NCBI GenBank assembly: GCA_039801885.1
Contig: JBDRVN010000008.1
Span: forward strand, 1 to 44,950
Length of the DNA stretch: 44,950 nucleotides
Direction of reading: 5' to 3'
Source: a candidate division WOR-3 bacterium
Lineage (GTDB): Bacteria; Hydrothermota; Tepidihabitantia; Tepidihabitantales; DTDR01
Shown: in pieces, positions 1 to 44,950 of the stretch
How positions within the stretch are numbered: the first letter of the stretch is position 1
Layout: the number at the start of each line of letters is the position of its first letter
Made by a program: the position numbers and the translations under genes
Notes under the pieces: model-generated
The model's database searches: none
Told to the model about the DNA's origin: nothing
Seen by the model: only the letters and a program-made list of their open reading frames with translations

Positions 1-33
1 AACCCTTATTAGATATATTATAACAAAATTACT

Positions 34-1329
34 CTAAAAACAATTTATAATCTTTCCTGTCTTAAAAGATTCTCCTATTTTTAAACGATAAAAATAGATA
101 TTTTTCGGCAAATTATTGAGGTCAAGTTTTAACTCATATCTACCGGCTTCTTGGGTTTTATTTAATAAGGTTATAACTTCTCTTCCGAAATTATCGTAAA
201 TTGTCAATCTCACATTGGCTCTTTTCGGCACTTCATAATTTATTACCAAAATTCCCTTGGCAAAAAAAGAATGGCTTGTGAGATTTTTTTCTTTAATTGC
301 TGTTCCTTGGGTATCAAGGAGATAGGCTTCATCGCGACCGGTTTGGGCATTGTATCCCCGACCAGCAATATAACGACCATTAGAAGAGATTGCCATCGCA
401 TCTCTTAAAATACAACCAGGTGGTATAACATTCGCGTAGAGAACATTTAAATCTTCCATTCCCCGTTCTGGTGTCCAGATAAAGGCATGCCAATTACCAG
501 TAGAGACTTCTGACCAGCCAACAACAATGCTACCATCATAATTACAAGCCCAGGCTTCACTCCAATCACCACCTAATGTTCCCAAGTTAACCATTCCCGT
601 ATTTCTTGTCCAACGAAAGGCTTTGATCGGCACTGATGAGACTGGTCCCCAACCACCAACTACTACTTCACCATTACCAGAGATGCCAATCGCTTCACTA
701 AAACCAAAAGCCGGATTATGGATATCTTCCATTACACCATTTTCCCAACGAAAGGCATGATGGATTTGGTTTTCAAAACCTGACCAACCAGCAACTACCC
801 GACCATCTAAGGAAATAGCCGTTCCGAAACTACGTAAAGCACCAGGAAGGACTCCTAAATCTTGCATACCCGAATCAGGCTTCCAACGAAAGGCGTGATT
901 ATAACCGCTAATATGCTCAGCACCACCAGCAACAACCGAGCCATCATAAGAAACAGTTCGCGCCCAACTTACCCTTCCGCCCAAAGTGCCAAATTGATAC
1001 ATTGTATCATTATACCAGCGAAAACCTCGGTAATCATTACCACTACCAATAAATCCATAACCAACAACCACTTCACCATTTGCCGATAATCCCCAGGATT
1101 CCGCATCTCGGTTAGGAACCAAAGGTTGAATAATTATCATTCCACTATCCGGCTTCCATCGCCAGGCATAATGAGGACTATAAACTCCTGCCCAACCAAC
1201 CACTACCCGACCATTATCAGAAACCCCATGGACTTCGGCATAAGGAGTTCCCAAAGAACCAAGCCAAGTTAAAGATTGAGAGAATACTAAATTAATAAAA
1301 AATAATACTAAAAATGATTTCTTACCCAT
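34..1329 (-). CDS. Secreted HAF-repeat (beta-propeller) protein with C-terminal T9SS-type sorting domain
   Basis: Repeats of 'S.DG.VV.G...HAFRW...GM.DLG.LGG..S.A'; signal peptide ending LVFS|Q; C-terminal 'YEVPKRANVRLTIYDNFGREV...IYFYRLKIG...KII'. ATG at 1329 preferred over GTG 1335 because AGGAG (1339-1335) is 5 nt upstream. Confidence 0.9.
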   Translation of the reverse strand: MGKKSFLVLFFINLVFSQSLTWLGSLGTPYAEVHGVSDNGRVVVGWAGVYSPHYAWRWKPDSGMIIIQPLVPNRDAESWGLSANGEVVVGYGFIGSGNDYRGFRWYNDTMYQFGTLGGRVSWARTVSYDGSVVAGGAEHISGYNHAFRWKPDSGMQDLGVLPGALRSFGTAISLDGRVVAGWSGFENQIHHAFRWENGVMEDIHNPAFGFSEAIGISGNGEVVVGGWGPVSSVPIKAFRWTRNTGMVNLGTLGGDWSEAWACNYDGSIVVGWSEVSTGNWHAFIWTPERGMEDLNVLYANVIPPGCILRDAMAISSNGRYIAGRGYNAQTGRDEAYLLDTQGTAIKEKNLTSHSFFAKGILVINYEVPKRANVRLTIYDNFGREVITLLNKTQEAGRYELKLDLNNLPKNIYFYRLKIGESFKTGKIINCF

Positions 1330-1334
1330 CTTCA

Positions 1335-1438
1335 CTCCTTTTTAAAAATAACCTCTACCGGCGGGCAGGAAAGAAAGGTAAAAATGGAAATAAAAAGGAG
1401 GTAAAAAATGAAAAGGACCTGCCCGCCATTAATTTTTA
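1335..1438 (-). ncRNA. Candidate structured leader or sRNA: GC stem with pyrimidine-rich anti-SD/anti-AUG loop
   Basis: Perfect 10-bp inverted repeat GGCGGGCAGG 1360-1369 / CCTGCCCGCC 1418-1427 around a 48-nt loop; second interlocking 10-bp IR 1335-1344 / 1391-1400 covers the SD of the HAF gene; lies just downstream of a consensus promoter. Confidence 0.55.
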
Positions 1439-1444
1439 TGATTA

Positions 1445-1473
1445 ATTATAACAAATTTATTTTTAATTTTCAA
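1445..1473 (-). promoter_or_regulatory. sigma70 promoter TTGAAA-17-TATAAT (extended -10) for leader/HAF gene
   Basis: Reverse complement of 1468-1473 and 1445-1450, 17-nt spacer. Confidence 0.75.
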
Positions 1474-1477
1474 TCTT

Positions 1478-1505
1478 TTGACTTTTCTTCTATTTTCTTT
1501 AAAAT
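1478..1505 (+). promoter_or_regulatory. sigma70 promoter TTGACT-16-TAAAAT, leaderless start at 1512
   Basis: -10 ends 6 nt before ATG; no SD. Confidence 0.6.
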
Positions 1506-1511
1506 TAATTT

Positions 1512-2039
1512 ATGAAGAAAAATTTGGTTACCAATTTAAGAGAGATAACAAGAGTTTTTGTTTCTTTTCCTTGTGTTTTGGTTTCCTGTTCCTATGAAGG
1601 AAAGGATAATATTATTAGTATCGGTATGGTTCACATCTTCTCTTTTAATCCACCATTGATTGGCATTGGTGTTGCGCCTTCTCGTTATTCCTATTCTTTA
1701 ATTAAGAATTCGCGCGAGTTTGTTATCAATATTCCCAATAAAGATATGGTAGAAATTGTCAATTTCTGTGGTGAAAAGACCGGTAAGGAAGTTGATAAAT
1801 TTAAAGAGATGAATTTAACCAAGGAGAAGGCAAGCAAAGTAAATTGTCCAAGAATTAAAGAATGTCCAGTAAATTTAGAATGTAAGGTAAAATACGAGTT
1901 TGAAACCGGTGACCATACTTGGTTTATTGGTGAAATCTTGGCTTGTTATGTTGCTGAAAATTACCAAAGGGAAGATAATTTGTTATATTGGGGTGGAAAG
2001 TATTATTCCATTGGTAAGGTTATTAAAATAAGGTATTAA
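1512..2039 (+). CDS. Flavin reductase-like FMN-binding protein
   Basis: PCVLVS, SFNPPLIGI, EFVINIP, CPRIKECPVNLEC, GDHTWFIGEI motifs. Confidence 0.9.
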   Translation: MKKNLVTNLREITRVFVSFPCVLVSCSYEGKDNIISIGMVHIFSFNPPLIGIGVAPSRYSYSLIKNSREFVINIPNKDMVEIVNFCGEKTGKEVDKFKEMNLTKEKASKVNCPRIKECPVNLECKVKYEFETGDHTWFIGEILACYVAENYQREDNLLYWGGKYYSIGKVIKIRY

Positions 2040-4741
2040 TGCTTTTTCTTTTAATTCCCTTAATCTTTTCTCAATATGGTAAGAACAAGATTCAGTATCA
2101 GGATTTCTCTTTTTATTATTTAGAAGGAGAGAAGTTTTTATTATACTACCAAGAAGGAAGTGAAGATTTAGCCAATTTTTCTTATGAGGTTTGTGAAAAG
2201 ACCATTGAAGAATACGAAGATATTTTTAATTTCCGCTTAAGAAGAAAGATTCCGATAATTATTTATAATTCACCCGGTCAATTTCAGCAGACTAATATTA
2301 TTTTGGATTTACTTGAAGAAGGGATTTTGGGATTTGCGGAAGTTTTTAAAAACCGGGTTGTTTTGCCTTTTACCGGTTCCTATTATGATTTTCTATATAC
2401 TTTAAGGCACGAGATTGCCCATATCTTGGAATACGAGTATTATTGGAAAAGGGGCTTATCAACTCTTTTATCTTTAACACCGGAATTTACTTTGCCCACT
2501 TGGTTTATGGAAGGACTTTCCGAATATTTAAGCAATAGAAGAAATTCCCTTCATCCGATAATTATTGCCGATTTATTAATCAACGATAAATCTATTACCC
2601 TATCTTCTTTGCCGGAAGGAAGTTATCTCAATTATGTTTTAGGCGAACATTTTTTTATCTTTTTAGAAGATAGATATTCTAATAAGAAGGCATACGAGTT
2701 TTTAAGGGAGGTAAAGAAAAGAAAAGGAATTGATGGCGCTTGTAAGAAAAGTTTTGGCAAAAGTTTTTCTTCCTTAGAGAAGGATTTTTTAGATTATCTA
2801 AAAGAGAGATATTATCCCTTAATATATAAAAAAAATAATTTTACTAAGAAGGCAAGAATAATCCTTGACCACCAAAAAGAGAAAAGAAGATATAATATTT
2901 TTCCTGTCCCAATTTCCGAAACAGAATTTCTTTATCTTTCTTATAAAGATGACCAGGTATCTATTTTTTCTTATTCTTTTCTTAAAGAGAAATCTAAACT
3001 TCTCTTAAAAGGAGTCTCTTTTTTCGGGACTGGTGAGATAAGTATCTTAAAACCGGCTCTCACTTATTGCCCAAAAGAAAATGCTATTTATTATATCAAA
3101 AGATTAAGAGGAAAAATCTATCTTTGTAAATATTCTCTAAAAACGAAAAAAGAAGAAAGATATCATCTGCCTTTAGAAGATGCCTATCATTTAAATATTT
3201 CACCAGATAATAAAAAGCTTGTTCTTTGCGGAATAAAAAATGGGAAAAGTAATTTGTATCTCTTTCTTTTTGAGAAAAAAGAACTTTTCCCCTTGACCAG
3301 TGATATCTTTGAAGAAAAAGATCCCTATTTTTTCAATAACGAGACCTTACTTTTCATAAGCGACCGAGAGAAATTAGGAAATTACGGAATCTATTTATAC
3401 TCATTAAATGACAAAATAATCAAAAAACTTTACGAACCAAAAGGAATTGAACTATCTTCCCTAATTCCTATCTCTTTTAGTTCTTTGGATACCTTGCTTT
3501 TTGTTTTAGATTATGAATTAGTTATCTATTCATTAAAAGAGAATAAGATTTTATATAAAAGTGATTTTCTTGGTGCCTGTCAGACGCCGATTGTTTATAA
3601 AGATAAAATTTTCTTTTCTTATTATCATAATCAAGGATATTCAATATCCCAGATTGATAATCTTTCTTCTTTAAGAAAAGAGCAGGAATTTAAACTAAAA
3701 GAAAAAGAAGAAAAGGAATTTTCTTATCCGGAAACCAGTTTAATAAAAGAGAATAGAAAATATAATTTTTCCCTTTCCGCAGATTATGCCACTGGTCAGG
3801 CATTCTTCTCTTCGGGGTTAGGATTTACCGGTAATTTCTTAATATCTCTATCCGACCTTCTTGGTAATCACCGGTTTTTAATCTTAACGAACCTTTATGG
3901 ACTTATTGATTTTTCCAATTTTTACTTCTCTTATGCCTATCTAAAAAGAAGGGAAGATTATTATTTTACCTTATTTCAATATGTTGATTTTTATTATTGG
4001 CGCGGCGATACTTTTTTAACGGTTACCCAAAAAGGATTCTTTCCAGTTGTTTCCTATCCTTTTACCAAATTTTTAAGAAGCGAATTTGGCTTATTACTTT
4101 ATTTAAGAGATTTTAGATTTTACTATCAGAAAGAAGAGATATACGAGATTGAAAAGAAAAGGATTAGTGAGAAATTTTTATATAACTATTTTTCTTTGGT
4201 TTATGACAATGCCCTTTTTTCCGATTTTGGACCGATTAAAGGACAGAGGTTTTTGTTAGAGCCTTATTTTACTCTTCCGCCCAGTGATTCAATCTTTCAG
4301 AGTTTATATTTAGAAACAAGAGATTATTTTAATATCTATGATAACTCTTATATCCTTGCCTTTCTTTTTGGTGGAATCGCAAGTTTTGGTGGAAATAGAG
4401 AAAGGTTTTATCCGGATGGCAACTATGTCCGCGGTTATGAGCTTATTTATCCGGAAGACGAGTCTACCAATTTTTATCTTCTATTAGGTAAATTAGAATT
4501 TCGTGCTCCCTTTGTGGAGATTTTAAAATTGGGCTTTCCTTTGCCAATAACAATAAAAAATATCCGAGGAAATACCTTTTTAGATTTTGGCACCAACTTT
4601 AAAAAATCTATTTGGGGAGCTGGTTTTGGCTTAAGGTTTTTTGTTGGCTATTTTCCTTTTATGATTGACTTTGCCTATCCCCTATCTAAAAAAGAAGAGC
4701 GGTACTGGCAAATTACTTTCGGTATCAAAGAAGACTGGTAG
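2039..4741 (+). CDS. Outer-membrane protein: peptidase MA-like (HExxH) + TolB/PD40 propeller + Omp85-like barrel
   Basis: QYGKNKIQY start, HEIAH and WFMEGLSEY, SPDNKKLV repeat, 'SDLLGNHR', YVRGY, KLEFRAP, GAGFGLRF...DFAYP, terminal W. Confidence 0.8.
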   Translation: MLFLLIPLIFSQYGKNKIQYQDFSFYYLEGEKFLLYYQEGSEDLANFSYEVCEKTIEEYEDIFNFRLRRKIPIIIYNSPGQFQQTNIILDLLEEGILGFAEVFKNRVVLPFTGSYYDFLYTLRHEIAHILEYEYYWKRGLSTLLSLTPEFTLPTWFMEGLSEYLSNRRNSLHPIIIADLLINDKSITLSSLPEGSYLNYVLGEHFFIFLEDRYSNKKAYEFLREVKKRKGIDGACKKSFGKSFSSLEKDFLDYLKERYYPLIYKKNNFTKKARIILDHQKEKRRYNIFPVPISETEFLYLSYKDDQVSIFSYSFLKEKSKLLLKGVSFFGTGEISILKPALTYCPKENAIYYIKRLRGKIYLCKYSLKTKKEERYHLPLEDAYHLNISPDNKKLVLCGIKNGKSNLYLFLFEKKELFPLTSDIFEEKDPYFFNNETLLFISDREKLGNYGIYLYSLNDKIIKKLYEPKGIELSSLIPISFSSLDTLLFVLDYELVIYSLKENKILYKSDFLGACQTPIVYKDKIFFSYYHNQGYSISQIDNLSSLRKEQEFKLKEKEEKEFSYPETSLIKENRKYNFSLSADYATGQAFFSSGLGFTGNFLISLSDLLGNHRFLILTNLYGLIDFSNFYFSYAYLKRREDYYFTLFQYVDFYYWRGDTFLTVTQKGFFPVVSYPFTKFLRSEFGLLLYLRDFRFYYQKEEIYEIEKKRISEKFLYNYFSLVYDNALFSDFGPIKGQRFLLEPYFTLPPSDSIFQSLYLETRDYFNIYDNSYILAFLFGGIASFGGNRERFYPDGNYVRGYELIYPEDESTNFYLLLGKLEFRAPFVEILKLGFPLPITIKNIRGNTFLDFGTNFKKSIWGAGFGLRFFVGYFPFMIDFAYPLSKKEERYWQITFGIKEDW

Positions 4742-7700
4742 ATGAAGAAATTTTTTCTTTTTGCTTATCTCTTTTCCTTCACATTTTCCCAAAGATTTAC
4801 CTTTGAATTAAAAGAATTTAAATTAGAAAAATTTGAAGACGCTGATTTTATCTATGTGCCCAATTTAAATTATCAATACCTTCCTTCTTTACCCAATTAC
4901 GAAGATTTTATCTGGTTAACCAGTGATAGTGCCGAAATCAAGATACTAAACTTTTCCTATGAGATAAAAGAAGGTATTTATTTAAAAGAAGAAGATTTCA
5001 ATAAAAAACTGCTTAACTTAGAATATTTAGGAAAAAAAGAAAATAAAAATCTCTTTAAGATCACAATCAACCCTTTTCAATATGATAAAGATAAGAAAAC
5101 CCTAAAAATCTATAAAAAAATTGATTATGAAATTAAAGAACTTAAAAAATTAAAAAGCGCGCCTTCCCCAATTTTAAAAGAATTTCCTTACAAAGATTTG
5201 ATAAAGATTGAAATCTGCTCAACCGGTGTCTATGAGATAACTTATGAAGATTTAAAAAACCTAATACCAATGATTGACCTACTAAATCCAGAATATTTCT
5301 CTTTGTATGATGCCCAGTTTCAAGAGATTCCAATTATTATTCTTGGTGAAGAAGATAAAAAATTTGATAAGAAAGATAAGATTATTTTCTTTGCTAAAGA
5401 ATATTTCTCTTTATATACTTTAAATAATGTCTATTGGCTTTCTCTTTTTAATTTAAATAAAGGAAAAAGAATGAAAAAATATTTGGTAAGTCAAGAGAAA
5501 GAAAGGGCGATTAATTTTGCCCAAGAGAGTTTAAGAATTGAATATGATAATCTCTGTCCGGCAAGAAGCGGAATTTTATGGGTTTGGGAAGAAATTAATA
5601 AACTATCAGGTATCAATAAATTAAGAAAAGAATATAAGTTAGACTTCTTAGATAATCCAATTAGTTTAAAAAAAATATTTTTAAGATTCTGGCCCAAAAA
5701 GGGGAATATCAACCTTTATATCTACCTTAATAATTTACTTTTAGATTCATTAAAATTTATTGGCCAGCCTAGTTATCCCCGATTTGAAGATTTTTTAAGA
5801 GAGAAAGAGATTTTATTAAAAAAAGATAATATTTTAAGCTTCGAATTGGTTGGGCAGGAAGAGATGGTTTTTTATTTTGATTTTTTAGAGATGGAATATA
5901 AAAAAGAACTAATCTTTCAAAACAAGCCGATATTTTTTACCATTGATACCTTAGGCAAATTAGCAATTGAAATTAAAAATCAAAGTAAGGAGAAAGAGAT
6001 ATTTTTATTTGATGTAACTAAAATAGAAGAACCAAAATTTATTGAAAATCTTTATCTGGATTCTTCTTTAATCTTCTTTTCTCAATATTTCTTTGAAAAG
6101 AAAAAATTTTGTTTGTTATCCAACAGGAATTTTAAAAAGCCCATAAAGATAGAAAGAAAGATTTTAGAAAACTTAGAAGGAAATTATGATTATATTATTA
6201 TCACACCAAAAGAACTTTATTCTTCGGCTTTACTTTTGAAAAGTTATCGCCAGAAGACTAATAATTTAAAGATTGGTATTACTTTATTAGAAGATATTTA
6301 TGATGAATATGCTGGTGGTTTAAAAGAGATTTCGGCAATTAAAGAATTCTTAAAAGATAAGAGACCAAAATATTGTTTATTTTTAGGCGATGCTAATTAC
6401 GATTATCGGGGAATTATTAAAAGATTTGTCGGTGTCCCTACTTATGAATGGGGTTATGATTATGAGCCGGGTGCTTATACTGATAAAGGTTTATGCTTTG
6501 ATAGTTATTTTGCTGATTTAGATGGCAACGGTGCTTCTCCGGATATTATCTTAACAAGATTACCGATAAGAAACGAAGAAGAGATGAAAATCTTTTTAAG
6601 AAAATTACAAGAATACGAAAAAAATCAATTCATCCCTTCCAATAAAATTCTCTTACTTTTGGCGGATGACGAATATAATGGTGATACCGGAAGAAAAGAC
6701 CCAATTTGGCGGGACCATTATGGTGGTTGTGAACTTATTGGCAATATTAATAATAATCAATATCTATTAAAAAAAATCTATCTTTTTGATTATCCTTTTT
6801 TAAAAAGCAATGATAAAGGAAATGCCAAAGAAGATTTAACAAAATCTATTAATAAAGGGATAGGAGTTTTATGCTATTTTGGTCACGGAGCCGGTGATAA
6901 ACTTGCCCACGAAAATCTCTTTTCTTTAAACGATATTTATCAATTAGAAAACAAAGGAAAATATTTCTTTGGTTTCTTTGCTAGTTGCGGCGTTGGCCGT
7001 TTTGACGAAACGGAATATGAATGTTTAGCCGAAGAATTGATAAGAAATCCTAACGGTGCGATTGCGACCGTTGCTGGTAGCAAAGCAACAAGCACAATCA
7101 GCAACAAATACTTAGCCGAGATTATGTTTAACAACATCTTTTCCCAAACCTGTTCAACCTTTGCCGAAGCATTTTTTAAAGCCTGGTACATTGACAAAAA
7201 ATACCATTTCTTTGGCGAACCCTTAACCAAAATTCCCTTTTTCCCATTAAAAAGAAATAATTTAAAAACCGATGAGACATTAAAAACAGCCAGAGTATTT
7301 TTAATAAAAGATACCCTTTTGGAAAAAGAAGGAAAGGCAATAATTTTTGCCTTCTTACCAAAAAGAAGAAGAGTTTATAATTCCTGGTTTGGCCAGATTT
7401 ACTACGATTTACCCCAAGATTTTTTCTATTTAAATTATTCTGAAATAAAAGACAATAAAATTATTGACTCCTTTTTTGTTCCCAAAATTCCTTTTCCGGA
7501 TACTATTTACCTTACTGATGGGATTTCCTATTTTTTAAACCCTTCAGCAAATATCTATCTCACAATCAAAGGAAAGGATAATTATTCTATCTCCTCACCT
7601 CCTCTCTTCTTCAAAAGAGAGACAAGTAACATAGAAAGTAAAGTAAATTGGGAACTCTTTGCCGATAATAAATTATTAAAAGAAACAACCGAAGTAAATA

Positions 7701-8248
7701 GAAACTTTCTCTTAAAAGGGAAAATCTACTCGCAAACTGGTATTTTACAACTACCCTATCCTTATGCTTGCGGTTTTTATCTAAGTCCTTATCAAAAATT
7801 CTTTGACCTTCTCCCCTATCTTTCTTATCAATCAAATTCCTATACCAATTTAACCTTTTCTTTGCCAATAAGTTTGGTTAACGATACCGCCTCTTTCACA
7901 TTTTATCTCACCGATAACCTTTTCAATAGATTTTCTAAGACTTACTTTTTAAAGGTTTACGAAAAGGATCAAATAAAAGATTTTTGCTTTTTTAAAATAA
8001 ATGAAAATACCTATTGTTTTTCTTTTAATACCAATAAGGTTTTTGAGATTAAAATTAGGGTTTATACCTTAAAGGGGAGATTAATAAAAGAACTGAAAAC
8101 CCTTACAAAAATTGGCAACAATTTTATTTATTGGGATAAAAAAGACTTTATCGGAAATGAACTTGCGAAAGGAATTTATTTAACAAAGGTGATTTACAAT
8201 TTAAATGGCAAAGAAGAAAGTTTTCTAAGAAAGATTATCATTGAATAA
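4742..8248 (+). CDS. C25 (gingipain family) cysteine peptidase, PorU-like, with C-terminal CTD/FlgD-like Ig domain
   Basis: KIEICSTGVYEITYEDL, YDYIIITP, FLGDANYDY, YFGHG (His) and FASC (Cys) catalytic motifs, GAIA, FGEP; C-terminal VYTLKGRLIK...WDKKD...LAKGIY. Confidence 0.85.
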   Translation: MKKFFLFAYLFSFTFSQRFTFELKEFKLEKFEDADFIYVPNLNYQYLPSLPNYEDFIWLTSDSAEIKILNFSYEIKEGIYLKEEDFNKKLLNLEYLGKKENKNLFKITINPFQYDKDKKTLKIYKKIDYEIKELKKLKSAPSPILKEFPYKDLIKIEICSTGVYEITYEDLKNLIPMIDLLNPEYFSLYDAQFQEIPIIILGEEDKKFDKKDKIIFFAKEYFSLYTLNNVYWLSLFNLNKGKRMKKYLVSQEKERAINFAQESLRIEYDNLCPARSGILWVWEEINKLSGINKLRKEYKLDFLDNPISLKKIFLRFWPKKGNINLYIYLNNLLLDSLKFIGQPSYPRFEDFLREKEILLKKDNILSFELVGQEEMVFYFDFLEMEYKKELIFQNKPIFFTIDTLGKLAIEIKNQSKEKEIFLFDVTKIEEPKFIENLYLDSSLIFFSQYFFEKKKFCLLSNRNFKKPIKIERKILENLEGNYDYIIITPKELYSSALLLKSYRQKTNNLKIGITLLEDIYDEYAGGLKEISAIKEFLKDKRPKYCLFLGDANYDYRGIIKRFVGVPTYEWGYDYEPGAYTDKGLCFDSYFADLDGNGASPDIILTRLPIRNEEEMKIFLRKLQEYEKNQFIPSNKILLLLADDEYNGDTGRKDPIWRDHYGGCELIGNINNNQYLLKKIYLFDYPFLKSNDKGNAKEDLTKSINKGIGVLCYFGHGAGDKLAHENLFSLNDIYQLENKGKYFFGFFASCGVGRFDETEYECLAEELIRNPNGAIATVAGSKATSTISNKYLAEIMFNNIFSQTCSTFAEAFFKAWYIDKKYHFFGEPLTKIPFFPLKRNNLKTDETLKTARVFLIKDTLLEKEGKAIIFAFLPKRRRVYNSWFGQIYYDLPQDFFYLNYSEIKDNKIIDSFFVPKIPFPDTIYLTDGISYFLNPSANIYLTIKGKDNYSISSPPLFFKRETSNIESKVNWELFADNKLLKETTEVNRNFLLKGKIYSQTGILQLPYPYACGFYLSPYQKFFDLLPYLSYQSNSYTNLTFSLPISLVNDTASFTFYLTDNLFNRFSKTYFLKVYEKDQIKDFCFFKINENTYCFSFNTNKVFEIKIRVYTLKGRLIKELKTLTKIGNNFIYWDKKDFIGNELAKGIYLTKVIYNLNGKEESFLRKIIIE

Positions 8249-8250
8249 CA

Positions 8251-8279
8251 TTGACTTTTGTTTCGATTGTTTTTATAAT
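8251..8279 (+). promoter_or_regulatory. sigma70 promoter TTGACT-17-TATAAT, leaderless start at 8285
   Basis: Near-consensus; ATG 5 nt after the -10; no SD. Confidence 0.75.
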
Positions 8280-8284
8280 TTATT

Positions 8285-9400
8285 ATGAGAAAATTTTTGG
8301 CTTTTCTTCTTTTTATTACCACCCTTTTTGGTGCCCATGGCTATCCCGGAGCAGTATTTTTAATGATTTGGCCATCAGCCAGACCAACCTCTTTAGGCGG
8401 AAATTTTACCGGTTTAAGTGATGACCCGTCGGCAACTTATTATAATCCCGGTGGTCTTGGGCTTTTAAAAGAAAGATTTAGTGCTGAATTGATGCATTGT
8501 AATTGGCTTCCTGGACTTACCGAAGGATTAGATATTTCAATGTATTATGATTTTCTGGCATTAACTTATAAAACAACTGAAATCGGTACCTTTGGATTCA
8601 ATACCATTTATTTAAATACTGGTGAAACTGAAGTTTGGAATGAAAGAGGCGACTTACTTGGTAAATATACTACCTTTGATTTTGCCTTAACATTCTCTTA
8701 TGGGTATCCAATATTAAACAATTTAGGAGCAGGTTTATCTTGGAAATTTATTTACTCTTATTTGGTTCCGGATTGGGTTTGGAAAGCAATGCCTGAATTA
8801 GGGATTGAAGCCGGTGGCACAGGAATAACTTGGGCATTAGACTTTGGAATGCTTTATAGACCTTTTAACTGGTTTTCTTTTGGCACCTCTTTAAGCAATA
8901 TTGGACCGCCGATTTCTTATATTGCCGGTAGCGAACCCGATCCGTTACCAAGAATGTTAAGAGTTGGTTTAAACTTCTCACCAATAAAGAATGAAAAGAT
9001 AACATTAAATCTGCCAATGGAATTTAATATCGGACTTATTGAAAAGGCTGATACTTCTACTTCGGAGTGGGAAGATATGTGGAAAAGTTTTGGTATTGAA
9101 ACCAGAATTTTAAATAATCTTTTCTCTTTAAGACTTGGTTATTTTGAAGATGTAACCGGCTGGCGGGGCGGGGTAATTGTTGAAGACGAGAATAATGAGC
9201 AAGATTGCATTTCAGTATTTGAATATCTTTTTAATAGAAAAGGAAGAAAACTTATTAAAGGTGATAGAAAAATTTCTATTCCCTTTACCTGGGGAATTGG
9301 TTTTTCTTATAAAAATTTCAGTTTAGACATCTCTTCTGATGAATTAATTTATAGTTTTCCAACTACTAATTACAAATTTTCTTTTACTTTTCGGATGTGA
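8285..9400 (+). CDS. PorV/PorQ family outer-membrane beta-barrel
   Basis: GAVFLMIWPSARPTSLGG...DDPSATYYNPGGL N-terminus, ALDFG, NIGPPISY...DPLP, LRLGY. Confidence 0.85.
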   Translation: MRKFLAFLLFITTLFGAHGYPGAVFLMIWPSARPTSLGGNFTGLSDDPSATYYNPGGLGLLKERFSAELMHCNWLPGLTEGLDISMYYDFLALTYKTTEIGTFGFNTIYLNTGETEVWNERGDLLGKYTTFDFALTFSYGYPILNNLGAGLSWKFIYSYLVPDWVWKAMPELGIEAGGTGITWALDFGMLYRPFNWFSFGTSLSNIGPPISYIAGSEPDPLPRMLRVGLNFSPIKNEKITLNLPMEFNIGLIEKADTSTSEWEDMWKSFGIETRILNNLFSLRLGYFEDVTGWRGGVIVEDENNEQDCISVFEYLFNRKGRKLIKGDRKISIPFTWGIGFSYKNFSLDISSDELIYSFPTTNYKFSFTFRM

Positions 9401-10251
9401 AAAATTTTTCTCTTATTTTAGTAAACTATAACACTACTAAATATCTTTTAAACCTGATTAATTTTTTAAAAGAAAAAGATTACCAAATTATTGTTATTGA
9501 TAACAATTCCGAGGAGGAATTGCCAACGGAATATTTTAAAAATAATAATATCCTTTTAATAAAGTTAAAAAAGAATTATGGTTATGCCAAAGCAATAAAT
9601 ATTGGTTTGAAATATGCTGTTGGTGAATATATTGGAATTGCCAATCCTGATATTGCTTTTAACAATAACGAAATTGAAGAACTTATTTTCTATTTAGAAA
9701 AAAATCCTAATTGGGGATGTATTGCTCCTTTATTTATTAACGAAAGAAAAGAGGTCTTACCTTCGGCACGTTCCTTTCCCAAAATTTCCCATCTTTTCTT
9801 TGGTTACCGTTCCATCCTTTATAAAATTTTTAGGTCTAACCCCTATTCTTTTCAATTTTTAAATTTAGCGAAATATCAAATGGAAAAACCAATAGAAGTT
9901 GATTCAGTGATTGGCACTTTCATTATATTTAGAAAAAAAGCCTTAGATAGTATTGGCACCTTTGATGAAAATTTTTTTCTCTTTGCCGAAGATTTAGACA
10001 TCTGTAAAAGATTAGGAGAAAAGAATTGGAAGGTTATTTTGTATCCAAAAATAAAAGTGGTTCATTATTTGGGAAAAGCAAGAAGTAAAAATTTTATCAG
10101 ATCCGAACGAGAAAGATTTAGGTCTTTTTACTATTTCTTTAGAAAGTATTACTCAAAAAAAATGCTATTAGATTGGCTTTTTTCTTTTGCCTTAATATTA
10201 TTGTATTTTCAAATAATTTTTTTGAATGATACGAAAATAAAACTGTTTTAG
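9397..10251 (+). CDS. Glycosyltransferase family 2 (WbbL/RfbF-like)
   Basis: ILVNYN, IDNNS, NYGYAKAINIG, NPD, FDENFFLFAEDLD. Confidence 0.9.
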   Translation: MKNFSLILVNYNTTKYLLNLINFLKEKDYQIIVIDNNSEEELPTEYFKNNNILLIKLKKNYGYAKAINIGLKYAVGEYIGIANPDIAFNNNEIEELIFYLEKNPNWGCIAPLFINERKEVLPSARSFPKISHLFFGYRSILYKIFRSNPYSFQFLNLAKYQMEKPIEVDSVIGTFIIFRKKALDSIGTFDENFFLFAEDLDICKRLGEKNWKVILYPKIKVVHYLGKARSKNFIRSERERFRSFYYFFRKYYSKKMLLDWLFSFALILLYFQIIFLNDTKIKLF

Positions 10252-10255
10252 AATT

Positions 10256-12355
10256 ATGATTTTTCTTTTTTATTTTGGTTTAATAAATAGTTTCATTACT
10301 AATTATACTCTCTTTAAAGGAATTACAAGAATGGGCGATAACTTCTATCTTTGTGGCGAAGGCGGTTTAGTTATAACTGATAAAGATTTCCGAGTTAAAA
10401 AATATTATTCCTATTTCGATGGCCTCACTTCCAATTATTTACAAGATCTATTTTTTGATAGAGACTCTAATCTCTGGATTGGTACAAAATACGGTGGTCT
10501 TATCTATTTTGATTTAAAGAAAGAAAAATTCTTTTCTTATCCAAAAGAGAAAATACCTTATTCTATCAATATTAATCAATTAGTTATTGAAAAGGATACT
10601 ATTTTTCTGGCAACCGACCAAGGCTTTTATCTGATTGATACTAAAGGAACTTTTGATAATTTTAATGACGACAGAATAATTAAAATTGAATATCCCCAAA
10701 TTCCTACGAACAATCTTTTTTGTGTTAAAGTTTTTGATGATATTTATCTTGGCACTAATCGGGGAGTTTCTAAAATAAAAAGAGATTTATCAGAAATTGA
10801 AAACTACCAAAAACCTTTAGGTGACACAGTAAAATCAATAATCAAAGTAAGAGATACCATTTTTGTATTAACCGAATTAGGCATTGCTTATTTGGATAGC
10901 AATCTTTTTATGCCCTATTTTCGTTTTTCAAATCCAGTGATAGTTTATGACTTTATCTTTTATCAAAATTCTTTTTATATTGGTGCCAAAACAGGATTCT
11001 TTTCTTTAAAAAACAACCTTTTGGATACTCTTTTACCTGCAAAAACTGTTCGATTTTATTTAGATAAAACTAAACTTTTAGCAATCTATCGGGGATTTTA
11101 CGATGAGGGAATTGGTTGCCTTTATCGCATAAAAGGTACTTCAAAAACAAGCTTTTTCTTTTCTACCATCTATTCCAAAACCATCTTCAATGCGGTTTGG
11201 GATAAAAATGGTAATTTATATTTGACCCATTTTTTAACCTATCCGGGCAACTCCACAATAAGTATAATTAAATCAGATAACACAATTGCTTGGTTAGTTG
11301 ATTCTCTAATTCACCCCAATTTTTTAGTCTGCGATTCAAAAAACCGAATTTGGATTGGGCATTGGGCAGAAATTGGTGGTTTGTCTTGCTTTTATCCCAA
11401 AGAAAATATGCTTAAAACTTACCAATGGGGAACAGCGAGCAAAAAAAATGTAATTGCTGGCTTAGGATTAGATATTTATGATAATCTCTGGATTAGAAAC
11501 GGAGAAAATATTATTGTTTTAGATTCATTGGGAAATTCTTACGAATTTAATCATCCCCTTGTTGTTGGTAATGTAAATCCTCCCCCTTATCCATCCTTTA
11601 CTTTTGACAAAAAAAACCAAGTATATCTTGGAACCTTAAACGGCCTACTTTTAATTGACCATAAAAATACCTTGAACAACTTTTCTGACGATGAAATTAA
11701 GATTATTAATGCCGGACTTTTATCACCAGTTATTAACTCCTGCTGTTGCGATAAAAAAGGTAGAATTTGGGTAGCCACTTCCAAGGGAGCGGGATTTTTA
11801 AAAGAGAATTTAACCTTTGAAATCTTCACAACCCAAAACAGTGGTATTCTTGCTGATGAAGTGTATTTTGTAAATTGTGATAAATATAACCGAATTTGGT
11901 TTTTAACAAAAGAAGGAATTTCTATCTATTATCCCGAAAAGAAAAAATGGCAAAACTTTAACCAATACTTCTTACCCAATTGGGAGAAAAAAAATAATTT
12001 TTATCATTCTCTTTATATCAATGATTATTTTGGTGAAGTATTAATTGCCACCGAGGATGGTTTAATAAGGTTTTCTTATCCGGCAGAGCCAATTACTTCC
12101 GAAATAAAAATTGCTCCTAACCCGGTAATTAAAAATCAAAAAGAAGTTTCATTAAAAATTAAAAATGTAAAGGAAAATGCCCAATTAAAAATTTATAATT
12201 TCTTTGGTAAACTCATGGCTGATAACAAAGATTTTAGAAGAGAAAAAGAAGAATTTATTATTACTATTAATGGAAATTTTAAGCCCGGTTTATACTTTTT
12301 ATTAATTGAAACAGATGAAGAAAAGGTGTTTGAAAAATTTGTTATTCTTGAATAA
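10256..12355 (+). CDS. PorZ-like beta-propeller protein with C-terminal sorting domain
   Basis: Reg_prop repeats (GLTSNY..D.DSNLWIGT.GGL), GTFDNFNDD / TLNNFSDD motifs, C-terminal IAPNPV...KIYNFFGKL...PGLYF. Confidence 0.7.
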   Translation: MIFLFYFGLINSFITNYTLFKGITRMGDNFYLCGEGGLVITDKDFRVKKYYSYFDGLTSNYLQDLFFDRDSNLWIGTKYGGLIYFDLKKEKFFSYPKEKIPYSININQLVIEKDTIFLATDQGFYLIDTKGTFDNFNDDRIIKIEYPQIPTNNLFCVKVFDDIYLGTNRGVSKIKRDLSEIENYQKPLGDTVKSIIKVRDTIFVLTELGIAYLDSNLFMPYFRFSNPVIVYDFIFYQNSFYIGAKTGFFSLKNNLLDTLLPAKTVRFYLDKTKLLAIYRGFYDEGIGCLYRIKGTSKTSFFFSTIYSKTIFNAVWDKNGNLYLTHFLTYPGNSTISIIKSDNTIAWLVDSLIHPNFLVCDSKNRIWIGHWAEIGGLSCFYPKENMLKTYQWGTASKKNVIAGLGLDIYDNLWIRNGENIIVLDSLGNSYEFNHPLVVGNVNPPPYPSFTFDKKNQVYLGTLNGLLLIDHKNTLNNFSDDEIKIINAGLLSPVINSCCCDKKGRIWVATSKGAGFLKENLTFEIFTTQNSGILADEVYFVNCDKYNRIWFLTKEGISIYYPEKKKWQNFNQYFLPNWEKKNNFYHSLYINDYFGEVLIATEDGLIRFSYPAEPITSEIKIAPNPVIKNQKEVSLKIKNVKENAQLKIYNFFGKLMADNKDFRREKEEFIITINGNFKPGLYFLLIETDEEKVFEKFVILE

Positions 12356-12376
12356 GAAAGATTTTTTATCTATAAT
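12348..12376 (+). promoter_or_regulatory. sigma70 promoter TTGAAT-17-TATAAT, leaderless purE
   Basis: ATG 12383 is 6 nt after the -10; no SD. Confidence 0.7.
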
Positions 12377-12382
12377 TCTCCT

Positions 12383-12850
12383 ATGATTGCAATTATTATT
12401 GGTTCAAAATCCGATTTACCAATAGTGGAAGAAGGGATAAGTATTTTAAAAGAGTTTTCCATTCCTTATGAATTAAAAATTCTTTCTGCCCATCGAACGC
12501 CCGATGAATTAAAAGAGTATGTAATAAATTTAGAAAAGAAAAATTACCAAGTAATAATTGCTATTGCTGGTATGGCTGCCCATTTGCCGGGAGTAATCGC
12601 TGCCCATACTACTTTACCAGTTATTGGAGTTCCTTTACCCACTGGTTCCTTACAAGGACTAGACTCCTTACTTTCTATTGTCCAAATGCCAATCGGTGTT
12701 CCAGTAGCAACAATGGCGATTGGCAAAACAGGAATTACCAATGCCTGTCTTTATGCTTTAAGAATTTTATCACTGATAGATCCAACAATAAAAGAAAAAT
12801 TAGAGAAATATAAAAAAGAAATGAAAGAAAAGATTTTAAAGGAAGAATGA
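12383..12850 (+). CDS. purE: N5-CAIR mutase
   Basis: GSKSD, SAHRTP, AGMAAHLPG, PVIGVP, SIVQMP.GVPVAT. Confidence 0.97.
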   Translation: MIAIIIGSKSDLPIVEEGISILKEFSIPYELKILSAHRTPDELKEYVINLEKKNYQVIIAIAGMAAHLPGVIAAHTTLPVIGVPLPTGSLQGLDSLLSIVQMPIGVPVATMAIGKTGITNACLYALRILSLIDPTIKEKLEKYKKEMKEKILKEE

Positions 12851-12851
12851 T

Positions 12852-13502
12852 ATGAAAAAATTAATCATTCTCAATTTAATTTTTTTGATTTCCCTTTTTG
12901 GTGAGAAAGGAGGAAAAATGAAATTGCCTAAACCGAGATATAAAAGCGAAGTGAGTGTGGAAGAGGCATTATTGAAAAGAAGATCGGTAAGAAGTTATAA
13001 AAAATCACCCTTAACCTTAGAAGAGGTTTCTCAATTATTATGGGCGGCTTATGGAATTACTACCGACTGGGGAGGAAAAACTTGTCCTTCCGCTGGCGCT
13101 ACCTATCCTTTGGTTATCTATTTAGTGGTTGGGGAAGTAAAAGATTTAAAACCCGGTGTTTATCAATATCTTCCCGAAGAACACAGTATAAAATTAGTTT
13201 CAGAAAAAGATGTAAGAAAGGAATTAACAGAAGCTGCTTGGCAACAGGAATATATTTCAAATGCGCCAATCAATATTATTATTGCTGCTAATTACGAAAG
13301 AACCACTTCTCATTATGGCGAAAGAGGAATTAGATATGTCCATATGGAGGTTGGCCATTGCGGGCAGAATATCCATCTCCAATGCGAAACGATGGGATTA
13401 GGGACAGTCGTAATTGGTGCTTTTAATGATAAAGAAGTGAAAAAAATTTTAAAGATAAAAGAAGAGGTCCTTTATATAATGCCCGTAGGCAGAAAGAAGT
13501 GA
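12852..13502 (+). CDS. SagB/ThcOx-family nitroreductase-like protein (signal peptide; alternative start 12918)
   Basis: SVEEALLKRRSVR, SQLLWAA, PSAGATYPL, RYVHMEVGH.GQN, IGAF.D. Confidence 0.9.
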   Translation: MKKLIILNLIFLISLFGEKGGKMKLPKPRYKSEVSVEEALLKRRSVRSYKKSPLTLEEVSQLLWAAYGITTDWGGKTCPSAGATYPLVIYLVVGEVKDLKPGVYQYLPEEHSIKLVSEKDVRKELTEAAWQQEYISNAPINIIIAANYERTTSHYGERGIRYVHMEVGHCGQNIHLQCETMGLGTVVIGAFNDKEVKKILKIKEEVLYIMPVGRKK

Positions 13503-14512
13503 AACTAAATGAATTTGACTATTACCTACCAAAAGAGTTAATTGCCCAAGAGCCTCCCCCAAAAAGAGGATTTTCCCGTTTATTACTTGTTGATAGAAAA
13601 AAAAGAAGTCTTCAAGAAAAAAGATTTAATGAAATTATTGAATTTCTTAATTCTGGTGATTTAATTATCTTTAATAATACCAAAGTTATTAAAGCCCGAA
13701 TTTATGGTAAATTACCTAACAAAAAGGAAGGAGAAATCCTTTTATTAAGAAAAATCGGCGAAAATCTTTGGGAAGCCCTTACCCGACCGGCAAAAAAAAT
13801 GAAAGAAGGAACAATTTTAAAGGTTAATAATAACGAAATAAAAATCTTAGAAAGAAAAAAAGAAGGAATTAGAATTGTTCAATTTTTAAATAACTCTGAT
13901 AAAGAAGTTATTGAAAAGTATGGTAATATTCCTTTACCACCTTATATAAAAAATCCTAATATAAAAGATGAAAATTACCAAACAATCTTTGCTACAAAAG
14001 AAGGAGCAGTTGCCGCTCCGACAGCCGGTTTTCATTTTACTAACGAGTTGATTGAAGAAATCAAAAAGAAAGGAGTTAGAATTGGTTTTTTGACACTCCA
14101 TTGTAGTTTAGGAACCTTCCGACCAATAAGAACCGAAAATATTGAAGACCATCAAATGTATTACGAAGATTACGAAATTACCGAGGATTTAATAAAAATA
14201 GTTGAGGAAACTAAGAAGGAGAAAAAAAGAGTGATTGCCTGCGGAACAACGGTGGTGCGCGTGCTCGAAAGTCAGATGAAAGAATTTGGTAAACTTATTT
14301 CCGGATATTATACTACTAATCTCTTTATCTATCCACCCTTCAAAATCCAACTTGTCGATGCCTTAATTACCAATTTCCATTTGCCAAAATCTACTCTCCT
14401 CCTTTTGGTCTGTGCTTTTGCTGACAAAGAATTAATTTTTCAAGCCTATCAATATGCCATCGAAAGAAAATTTTATTTTTACTCTTTTGGCGATGCAATG
14501 TTTATAATATAA
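13499..14512 (+). CDS. queA: S-adenosylmethionine:tRNA ribosyltransferase-isomerase
   Basis: FDYYLPKELIAQ, PLPPYI, AAPTAG.HF, TNFHLPKS, FYSFGDAM. Confidence 0.97.
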   Translation: MKLNEFDYYLPKELIAQEPPPKRGFSRLLLVDRKKRSLQEKRFNEIIEFLNSGDLIIFNNTKVIKARIYGKLPNKKEGEILLLRKIGENLWEALTRPAKKMKEGTILKVNNNEIKILERKKEGIRIVQFLNNSDKEVIEKYGNIPLPPYIKNPNIKDENYQTIFATKEGAVAAPTAGFHFTNELIEEIKKKGVRIGFLTLHCSLGTFRPIRTENIEDHQMYYEDYEITEDLIKIVEETKKEKKRVIACGTTVVRVLESQMKEFGKLISGYYTTNLFIYPPFKIQLVDALITNFHLPKSTLLLLVCAFADKELIFQAYQYAIERKFYFYSFGDAMFII

Positions 14513-14513
14513 A

Positions 14514-15893
14514 ATGCTCAAAATTTCCGAAATTCTAAAAGCAACAAGAGGCGAAGTTTTAAACAGCTTTTCCGATTTTTTAATAACCGGCATAAGTATT
14601 GATTCCCGAAAGGTTAAAGAAGGCGAATTGTTTATTGCAATTAAAGGAAATAATTTTGATGGCCACGATTTTATTAAGGAAGCGATTGAAAAGGGAGTGA
14701 AAGCAATAATTTTTGATAATCCTTCTAAAATAAGGGATTTTAAAAATATTTGTTTAATAAAAGTTTTTAATAGCCGAAGTGCTTTGGGAGAAATAGCTAA
14801 ATATTATCGCTCTCTTTTTAACTGCCAAACAATTGCCATAACCGGTAGTAACGGAAAAACAACGGTAAAAGAATTAACCGCTTTTTTATTAGCAAAAAAA
14901 TATAAAGTAGTAAAAGCAAAAGAAAGTTATAATAATGATATCGGAGTGCCTTTAACAATTTTTCATTTAGAGAAAGATACCCAATTTCTTGTTTTAGAAA
15001 TGGAAATGAACCAATTGGGTGGAATAAGAACCCTTTGCGAGATTGCCAACCCCGATATGGGAATAATCACCAATATTGGCGATACTCATTTAGAATTTCT
15101 AAAAGATCGAAAGGGCGTAGCAAAAGAAAAAAGCGAACTTTTAGAATATCTTACTCCCAAAGGTATCGCTATTCTCAATAACGACGACCCGATGATAAAA
15201 GAAATGAGTAAAAATTTTTCATTAAAAAAAATCTTCTTCGGCATCAAAAACAAGAATTGCGAAATCTTTGCCACTCCCTTAGAATTAAATAAAGAGAAAA
15301 CAAAAATTCTTCTTTTTGATAAAATCGAAATTGAATTTCCTTTAATCGGTATTCATAATATTTACAATTTTTTAGCAAGCCTGAGTGTGATTAAAGCTCT
15401 AAATTTAGATATCTATCAATTTCTTGATATAAAAGATTTTCAACCACCACCTTTAAGAACTAACCTCTACCAATTTAAAAATATAATCGTCCTCCTCGAT
15501 TGTTATAATGCCAACCCTTCTTCTATGGAAAATATTTTAGAAACTTTAAGAACAATTTTTAGAGAAAAGAGAAAAATTGGTGTTTTAGGCGATATGAAGG
15601 AACTGGGAGAAAAAAGCGCAGAGTTCCATTATCAATTAGGAGAAAAGGCCGGTATGATTTTCGATAAATTATTTTTCTACGGTGATTACGGAGAAAAAGT
15701 AAAAGAAGGATTTCTTCACAAAAACAGAAAAGAAGAAGATTTTTATTACTTCTCTTCTAAAGATAAATTAGTAACAAAATTGATTGAAATTTTAAAAGAA
15801 GGTGATATAATTTTAATTAAAGGTTCAAGGATTTTAAAAATGGAAGAAATATTTCATAAATTAAAAGAGTATTATGGAGAAAAAGAAGATTAA
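14514..15893 (+). CDS. murF: UDP-MurNAc-tripeptide--D-Ala-D-Ala ligase
   Basis: [48 protein letters not shown]. Confidence 0.95.
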
Positions 15894-17745
15894 AATAACG
15901 GACACAACCCTCAGAGATGCTCACCAATCCCTTTGGGCAACCCGAATGAGTATCGATGATTTTAGTGAAATCTTACCAAAATTTGATGAGGTAGGATATT
16001 ATTCTTTAGAAATGTGGGGCGGCGCCACCTTTGATGTTTGCATTCGTTACCTTTTTGAAGACCCCTGGGAAAGACTTTCCTTTATCAGAAAACAGATTAG
16101 AAAAACAAAACTCCAAATGCTTTTAAGAGGTCAAAATATTGTCGGCTATAAAAATTATCCGGACGATTTGCTTATTGCTTTTATTGAAAAAGCAAGCGAA
16201 CGCGGAATAGATATTTTTCGAGTTTTTGACGCTTTGAATGACACCAGAAATTTATCAAAAGCAATTGAGACCATTAAGAAATTAAATAAACATTGTCAAG
16301 GTACTATCTGCTACACAATTTCGCCGGTGCACACAATTGAATATTATGTTAAAAAGGCAAAGGAACAAAGAGAATTAGGAATCGACAGTCTCTGTATAAA
16401 GGATATGGCGGGAATTATTTCTCCCAAGGTGGCTTATGAATTAATAAAGGCATTAAAAGAAGAACTCAAATTACCTATTCAACTTCATACCCATTCTTCC
16501 TCAGGAATGGCCGTGGCTTCTTATTTAAAAGCAATTGAAGCCGGTGTGGATATCATTGATACTGCTCATGCTCCTTTGGCTTTTGGAACTTCTCAACCAG
16601 CGATTGAAACAATGCTTTATATTTTTGAAGATTATCAAATTGAAATCAACCTTAACAAAAAAGCAATTGAAGAAATTTCTGAACATTTTGAGAAAATAAG
16701 AAAAGAAAAAGATATTAAATATGAGAAATTGGTGGATGACGAAGTACTTATCCACCAAATTCCAGGTGGAATGACTTCTAATCTCTATTCTCAACTGAAA
16801 GAAATGAAGGCTGAAGAAAAATTACCGGAGGTATTAAAAGAAGTTCCTTTAGTGAGAAAAGATTTGGGTTATCCACCTTTAGTGACGCCAACCAGCCAAA
16901 TTGTTGGCGCACAATCGGTTTTCAATGTTCTTAATGGTGAGAGATACAAAATTATTCCTAAAGAAGTAAAAGATTATGTAAAAGGACTTTATGGCGCTCC
17001 ACCGGTACCAATTAAAGAAAAACTGGTTAAAAAGATTTTGGGAAATGAAAAACCAATTAATCACCGGCCGGCTGACTTATTATCGCCAATCTTAAATAGG
17101 GTAAAAAAAGAACTTTCGCAAGACCTGATTGAAAAAGAAGAAGATTATATCACTTATGCTCTTTTCCCAGAAATTGCCTTAAAATTTTTTGAAAAAAGGA
17201 AAAATAAAGAAAAATTTAAGGAGGAAAAAATGGAACAAAGATTTTCTGGCGAAAGTAAAAATAGTAAAAAAGATATCAAATATTTAGAAGAACTTTTAAA
17301 TTTACTTTCTAAATTCAAATTTTCTGAGATTAAATTAGATTTAGGAGAATTAAAAATAGAAGTAAAAACTTATTCTACTCCCCAAATTACTTTCCAGCCA
17401 ACTCCTAAATCAATAACTGAAGAAAAAGAAATTATTTCTTTATCTACCGAAAAAACGCTTACCCAAAAAGAAGAAAAATCAACCGTTGTTGAAGAAAAAG
17501 AATATGAAAAAATAACCTCACCAATGGTCGGCACTTTTTATCGCCGACCAAAACCAGATGCTCCGCCTTTCTGTGAAAAAGGCGATGTTGTGGAAAAAGG
17601 TGCTACCCTTTGTATTATTGAAGCAATGAAATTAATGAACGAAATTAAAGCTGAAAAGAAAAGCAAAATTATTGATATTCTTGTTGAAGAAGGTTCTCCC
17701 GTGGAATATGGTCAACCTCTTTTTCTTATTGAAGAAGTTTCTTAA
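15874..17745 (+). CDS. Pyruvate carboxylase subunit B / oxaloacetate decarboxylase alpha-like carboxyltransferase fused to an AccB-type biotin carrier
   Basis: [43 protein letters not shown]-terminal SPMVGTFY...EAMKLMNEI. Confidence 0.92.
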
Positions 17746-17770
17746 AAAATTTCTTTAATATTCTTTTTTA

Positions 17771-17798
17771 TTGACAAAACAAATTTTTTTATTAAAAT
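17771..17798 (+). promoter_or_regulatory. sigma70 promoter TTGACA-16-TAAAAT
   Basis: Consensus -35; upstream of AGGAGG and ATG 17821. Confidence 0.7.
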
Positions 17799-17820
17799 AT
17801 AAAGTCAAATAGGAGGAAAT

Positions 17821-17874
17821 ATGGCGTGTGCAAAGAGGCCAGCAAAGAAAAAGACAACAAAGAAAAAGAAGTAA
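17821..17874 (+). CDS. Unannotated 17-aa Lys-rich peptide MACAKRPAKKKTTKKKK
   Basis: AGGAGG at 17811-17816, ATG 17821, TAA 17872-17874; promoter before and hairpin after. Confidence 0.7.
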   Translation: MACAKRPAKKKTTKKKK

Positions 17875-17882
17875 ACTTTTTG

Positions 17883-17912
17883 GGAGCGGACTTTACATCC
17901 GCTCCACTTCTT
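17883..17912 (+). terminator. Hairpin GGAGCGGA-7-TCCGCTCC, weak terminator or attenuator
   Basis: 8-bp stem 17883-17890 / 17898-17905 followed by ACTTCTT (imperfect U-tract). Confidence 0.55.
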
Positions 17913-20822
17913 ATGAAGGGAATTATCGATCTCCTTCCTTATATTTTTTCAAAAGAAGTTTTAAATTTTCCAATTAAAATTAAAAAATATAATCTAACAA
18001 TAACTTCTCTTTTTATCTATTATTTATATCAAAATATCAAGAAAAAAATTTTATTTATTTCTGAAGATAATGAAGAAGCTAACACAATCTTCCAAAATCT
18101 CACCAATTTTTTATCTGAAGATCGTCTAATTATTTATCAGAATGATTTACTTACTCTTAAAAATTTAATGAAAAAAGAAGAAAAAAAAGAAAATTTTATC
18201 TTTCTTTTGCCCAAGAAATTTTTATCAGACCAAATTCCTAAAAACTTAAACGATTTTCTTTTAAAAATTTATAAAGAACAATATCTCTCTTACGAAGGTT
18301 TAAAAAATTGGCTTTTTGAGAACGGTTATCTTTTAACCGATTTGGTTTTGGAAGAGGGAGAATTTGCTTTTCGGGGAAGCATTATTGATGTTTTCCCTTG
18401 GGATTCTATCTCACCAATAAGAATTGAATTTGAAAATGATAAGATAATTTCTCTAAGATATTTCAATGAAATAACACAAAGATCGATAAACGAATTAAAA
18501 GAAGTTGAAATTACCGCAATTTTAAATAAAGCACAAAACCTTATTCCTTTAAAAAATTACTTAAAAGATTTTCTCATTATTAGTAATGAAATTATTGAAA
18601 ATTTAGAGATTCATTATTTATTAAGCAAAGAAGGGGACCTTGGGTTTCCAATAACTTTTGCCCCAAATTATTTAGGCGATTTTCCGTTATTAAAAAGAGA
18701 AATAGCAGCGAGTGACCATTTTTATTATTTAATTATGGAAAATTACTCTTCTTTCCTTTTCAAAAATTTTCCTAACGAAAGAACAAAGTACCTTTCTGGA
18801 TTTTTATCCGAAGGATTTGTTATCCCGAAATTAAAAATTACTATTTTAACCGAAAAAGAAATTTACGGCTTTACTAAAAGGAAATACAAAAGAAAAAAAT
18901 TTAAAGGATTACCGATTGATGATTTATTTGGTTTGGTAAAAGATGAATATGTTGTCCACCAAGATTACGGTGTAGGAATTTTTAAAGGAATTATTAAAAA
19001 AGATTTTGGTTTCGGTCTCAAAGAGTATTTAGTAATTGAATATCAAAATAACGATTTACTTTACTTACCGATAGAAAATTTTAATCTCTTAGAAAGATAT
19101 ATCGGTATCGGTGAAGAAAAACCAGTAATTGATAAATTAGGTTCACCAATTTGGCAAAAAACTAAGGAGAAAATTTTAAAAGAATGCGAAGAATTGGCTT
19201 CCGAAATTCTGGAAACTGCTGCGAAGAGAAAATTATTAAAAAGAGAACCTTATATTGAAAATGAAGAATGGGAGAGAGAAATAGAATTAACCTTTCCTTA
19301 TAAAGAAACTTTTGACCAATTAAAAACCCTTTCGGAAATAAAAAAGGATCTTCAAAAAAATTCACCAATGGAAAGGTTGGTGTGTGGTGATACTGGCTTT
19401 GGTAAAACAGAAATTGCTTTAAGAACTGCTCTTTCGGTAGTAAGCAATTTTAAACAGGTTGCTTTTTTATGCCCAACCACTTTATTAGCAGTTCAGCATT
19501 ATCAAACTTTTAAAGAGCGACTTAAAAATTTACCAATCCGAGTGGAGATGTTATCAAGGATAACCCCTTCCAATAAGGAAAAAGAGATAATAGCTAATTT
19601 AAAAAATGGCAAAATTGATATTATTATTGGCACCCAGAAAATTCTTCAAAAGGATATCCAATTTGCTAATTTAGGACTTCTGATTATTGATGACGAACAT
19701 AAATTTGGCGTGAAAGATAAAGAAAAATTAAAGAAATTAAAACCCGAAATCGATATCCTCTCTTTAACCGCCACACCGATACCTCGCACTCTTTATTTAG
19801 CCCTTTCAGGCTTAAAAAATATCTCAGTAATAAATACACCACCAATCGGAAGAAAAGATGTGATTACTAAGGTTATCAGTTGGGATAACGAGACAATAAA
19901 AGAAATAATTCTGAATGAATTGAAAAGAGAAGGTCAGGTATTTTTTGTCCATAATCAGATAAAAGACTTAGAGAAATATTATGAGAAATTGAAAAGTTTA
20001 TTGCCCGAAGTTAAATTTGGTATCGCTCACGGAAAACTTTCGGAAAGAAAGCTGGCGAAAATTTATTATGATTTTCTAAATAGAAAATACGATGTTTTAA
20101 TATCAACAATAATTTTAGAAAGCGGTATTGATATGCCCAATGTGAACACAATAATTGTCAATAATGCTGAAAGGTTTGGTTTAGCAGATTTACACCAATT
20201 AAGGGGAAGGGTTGGTAGAAGAGACCTTCAAGGTTATGCTTATTTTATTGTCAACAAATCAGAGAATCTTAATGAGACAGCCAAAAAAAGATTATCCACT
20301 TTATTAGCTTATGCCAATTTAGGTTCTGGTATGCGGATTGCTTTAAAGGATTTAGAAATAAGAGGTGCCGGTGAGTTATTAGGTAAAAAACAACACGGCA
20401 ATATCCAAAGAATCGGTCTAACCTTATATTCCCAACTTTTGAAAGAAACTATTCAAAAGTTGAAAAATGAAAAGATTAGGAAAGAGCCCCATCTAAAAAT
20501 TAATTTACCAGCTTATATACCAGAAGATTTTATTAATAACTCTTACCAAAGGATTGCTTTATATCAAAGACTTTTAAGATTAAATAGTGAAGAGGAGTTA
20601 AAAGAATTGATTTTGGAAATAAAAGACCGATACGGAAATTATCCGATAATAATGGAAAATTTATTTAAAATAGCCCACATAAGAATTCTTGCATTTAACA
20701 AAGGAATTACTAAAATTATTTATGAGAAAGGAATTTTTACTATTGAAAGATATAATAAGATTATCAAGAAAGAAGGTAATTTAGAAGATTTGATTAAAAA
20801 TTTAAAAGAAATTGATTTCTAA
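17913..20822 (+). CDS. mfd: Transcription-repair coupling factor (compact form)
   Basis: GEFAFRGSIIDVFP, VVHQDYGVG (RID), RLVCGDTGFGKTE, DDEHKFG, TATPIPRTL, HQLRGRVGR, DLEIRGAG, TRCF C-terminus. In-frame ATG 17913 preferred over GTG 17826, which runs through the peptide gene and hairpin. Confidence 0.93.
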   Translation: MKGIIDLLPYIFSKEVLNFPIKIKKYNLTITSLFIYYLYQNIKKKILFISEDNEEANTIFQNLTNFLSEDRLIIYQNDLLTLKNLMKKEEKKENFIFLLPKKFLSDQIPKNLNDFLLKIYKEQYLSYEGLKNWLFENGYLLTDLVLEEGEFAFRGSIIDVFPWDSISPIRIEFENDKIISLRYFNEITQRSINELKEVEITAILNKAQNLIPLKNYLKDFLIISNEIIENLEIHYLLSKEGDLGFPITFAPNYLGDFPLLKREIAASDHFYYLIMENYSSFLFKNFPNERTKYLSGFLSEGFVIPKLKITILTEKEIYGFTKRKYKRKKFKGLPIDDLFGLVKDEYVVHQDYGVGIFKGIIKKDFGFGLKEYLVIEYQNNDLLYLPIENFNLLERYIGIGEEKPVIDKLGSPIWQKTKEKILKECEELASEILETAAKRKLLKREPYIENEEWEREIELTFPYKETFDQLKTLSEIKKDLQKNSPMERLVCGDTGFGKTEIALRTALSVVSNFKQVAFLCPTTLLAVQHYQTFKERLKNLPIRVEMLSRITPSNKEKEIIANLKNGKIDIIIGTQKILQKDIQFANLGLLIIDDEHKFGVKDKEKLKKLKPEIDILSLTATPIPRTLYLALSGLKNISVINTPPIGRKDVITKVISWDNETIKEIILNELKREGQVFFVHNQIKDLEKYYEKLKSLLPEVKFGIAHGKLSERKLAKIYYDFLNRKYDVLISTIILESGIDMPNVNTIIVNNAERFGLADLHQLRGRVGRRDLQGYAYFIVNKSENLNETAKKRLSTLLAYANLGSGMRIALKDLEIRGAGELLGKKQHGNIQRIGLTLYSQLLKETIQKLKNEKIRKEPHLKINLPAYIPEDFINNSYQRIALYQRLLRLNSEEELKELILEIKDRYGNYPIIMENLFKIAHIRILAFNKGITKIIYEKGIFTIERYNKIIKKEGNLEDLIKNLKEIDF

Positions 20823-20857
20823 AACCGCTTTAGTAAATAAATGGAAAGGGAGGCAGT

Positions 20858-21736
20858 ATGCCGAAGAGAAAAATAACTGATGAGAAAAAACTTTTCTTAG
20901 AGGAATTAAAAAAAGATGGAGTAGAGGTTTTGGCAACTTATAATGAACCTTATAATAACTATTGGCAAATTTTTGCCCTTATCCCTGTTGAGAAATGCGA
21001 ACCAACCCCTTTTCAAAGAGAAGTCTCCCAAGCCCATCTTTCCCATTTAAAAAATTCTATTGATAAAATTGGCCGCTATTTAGACCCAATTATTATTGTG
21101 CGAACAAAAAATGGTAAATATTATACTCCCAATGGCTCTCATCGCTTATCAGCAATGAAAGAACTTGGTAAAGAAAAGATTGCCGCAATTATTATCCCTG
21201 ATGAAAGGGCAATGCATAAAATTTTAGCAATGAATATTGAAAAGGTTCATAATATTAGAGAAAAATCCTTAGAAGTAATTAAAATGTATCAACATTTTTT
21301 AGAAATCGAAGTAGAAAAATCAGAAGTTGATTATGCCTTTGAATTTGAAGAACCTTTTTATATCACCTTGGGATTGATTTACCAAGAGAAGGAAAGATTT
21401 TCCGGTGCTTCTTATCTTCCTTTATTAAGAAGGATTGAACAATTTTTAGATAAACCCTTAAAAGATGCTTACGAAGAAAGAAAAAGAAGGGCAAAAAGAA
21501 TTAAGGAAGAATTGGAGCCACTTATTCAAAATGTGATTAATCAATTTCATAAAAGAGGGATAAAAATTCCCTTTCTAAAATCAATTATTATTTCCCAAAA
21601 TAATCCTTATAAAAGAAAGAAAAAAGAGATTTTTGATTTTGATGAAGGAATTAATCAATTTATCAAAAATCTTTCTCAATACGATGTTTCCAAAATAAAA
21701 GAAGAAGAACTCTTAGAGGAGATGCCGGAAGAATAA
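20858..21736 (+). CDS. ParB/Srx N-terminal-domain protein (orphan)
   Basis: PTPFQR..., SIDKIG.LDPIIIV, NGSHRLSA (GxxRxxA); SD GGGAGG. Confidence 0.8.
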   Translation: MPKRKITDEKKLFLEELKKDGVEVLATYNEPYNNYWQIFALIPVEKCEPTPFQREVSQAHLSHLKNSIDKIGRYLDPIIIVRTKNGKYYTPNGSHRLSAMKELGKEKIAAIIIPDERAMHKILAMNIEKVHNIREKSLEVIKMYQHFLEIEVEKSEVDYAFEFEEPFYITLGLIYQEKERFSGASYLPLLRRIEQFLDKPLKDAYEERKRRAKRIKEELEPLIQNVINQFHKRGIKIPFLKSIIISQNNPYKRKKKEIFDFDEGINQFIKNLSQYDVSKIKEEELLEEMPEE

Positions 21737-21742
21737 CTATTA

Positions 21743-22837
21743 ATGGAAATCTTAGAAAAGGAATTAAAAGGAAAGATAATTCATGATTTCCCCTATCCTT
21801 TAAGAAATCGTAAATGTCCTCATACTTCTTTAATCTCTTTAACCAATCCCGGTGGTTGTCTTTATTCTTGCCCTATATGTTATGCACGAGCCTATTCCTG
21901 GTCGATATCTGATAAAATTATTATCTATCAAAATTTGGTTGAAAAATTATCTTCCGAAATAGAGAAATTAAATATTGCCTTTCCTTTTTATTTAAGCCAA
22001 ATAACCGACCCTTTACAACCAATCAAAAAAATAAGAGAGTTAACTTTTCAAATTGTCAAACTTTTAATGAGTAAAAAATTAAGTTTCAAAATTGTCACAA
22101 AATCAGCGGAGGGAACAAAAGAATTAATAGATACCAATAATGGACTATTGAATTATCCCTATTGGTTTTTAGAAATGACCGTTGAATCAACACCTAAAAA
22201 ACAGATTATCACCAGTCCTAATGCTTCGCCAATAAAAGAAAGGATTAAAATAATTAAATATTTAACTGAAAGAAATATTGAAGTTATTGGCCGAACCGAT
22301 CCAACAATTTTGGGATTTATTGATTGGGAAGATTTAGAATGGCTTATAGCCAATTTGAAAGAAGCCGGAGTAAGGCATATTATCGCTTCTTCTGGTTATT
22401 ATAATAAAGTATCAATGGAAAACTTGCTTAACCGAATGAAAAATTCAATATTTAGAGAACGAATTAAAAAGGTAATCAATTTTTATCAATACCATCTAAA
22501 TTCAAAAAAGAAAAGATTTTTTGCTCCTTTATCAATAAGAATAGAATTTCATAAGAAATTTAAAAAACTCTGTGAAGAAAATAACTTAACTTATGCGGTC
22601 TGCCAGGAATTACCTAAGGAATTTGATTCCAAGAATTTGCCTTCTTGTGAAGGCTCTAAAAGAAATTTTGTTCATATAAAAATTAATAAAGAATTTATAC
22701 CTATTAACTGCTGTGGGGACTGTTTGCGTTCTTGTCCAGATTTAAAAAACCCGCCTTGTAAAATGCCTATTTTTCAAAGAGAATATCCTTATAAAGAAAG
22801 AAGGTTATATCAAAAATTTTATCCTTCTTTAATTTAA
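21743..22837 (+). CDS. Radical SAM protein, spore photoproduct lyase-like, with Cys-rich C-terminus
   Basis: GCLYSCPICYAR (CxxxCxxC), TDPLQP, IVTKS, ASP.ER, R.DP; CCGDCLRSC...C tail. Confidence 0.8.
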   Translation: MEILEKELKGKIIHDFPYPLRNRKCPHTSLISLTNPGGCLYSCPICYARAYSWSISDKIIIYQNLVEKLSSEIEKLNIAFPFYLSQITDPLQPIKKIRELTFQIVKLLMSKKLSFKIVTKSAEGTKELIDTNNGLLNYPYWFLEMTVESTPKKQIITSPNASPIKERIKIIKYLTERNIEVIGRTDPTILGFIDWEDLEWLIANLKEAGVRHIIASSGYYNKVSMENLLNRMKNSIFRERIKKVINFYQYHLNSKKKRFFAPLSIRIEFHKKFKKLCEENNLTYAVCQELPKEFDSKNLPSCEGSKRNFVHIKINKEFIPINCCGDCLRSCPDLKNPPCKMPIFQREYPYKERRLYQKFYPSLI

Positions 22838-23676
22838 ATTATTATACTTTTATGTCTAATAGCGTGACAATTGATATTAACCGCCACTGGTAGAGAAGCA
22901 ATATGACAAGGAAAGGCTTCAATAAAAACTGCTAAACAAGTTATCCTGCCACCAAAACCTTGAGGACCAATTCCCAAATTATTTATTCTTTCTAATAAAT
23001 CCTTTTCCATCTCGGCATAAAAGGGGTCAGGATGAATAGAACCAATCTCTCTTAATAATGCCTTTTTTGCTAAAAAGGCAGCATATTCAAAGGTTCCACC
23101 AATACCAACACCAACCACAATCGGCGGGCAAGGATTGGCTCCGCTCTCTTTTACCCTTTTTATTACATAATCTTTTACACCTTCAACTCCGGCTGCCGGT
23201 GTTAACATCTTTACTTCACTCATATTTTCACTACCACCGCCTTTCGGCATCACCGTAATCTTTATCTTATCACCCTTTCCGATTGAACAATGGATAATTG
23301 CTGGTGTATTATCATTAGTATTTTTCCTTCTAAAAGGATCGCTAACAACCGATTTTCTTAAATAACCTTCAATATAACCCTTTCTTACTCCTTCGTTAAC
23401 TGCCTCATAAATATTTCCGCCAATAATTTTCACTTCTTCGCCGATTTCCAAAAAGACAACCGCCAGACCAGTATCTTGACAGATTGGCACCATCTCATTT
23501 TTGGCAATCTCGGCGTTTTCCAAAATCTGTCTTAATACCTCTTTTCCTAAAGGCGATTCTTCTTTTTCTATTGCTTCTTTTACTTTGTTTTTTACATCTT
23601 CTCCTAATAAACAATTTGCCTCAATACATAATTGGGCAACTTTTTTAGTAATTTCATTTACTGGGATTTCTCGCAT
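22834..23676 (-). CDS. Class I fumarate hydratase / tartrate dehydratase alpha subunit
   Basis: PICQDTG, YLRKS, NTNDNTPA, PKGGGSEN, NPCPP, CHIASLPVAVNINCHA.RH. Confidence 0.93.
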   Translation of the reverse strand: MREIPVNEITKKVAQLCIEANCLLGEDVKNKVKEAIEKEESPLGKEVLRQILENAEIAKNEMVPICQDTGLAVVFLEIGEEVKIIGGNIYEAVNEGVRKGYIEGYLRKSVVSDPFRRKNTNDNTPAIIHCSIGKGDKIKITVMPKGGGSENMSEVKMLTPAAGVEGVKDYVIKRVKESGANPCPPIVVGVGIGGTFEYAAFLAKKALLREIGSIHPDPFYAEMEKDLLERINNLGIGPQGFGGRITCLAVFIEAFPCHIASLPVAVNINCHAIRHKSIII

Positions 23677-23688
23677 TTTAGCTCCTTT

Positions 23689-24348
23689 TTAAATTAAAGC
23701 TGGTTTTAAAACCAAAATTTCCCTTTCCTTTGGTAAGTTTTCTTTACTGATTTCTATTTCGGAAATATCTAATATTTTCACATTCTTCTTTTCTACTAAA
23801 AAATCTTCTACTTGGGCAATTGGAAAATCTAATACTGGTGTTTTAAAATGCATCGGGATAGTAATTTTGGGTTTTAAAAATTCAGCAATCTCACTTGCTT
23901 CCTCCGCATCAATTGTGAAATAGCCGCCAACTGGAATAAAAAGAATATCAATATCACCAATTTTCTTTTTCTCTTCTTCTTTAAGTTGATGTCCAAGGTC
24001 ACCAAGATGTAAAAGTCTTAAACCATCGGCAATTATTAAAAATATTATATTCTTACCTCTTTCCTTTCCTTTGTTTAAATCGTGATAGGTTTCAATGCCA
24101 ATAAATTTAACACCGGAAATCTCTTTCTCAACTGCACCTTTTATAATCTCCGGTTTGCCTTTTATCTCTTTATAATAATTATGATCATCGTGCTCGTGAC
24201 TTATAGTAACAATGTGTGCCTCTTCTCTTATTGGTTTATAACCAACTGCACCTCCAAAGGCACCGGCTTTATAAGGGTCGGTAATAATTTTCACATTATC
24301 TTTCGTTGTAATTAAAAAAGAAGCATGACCTAAAAATTTGATCTTCAT
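23689..24348 (-). CDS. MBL-fold metallo-hydrolase (Lactamase_B_3-like)
   Basis: GHASF, SHEHDDHN, HLGDLGH, IPVGG.FT, PMHF. Confidence 0.9.
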   Translation of the reverse strand: MKIKFLGHASFLITTKDNVKIITDPYKAGAFGGAVGYKPIREEAHIVTISHEHDDHNYYKEIKGKPEIIKGAVEKEISGVKFIGIETYHDLNKGKERGKNIIFLIIADGLRLLHLGDLGHQLKEEEKKKIGDIDILFIPVGGYFTIDAEEASEIAEFLKPKITIPMHFKTPVLDFPIAQVEDFLVEKKNVKILDISEIEISKENLPKEREILVLKPALI

Positions 24349-24366
24349 AATTTCTCTCCCTTTGGA

Positions 24367-24624
24367 TTATTGTAACGGAATTACCGAAATCCTCTTCTTA
24401 TTTTTATTTACCCATTCAAACCTTACCACTCCATCTTTCAATGCAAAAAGGGTATCATCTGAGGCAATGCCAACATTTTTACCCGGCAAAAATCTCGTTC
24501 CTCTTTGACGGACAAGAATATTTCCGGCTCTAACAAATTGACCACCAAATGCCTTTATTCCCAATCTCTGACCTGGTGAATCTCTGCCATTTCTTGATGA
24601 ACCTTGCCCTTTCTTATGTGCCAT
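24367..24624 (-). CDS. rpmA: 50S ribosomal protein bL27
   Basis: [29 protein letters not shown]. Confidence 0.99.
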
Positions 24625-24647
24625 AAAACCTCCTTTTTACTTTATAA

Positions 24648-24675
24648 ATTATAATATTAAATTTCAAAAAATCAA
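24648..24675 (-). promoter_or_regulatory. sigma70 promoter TTGATT-16-TATAAT for rpmA
   Basis: Reverse complement of 24670-24675 and 24648-24653. Confidence 0.6.
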
Positions 24676-25526
24676 ATAATCTCTTCTTTGCCGGAATAGT
24701 AATAAAATACCGAATCACCAACTTCTACTCCTAAACTTTTGGCAACAACTGGACATTTCGCCTTTAAAATAAAGAAAACATCTCTTTCTTTATCAACTAA
24801 GGATTCATAATTAGCATGTCCTTTGGCGATAATAATATCTGCTTCTTTATAATTCTTTAAAAATTCCTCACTTAATTCGTTAAAATTAACTCCTAAGAAA
24901 CCTGAACCAGTATCAATAATTTTACCTAATCTATCAAGTTCTGCCTCTTTGGCATCTTTTATCGTAGCATCATTTAAAATTGGCTCTTTTTTAACAACTA
25001 TAACTAAATTTAAAAAAGAGAGCTCTTCTAAAAGAAGTTTATCAAAATAGATCTCACCGGCATTATCTAAGACATATAAAACCTTATTAGCACCTTTCAA
25101 TTTCTCTTTAAAAATTTTATAGTCATCTCTTTTGAAAGAGAGATTTTTAATATGTTTTTCTAAATCGAAATTATCCTGTGGTCCGATATCAATTATATTT
25201 CCACAGGCAGCATACTTAATTGCTCCATAAATCCTATCCTTCTCTTTTTCAATCAATATCTTTGCCTCGCTTGCCTTCTTTTTACCAATTTTATTCATCT
25301 CTTTTTTCAACTCAAAAAAAGGGTCAGAATTTTTTAGATAATTATAGACTTCTCTAATAATATAAGAGGTAAAAATACTTGGCGGATCTTCTAATGACAA
25401 ACTTCCTGCCATATCCATTGCCAATTTTGTAATATTAATAAAATCTTCTTCCTTTCCCTTAGAAAACAATACTATTCTTTGTGCTTGTCTAATTACACAA
25501 GGAATACAATTTGCTTCACTTTTCAT
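24672..25526 (-). CDS. ARMT1-like / DUF89 damage-control phosphatase
   Basis: CIPC N-terminus, DPF..K, GNIID, LDNAGE..FD, NDAT, KGHANYESL, KAKC; start at MKSEANC (25526), immediately after the upstream stop. Confidence 0.88.
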   Translation of the reverse strand: MKSEANCIPCVIRQAQRIVLFSKGKEEDFINITKLAMDMAGSLSLEDPPSIFTSYIIREVYNYLKNSDPFFELKKEMNKIGKKKASEAKILIEKEKDRIYGAIKYAACGNIIDIGPQDNFDLEKHIKNLSFKRDDYKIFKEKLKGANKVLYVLDNAGEIYFDKLLLEELSFLNLVIVVKKEPILNDATIKDAKEAELDRLGKIIDTGSGFLGVNFNELSEEFLKNYKEADIIIAKGHANYESLVDKERDVFFILKAKCPVVAKSLGVEVGDSVFYYYSGKEEII

Positions 25527-25527
25527 A

Positions 25528-26742
25528 TTAAGTCTTTTTTGGTTTTTTTTCTGCTGCTGGAAATAGCACATTATTTAGAATCAGCCGATAACCAGGTGAA
25601 TTTTTATGTAGTGCTAAATTTGTTGGTGGGTCGCCAATCCGATGGGCATAATCTTCTGGGTCATGACCACCTAAACAGGTAATTGTTCCTTTACCATAAT
25701 TCTTATGAATATACTTTACCTCTTCCGTATTTTTTATCTCTCCCAAAATCAAAACATCCTTTTTTAATCTCTCCCTTCTAAAACCGACATTTTGACCAAG
25801 AAATTCTTTAATTAAAGAGACATGATTTTGGACAAGCATACAAGGAACCGGGTCATATTTTGCTGAAAAATCAAAGAGAGAAAAGTAAACCTCCTCTCCC
25901 CGACCGATTGCTTCTAAATAAGTATCAATATCTGAATGTTCGTATAAATAAGGATCAGTATATAACATAAAATTTTCAAAAAGAAGGCAGTTATCATAAT
26001 TTAATTTTCCTTGGTAATTTGGGTCAACACCATCATAATCAAATTCCTTTGGAACAATATCGGTTGCTTCGGCTGCCAAGGCAATATCCGGTGTATCAGC
26101 CGATGAACACATAGCAAAAACCATTCCACCATCATAAATATACTTCTTAATCTCTTTTACTACTGCCAATTTTAATTGTGATACCTTTTTAAATCCTAAT
26201 TTCTTTGCCATCATCTCATTTATTCTCACTTCTTCTTTATACCACTGAGCATCTTTATAAGAACTATAAAACTTACCATATTGACCAGTAAAATCCTCGT
26301 GATGAAGATGGAGCCAATCGTATTTATAAAGTTCTCCTTTCAAAACCTCTTCATCCCATAAAGTTTTATAAGGAATCTCGGCATATTCTAATGCCAATCT
26401 TACCGCATCATCCCAGGGTTCCTTATTTTCTGGCACATAGACACAAATCTTTGGTGCCTTCTCTAATAAAATAGAAGCCATATTATTCTCTTCAATTATC
26501 TTTCTTATCTCACTTTCTTTATTTACATCAACATATTCAAAACTTACTCCCTTCAATTTACATTCTTTGATAACATAGTCATTATCAGGAAATAGAAAAG
26601 AACCTCCCCGATAATTCAAAAGCCATTCAACTTTTATCCCTTTTTCTAAAGACCGATAGGCAATTCCATAAGCCTTTAAATGGTCAGATTGGCTTAAATC
26701 CATTGGAATTAATATTTTTGTAAATATAAAAAATAATATCAT
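25528..26742 (-). CDS. Conserved secreted GATase-like protein (family often labelled 'asparagine synthetase B' in FCB bacteria)
   Basis: ILIPMD..Q.DHLKAYG, WLLNYRGGSF, PWDDAV, DWLHLHHEDFTGQYGKF, FAMCS, GGHDPEDY, SPGYRLILNNVLFP. Confidence 0.75.
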   Translation of the reverse strand: MILFFIFTKILIPMDLSQSDHLKAYGIAYRSLEKGIKVEWLLNYRGGSFLFPDNDYVIKECKLKGVSFEYVDVNKESEIRKIIEENNMASILLEKAPKICVYVPENKEPWDDAVRLALEYAEIPYKTLWDEEVLKGELYKYDWLHLHHEDFTGQYGKFYSSYKDAQWYKEEVRINEMMAKKLGFKKVSQLKLAVVKEIKKYIYDGGMVFAMCSSADTPDIALAAEATDIVPKEFDYDGVDPNYQGKLNYDNCLLFENFMLYTDPYLYEHSDIDTYLEAIGRGEEVYFSLFDFSAKYDPVPCMLVQNHVSLIKEFLGQNVGFRRERLKKDVLILGEIKNTEEVKYIHKNYGKGTITCLGGHDPEDYAHRIGDPPTNLALHKNSPGYRLILNNVLFPAAEKKPKKT

Positions 26743-27681
26743 TTATTTAAAAATCCTTGTTCCCACTTTTCCTTTTAATGCCTTGCCAATATTTTCTGGT
26801 GATGTAATAATCACCTCTTCTCCACCATTCTTTAAAAAATTGATTGCTGCCTCAATCTTTGGTCCCATACTTCCTTTTGGAAAATGACCTTCCTTATAAT
26901 ACTTTATAATTTCAGAAAGAGTAACCTTTCTTAATGGTTTTCTATCTTTCTTACCATAATTTAAATAGACATAAGGAACCGCTGTTGAGATAATAAATAA
27001 AGAGGCATTTAACTCCTTGGCAAGTAATGAACCTGTTAAATCCTTATCAATCACACAGGCAATCCCAAAATAATCACCATTCTTCTCAATCACACCAATT
27101 CCACCTCCGCCACCAGCAATCACAATCTTACCTTCCTCTAACAATTTTCTAATTGCAGAAATCTCTATAATCCTTTTTGGTTTTGGCGAAGGAACGACCC
27201 TTCTAAATCCTCGATAGGCATCTTCGACAAAAAACCAACCATATTTTCTTTTTAATACTTCCATCTCTTCCCTTGTATAAAATGGTCCAACAGGTTTTGA
27301 CGGCTTTTTAAAATCCTCATCTTTCTCATCAACCAGTACCCTGGTAATTATTGTGGCAACTTCTTTATCAATCTTATTTCTCTTTAATACATTAGTCATT
27401 GCCAAACTTATCATATAACCAATCTGACCTTGCGTCATCGCATTTCCACAATCTAACGGTTCTTCTGGTAAGAAATTTCTTGATAAATGATTCTTCAAAA
27501 GTAAATAACCAACTTGCGGTCCATTGCCATGGGTAATCAAAAGTTCATAACCCCTTTCTATAACTGAAACTAAATTCTCACAAGTCTCATAAACCGTATT
27601 TAACTGGTCATCAAAAGAAATCCCACCACCCTCCTTGATTAAAGAATTACCACCTATCGCACAAACACATATTCTTTTCAT
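26743..27681 (-). CDS. arcC: Carbamate kinase
   Basis: AIGGNSL, THGNGPQVG, KPVGPFY, RRVVPSP, GGGGI, VIDKD, GSMGPKIEAA. Confidence 0.96.
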   Translation of the reverse strand: MKRICVCAIGGNSLIKEGGGISFDDQLNTVYETCENLVSVIERGYELLITHGNGPQVGYLLLKNHLSRNFLPEEPLDCGNAMTQGQIGYMISLAMTNVLKRNKIDKEVATIITRVLVDEKDEDFKKPSKPVGPFYTREEMEVLKRKYGWFFVEDAYRGFRRVVPSPKPKRIIEISAIRKLLEEGKIVIAGGGGGIGVIEKNGDYFGIACVIDKDLTGSLLAKELNASLFIISTAVPYVYLNYGKKDRKPLRKVTLSEIIKYYKEGHFPKGSMGPKIEAAINFLKNGGEEVIITSPENIGKALKGKVGTRIFK

Positions 27682-27686
27682 TATTA

Positions 27687-27715
27687 ATTTTACTTAACTA
27701 TTAATAAAAATTCAA
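27687..27715 (-). promoter_or_regulatory. sigma70 promoter TTGAAT-17-TAAAAT, leaderless arcC
   Basis: ATG 5 nt after the -10; no SD. Confidence 0.65.
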
Positions 27716-27786
27716 TACTTTTTAAAAATATTCTTACAAATTATTTTAAAGATTATCAATAAAGGTATATCCAAGGTAGTATAGTA

Positions 27787-27857
27787 GATAGCCCCCTATC
27801 CGAAAGGGTAAATATATTTAAGTTATGTAATTCCAATAACTTATACAAAATTTTTGT
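27787..27857. repeat. Cluster of short palindromes at the edge of the accessory patch
   Basis: GATAG-cccc-CTATC 27787-27800; TAAGTTAT-9-ATAACTTA 27819-27843; ACAAAA-t-TTTTGT 27845-27857. Confidence 0.55.
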
Positions 27858-27859
27858 GA

Positions 27860-27886
27860 AATAAAAAGTTTCCATAGAGGAAACTT
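27860..27886 (-). terminator. Intrinsic terminator of the LVIVD unit
   Basis: AAGTTTCC-5-GGAAACTT (27866-27886) followed by a T-rich run on the minus strand. Confidence 0.6.
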
Positions 27887-27911
27887 CAAATCTTTGTTTT
27901 TCTTTTAATAA

Positions 27912-28145
27912 TTAGTTGTCCACCCATAGGATATTCATAATACCCGTATCATTTGGTGCTCCAATAAATATCTCTACCCAGACAAAGGAATCACAATTAG
28001 CAACAAAGGTCTGACCAACCCAATTATCAGGTTCTCTTCGTGTCCAAGCATTACAATTTTTAAAAGGCTCAATATCGTAAACCCGAGTAGCGCTTAAAAT
28101 AATGCCAAACATTAAAAATATCGTAATGATTATTTTTCTAACCAT
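27912..28145 (-). pseudogene. Probably truncated N-terminus of a secreted protein
   Basis: Strong SD (AGGAGG), signal peptide, then only about 58 aa of beta-strand-like sequence ending abruptly; another frame briefly continues with plausible YEYPMGGQLI. Confidence 0.55.
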
Positions 28146-28148
28146 TTT

Positions 28149-30419
28149 TTACCTCCTTTTTACTTTTATAACTTTTACTAACTTTGTTTTTGTTTTTTCC
28201 TTTATTTGAAATAAAAGTACACCTTTGGGTAAACCATCAATGTTTATTTCATATTCCTCACCTCCCTTGTTAAAGTTTTTATTTGAAAAAATAAATTTTT
28301 TTAATTCTTGCCCCATGGAGTTAAAAATAGTAAGAGATACTAAATTAGGAAATTTTTTTTTAGAAATTAAAATAAATTTTTTACCTACCGGATTTGAAGA
28401 AATAATAAAATCTTTTATCCCTTCTCTTCTTTTGCTTTCTTCCATATTTGAAGATTCAAATTTTAAAATACATACTCCACCGGAATAACAGGCAGCATAA
28501 ATATACTCGTCTTTCCAAAATAACCTTCTAATGTCATCAGGAGTGGAATAATAACCTACCTCTATCGGATTAATTGGGTCGGAAATATCAAATACTTGCA
28601 ACCCAAACCGTCCGCCAACATAAGCTATGTTCTCTTTAATCTCAATATCCTTTGGAAATGTCCGAATAGGAACGGAAACGATTTGATAGGGATTATACGG
28701 ATTAGCAATACTCCAAATATTTAACGAATCATAGCTGTGAACAAAATAAGCAAAAGTATCTTTTATTGCTAAACCTCCGCCCCTTGGTTGAGTAAAAGTA
28801 TTTATCCTTATTGGATTAGCAGGATTAGAAATATCAATAATTGTCCAGCCCGAACCATAAACATAAGCATAATTTCCCCAAATCACTACTTCTAAGCTTC
28901 TTTCTAATGAATTACAACTTCCCACTAAATATGGCCGGCGAGGATTGGCAATGTTAAAGATTTCAAATTGGTTATCATTAGCAATGTATAAAAGGTTGCC
29001 TCTTATTATCATATCTTTAGCAGAACCAAAACTTGTTACCATTGCCGCTCTCCGCGGATTAGATAGGTCGGAAACATCAACAGAGTGAAGGGTTGATTCT
29101 CCTCTACAACCCTCCATCGGAACATAAGCAAAGGAATCACGAGCAGTAGCAGTCATCATAAATGGTGGTTCACCAACTCTATCATAAGAACCTAATTCAA
29201 AAGGAGAAGAAGGATTACTCACATCTACTATCTTTAAACCCGCCATACCCTCCGCTATATAGGCTTTATCATTATCAATAACTATGTCGTGAGACCCACA
29301 AGCAGCAAATAAAGTTGTTTCAACCCTCGGATTCACTGGGTCATTTATATTTATCACTGCTAAACCCTCCCAATCATTTGCCGTATAGGCATAACTAAAA
29401 GGATTTAAGACACAGACATCATAACCCCAACCCGAGGTTACAACCCTACTAATTAATGTGGGCTCTTGTGGCGTAGAAACATCAACTATATCAAAAACTG
29501 ATAAATTCCAAGAATCCCGCACAACATAAACAAAAAAACTCTTTTTGTACAACCTCCTTGCCAATGCCGTGGTATTGTAACCAATTTCTCGCGGTGTAAG
29601 CGGATTACTAATATCAATTACCCTTAAACCAGCAACACCAGCCGCCACATAAACATAACTCCCTTCCGACCAGACATCTAACGCCCGCCAACCACCTATT
29701 GAAGCAACCTCCCTTATATTCCTTGGGTCAGAAATATCAACCACCCTCAATCCTCCTAACTGATTGGCCACATAAGCATAATTACCTAAAACATCTACTC
29801 CCCAGGTATAATCAGAAAACTCTAAACTATCCATCTGATAAGGATTTCTTGGGTCAGCACAATTCACCACCCTTAATAACGAATCAAAGCCAACAATATA
29901 TAAAAAACTATCTTTTATTGCTAAATCTCGATGATAACTCCTCATTGGCAACATTCCTATCCTTTCTGGTTGATAAGGATTTCGTAAATAATAAATTTCT
30001 AAAGCATAAGAAAGAATATATAAATACTCTCCTTTCTTCTGAACTCTCATACAAGGACCTAAACAATCAATTTTACTTATCATTGAAGGAAACCAGGGAT
30101 TGCTCAATTTTAACACCCTTATCCCACTACCTGAACCTAAAAATAAAAGACTGTCAACATCTATCCTATCGGATGGAGTTATACTAAAACTCTCGCCAAA
30201 AGGCCAGCGACCAACACAGCGAACATTCCAAGAATCAGGTATTAACGACTTCTCTATCCTCTCTTTTTCTATCAACATCTCCCGAAACTCAATAGGTGCC
30301 CTATCTAAAGAATCAATAAAATGATGATACTCTCTAAAAATTACTAAATCCAAATCCCCTGCCAAAACTATGGAATTAAAAAATAAAATAACTAAGGTTA
30401 AAAACTTCTTATAACCCAT
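28149..30419 (-). CDS. Secreted LVIVD-repeat beta-propeller protein with C-terminal sorting domain
   Basis: Many 'YAYVA...GLRVVDISDP.NP' repeats; C-terminal ISSNPV...IFNSMGQ...LPKGV...KVIK. Confidence 0.9.
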   Translation of the reverse strand: MGYKKFLTLVILFFNSIVLAGDLDLVIFREYHHFIDSLDRAPIEFREMLIEKERIEKSLIPDSWNVRCVGRWPFGESFSITPSDRIDVDSLLFLGSGSGIRVLKLSNPWFPSMISKIDCLGPCMRVQKKGEYLYILSYALEIYYLRNPYQPERIGMLPMRSYHRDLAIKDSFLYIVGFDSLLRVVNCADPRNPYQMDSLEFSDYTWGVDVLGNYAYVANQLGGLRVVDISDPRNIREVASIGGWRALDVWSEGSYVYVAAGVAGLRVIDISNPLTPREIGYNTTALARRLYKKSFFVYVVRDSWNLSVFDIVDVSTPQEPTLISRVVTSGWGYDVCVLNPFSYAYTANDWEGLAVININDPVNPRVETTLFAACGSHDIVIDNDKAYIAEGMAGLKIVDVSNPSSPFELGSYDRVGEPPFMMTATARDSFAYVPMEGCRGESTLHSVDVSDLSNPRRAAMVTSFGSAKDMIIRGNLLYIANDNQFEIFNIANPRRPYLVGSCNSLERSLEVVIWGNYAYVYGSGWTIIDISNPANPIRINTFTQPRGGGLAIKDTFAYFVHSYDSLNIWSIANPYNPYQIVSVPIRTFPKDIEIKENIAYVGGRFGLQVFDISDPINPIEVGYYSTPDDIRRLFWKDEYIYAACYSGGVCILKFESSNMEESKRREGIKDFIISSNPVGKKFILISKKKFPNLVSLTIFNSMGQELKKFIFSNKNFNKGGEEYEINIDGLPKGVLLFQIKEKTKTKLVKVIKVKRR

Positions 30420-30591
30420 TTTAAAATATTTTAACCTCCGATATCTTTAAGTCAATATTTCTATTTGCGGCAAGGTCAAAATCAGAAAATAAAATATACT
30501 GCATTATCTCTATATCTAAGCTTACTCTCTCACTTTATGAATCTTACCAAATAAATCTCTATTTAAGTAGATGGATATTTAATCTCTTGCC

Positions 30592-30627
30592 TTCTTAATT
30601 AATATCTCCCAATTATAATCTACTTCT
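30592..30627. repeat. 36-bp direct repeat, copy 1 (displaced porB 3' end)
   Basis: TTCTTAATTAATATCTCCCAATTATAATCTACTTCT identical to 32379-32414; minus strand reads EVDYNWEILIKKARD-stop (stop 30581-30579). Confidence 0.95.
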
Positions 30628-30675
30628 TTTTAAAAGAGTAATGAAAAAAGAAAGATAGGAAGATAAATTTAAATG

Positions 30676-30703
30676 TTGATTTATTTCAAAAAAATATTAT
30701 AAT
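30676..30703 (+). promoter_or_regulatory. sigma70 promoter TTGATT-16-TATAAT for the SIR2 gene
   Basis: Inside the cassette, 34 nt upstream of ATG 30738. Confidence 0.55.
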
Positions 30704-30737
30704 TATAACAAAAATGAGTAAAAGAGAGTTTTAATAA

Positions 30738-32264
30738 ATGCCAAAAGATATTAGAGAATTTATCGAGAAAATCAGATATGCCTCGCCAGAAATTTTAGAA
30801 GGTACAATTGATGAACTCCTTTTCCGTATAAGCCATCGTGATATTTTTATTTTTGAACCCCTTGAAGAAATAAAAGAGCTTATTTATAGTATCCGTGAAG
30901 CTACTGAAAAAGGTTTTATCTCAAAAAAATATCTAGCAAGAGTGATTAAGGGAATAATCAATTTTATCCGTGCATTTCCTTTATCTTCGGTAGAACGTAA
31001 TTTTCTTTCTGGATTATTAAGGAGAGAGTTAATTCTGGCTATAGAACCAGAAAAAGGGAAAATGTTAAAGAAAAAATCCAAGAAAGAAGAAGTAGAAAAA
31101 ATCGCCCAATCCTTAGAAAAAGTTGAACTAAATGAGCAAGATACCATACTTTTCTTCTTAGGTGCCGGCGCCTCAAAACCTTCTCCTTCAAATATTCCAA
31201 CAATAAATGAATTACTAACAACACTATGGGAAAAATCTAATCGATTAGAGACAAAACCCCTTGAAAAACTTCGACAATGGTGTAGGGAAAACAATATAGA
31301 AAACATTGAAGAACTGCTCACCGCAGTTACAATTTCAAATTTCATTATCAAGAATTCGAAAGTTCACGGATTTCTTAATTCAGTACTATATCCCGAATGG
31401 AGCCAGGAAATAAAAAATATCTCTATTAGAAATATTGATTCCATTTTACTTCTGGATAATATGTTAAATACCTTCTTTTCTCTTCTTGTCGGAACAATGC
31501 TGGAAGCCAAACCAAATGAGATTCATAATAGTATTGCGGAATATGCTAAAAATATAAAACCGGGATTTGTAAACATTCTTACTACCAACTACGATATTTG
31601 TATTGACCAGGCTCTGGATAATTATCATGTGAAATATAATTATATCCTTAACGCCTCCGAAGATAAGAATAGCCTTAATCTTGTGAAAATACATGGCTCA
31701 ATTAATTGGTTTTACTGTGAGACTTGTCAAAATATTTTTCTTCCCTCAATTGAAACCATAACCGATGCGATAAAAAAAGAGATACCCTATTCGGTTTTAG
31801 GAATGTGTCAACATTGTAACGCACCCGCCAAACAATTTATTATCCCGCCGATTACCTATAAATATTTAACACATCCTTTAATTATTCAAATATGGGATTA
31901 TGGTAGAAAAATTTTTGAACAAGCCAAAATTATTGTTATTGTGGGCTATTCGTTTTCGGTTGCTGAGGACTACATTTCTAAAATGTTGGCAAAAGCTATA
32001 AACAAAGATCCCCAAAAAAATATTATTATCATTGATATTAATGAAGAGGCAATCGATCGATGTAAATCTTGTATTAAATTTTATGTAGAATCTTTTGATG
32101 ATTCGAAACACTTCTTCCCCTTATTAGGGGATGGCGTAGAATTTTTGCCTAAGGTAGTGGATATACTAAAAAAGAAAACTAAGTCCATCAAATTAACAAA
32201 TCAGAAGGTACGAAAGAATATTGCTTATTCAAAAAAGAAAAACCAGAAAGGAAAATCTGATTAG
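30738..32264 (+). CDS. SIR2-family (NADase-like) protein with helical N-terminal extension and Zn ribbon
   Basis: FFLGAGAS...IPT, TTNYD, KIHGSINW, CETC...CQHC, IIPP...K, VGYSF. Confidence 0.88.
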   Translation: MPKDIREFIEKIRYASPEILEGTIDELLFRISHRDIFIFEPLEEIKELIYSIREATEKGFISKKYLARVIKGIINFIRAFPLSSVERNFLSGLLRRELILAIEPEKGKMLKKKSKKEEVEKIAQSLEKVELNEQDTILFFLGAGASKPSPSNIPTINELLTTLWEKSNRLETKPLEKLRQWCRENNIENIEELLTAVTISNFIIKNSKVHGFLNSVLYPEWSQEIKNISIRNIDSILLLDNMLNTFFSLLVGTMLEAKPNEIHNSIAEYAKNIKPGFVNILTTNYDICIDQALDNYHVKYNYILNASEDKNSLNLVKIHGSINWFYCETCQNIFLPSIETITDAIKKEIPYSVLGMCQHCNAPAKQFIIPPITYKYLTHPLIIQIWDYGRKIFEQAKIIVIVGYSFSVAEDYISKMLAKAINKDPQKNIIIIDINEEAIDRCKSCIKFYVESFDDSKHFFPLLGDGVEFLPKVVDILKKKTKSIKLTNQKVRKNIAYSKKKNQKGKSD

Positions 32265-32359
32265 TCGCAAAAAAATAATGCAGCACCAAGTAATCTAAAT
32301 CTTTAAAAAATATTAAATAACCTTATTAATAAAAAGGAGAAATTAAAAACTACTGCCGA

Positions 32360-33247
32360 TTAATCATATAGTTTTACTTTCTTAATTAATATCTCCCAAT
32401 TATAATCTACTTCTCTTTGGATTATTTCTATCTCTTTTTCAGTTAGATGGGAGAAACGACCTTGGAGTTTTAAATATTCTTTAACAGGTATATTTTTGGG
32501 TTGGTAATTTATCACATATTTTACACCATCAAAAACCTCATATAACGGAAAGACTTTACAATCAACTGCTAATTGGGAGATTGTTATCATCAATTCTGGT
32601 GCCATTCGCCAGCCTGTTGGGCAAGGTGCAAAAATATGGATAAAGGCTGTTCCTTTAACTTCTTTTGCCTTTTTAAATTTTATTATTAAATCATCAGGAA
32701 AACCAATAGAAGCAGTTGCCACATAAGGTATTCGATGGGCGGCAATAATTTCGCTAATATTTTTCTTTCTCTCTTTCTTGAAGTTTTCTCTTGGAGTCGT
32801 TGTTGTCCAAGCACCATAAGGAGTTGCGGAAGAACGTTGGATTCCGGTATTCATATAGGCTTCATTATCATAACAAGCATATATAATTTTATCATTCCTC
32901 TCACAGGCAGCCGATAATGCCTGAATACCGATATCTAATGTTCCACCATCGCCAGCAAACGCCAATACTTCAATATCAGTTTTTCCTTTTATATCTAAAG
33001 ATGCTCTTATACCACTGGCAACAACTGCTGCGGTCTCAAAGGCGGTATGATAAACTGGAACCTTTAAGGAATGTAAAGGAAATGGACCATCAATAATTGA
33101 CCAGCAACAGGCAGGAATAACAACGATTGTATTTTTACCAAGTGCCTTTAATGCCAAGCGCATCGCATAAGCACCGCCACAACCCGGACAAGCCAAATGT
33201 CCTTGGTCCATATATTCTTCACTATTATTAGCAAACTTCCATCTCAT
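32360..33247 (-). CDS. porB: 2-oxoacid:ferredoxin oxidoreductase beta subunit (TPP-binding)
   Basis: GHLACPGCG, GDGGT.DIG, YDNEAYMNTGIQRS, PCPTGW, QGRF.HL. Confidence 0.92.
   Translation of the reverse strand: MRWKFANNSEEYMDQGHLACPGCGGAYAMRLALKALGKNTIVVIPACCWSIIDGPFPLHSLKVPVYHTAFETAAVVASGIRASLDIKGKTDIEVLAFAGDGGTLDIGIQALSAACERNDKIIYACYDNEAYMNTGIQRSSATPYGAWTTTTPRENFKKERKKNISEIIAAHRIPYVATASIGFPDDLIIKFKKAKEVKGTAFIHIFAPCPTGWRMAPELMITISQLAVDCKVFPLYEVFDGVKYVINYQPKNIPVKEYLKLQGRFSHLTEKEIEIIQREVDYNWEILIKKVKLYD
32379..32414. repeat. 36-bp direct repeat, copy 2 (within porB)
   Basis: Identical to 30592-30627. Confidence 0.95.
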
Positions 33248-34422
33248 ATTCTTAACCCCCGAAAATAAACCATTTCTTGTGGATAATCTGCCTTATAGGT
33301 AAAATCAATTATCTCCCGAATATCTTCCGGAATAACATCTCTACCACCTAAGCCAATTACAAAACCAAATATCATCGGTCTTCTTATCTCGTTATATAAA
33401 ATTGATTTTATCTCCTGACAAAAAATACCTGAATGACCAAAACTAATATTTCTATCAATTACCGCTACTTTCTCTGCTTTTGTCAAAATCTCTTTAATTT
33501 GGGAAAAAGGCGAAGGTCTAAAAAGTCTAATTTTCAAAAGTCCAACCCTTTTTCCTTTGCTTCTCTCTTCATCAATCACTTGTCGGGCAGTGCCAGTGAT
33601 GGTTCCGGAAGTTACTAAAATAAGTTTCGCATCTTCACAATGATAGGCTTCAACCAAACCATACTTTCTACCAAATATTTGATAAAAATCATTATCAACT
33701 TCTTCGCTAACTTTTAATGCCTTTCTATGTGCCTCCTCAATTTTATATCTAATTTCATAATAATGGTCAGGAGAAGTTAAACCACCAAAGGCTCTTGGAT
33801 CATTTATATCTAAAAAATATTTTGGTTTATAAGGTGGCAAAAACTTATTCACATCATCTTGATAAGGAATATCTACCGGCTCAGAAGTATGGGATAAAAC
33901 GAAAGCATCTAAAACAAGCATAACCGGAATCAAACAAGTTTCAGCAATCTTAAATGCCTGAATTGTCGTATCTAATACCTCTTGGTTTGATTCGCAATAA
34001 AATTGAACAAAACCAACATCCCTTTGGGAAAGGGAATCATTTTGGTCTGTCCAAACGGACCAGCCGGGTCCCATTGCCCGATTCACATTTGCTAAAACAA
34101 TTGGTAACCTTCCACCGACTGCCCAATGAAGCATTTCATGCATTAGCGCCAAACCATGGGCAGAAGTGGCAGTGAAGGTTCGGCAACCGGCTGCGGCAGC
34201 TCCCACACAGGCAGCCATTGCTGAATGCTCACTTTCCACTTTGATAAATTTTGCTTTCAAAAGACCGCTGGCACAAAACTCCGATAATAGCTCAACAATC
34301 TGAGTTTGCGGAGTTATTGGATAGGCAGCAATAACCTCTGCTTTTGATAATAATACACCATAAGAAACAGCGTGGTTACCAGTAACTACTTTCTTTTTAC
34401 CATAAATCAAACTTTCTTTCAT
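33244..34422 (-). CDS. porA: 2-oxoacid:ferredoxin oxidoreductase alpha subunit
   Basis: AAYPITPQT, VESEHSAM, TATSAHGL.LMHE, NRA, GLGGRD. Confidence 0.93.
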   Translation of the reverse strand: MKESLIYGKKKVVTGNHAVSYGVLLSKAEVIAAYPITPQTQIVELLSEFCASGLLKAKFIKVESEHSAMAACVGAAAAGCRTFTATSAHGLALMHEMLHWAVGGRLPIVLANVNRAMGPGWSVWTDQNDSLSQRDVGFVQFYCESNQEVLDTTIQAFKIAETCLIPVMLVLDAFVLSHTSEPVDIPYQDDVNKFLPPYKPKYFLDINDPRAFGGLTSPDHYYEIRYKIEEAHRKALKVSEEVDNDFYQIFGRKYGLVEAYHCEDAKLILVTSGTITGTARQVIDEERSKGKRVGLLKIRLFRPSPFSQIKEILTKAEKVAVIDRNISFGHSGIFCQEIKSILYNEIRRPMIFGFVIGLGGRDVIPEDIREIIDFTYKADYPQEMVYFRGLRI

Positions 34423-36098
34423 TTTGCCTCCTCAAAGAACATACTTATTACATTTCTTGGACACTCATGGGCACAAACACCACAACCTTTACAATAATCG
34501 TACAAAATCTCATACTCACTATCTTTCTTTAATATTGCTAAATCAGGACAGAAGACATAACAGTTATCACAATTATTACAAACACCACAAGAAAAACATC
34601 TGCTTGCTTCATAACTAATATCCCGATCACTCAATGTTGTTACAATCTCTTTAAAGTTTCTTTTCCTCTTATTTATCGGTAATTTATCTTCTTCTATTCT
34701 TTTCTGTTTTTCAAAATAATAGATATTAAGATTTTCGTAATTAACAAGATTAAAAATCTCTTTTTTTGGTATCTCGTAATTTTTTAAGTAATGTAAGATA
34801 AAATAGGCAGTTTTTCGACCATAAGCAATTGCCTCGACAACAGTTTTGGGACCAGTAACACAGTCGCCACCGGCAAAAACCTTTTCCATATTTGTCTTGC
34901 CATATTCATCAGCAAGAATAGTTCTTTTACCAATTATCTCTTTGGGCAAGATATTTAATTCAACTCTCTCACCAATCGCCTTAATTATTGTATCACTTTT
35001 AATAATAAAATTGGAATTTTTTATTGGTATCGGCTTTCTCCTTCCGGTCTCATCAACCTCTTCACCTAACTTCATTCTAACACATTCCAAACCTTTCACT
35101 TTTCCTTTTTTATCTCTTACCACTTTCACTGGTGCGGTCAAGAAGATGATTTCAACTCCCTCTTTTATTGCTTCTTCTACTTCCTCTTTTACTGCCGGCA
35201 TCTCTTCCTTTGTCCGACGATAGATAATTTTCACCTTTGCTCCTTTTCTTAACGCCACGCGCGCACAATCAATTGCCGTATTGCCACCACCAATTACCAA
35301 AACATTTTTGCCAAAATACTTAACTTTCTTTTTGAGATTTATTGTCTTTAAAAAATCTAACCCCATTAAAACACCGTTTGCTTCTTCATTAGGAATCCCT
35401 AATTCCTGCTCAATTTGAGCACCGATTGATAAGAAAATCGCATCATATTCTTTTGTTAAATCAGACAGAGAAAAATCTTTTCCCAGTTCTTTATTAAAAA
35501 TAAATTTTGCTCCCCTTTTTATAAGTTTCTCAACCTCTCTTTTTACAATCTCTTTAGGTAAACGATAACCGGGAATACCATAAAAAAGAATTCCCCCGGC
35601 ATATTCCTCTTTTTCAAAAATTGTTACATTTATTCCATTTAAAAGAAGAAAATAGGCACAACTAAGGCCACTTGGACCGCCACCAATTACCGCTACTTTC
35701 TTATCATTCGTTAATTTTTCAATCTTTCTTTTTGGCTCAACAAAATTTAATCCATAATCACCGAGGAATCTTTCAATTGTATGGATAGCAATACTTTCAT
35801 CAAAATTTCTCCGATTACAACCAGTTTCGCAGGGATGATAACAGACCCGGCCGGTAATTGAAGGAAAAGGATTTTTCTCCAAAATCGTCAGATAAGCTTC
35901 TTCCCATTTACCTTTTAAAGCAAAAGAAATATATTTTTGGATATCCTCATTAGCCGGACAATAATAATTACAAGGTGGCGTCTTAGGAAAATATTTAGGA
36001 TAGAAAGTTCGCCAAGTTCCGGTTTTATTAATTAAAGTTTTTTCCCAACTTATTGCCAATTCTGGATAATCTTTAACTTTCAAATCTAACTTTTTCAT
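34419..36098 (-). CDS. OFOR delta subunit interrupted by a GltD/NfnB-like FAD/NAD(P)-dependent oxidoreductase
   Basis: N-terminal KTGTWR..P (delta), PPC...CP, GRVCYHPCE..C, GGGPSG, GGGNTAIDCAR, YRR, C-terminal CFSCG.C..C..C..FCPD...YDYCKGCG.CA.ECP. Confidence 0.88.
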   Translation of the reverse strand: MKKLDLKVKDYPELAISWEKTLINKTGTWRTFYPKYFPKTPPCNYYCPANEDIQKYISFALKGKWEEAYLTILEKNPFPSITGRVCYHPCETGCNRRNFDESIAIHTIERFLGDYGLNFVEPKRKIEKLTNDKKVAVIGGGPSGLSCAYFLLLNGINVTIFEKEEYAGGILFYGIPGYRLPKEIVKREVEKLIKRGAKFIFNKELGKDFSLSDLTKEYDAIFLSIGAQIEQELGIPNEEANGVLMGLDFLKTINLKKKVKYFGKNVLVIGGGNTAIDCARVALRKGAKVKIIYRRTKEEMPAVKEEVEEAIKEGVEIIFLTAPVKVVRDKKGKVKGLECVRMKLGEEVDETGRRKPIPIKNSNFIIKSDTIIKAIGERVELNILPKEIIGKRTILADEYGKTNMEKVFAGGDCVTGPKTVVEAIAYGRKTAYFILHYLKNYEIPKKEIFNLVNYENLNIYYFEKQKRIEEDKLPINKRKRNFKEIVTTLSDRDISYEASRCFSCGVCNNCDNCYVFCPDLAILKKDSEYEILYDYCKGCGVCAHECPRNVISMFFEEAK

Positions 36099-36624
36099 AG
36101 GCCTCCTGACAGGCTAAAATATTTTCTTCCTGCTTTACTTCTACATATTCTTTAATATTTTCTAAAACACTATCTAAACTGACAAAAGGATGAATTCTAA
36201 TAAAAGCACCAAGCATTGCCGTATTAACAATTGGAGCTGTCTTTGTTCCCAAACGATATTTTAAAGCAATCTGGGTAGCATCACAAACTGCCACTTTATA
36301 ATTAGGAAAAGAATAAAAAGAAATTTCTTTATTAGTATTAATTAAAATTGTGCCATTAGATTTTAAACCATCAGTAATATTTACTTGGTTTAATAAAACC
36401 GGATCCAAAATAATAATATGGTCAGGATAATAAACTTTATAACGAATAACTATTGGTTTTTTATCAAACCGCAAGAATGCCTGAACCGGTGCTCCTCTTC
36501 TTTCGACACCAAATTCCGGAAAAGTCTGACAATAATAACCTTCTTTAAAAAGGGCGGATGCCAAAATTTCCGAAGCAATAACTGCTCCTTGTCCGCCCCG
36601 GCCGTGAAATCGAATTTCAACCAT
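36073..36624 (-). CDS. 2-oxoacid:ferredoxin oxidoreductase gamma subunit
   Basis: EIRFHGRGGQG, FGVERRGAPV, NTAMLGA. Confidence 0.93.
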   Translation of the reverse strand: MVEIRFHGRGGQGAVIASEILASALFKEGYYCQTFPEFGVERRGAPVQAFLRFDKKPIVIRYKVYYPDHIIILDPVLLNQVNITDGLKSNGTILINTNKEISFYSFPNYKVAVCDATQIALKYRLGTKTAPIVNTAMLGAFIRIHPFVSLDSVLENIKEYVEVKQEENILACQEAYEKVRFES

Positions 36625-36632
36625 TCAACCTC

Positions 36633-37613
36633 CTACCATTTATAAACCATTCCTGCCCAGGTAAAACCAGTGCCAAAGGCACTCATTAAAATCAAATCAC
36701 CATCTTTTATCTTTTCAGTGCGATAGGCTTCGTCCAAAGCGACCGGTATCGTGGCTGCTGACATATTACCATATTTGTGTAAAACAATAAAAGTTTTCTC
36801 ATCCGGGATTTTTGTTCTTTCATTGGTTGCTTTTATTATTCTCATATTTGCTTGATGGGGAATGAAAAGTTTAATATCTTCAATGGAAATATTGGCATCT
36901 TTCAATGCCTTTTCTGCTGCCTTACCCATCCAAATTACCGCATGTTTAAAAACTTCTCTTCCTTTCATATGGACATAATGAAGTTTCTCTTTAACTGTTT
37001 TTTCTGACGCCGGCATCCTCGTGCCACCCGCTGGTTGATAGAGAAGTTCAGCTAAAGAACCATCAGCACCCCAATTGGCTGATAAAATACCAGAATCGCC
37101 TTTGCCTTCGACAACAACACAGGCACCGGCGCCGTCACCAAATAAAACACAGGTTGCCCGATCTTCCCAATTGACAACTTTTGACATCACTTCGCCGCCA
37201 CAAACCAAAATTTTTTTAGCCATTTTTGATTCAATCAAAGTACCAGCAAGTAAAAAGGCATATAAAAAGCCCGAACAGCCAGCACTCACATCAAAAGCAC
37301 CTTGTCCTTTAGTTTTCAATTTTTTCTGAAGCCAACAAGCAGTGGAAGGATAAACAGTATCCGGTGTTGAGGTAGCAACAATAATCACATCTATTTCTTC
37401 AGGCCTCATTTGTGCCATTTCTAACGCCCTTATTGATGCCTCGTAACACAAATCAGAAGTCGCCTGGTCATCCCGAACAATCCGCCTCTCTTTTATTCCG
37501 GTCCTTTCCGTAATCCATTCATCAGTGGTATCAACCATTTTTTCTAAATCAAAATTATTAATAATTTTTTCTGGTAGATAGGAACCAACTCCAATGATTT
37601 TTATTCTAATCAT
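36633..37613 (-). CDS. fabH: Beta-ketoacyl-ACP synthase III
   Basis: DEWITERTGI.ERR, AGCSGF, LFGDGAGA, PHQAN.RII, GNMSAA.IP, FG.GFTW. Confidence 0.96.
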   Translation of the reverse strand: MIRIKIIGVGSYLPEKIINNFDLEKMVDTTDEWITERTGIKERRIVRDDQATSDLCYEASIRALEMAQMRPEEIDVIIVATSTPDTVYPSTACWLQKKLKTKGQGAFDVSAGCSGFLYAFLLAGTLIESKMAKKILVCGGEVMSKVVNWEDRATCVLFGDGAGACVVVEGKGDSGILSANWGADGSLAELLYQPAGGTRMPASEKTVKEKLHYVHMKGREVFKHAVIWMGKAAEKALKDANISIEDIKLFIPHQANMRIIKATNERTKIPDEKTFIVLHKYGNMSAATIPVALDEAYRTEKIKDGDLILMSAFGTGFTWAGMVYKW

Positions 37614-37651
37614 AAAATTTTATTTAAATAATAATAAAAAAGTTTTAAAAA

Positions 37652-38698
37652 TCAATGAGAATAGAGATTACTTAAAAGATGGATATTGCCAATATTTACT
37701 CTTTTTATCCCATAATCTAAGGCAATCTTCTTTGCTAACTCAGCATGGCTTCTTGATGTTTTTGGTAAATCATTCAAATAAAAAGTAGGATAATAAGCTA
37801 AAAAACTTATAGGAATTTCTAAATTTACTTTGCTAATAAATTTTACGATCTCCTTAATCTCATATTTATCCACATAACCCGGAACCAAAAGAACAGAGAC
37901 AACCAATAATGGTGGTTCTTTTCTTTTATCAAAAAATTGGGAAGCATATTCAATGTTTTTTAAAGTATTCTTATTCGAAGAACCAGTTAAAGTATAATAA
38001 ATTTCCGGAGAAAAGGCTTTTAAATCAATTTTAATTATTCCCTCGCTTTTTAAAGCAAGGTAAACAATTTTTTTAAAGATATTTAAACTTACTGAACCAT
38101 TGGTTTCAAAACAAATTCGACATTTTTGTTTTTCTAAAATCTTTTCGGAGAGGTTAATAACATAATAAATATTTGGCGTTGGGTCACCACCGAAATAGCA
38201 AACACAGAAAATCTCAGAATTGACCTTCTCTAACATTTCGGAAATTGAATATCTCTTTTTTGGCGACAGTTTAAAATGCCAATTTTGACAATATAAACAG
38301 TTGAAAGAGCAGTGACGAAAAAATACTGCTAAGCTTTTATAACCTCTCGGAGCATTGCAAATAAAAGAGGCAACACAATTGGTTGGCAGTGGATCATAAT
38401 AATAGTCAAGATAGCCAAAATCTTCGCTCCTTTTTATTCCTTTTTCATTCTTTATTAATCCGCAATAACCATATCCCTTCTCGAAAATTTTACAATCATT
38501 GACACATTGGCTGCATTTTTTACCTTCTTCAAAATCAGGGACCTCTTTGGGCAAAGAAAAATCCTCTCTTAAATTCTTATGAATTTCTTTTATCTCTTTA
38601 TTTATCTCTAAAAAATTTTCTCTTACACAAGAAGCACAATAGCCGATTTTTTGCGAAACAGTTATTGACTCTTTATTGCATAATTTACATTTCCCCAT
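37652..38698 (-). CDS. Radical SAM protein (PFL-activase/PflX/AmmeMemoRadiSAM-like)
   Basis: HCSFNCLYCQNW, YYDPLPTNC, FGGDP, ETNG, DLKA, GNIHLL. Confidence 0.85.
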   Translation of the reverse strand: MGKCKLCNKESITVSQKIGYCASCVRENFLEINKEIKEIHKNLREDFSLPKEVPDFEEGKKCSQCVNDCKIFEKGYGYCGLIKNEKGIKRSEDFGYLDYYYDPLPTNCVASFICNAPRGYKSLAVFFRHCSFNCLYCQNWHFKLSPKKRYSISEMLEKVNSEIFCVCYFGGDPTPNIYYVINLSEKILEKQKCRICFETNGSVSLNIFKKIVYLALKSEGIIKIDLKAFSPEIYYTLTGSSNKNTLKNIEYASQFFDKRKEPPLLVVSVLLVPGYVDKYEIKEIVKFISKVNLEIPISFLAYYPTFYLNDLPKTSRSHAELAKKIALDYGIKRVNIGNIHLLSNLYSH

Positions 38699-38721
38699 TT
38701 ATAAAATTATAATTTATTTTA

Positions 38722-38749
38722 TTGACAAATCAATTTTTTAAATTATACT
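38722..38749 (+). promoter_or_regulatory. sigma70 promoter TTGACA-16-TATACT, overlapping a divergent TTGATT-16-TATAAT (38733-38706)
   Basis: Near-consensus hexamers on both strands. Confidence 0.65.
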
Positions 38750-38776
38750 TTTTTTAACTTAAAAAAAGGAGGAGAA

Positions 38777-38974
38777 ATGGCAAAGAAAGCTAAGAAAAAG
38801 GTTACAAAGAAAGCCACAAAAAGAGTGGTAAAGAGAGTAAAGAAAGAAGCAGCGCCCAAAGGACCAATCTATACTTGTTCAGTTTGTGGTGCGGAAGTGA
38901 TGGTTACTAAGGAATGCGCTTGTTCGCCTTGCGACCTAATCTGTTGCGGACAGCCGATGACAAAGAAAGAATAA
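38777..38974 (+). CDS. Small protein: Lys-rich H1-like tail + desulforedoxin-like Cys-rich domain
   Basis: Strong SD AGGAGG; MAKKAKKKVTKKATKR...; YTCSVCG...CACSPC.LICCGQPM. Confidence 0.8.
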   Translation: MAKKAKKKVTKKATKRVVKRVKKEAAPKGPIYTCSVCGAEVMVTKECACSPCDLICCGQPMTKKE

Positions 38975-39029
38975 AGATATAACCCATTTTTGATTTAAAA
39001 ATATAAAGTATTAAAAAAGAAGGATTTTG

Positions 39030-39058
39030 TTGAATTTTATAGTTTCTTTTATTATAAT
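39030..39058 (+). promoter_or_regulatory. sigma70 promoter TTGAAT-17-TATAAT, leaderless glnA-like gene
   Basis: ATG 39064 is 5 nt after the -10; no SD. Confidence 0.7.
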
Positions 39059-39063
39059 TTTCA

Positions 39064-40374
39064 ATGGATTTAGAGGAATTTATTATAGAAAATAATATAG
39101 AATTTATTGATTTAAAATATACTGATTTATTAGGAAATCTTCATCACCTCACTTTACCAAGCGAAAAATTTAATCTAATCAAGGAGAAAGGAATTGGTTT
39201 TGATGGCTCTTCGGTTCCTGGTCTTGCTGGTGATAAAGAAAGTGATTTAGTATTGGTTCCGGACCCCTCCGAATATTTTATTGATACTATTTATCAAAAT
39301 AAAACCCTTTCTTTCTTTACTTACATTTTTTTAAAAAAGGAGCCTTATTACAAAGATTCTCGTTTGATACTAAAAAAAGCAGAAGAGGTATTTAAAAAAG
39401 AAGTTGGTATTGATAAAATTCTTTTTAGAGTGGAGTTAGAATTTTATCTCTTAGAGGAGGCTGATTTTAATTTTAATAAGTTAAATGGCTATTACCATTT
39501 TTTAAGCGAAGATAAAAAAGAAAGAAATATAAAATTCCCCTATGAACAATCCTATCAAGAAATACCGCCTTTTGACAAATATTATGAATTTCGGCAAGAA
39601 ATAGTTATTAAAGCAAAAGAATTAGATATTGATATTAAATATCACCATCACGAAAATGGTCAATTTGGACAAGAAGAGATTGAAACAGAATTTTATGAAC
39701 CGGTTAGGATTTGTGATAAGATATTGATTTTAAAATATCTCATTAGAAACTTAGTAAAAAGATATAACAAAATTGTAACTTTTATTCCAAAGTTGTTTTA
39801 TGATGAACCTGGTAATGGCTTACATTTCCATTTTCAAATATTAAAAAATGGAAGAAATATTTTGTTCAGTAAAGATAATAATCTAAGTGAAGAAGGTAAT
39901 TATTTTATCAAAGGTATTTTTGCTCACTTAAAAACAATCTCTGCTTTCGCTAACCCATCGCCCAATTCTTATCGCCGTCTTCTTTCTGGTTTTGAAGCGC
40001 CTTCGGTTTTAGATGTTGGTGTAGGAAATAGAAATATGATTTTTCGCATTCCTGCTTATTTAGAAAAGGAAGATTTGACTATTGAATTTAGATTGTCTGA
40101 TGCTTTGTGTAATCCTTATCTTTTGTTAGCCAGTTTTCTTTTAGCTGGTTTAGATGGAATTAAGAAAAAAGGAGAGTTTAAAAAAGAATTCCAATTATCT
40201 AAAAGTTTAGAAGAAAGTTTAACTGCTTTAAAAGAGGATAACCAATTTTTATTAAAAGAAAATATCTTTAAGAAAGAACTTATTAATGAATGGGTTAAGA
40301 TTAAAGAGAAAGAACTAAAATTGATTAATGATTTTCCTCATCCCTTAGAATATTTATTATATTTTAATTTATGA
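39064..40374 (+). CDS. glnA: Glutamine synthetase type I family protein (divergent)
   Basis: FDGSSV.G, ESDL.L.PD, ELEFY, HHE..GQ.EI, GNGLHFH, NSYRRL..GFEAP, IEFR..D..CNPYL. Confidence 0.85.
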   Translation: MDLEEFIIENNIEFIDLKYTDLLGNLHHLTLPSEKFNLIKEKGIGFDGSSVPGLAGDKESDLVLVPDPSEYFIDTIYQNKTLSFFTYIFLKKEPYYKDSRLILKKAEEVFKKEVGIDKILFRVELEFYLLEEADFNFNKLNGYYHFLSEDKKERNIKFPYEQSYQEIPPFDKYYEFRQEIVIKAKELDIDIKYHHHENGQFGQEEIETEFYEPVRICDKILILKYLIRNLVKRYNKIVTFIPKLFYDEPGNGLHFHFQILKNGRNILFSKDNNLSEEGNYFIKGIFAHLKTISAFANPSPNSYRRLLSGFEAPSVLDVGVGNRNMIFRIPAYLEKEDLTIEFRLSDALCNPYLLLASFLLAGLDGIKKKGEFKKEFQLSKSLEESLTALKEDNQFLLKENIFKKELINEWVKIKEKELKLINDFPHPLEYLLYFNL

Positions 40375-40751
40375 AAGAAATTATTTATACTGATAAAGCC
40401 CCGAAACCAATTGGACCATATTCCCAGGCAGTAAAGATTGGTAACTTTATTTTCCTTTCTGGTCAGATTGGTATTGACCCCAAGACTAATGAACTTGTTA
40501 GTGGTGGAATTGAAAATGAAACAAGACAGATATTGGAAAATATTATTAATATTCTAAAATCTCAAAATACCGATTTGTCAAATATTTTAAAGGTAAATAT
40601 CTATTTAAAAAATTTAGAGGATTTTAAAAAAGTGAATGACATTTATCAAGAATATTTTAAAGATAATTTTCCTGCCCGAACTACCATTGGCGGCGTTTTG
40701 CTTCCCAAAAATGCTTTAATTGAGATTGATGTTATTGCTTATCTTCCTTAA
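40371..40751 (+). CDS. ridA: RidA/YjgF reactive-intermediate deaminase
   Basis: APKPIGPYSQAV, SGQIG, FPART, LPKNALIEID. Confidence 0.93.
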   Translation: MKEIIYTDKAPKPIGPYSQAVKIGNFIFLSGQIGIDPKTNELVSGGIENETRQILENIINILKSQNTDLSNILKVNIYLKNLEDFKKVNDIYQEYFKDNFPARTTIGGVLLPKNALIEIDVIAYLP

Positions 40752-41658
40752 CATCTTTTTTTTAAACAAAGATAGCATCATCAAAGAGGGTTTAAATTAT
40801 GCTTACAATTTAGATTTTAAAAAAGCCGAGTCTTGTTTTTATTATGTTAGTAAATTAGATTCTAATGACCCGAGCGGCTATTTTTTCCAAAGCGCTTTAT
40901 TACAAGCAATTATGCTCGATAGTTTTTATGACCGATATAGAAATATTTATTATGAAAAAATTAAAAGAACAGTTAAAATTGCTAAAAAAAATCCTTCTGA
41001 TTTCTATTTAGGTTGTGCTTATCTTTACTGGGCACTTTTTGAAGGCTGGCGAAAAAATTATTGGCAATCTTATTTTTTAGGAATGGAAATCCCTAAATAT
41101 CTTAATCGTGCCTTAGAAAAAGATAGAAATTTATTTGATTGTTATTTAGGTTTAGGACTTTATGAATATTTTAAAGCAAGGGCAAATAAATATATCTTTT
41201 CTTTAAAACTTTTTGGTGATAGAGAGAAGGCATTAAGATTTATGAAACTTGCCAGCGATAGTTCTAAAATCCTCAAAATTACTGCCCAATATGCCTATGC
41301 CTGGATATTAACTGAAGAAAAAAGATTTAACGAGGCAGAAAGTATTTTAAAGGAACTTTTGGAACATTATCCTAATAATAAAATCTTTTTAAGATTGTTA
41401 CGGGATATGTATTATAAAAAGGGAGATTATCAAAAATGCCTAATGATATGTGAAAGACTGAAAGATTTAGAAAAGAGAAGAATTTTAGAAAACGAACTGA
41501 TAACAGGAAAGGTTTATTATTTTTTGAAAGATTATAAAAAAGCAAAAGAACATTTTAACTTTATTATTGAAAACAAAGAAAAATTTAAAAACCAAGTAAG
41601 ATTTAAGGACCATTACGAAGAAACCTTGAAATATTTTCGTAAGGCGAAATGGTATTAA
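40729..41658 (+). CDS. Tetratricopeptide-repeat protein, probably exported
   Basis: Helical TPR pattern (D.YLGLGLYEY, EAESILKELLEHYPNN, DYKKAKEHF); ATG 40729 preferred over TTG 40720. Confidence 0.7.
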   Translation: MLLLIFLNIFFLNKDSIIKEGLNYAYNLDFKKAESCFYYVSKLDSNDPSGYFFQSALLQAIMLDSFYDRYRNIYYEKIKRTVKIAKKNPSDFYLGCAYLYWALFEGWRKNYWQSYFLGMEIPKYLNRALEKDRNLFDCYLGLGLYEYFKARANKYIFSLKLFGDREKALRFMKLASDSSKILKITAQYAYAWILTEEKRFNEAESILKELLEHYPNNKIFLRLLRDMYYKKGDYQKCLMICERLKDLEKRRILENELITGKVYYFLKDYKKAKEHFNFIIENKEKFKNQVRFKDHYEETLKYFRKAKWY

Positions 41659-42089
41659 TTGTTGGTATTGGCAATCGCGACCGCGGCGACGATGGCATCG
41701 GTTCCCTTATTGCCGAAAGATTAATAAAAGAAGGTTTTGAAAATGTCTTAGATTGTGAAAGGATACCAGAAAATTATCTTTCTAAAATAATCGAGCAAAA
41801 ACCAGAAAAGATTATTTTCATTGATGCTTGTGATTTTGGTGGTAGAGTTGGTGAAGTTAAGGTTTTTAAAAAAGAAGAATGGCAGAATTTTAAAACCCTT
41901 TCTTTTTCTACTCATACTTTACCGATGCCTCTTTTTTTATCTCTAATTGAAAAATTAACTAATTCAGAAGTCTATTTATTAGGAATACAAGTTAAAAATA
42001 CTAATTTTTCCCAATCTTTAAGTGAAGAGTTAAACAATCTTTTAGAAGAATTGATAGAAAAAATAAAAAATTTTTTAAAAGGAGGTTAA
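41649..42089 (+). CDS. Hydrogenase maturation protease (HycI-like)
   Basis: GIGN.DRGDDGIG, PENY, IDA, STH.LP, GIQ. Confidence 0.9.
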   Translation: MVLIVGIGNRDRGDDGIGSLIAERLIKEGFENVLDCERIPENYLSKIIEQKPEKIIFIDACDFGGRVGEVKVFKKEEWQNFKTLSFSTHTLPMPLFLSLIEKLTNSEVYLLGIQVKNTNFSQSLSEELNNLLEELIEKIKNFLKGG

Positions 42090-42090
42090 T

Positions 42091-42510
42091 ATGTTTCTTT
42101 TCTTGTCATTATTTATTTTTTCCCAACAATATGGTTATTTAACTGTTTTAAGTGAAAAAGGAGATTTGCCAGTATATTTAGACGGAAATTATTTGGGTAA
42201 AACACCGATTATTAAAGAAAAAATTAAACCAGGAAAATATACAATTAGCCTTTTTTCTGAACAGGAAATGGAATTTGCTTATAATAAGTTAAAAAGGGGC
42301 TCTATTTTCCAGAAGCTTTCCTCTCTCTGGGAATTAGCAAAATATTCCGGAGCAACCGAAGTAATTAGGGTCGCTCCGGATAGTCTAACCGAAATCTTTC
42401 TTTCTAAGAAAAATGCCGAAAATAATAGAAAAAAAGCAAAAATCTATTTCTTTTCTTCAATATCTACTATCTTCTTACTGGGATTAATTACGGGAATTTT
42501 AGTTGAATGA
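42091..42510 (+). CDS. PEGA-domain protein with C-terminal membrane helix
   Basis: GYLTV.S...VYLDG.YLGKTP...PGKY; SD GGAGG. Confidence 0.75.
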   Translation: MFLFLSLFIFSQQYGYLTVLSEKGDLPVYLDGNYLGKTPIIKEKIKPGKYTISLFSEQEMEFAYNKLKRGSIFQKLSSLWELAKYSGATEVIRVAPDSLTEIFLSKKNAENNRKKAKIYFFSSISTIFLLGLITGILVE

Positions 42511-44240
42511 TAAACAAATATAAATGGATTCTTAATAATTTAGAAGAAGACTGGGAAAGAATTAAAGAAGAAATTAACTTGCCGATACCCATTATTAAAA
42601 TTTTATGGCAAAGAGGTTTAAAGAAAAAAGAAGAGATAGAAAATTTCTTAAACCCAAAGGCAAAAGATTTATTTTTGCCTTCTTTATTACCGGATATTGA
42701 AAAGGCAGTAGAAAGAATTGAAGATGCTATCAAAAAGAAAGAAAGGATTTTAATTTTTGGTGATTATGATGTTGATGGGATAACTGCTACTACTATTTTA
42801 CTCCAAATATTAAAAAAAATTGGTGCCAATGTAAATTTTTATATTCCCCATCGTGAAAAGGAAGGTTATGGTCTTTCTGATACAGCACTTCTTTATGCGA
42901 AAAGTCATGGTTATAAATTGGTTATTACTGTTGATTGCGGTTCTAACGATTTCTCTTTAATTAATTTTGCTAAAAAATTAAAATTGGATGTGATTGTTTG
43001 TGACCATCATGAAGTCCAGCAAGATTCAAACTACGCCTTTGCCTTTATCAATCCAAAAAGGAAAGATAGTAAATACCCTTTTCGGGAACTCGCGGGTGTT
43101 GGTGTTGCCTTCAAATTAAGTTGGGCACTTCTCCAAGCATTTAATTTCAATAAGGAAGACTTAATTGAAAATCTTGATTTGGTTTCTTTAGGAACTATCT
43201 GTGATATTGTGCCATTAGTTGGCGAAAACCGGATATTGGCAAAATTGGGACTTTCTTATTTAAATAAAAGAAAAAGATTAGGTTTAAATTATTTAATAAA
43301 AGAGGCGGGATTAAAAAATAAAGAGATTACTTCTTATGATATTAGTTTTATAATTGGACCAAGATTAAATGCTAGTGGCCGAATTACCCATGCTGAAAAG
43401 GCAGTAAAATTATTAATTACTGATAGTGAAGAAGAGGCAAAAGAATTAGCCAAAGAATTAGAAAAAGATAATAAAAAAAGACAATTAATTGAAGAGAAGA
43501 TTTTAAAAGAAGCGAAAGAGATAATTAAAAGAGAAGAGAAGGATAAAAATCTAATAATTCTCTTAGGAAAGGAAGATTGGCACGAAGGGGTAATTGGTAT
43601 TTGTGCTTCCAAAATTGTTGATGAATTTTATAAACCAACGATCTTATTTAATCTTAGTGAAAATTATGCCAAAGGTTCCGGAAGAAGTATCCCCCATTTT
43701 TCCCTCTTTGAAGTAATAAAAGCAAATTCTCAATATTTATTAAAATTTGGTGGTCATAAATATGCTTGCGGTCTCTTCTTAAAGAAAAAGGAATTAAAAA
43801 ACTTTGAAAAAAGCCTCATTAATTATATTGAAAAAAATATTGATAAGGAAATCTACGAAAGAAAATTATTTATTGATTGTGAATTAAACTTAAATGAGAT
43901 AAATTATGAATTATTAAGTTATCTAAAAAAATTTGAGCCCTTTGGTATTGAAAATCCTTCGCCCCTTTTTTTCACGAGGAATTTAGAAGTAGTTGGTTTT
44001 CCCAGAGTGGTAGCCCAAAAACATCTAAAATTTAGGGTTCGCCAAAAAAAAGAAGAAAAAGAAGCAAAAGAGGTATTAGCATTTAATGAAGCAAAAACAA
44101 TATTAAAATTGGCTTGCGGTAAAGAAGATTATCTAAATTTAGTTTATACTTTTGATGAAGATTCCTTTTTTGGTAAGAAAAAGATTGTTTTATACGTTAA
44201 AGACCTTTCGATCAATGTGGCAGAAGATAAAAATTGGTGA
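42507..44240 (+). CDS. recJ: ssDNA exonuclease RecJ
   Basis: GDYDVDG, EGYG, TVDCG, DHH, GPRLNASGR, WHEGVIG, KGSGRS, GGH, EPFG..NP.P. Confidence 0.96.
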   Translation: MINKYKWILNNLEEDWERIKEEINLPIPIIKILWQRGLKKKEEIENFLNPKAKDLFLPSLLPDIEKAVERIEDAIKKKERILIFGDYDVDGITATTILLQILKKIGANVNFYIPHREKEGYGLSDTALLYAKSHGYKLVITVDCGSNDFSLINFAKKLKLDVIVCDHHEVQQDSNYAFAFINPKRKDSKYPFRELAGVGVAFKLSWALLQAFNFNKEDLIENLDLVSLGTICDIVPLVGENRILAKLGLSYLNKRKRLGLNYLIKEAGLKNKEITSYDISFIIGPRLNASGRITHAEKAVKLLITDSEEEAKELAKELEKDNKKRQLIEEKILKEAKEIIKREEKDKNLIILLGKEDWHEGVIGICASKIVDEFYKPTILFNLSENYAKGSGRSIPHFSLFEVIKANSQYLLKFGGHKYACGLFLKKKELKNFEKSLINYIEKNIDKEIYERKLFIDCELNLNEINYELLSYLKKFEPFGIENPSPLFFTRNLEVVGFPRVVAQKHLKFRVRQKKEEKEAKEVLAFNEAKTILKLACGKEDYLNLVYTFDEDSFFGKKKIVLYVKDLSINVAEDKNW

Positions 44241-44950
44241 CCTTATTTTTTATCAATTTAATTATAAAAAAATCAATATCTATTTTTTTACTCGCCAAGG
44301 CGGCTATTCAAAAGGCAATTACTTTTCTTTAAACCTATCTTATGATGTTGGCGATGATCAAATTTTAGTAAAGAAAAATTACCAAAAGATAAAAGATATT
44401 ATTAAAGTAAAAAGGATTATCAATTTAAAACAAATCCATTCTAATAAAATTGTCGTATTAAATAATGAAAATTTTGATAAATTTGGTGATGGAGTTATTA
44501 CCCAAAAGAAAAATATTTTATTAGGAATTAAAGTTGCTGATTGTTTACCCGTTGCCCTTTTTAAAGAAGATTGCGAAGTTATTGGTATTTTTCATATCGG
44601 CTGGCAGGGATTTTATTTAAAAATTTGTGAAGAGATTATTAAATTTTTTAAGAATTATAAAAATAGAATCTATTTCTTACTTATGCCTTCTATTGAGCAA
44701 AAATGTTATCCAGTTAATTTTTCTATCTATAAAAAATTCCAAGAAGTTTACGATAAAGATTTTTTAGAGAAAATCTTCCTTAAACAAGCGAATAAATATT
44801 ATTTAGATTTACGAAAGGGGGTAAGAGAAATTTTAAATAAATATTTTATTGAACTTCCTGGTTTAGAACTTTGTTCTTTTTGTGAAAAAGAAGAATTATA
44901 TTCTTATCGGCGAGACAAAATTACTGGCAGAAATTTAGCCGGCATCCAAA
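44215..44950 (+). CDS. pgeF: YfiH/PgeF laccase-domain protein, runs off the window end (absent from ORF track)
   Basis: Own translation from ATG 44215: FTRQGGYS...SLNLSYDVGD, QIHS, DGVIT, VADCLP, HIGWQG, CSFC...YSYRRD..TGRN. Confidence 0.88.
   Translation, partial: MWQKIKIGDLIFYQFNYKKINIYFFTRQGGYSKGNYFSLNLSYDVGDDQILVKKNYQKIKDIIKVKRIINLKQIHSNKIVVLNNENFDKFGDGVITQKKNILLGIKVADCLPVALFKEDCEVIGIFHIGWQGFYLKICEEIIKFFKNYKNRIYFLLMPSIEQKCYPVNFSIYKKFQEVYDKDFLEKIFLKQANKYYLDLRKGVREILNKYFIELPGLELCSFCEKEELYSYRRDKITGRNLAGIQ

Follow-up and report, generated by a model that had tools for sequence, protein, structure and literature searches.

Single defence genes often sit in genomes without a visible vehicle. 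How a gene of this putative kind arrives is the question raised by the stretch of DNA analysed here (44,950 nucleotides, called the window below), in which a lone SIR2-family gene is lodged in the end of a core metabolic gene. The locus is a clean and datable example; donor DNA, target and empty allele are readable to the base, and the genome is small, with XerC and XerD as the sole site-specific recombinases found.

The old and the new end of the OFOR beta gene

The target gene (32360..33247, minus strand) encodes the beta subunit of a 2-oxoacid:ferredoxin oxidoreductase (OFOR) of the POR/VOR type, with a match to Pfam TPP_enzyme_C at 2.6e-20. It scored 403.9 bits against NCBIfam NF008818 and 366.3 bits against PorB NF008819, for both of which the cut-off is 405. 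The remaining OFOR operon (33244..36624, minus strand) lies beyond the beta gene and, by profile matches, codes for the alpha subunit (33244-34422), an NAD(P)-binding flavoprotein with a delta-type ferredoxin end (34419-36098) and the gamma subunit (36073-36624), all on the minus strand.

A preliminary description of this DNA had reported two identical 36-bp copies encoding an OFOR beta peptide, and sequence comparison and translation confirmed them. The first copy (30592..30627), which represents the duplicated target, and the second (32379..32414), which lies within the intact OFOR beta gene, are direct repeats identical at 36 of 36 nt, and on the minus strand each gives the peptide (R/K)EVDYNWEILIKK. 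Matches continue beside the 36-mer at 3 of 4 bases on one flank and at 3 of 5 on the opposite one (6 of 9 in all), and a repeat search extended the match to 45 nt at 93% (30587-30631 against 32374-32418, spacing 1787). Further copies had been suggested as something to look for; allowing for up to three mismatches, the whole 1.56-Mb genome contains exactly these two, and a reversed control returned none.

The inserted DNA between the copies measures 1,751 nt (30628..32378), and no relative aligns to positions 30632-32371. It sits three codons ahead of the stop of the OFOR beta gene. The ORF scan bore out the earlier view of SIR2 as the lone gene between the repeats on the strand opposite to OFOR beta: the single non-shadow ORF of at least 60 aa is the SIR2-family gene (30738..32264, plus strand, 508 aa), and the non-coding remainder amounts to 110 + 95 nt. 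[quoted passage not shown] Its ends bear no terminal inverted repeats (15/40 matches, within the range of 15-21/40 across the inserts compared). We found no Rfam matches in positions 27000-34000 at permissive thresholds, no terminator-like sites within 30350-32500 and no tRNA genes across the 45-kb window.

Which of the two copies is the original gene end can be read from the relatives. The orphan OFOR beta 3' fragment (30579..30629, minus strand) reads K-EVDYNWEILIKKARD and is directly preceded by a stop codon; its tail is KKARD, compared with KKVKLYD* in the intact gene. The orphan tail fits the KKA.. pattern of the orthologues, and VKLYD occurs in none of 19. In the congeners G005 and G003 the OFOR beta end leads directly to the counterpart of the orphan copy, so that the site is empty, with tails (KKAKG* and KKTRI*, respectively) that resemble that of the orphan. 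In G005 the homology continues into the orphan's flank, where window positions 30631-30452 correspond to L023 4991-5183 at 78%. This alignment delimits the ancestral flank downstream of OFOR beta (30452..30591, minus strand), which takes in the final 13 nt of the former gene end (G GCA AGA GAT TAA). In two further relatives, G002 and G018, the alignment of OFOR beta stops at the duplicated stretch, and synteny is found again downstream of it.

The insert is missing from these four genomes and from every relative examined, and the SIR2 protein is present in two of the 66 genomes of the order, G000 among them. The comparison identifies the orphan copy and its flank as the old end of the OFOR beta gene, and the insertion as specific to this lineage. 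It thereby supports the original proposal of an insertion into the OFOR beta 3' end, the orphan being the ancestral end. The empty allele ending like KKARD* that had been predicted is present in G005 and G003, and with these empty congeners the contrary case, in which all relatives carry SIR2 and none an empty allele, does not hold. None of 19 relatives has another occupant at the OFOR beta end, so that the search for other cargo between the same repeats ended empty-handed. A second copy of the own OFOR beta tail was likewise seen in 0 of the 19, with a downstream reach of 135-1,497 nt in 13 of them. The 36-nt segment itself differs at 4, 5, 8, 9, 8 and 8 positions in six relatives, and the two copies here are identical.

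The new end of the gene (32360..32378, minus strand) is supplied by the insert, which provides the third base of the Lys codon and then VKLYD*. The last residues have changed from ARD to VKLYD, in agreement with the rewritten host C-terminus first proposed. Residues after KK vary freely among the 19 orthologous tails, and VKLYD looks like a chance tail picked up by read-through into the insert, in a freely variable segment of the protein. A core metabolic enzyme can evidently tolerate rewritten last residues.

Junctions and divergence between strains

The genome is metagenome-assembled, with a depth of ~6-7x in the best run, and a free circle or another strain's sequence with the same 36 nt might have been threaded into the contig. 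We compared 8 sequencing runs from 3 studies, all hot-spring metagenomes and none an RNA data set, as k=31 contigs. The X1 and X2 contigs break inside the 36-mer because they come from k=31 graphs. Integration and an empty site plus circle give one and the same graph, and these contigs therefore do not separate the two states. The right junction, from cassette to gene, is bridged in X3 record 19 (31858-32482, 4 differences) and in X5 record 31 (32328-32539, 13 differences); for the left junction there is no bridging contig among the listed public pieces. The two bridging contigs, from two runs and two studies, cross cassette, 36-mer and gene, and they answer the early concern about an artefact by speaking for a real duplication. 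In addition, the depths of cassette and flanks are equal in both X1 (7.1 against 5.8-6.2) and X2 (19.6 against 18.7-21.7), and a 99%-identical SIR2 protein is recorded on one 42.5-kb contig. An assembly artefact is an unlikely origin of the duplication, and threading of the kind just described is extremely improbable.

The same data indicate how the cassette differs between strains. In X2, it diverges at 8 of 1811 positions, compared with 23/1388 and 28/1143 in the flanks (P-values of 7e-4 and 2e-6, respectively, Fisher test). Recent spread of the cassette by horizontal transfer fits this low divergence, which would also be explained by a mobile unit.

Recombinases, sister inserts and the route of entry

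The preliminary description had taken the repeats for att sites of a site-specific element, and had proposed a search for recombinases. In the genome assembly (91% complete, 70 contigs), PF00589 has two matches, XerD (360.5 bits, cut-off 329.6) and XerC (346.3 bits, cut-off 335.15), and genome-wide searches returned no recombinase beyond these two: there were 0 matches for Resolvase, 0 for Cas1 and 0 for Ku, and no serine recombinase. ComEC was not found either, and DprA is present; together with the missing Ku and Cas1, these results do not point to any particular joining pathway. None of the 34 scanned ORFs of the 45-kb window matches a mobility family, consistent with the lack of an integrase noted at the outset. 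Across the order, XerC and XerD are the full set in nearly all of the 66 genomes, and the orthologous OFOR beta gene has no recombinase nearby. Exactly two tyrosine recombinases occur in 4 of 5 congeners, and the 68%-complete G001 has none.

Two other loci of the same genome have a comparable structure. At C46, a gene end is duplicated exactly over 50 nt around ORFs without a known function, and the site is empty in G005 and G004. At C54, a ~160-nt duplication of the ychF end (142/162) flanks a gene for a T9SS-tailed hydrolase; G005, G003 and G002 are empty, and the two copies have three derived bases in common against 3/3 relatives. The duplications at the three loci, of 36, 50 and ~160 nt, are unrelated in sequence, and the inserts have no end motifs in common. 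It can be argued from these sequences that the insertion process is general and not site-specific. The two sister loci carry non-defence cargo, which argues that host DNA repair, and not the cargo, makes the scar. A similar-looking locus, C4, with a 98-nt repeat, was set aside because the break points of the relatives do not coincide with the repeat. At C18, a 120-nt repeat that includes a tRNA gene surrounds a P-type ATPase gene, and the contig ends there.

These data bear directly on the idea that the insert is a site-specific cassette, a stand-alone CIME that targets this gene end and brings a replacement for it, with the 36-mer as att core and an integrase that was lost by deletion or acts in trans from a helper element. 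The layout matches attL and attR around an element in a gene 3' end, and 36 bp falls within the range of att identity segments. The 6 of 9 matching bases beside the 36-mer may reflect homology left over from a gene-end mimic of the attP type and not chance in AT-rich DNA, the cassette has diverged less than its flanks between strains, and an integrase or helper could be unassembled in a genome of 91% completeness and 70 contigs. Cargo-only CIMEs are documented at gene 3' ends: the accessible text of PMC7563491 describes streptococcal CIMEs of 1.2-13 kb, with cargo and without recombination genes, at the 3' ends of rpmG, rpsI and fda. The SIR2 locus resembles them as a cargo-only unit with direct repeats in a housekeeping gene 3' end and no integrase of its own. 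According to the same text, however, CIMEs derive from ICEs or IMEs and have att sites in common with integrase-bearing relatives (PMC7563491), and at the SIR2 locus we found no integrase-bearing relative among 19 orthologous loci, no remnants and no cognate integrase. The 110 + 95 nt of non-coding DNA leave no room for remnants; XerC and XerD are the only recombinases found in the genome, and in the order no recombinase is close to the orthologous gene. The second copy of the own tail is absent from all 19 relatives, VKLYD matches no orthologue, and the exact 36-mer has 0 matches in viral contigs. Moreover, although relatives differ at 4-9 of the 36 positions in this fast-varying coding target, the allele of this lineage is present in both copies, and other inserts of the same genome lie between duplications of 50 and ~160 nt with unrelated sequences. 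The att reading is not upheld by these comparisons, and we consider a site-specific cassette quite unlikely.

Other integration systems were also compared with the locus. We looked for a dif-like site in the 36-mer (IMEX); the best alignments have 10-11/28 mismatches, the mode of random 80-nt windows, against a proteobacterial consensus that may not suit this phylum, and the dif-like reading was rejected. The best genomic sites have 5 mismatches to that consensus, and the test is weak because no convincing dif was found with it. Transposon, casposon or Cas1-type integration was rejected on the 15/40 terminal matches, the duplications of 36, 50 and ~160 nt and the missing Cas1. An integron cassette was rejected as well for its geometry, as insertion at attI/attC makes no 36-bp direct duplication, and a separate integron integrase was not found.

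We favour another reading, in which the locus is probably a lineage-specific, recombinase-free insertion of 1,751 bp of foreign DNA with SIR2 as its one gene, belonging to the class of insertion with long target duplication (ILTD). This class was reportedly first described by Nobusato et al. in 2000. What we infer for the SIR2 locus is membership of a class with no dedicated integrase or transposase, with a length that varies by site, and with both copies derived from the recipient's sequence. In the accessible text of Furuta, Abe & Kobayashi 2010 (PMC2853133), ILTD is defined for restriction-modification (R-M) genes by a duplication longer than 30 bp, an insert shorter than 20 kb and no mobile genes; the ILTD of H. 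influenzae has 46-bp repeats that overlap gene 3' ends (PMC2853133). The 30-bp threshold is a rule of thumb. At the SIR2 locus the duplication is 36 nt long and the insert 1,751 nt, the 34 scanned ORFs of the window contain no mobility family, and there is a repeat of only two copies in the genome, which aligns to a single copy in the empty genomes G005 and G003. Like ILTD, it is a small defence-type cassette without a mobility gene, its repeat does not recur elsewhere in the genome and overlaps the 3' end of a gene, and repeat lengths vary by site.

The differences from the R-M cases lie in the cargo and in the position. The ILTD survey called for homologues of R and M in the cargo; here there is a lone SIR2 gene and not an R-M pair, and the locus is assigned to ILTD by its geometry, outside the R-M set. 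The insertion lies inside the coding sequence and alters the last residues of the host protein. The same scar also flanks non-defence cargo in this genome, so a nuclease encoded by the cargo is excluded as its cause here. No new type of mobile element is revealed, this kind of recombinase-free insertion being already known. Our reading would widen ILTD from R-M genes to a SIR2 gene, and none of the papers searched joins a long target duplication with SIR2.

As to chemistry, the likeliest start would be a break that leaves long staggered ends, or template switching during replication, at the OFOR beta end. Host repair would join a foreign fragment to it, and fill-in would then duplicate the overhang. 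The cassette probably spread between strains later, via ordinary homologous recombination of its flanks. The geometry alone is compatible with duplication in situ or with a circle bearing a short copy of the gene end.

Such a circle, with SIR2 and a short gene-end copy, might have been set free in a conspecific or close donor when the repeats on its two sides recombined, and have entered in the Campbell manner through host recombination at the 36-nt identity. An uninterrupted identity of 36 nt is about the minimum for RecA-type recombination. The X2 cassette, less diverged than its flanks, would suit this route, as would L054, a 2,229-nt metagenome contig with only a SIR2 homologue and identical 99-nt ends, although a loop in the assembly graph also yields identical contig ends. 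A 'virus-like cycle' has been put forward as a proposal for R-M cassettes in the Discussion of PMC2853133. Entry of this type, however, needs a prior event to create the first duplication. A donor with a VKLYD tail was not found (0/19), and among the other SIR2 homologues the nearest reach 67% identity at most. We collected SIR2 relatives at 11 loci from genomes and 28 from metagenome contigs (27-47% identity in the best segment); none of the 11 + 28 adjoins an OFOR gene end, so that the donor was not found there. Campbell-type entry is, on balance, unlikely. Even less probable, and in our view very unlikely, is that the SIR2 cassette is a self-perpetuating unit without a recombinase, whose 1,787-bp circle, freed when the host recombines the two target duplications, re-enters related chromosomes via the short gene-end copy and whose NAD-depleting SIR2 aids retention. 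If this were true, the low divergence of the cassette and the SIR2-only L054 contig would be traces of the cycle.

The SIR2 gene and its predicted role

In the 508-aa protein, Pfam detects SIR2_2 (7.3e-8) and SIR2 (1.7e-5), both above their cut-offs, and no other domain. In the AF2 model (pLDDT 88.8), six helices make up the N-domain (residues 1-127), the Rossmann core at 135-465 bears a Cys4 zinc ribbon, and there is a long helix at the C-terminus. The motifs GAGAS and TTNYD (N284, D286) as well as H319 and C327/C330/C357/C360 are invariant in 50 SIR2 sequences. The Rossmann fold and the conserved N/D/H catalytic motif are found also in the SIR2 of SIR2-HerA (Nezha) and in sirtuins, and, as in sirtuins, the Cys4 zinc ribbon directly follows the catalytic His; the six-helix N-domain and the long C-terminal helix are the protein's own. 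Of the known SIR2 defence systems (SIR2-HerA, Thoeris ThsA, SPARSA and DSR), we found no partner or fused sensor (HerA, ThsB/SLOG, pAgo/APAZ or a long DSR body) in this one-gene insert with Pfam SIR2 and SIR2_2 only, and no conserved neighbour gene across 38 homologous SIR2 loci. These features suggest that the cargo is a stand-alone SIR2 enzyme, predicted to be catalytically intact.

The best PADLOC match is Aga_SIR2 (2.2e-18), and the best Foldseek match is the SIR2 of the SIR2-HerA antiphage complex (E 3e-11). The Foldseek matches to SIR2 of SIR2-HerA and to archaeal or bacterial sirtuins (PDB 8wld, 8w9l, 1ici and 1ma3) span E 3e-11 to 1e-8, with TM on target of 0.58-0.69 and identities of 14-18%, and in fold the protein resembles true sirtuin deacylases (TM 0.6-0.69) and defence SIR2s equally well. 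It differs from SIR2-HerA by this low identity and by the lack of HerA, pAgo, SLOG or any other partner. Unlike sirtuin deacylases, it scores far below the cut-offs of all curated NCBIfam deacylase models, with 41.6 bits for NF001753 (cut-off 243) and 31.5 bits for NF040867 (cut-off 320); a 59%-identical homologue is named deacylase by NCBI. We lean towards a putative NAD-consuming defence effector as a more likely role than that of a housekeeping deacylase. The SIR2 gene is foreign and probably anti-phage.

The gene had also been credited with its own promoter. A promoter-like site, TTGATT-16-TATAAT (30676..30703, plus strand), lies 35 nt upstream of the SIR2 start and matches the consensus at 10/12 positions, but the number of such matches in the region (13) does not exceed that in shuffled sequences (10.0 +/- 3.3). 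The site is a consensus match only, and a plausible candidate promoter for the SIR2 gene.

Structure of the locus and its empty allele

The genome (G000) is a 1.56-Mb assembly of 70 contigs (91% complete, GC 0.31), and the window is its contig C8. The preliminary description had reported identical 36-bp repeats enclosing only a SIR2 gene, and both points are borne out. Positions 30592-30627 and 32379-32414 are identical at 36 of 36 nt, and partial matches in the flanks extend the similarity to 45 nt at 93%. When up to three mismatches were allowed, the 36-mer was found at exactly two sites genome-wide and its reversed control at none. The right copy lies in the OFOR beta subunit gene (32360-33247, minus strand, 295 aa), whose product ends ...EVDYNWEILIKKVKLYD*. 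An orphan frame of 16 codons contains the left copy (30579-30629, minus strand); it reads K-EVDYNWEILIKKARD* and has a stop codon directly before it. The only real gene in the 1,751-nt insert is the SIR2 gene (30738-32264, plus strand), which encodes 508 aa matching SIR2_2 and SIR2 above the Pfam cut-offs. This gene had been credited with its own promoter: a promoter-like, near-consensus site does lie 35 nt upstream, although the region shows no excess of matches of this kind.

Given its matches to Pfam TPP_enzyme_C (2.6e-20) and to the NCBIfam models VOR-beta (403.9 bits, cut-off 405) and PorB (366.3 bits, cut-off 405), 'porB' is a fair label for the beta gene, and a ketoisovalerate-type enzyme is also possible. 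The GltD-like NAD(P)-binding flavoprotein at 34419-36098 (NF009410, 591 bits, above cut-off) carries the delta-type ferredoxin domain of the oxidoreductase as a C-terminal fusion (PorD-type match at residues 506-556), which suggests a pyridine-nucleotide-linked 2-oxoacid oxidoreductase.

The OFOR beta gene is present in all 41 genomes searched, with four congener orthologues at 90-96% protein identity, and relatives carry the empty site that had been predicted. In a blastn comparison, window positions 37000-32372 match the related genome G005 up to the gene end, and the next 193 nt of G005 match window positions 30631-30452, which comprise the orphan and its flank. G003 aligns likewise for the orphan, and synteny picks up again at a carbamate-kinase-like gene in G005, G003, G002 and G018. 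In the multiple alignment G005 after KK (...GCAAAAGGTTAAATATCCATCTATTTAAATAG...) follows the continuation of the orphan and not that of the intact copy; the orthologous tails read KKAKG, KKTRI, KKAKG and KKSSL. The SIR2 protein itself occurs in 2 of the 66 genomes of the order, G000 and G062 (41% identity). Together, the empty site, the tails and the rarity of the SIR2 protein show that the orphan represents the original end of the gene and that the insert was acquired in the G000 lineage. The proposed insertion into the 3' end of the beta gene is confirmed by these data, as is the proposed change of the host protein: the working gene now continues past the duplicated 36 nt into inserted DNA, so that ARD* is swapped for VKLYD*.

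The neighboring gene for a 756-aa LVIVD-repeat protein with a T9SS-type tail (28149-30419) is variable as well. In a contig of the metagenome run X2, 321 other letters take the place of 28695-30341, and G005 has approximately 320 nt where the window has approximately 2.3 kb. This variation and the SIR2 insert are independent of each other; X2 carries the insert at equal depth.

We also considered whether the duplication could be an assembly artifact. Eight public runs from three studies, all labelled hot-spring metagenomes, cover parts of the window in k=31 contigs. Those of X1 and X2 stop exactly 30 nt into the 36-mer from either side, which is the expected graph of a two-copy repeat and is the same for an integrated cassette and for an empty site plus a circle. 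In X3 (record 19, 31858-32482, 4 differences) and, from another study, in X5 (record 31, 32328-32539, 13 differences), one contig leads out of the cassette, across the repeat and on into the gene. The right junction therefore exists in independent data, but the left one is bridged by none of the contig pieces listed from the public runs. Depths of cassette and flanks are alike (7.1 versus 5.8-6.2 in X1, 19.6 versus 18.7-21.7 in X2), and a 99%-identical SIR2 protein is on record on one 42.5-kb contig.

The SIR2 cargo

The SIR2 protein belongs to a family of stand-alone proteins of approximately 450-530 aa, with no conserved neighbor in 38 homologous loci. Its nearer homologs (51-67% identity) come from metagenomes and a Promethearchaeota MAG, where the NCBI name is deacylase. 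Invariant in an alignment of 50 sequences are G142, A143 and S146 (GAGAS), N284 and D286 of TTNYD, H319-G-S, and four cysteines (327, 330, 357 and 360). In the AF2 model (pLDDT 88.8), an N-domain of six helices precedes the SIR2 core, which includes a zinc ribbon, and the chain ends in a long helix. We read the protein as a predicted active NAD-using enzyme. Foldseek ranks the SIR2 subunit from the SIR2-HerA antiphage complex first (E 3e-11), closely followed by classical sirtuins. At the sequence level, solved structures give marginal matches (KomC, 0.027). Among PADLOC models the Argonaute-associated SIR2 scores best (2.2e-18), but no partner is present. Because of the patchy cross-domain distribution and the arrival as a lone accessory gene, we lean modestly towards a defence-type NADase rather than a regulatory deacylase.

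Two homologous loci also show repeats. L054, a metagenome contig of 2,229 nt, holds essentially only a 34%-identical SIR2 homolog between identical 99-nt ends, so it is either circular or a loop formed between long direct repeats. L065 has an approximately 180-nt repeat (approximately 90% identical) of a gene 3' end on both sides of a 4.8-kb stretch that includes a split SIR2 homolog; its companions L066 and L067 end before the second repeat copy.

Search for a recombinase or a dedicated site

The preliminary description had interpreted the cassette as an att-type or mobile unit that lands in the gene end and brings a replacement for it. The repeat length falls in the att range, and six of the nine bases flanking the 36-mer also match. 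Moreover, the cassette is less diverged than its surroundings in the X2 strain: 8 differences from the window in 1,811 nt (30598-32408), compared to 23 in 1,388 and 28 in 1,143 for the two flanking stretches (Fisher p 7e-4 and 2e-6). The two strains therefore had the cassette in common more recently than the surroundings. Homologous exchange of the whole locus explains this, and a mobile unit would do so too.

As had been stated, no integrase accompanies the cassette: a scan of 34 window ORFs gave no match to any mobility family. The two tyrosine recombinases of G000 score above the equivalog cut-offs of XerD and XerC, and no Resolvase, Cas1 or Ku was found in the 91%-complete genome. PF00589 matches occur in 65 of the 66 genomes of the order, nearly always exactly two, and never near the orthologous OFOR beta gene. 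Two are present in four of the five congeners and none in the 68%-complete G001; the few genomes with more include G060 (nine), G021, G061 and G064 (four each) and G063 (three). The order is an unusually integrase-poor lineage that is still gaining genes. The 36-mer is no closer than random windows to a proteobacterial dif consensus, which may differ from the host's own, and has no exact match in viral contigs. A second copy of the gene's own tail follows the gene in 0 of 19 other genomes, over a downstream reach of only 135-1,497 nt in 13 of them and 3.2-7.3 kb in six; the identical script detects both window copies. The VKLYD tail likewise occurs in 0 of 19 orthologs. Since all these searches were negative, there is no sign that the gene end is a recurrent landing site or that the new tail is a purpose-made replacement, and the reading of the repeats as att sites of a unit that lands in this gene is not supported.

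Similar scars in the genome and known classes of insertion

We scanned G000 for exact repeats of at least 24 nt lying 0.2-30 kb apart and obtained 47 pairs, mostly within repetitive surface-protein genes. Two of the ten pairs inspected share the geometry of the window and have empty sites in congeners. On contig C46 (G000:C46:1344-3736, L073), the terminal 50 nt of a 131-aa ORF, including its stop codon, are repeated exactly 2,343 nt downstream, where the second copy ends 1 nt from the guaA stop. The 2,293-nt insert holds ORFs of unknown function (227, 165 and 80 aa); G005 and G004 join both flanks via one copy. Two parts of this insert (approximately 2643-2932 and 3278-3612) have matches at 70-85% on many other contigs of the genus, so it contains a dispersed repeat or a gene-family leader. 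On contig C54 (G000:C54:700-3183, L072), approximately 160 nt of the ychF 3' end are duplicated (142 of 162 identical) around a gene for a 683-aa CehA/McbA-type metallohydrolase that ends in a T9SS sorting tail, and uvrB lies downstream; this insert is missing from G005, G003 and G002.

The three duplications are unrelated in sequence and differ in length (36, 50 and approximately 160 nt), and no inverted repeats were found at the insert ends. Three derived bases are common to both C54 copies when compared to all three relatives. For the duplicated segment of the window, six relatives show 4-9 differences in 36 positions, and both copies are exactly the allele of this lineage. These alleles suggest that the recipient duplicated sequence of its own, or that the donor was conspecific, and argue against a foreign mimic of the gene end brought by an element. 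The duplication was probably made by host break repair or template switching.

Insertions with long target duplication (ILTDs), described for R-M genes, are defined by a duplication > 30 bp and an insert < 20 kb; in H. influenzae, one example has 46-bp repeats that overlap the 3' ends of genes (PMC2853133). The same paper leaves the mechanism open and suggests double-strand breakage. It also proposes a hypothetical cycle in which units insert, are amplified and are released, and its authors report no evidence of release. The SIR2 locus has this geometry, but its cargo differs. The preliminary model corresponds instead to cis-mobilizable elements (CIMEs), presented in PMC7563491 as decayed ICE/IME derivatives of 1.2-13 kb that keep att sites at the 3' ends of fda, rpsI and rpmG. 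What defines CIMEs is that they have integrase-bearing relatives using the same site; we looked for such a link at the SIR2 locus and did not find it. Our literature search found no paper combining 'long target duplication' with 'SIR2'. The SIR2 locus is a new case, with a SIR2 cargo and an intragenic hit, of a known and mechanistically unsolved class.

Among the other direct repeats, a locus on contig C4 did not hold up as a further scar of this type. On contig C18 (G000:C18:25196-28321, L075), an exact repeat of 120 nt (approximately 170 nt with one indel) surrounds a gene for a 748-aa P-type ATPase. Relatives align only to the first copy, and the contig stops approximately 0.8 kb past the second. 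The repeat comprises a putative whole tRNA gene and codons 1-10 of the ORF that follows.
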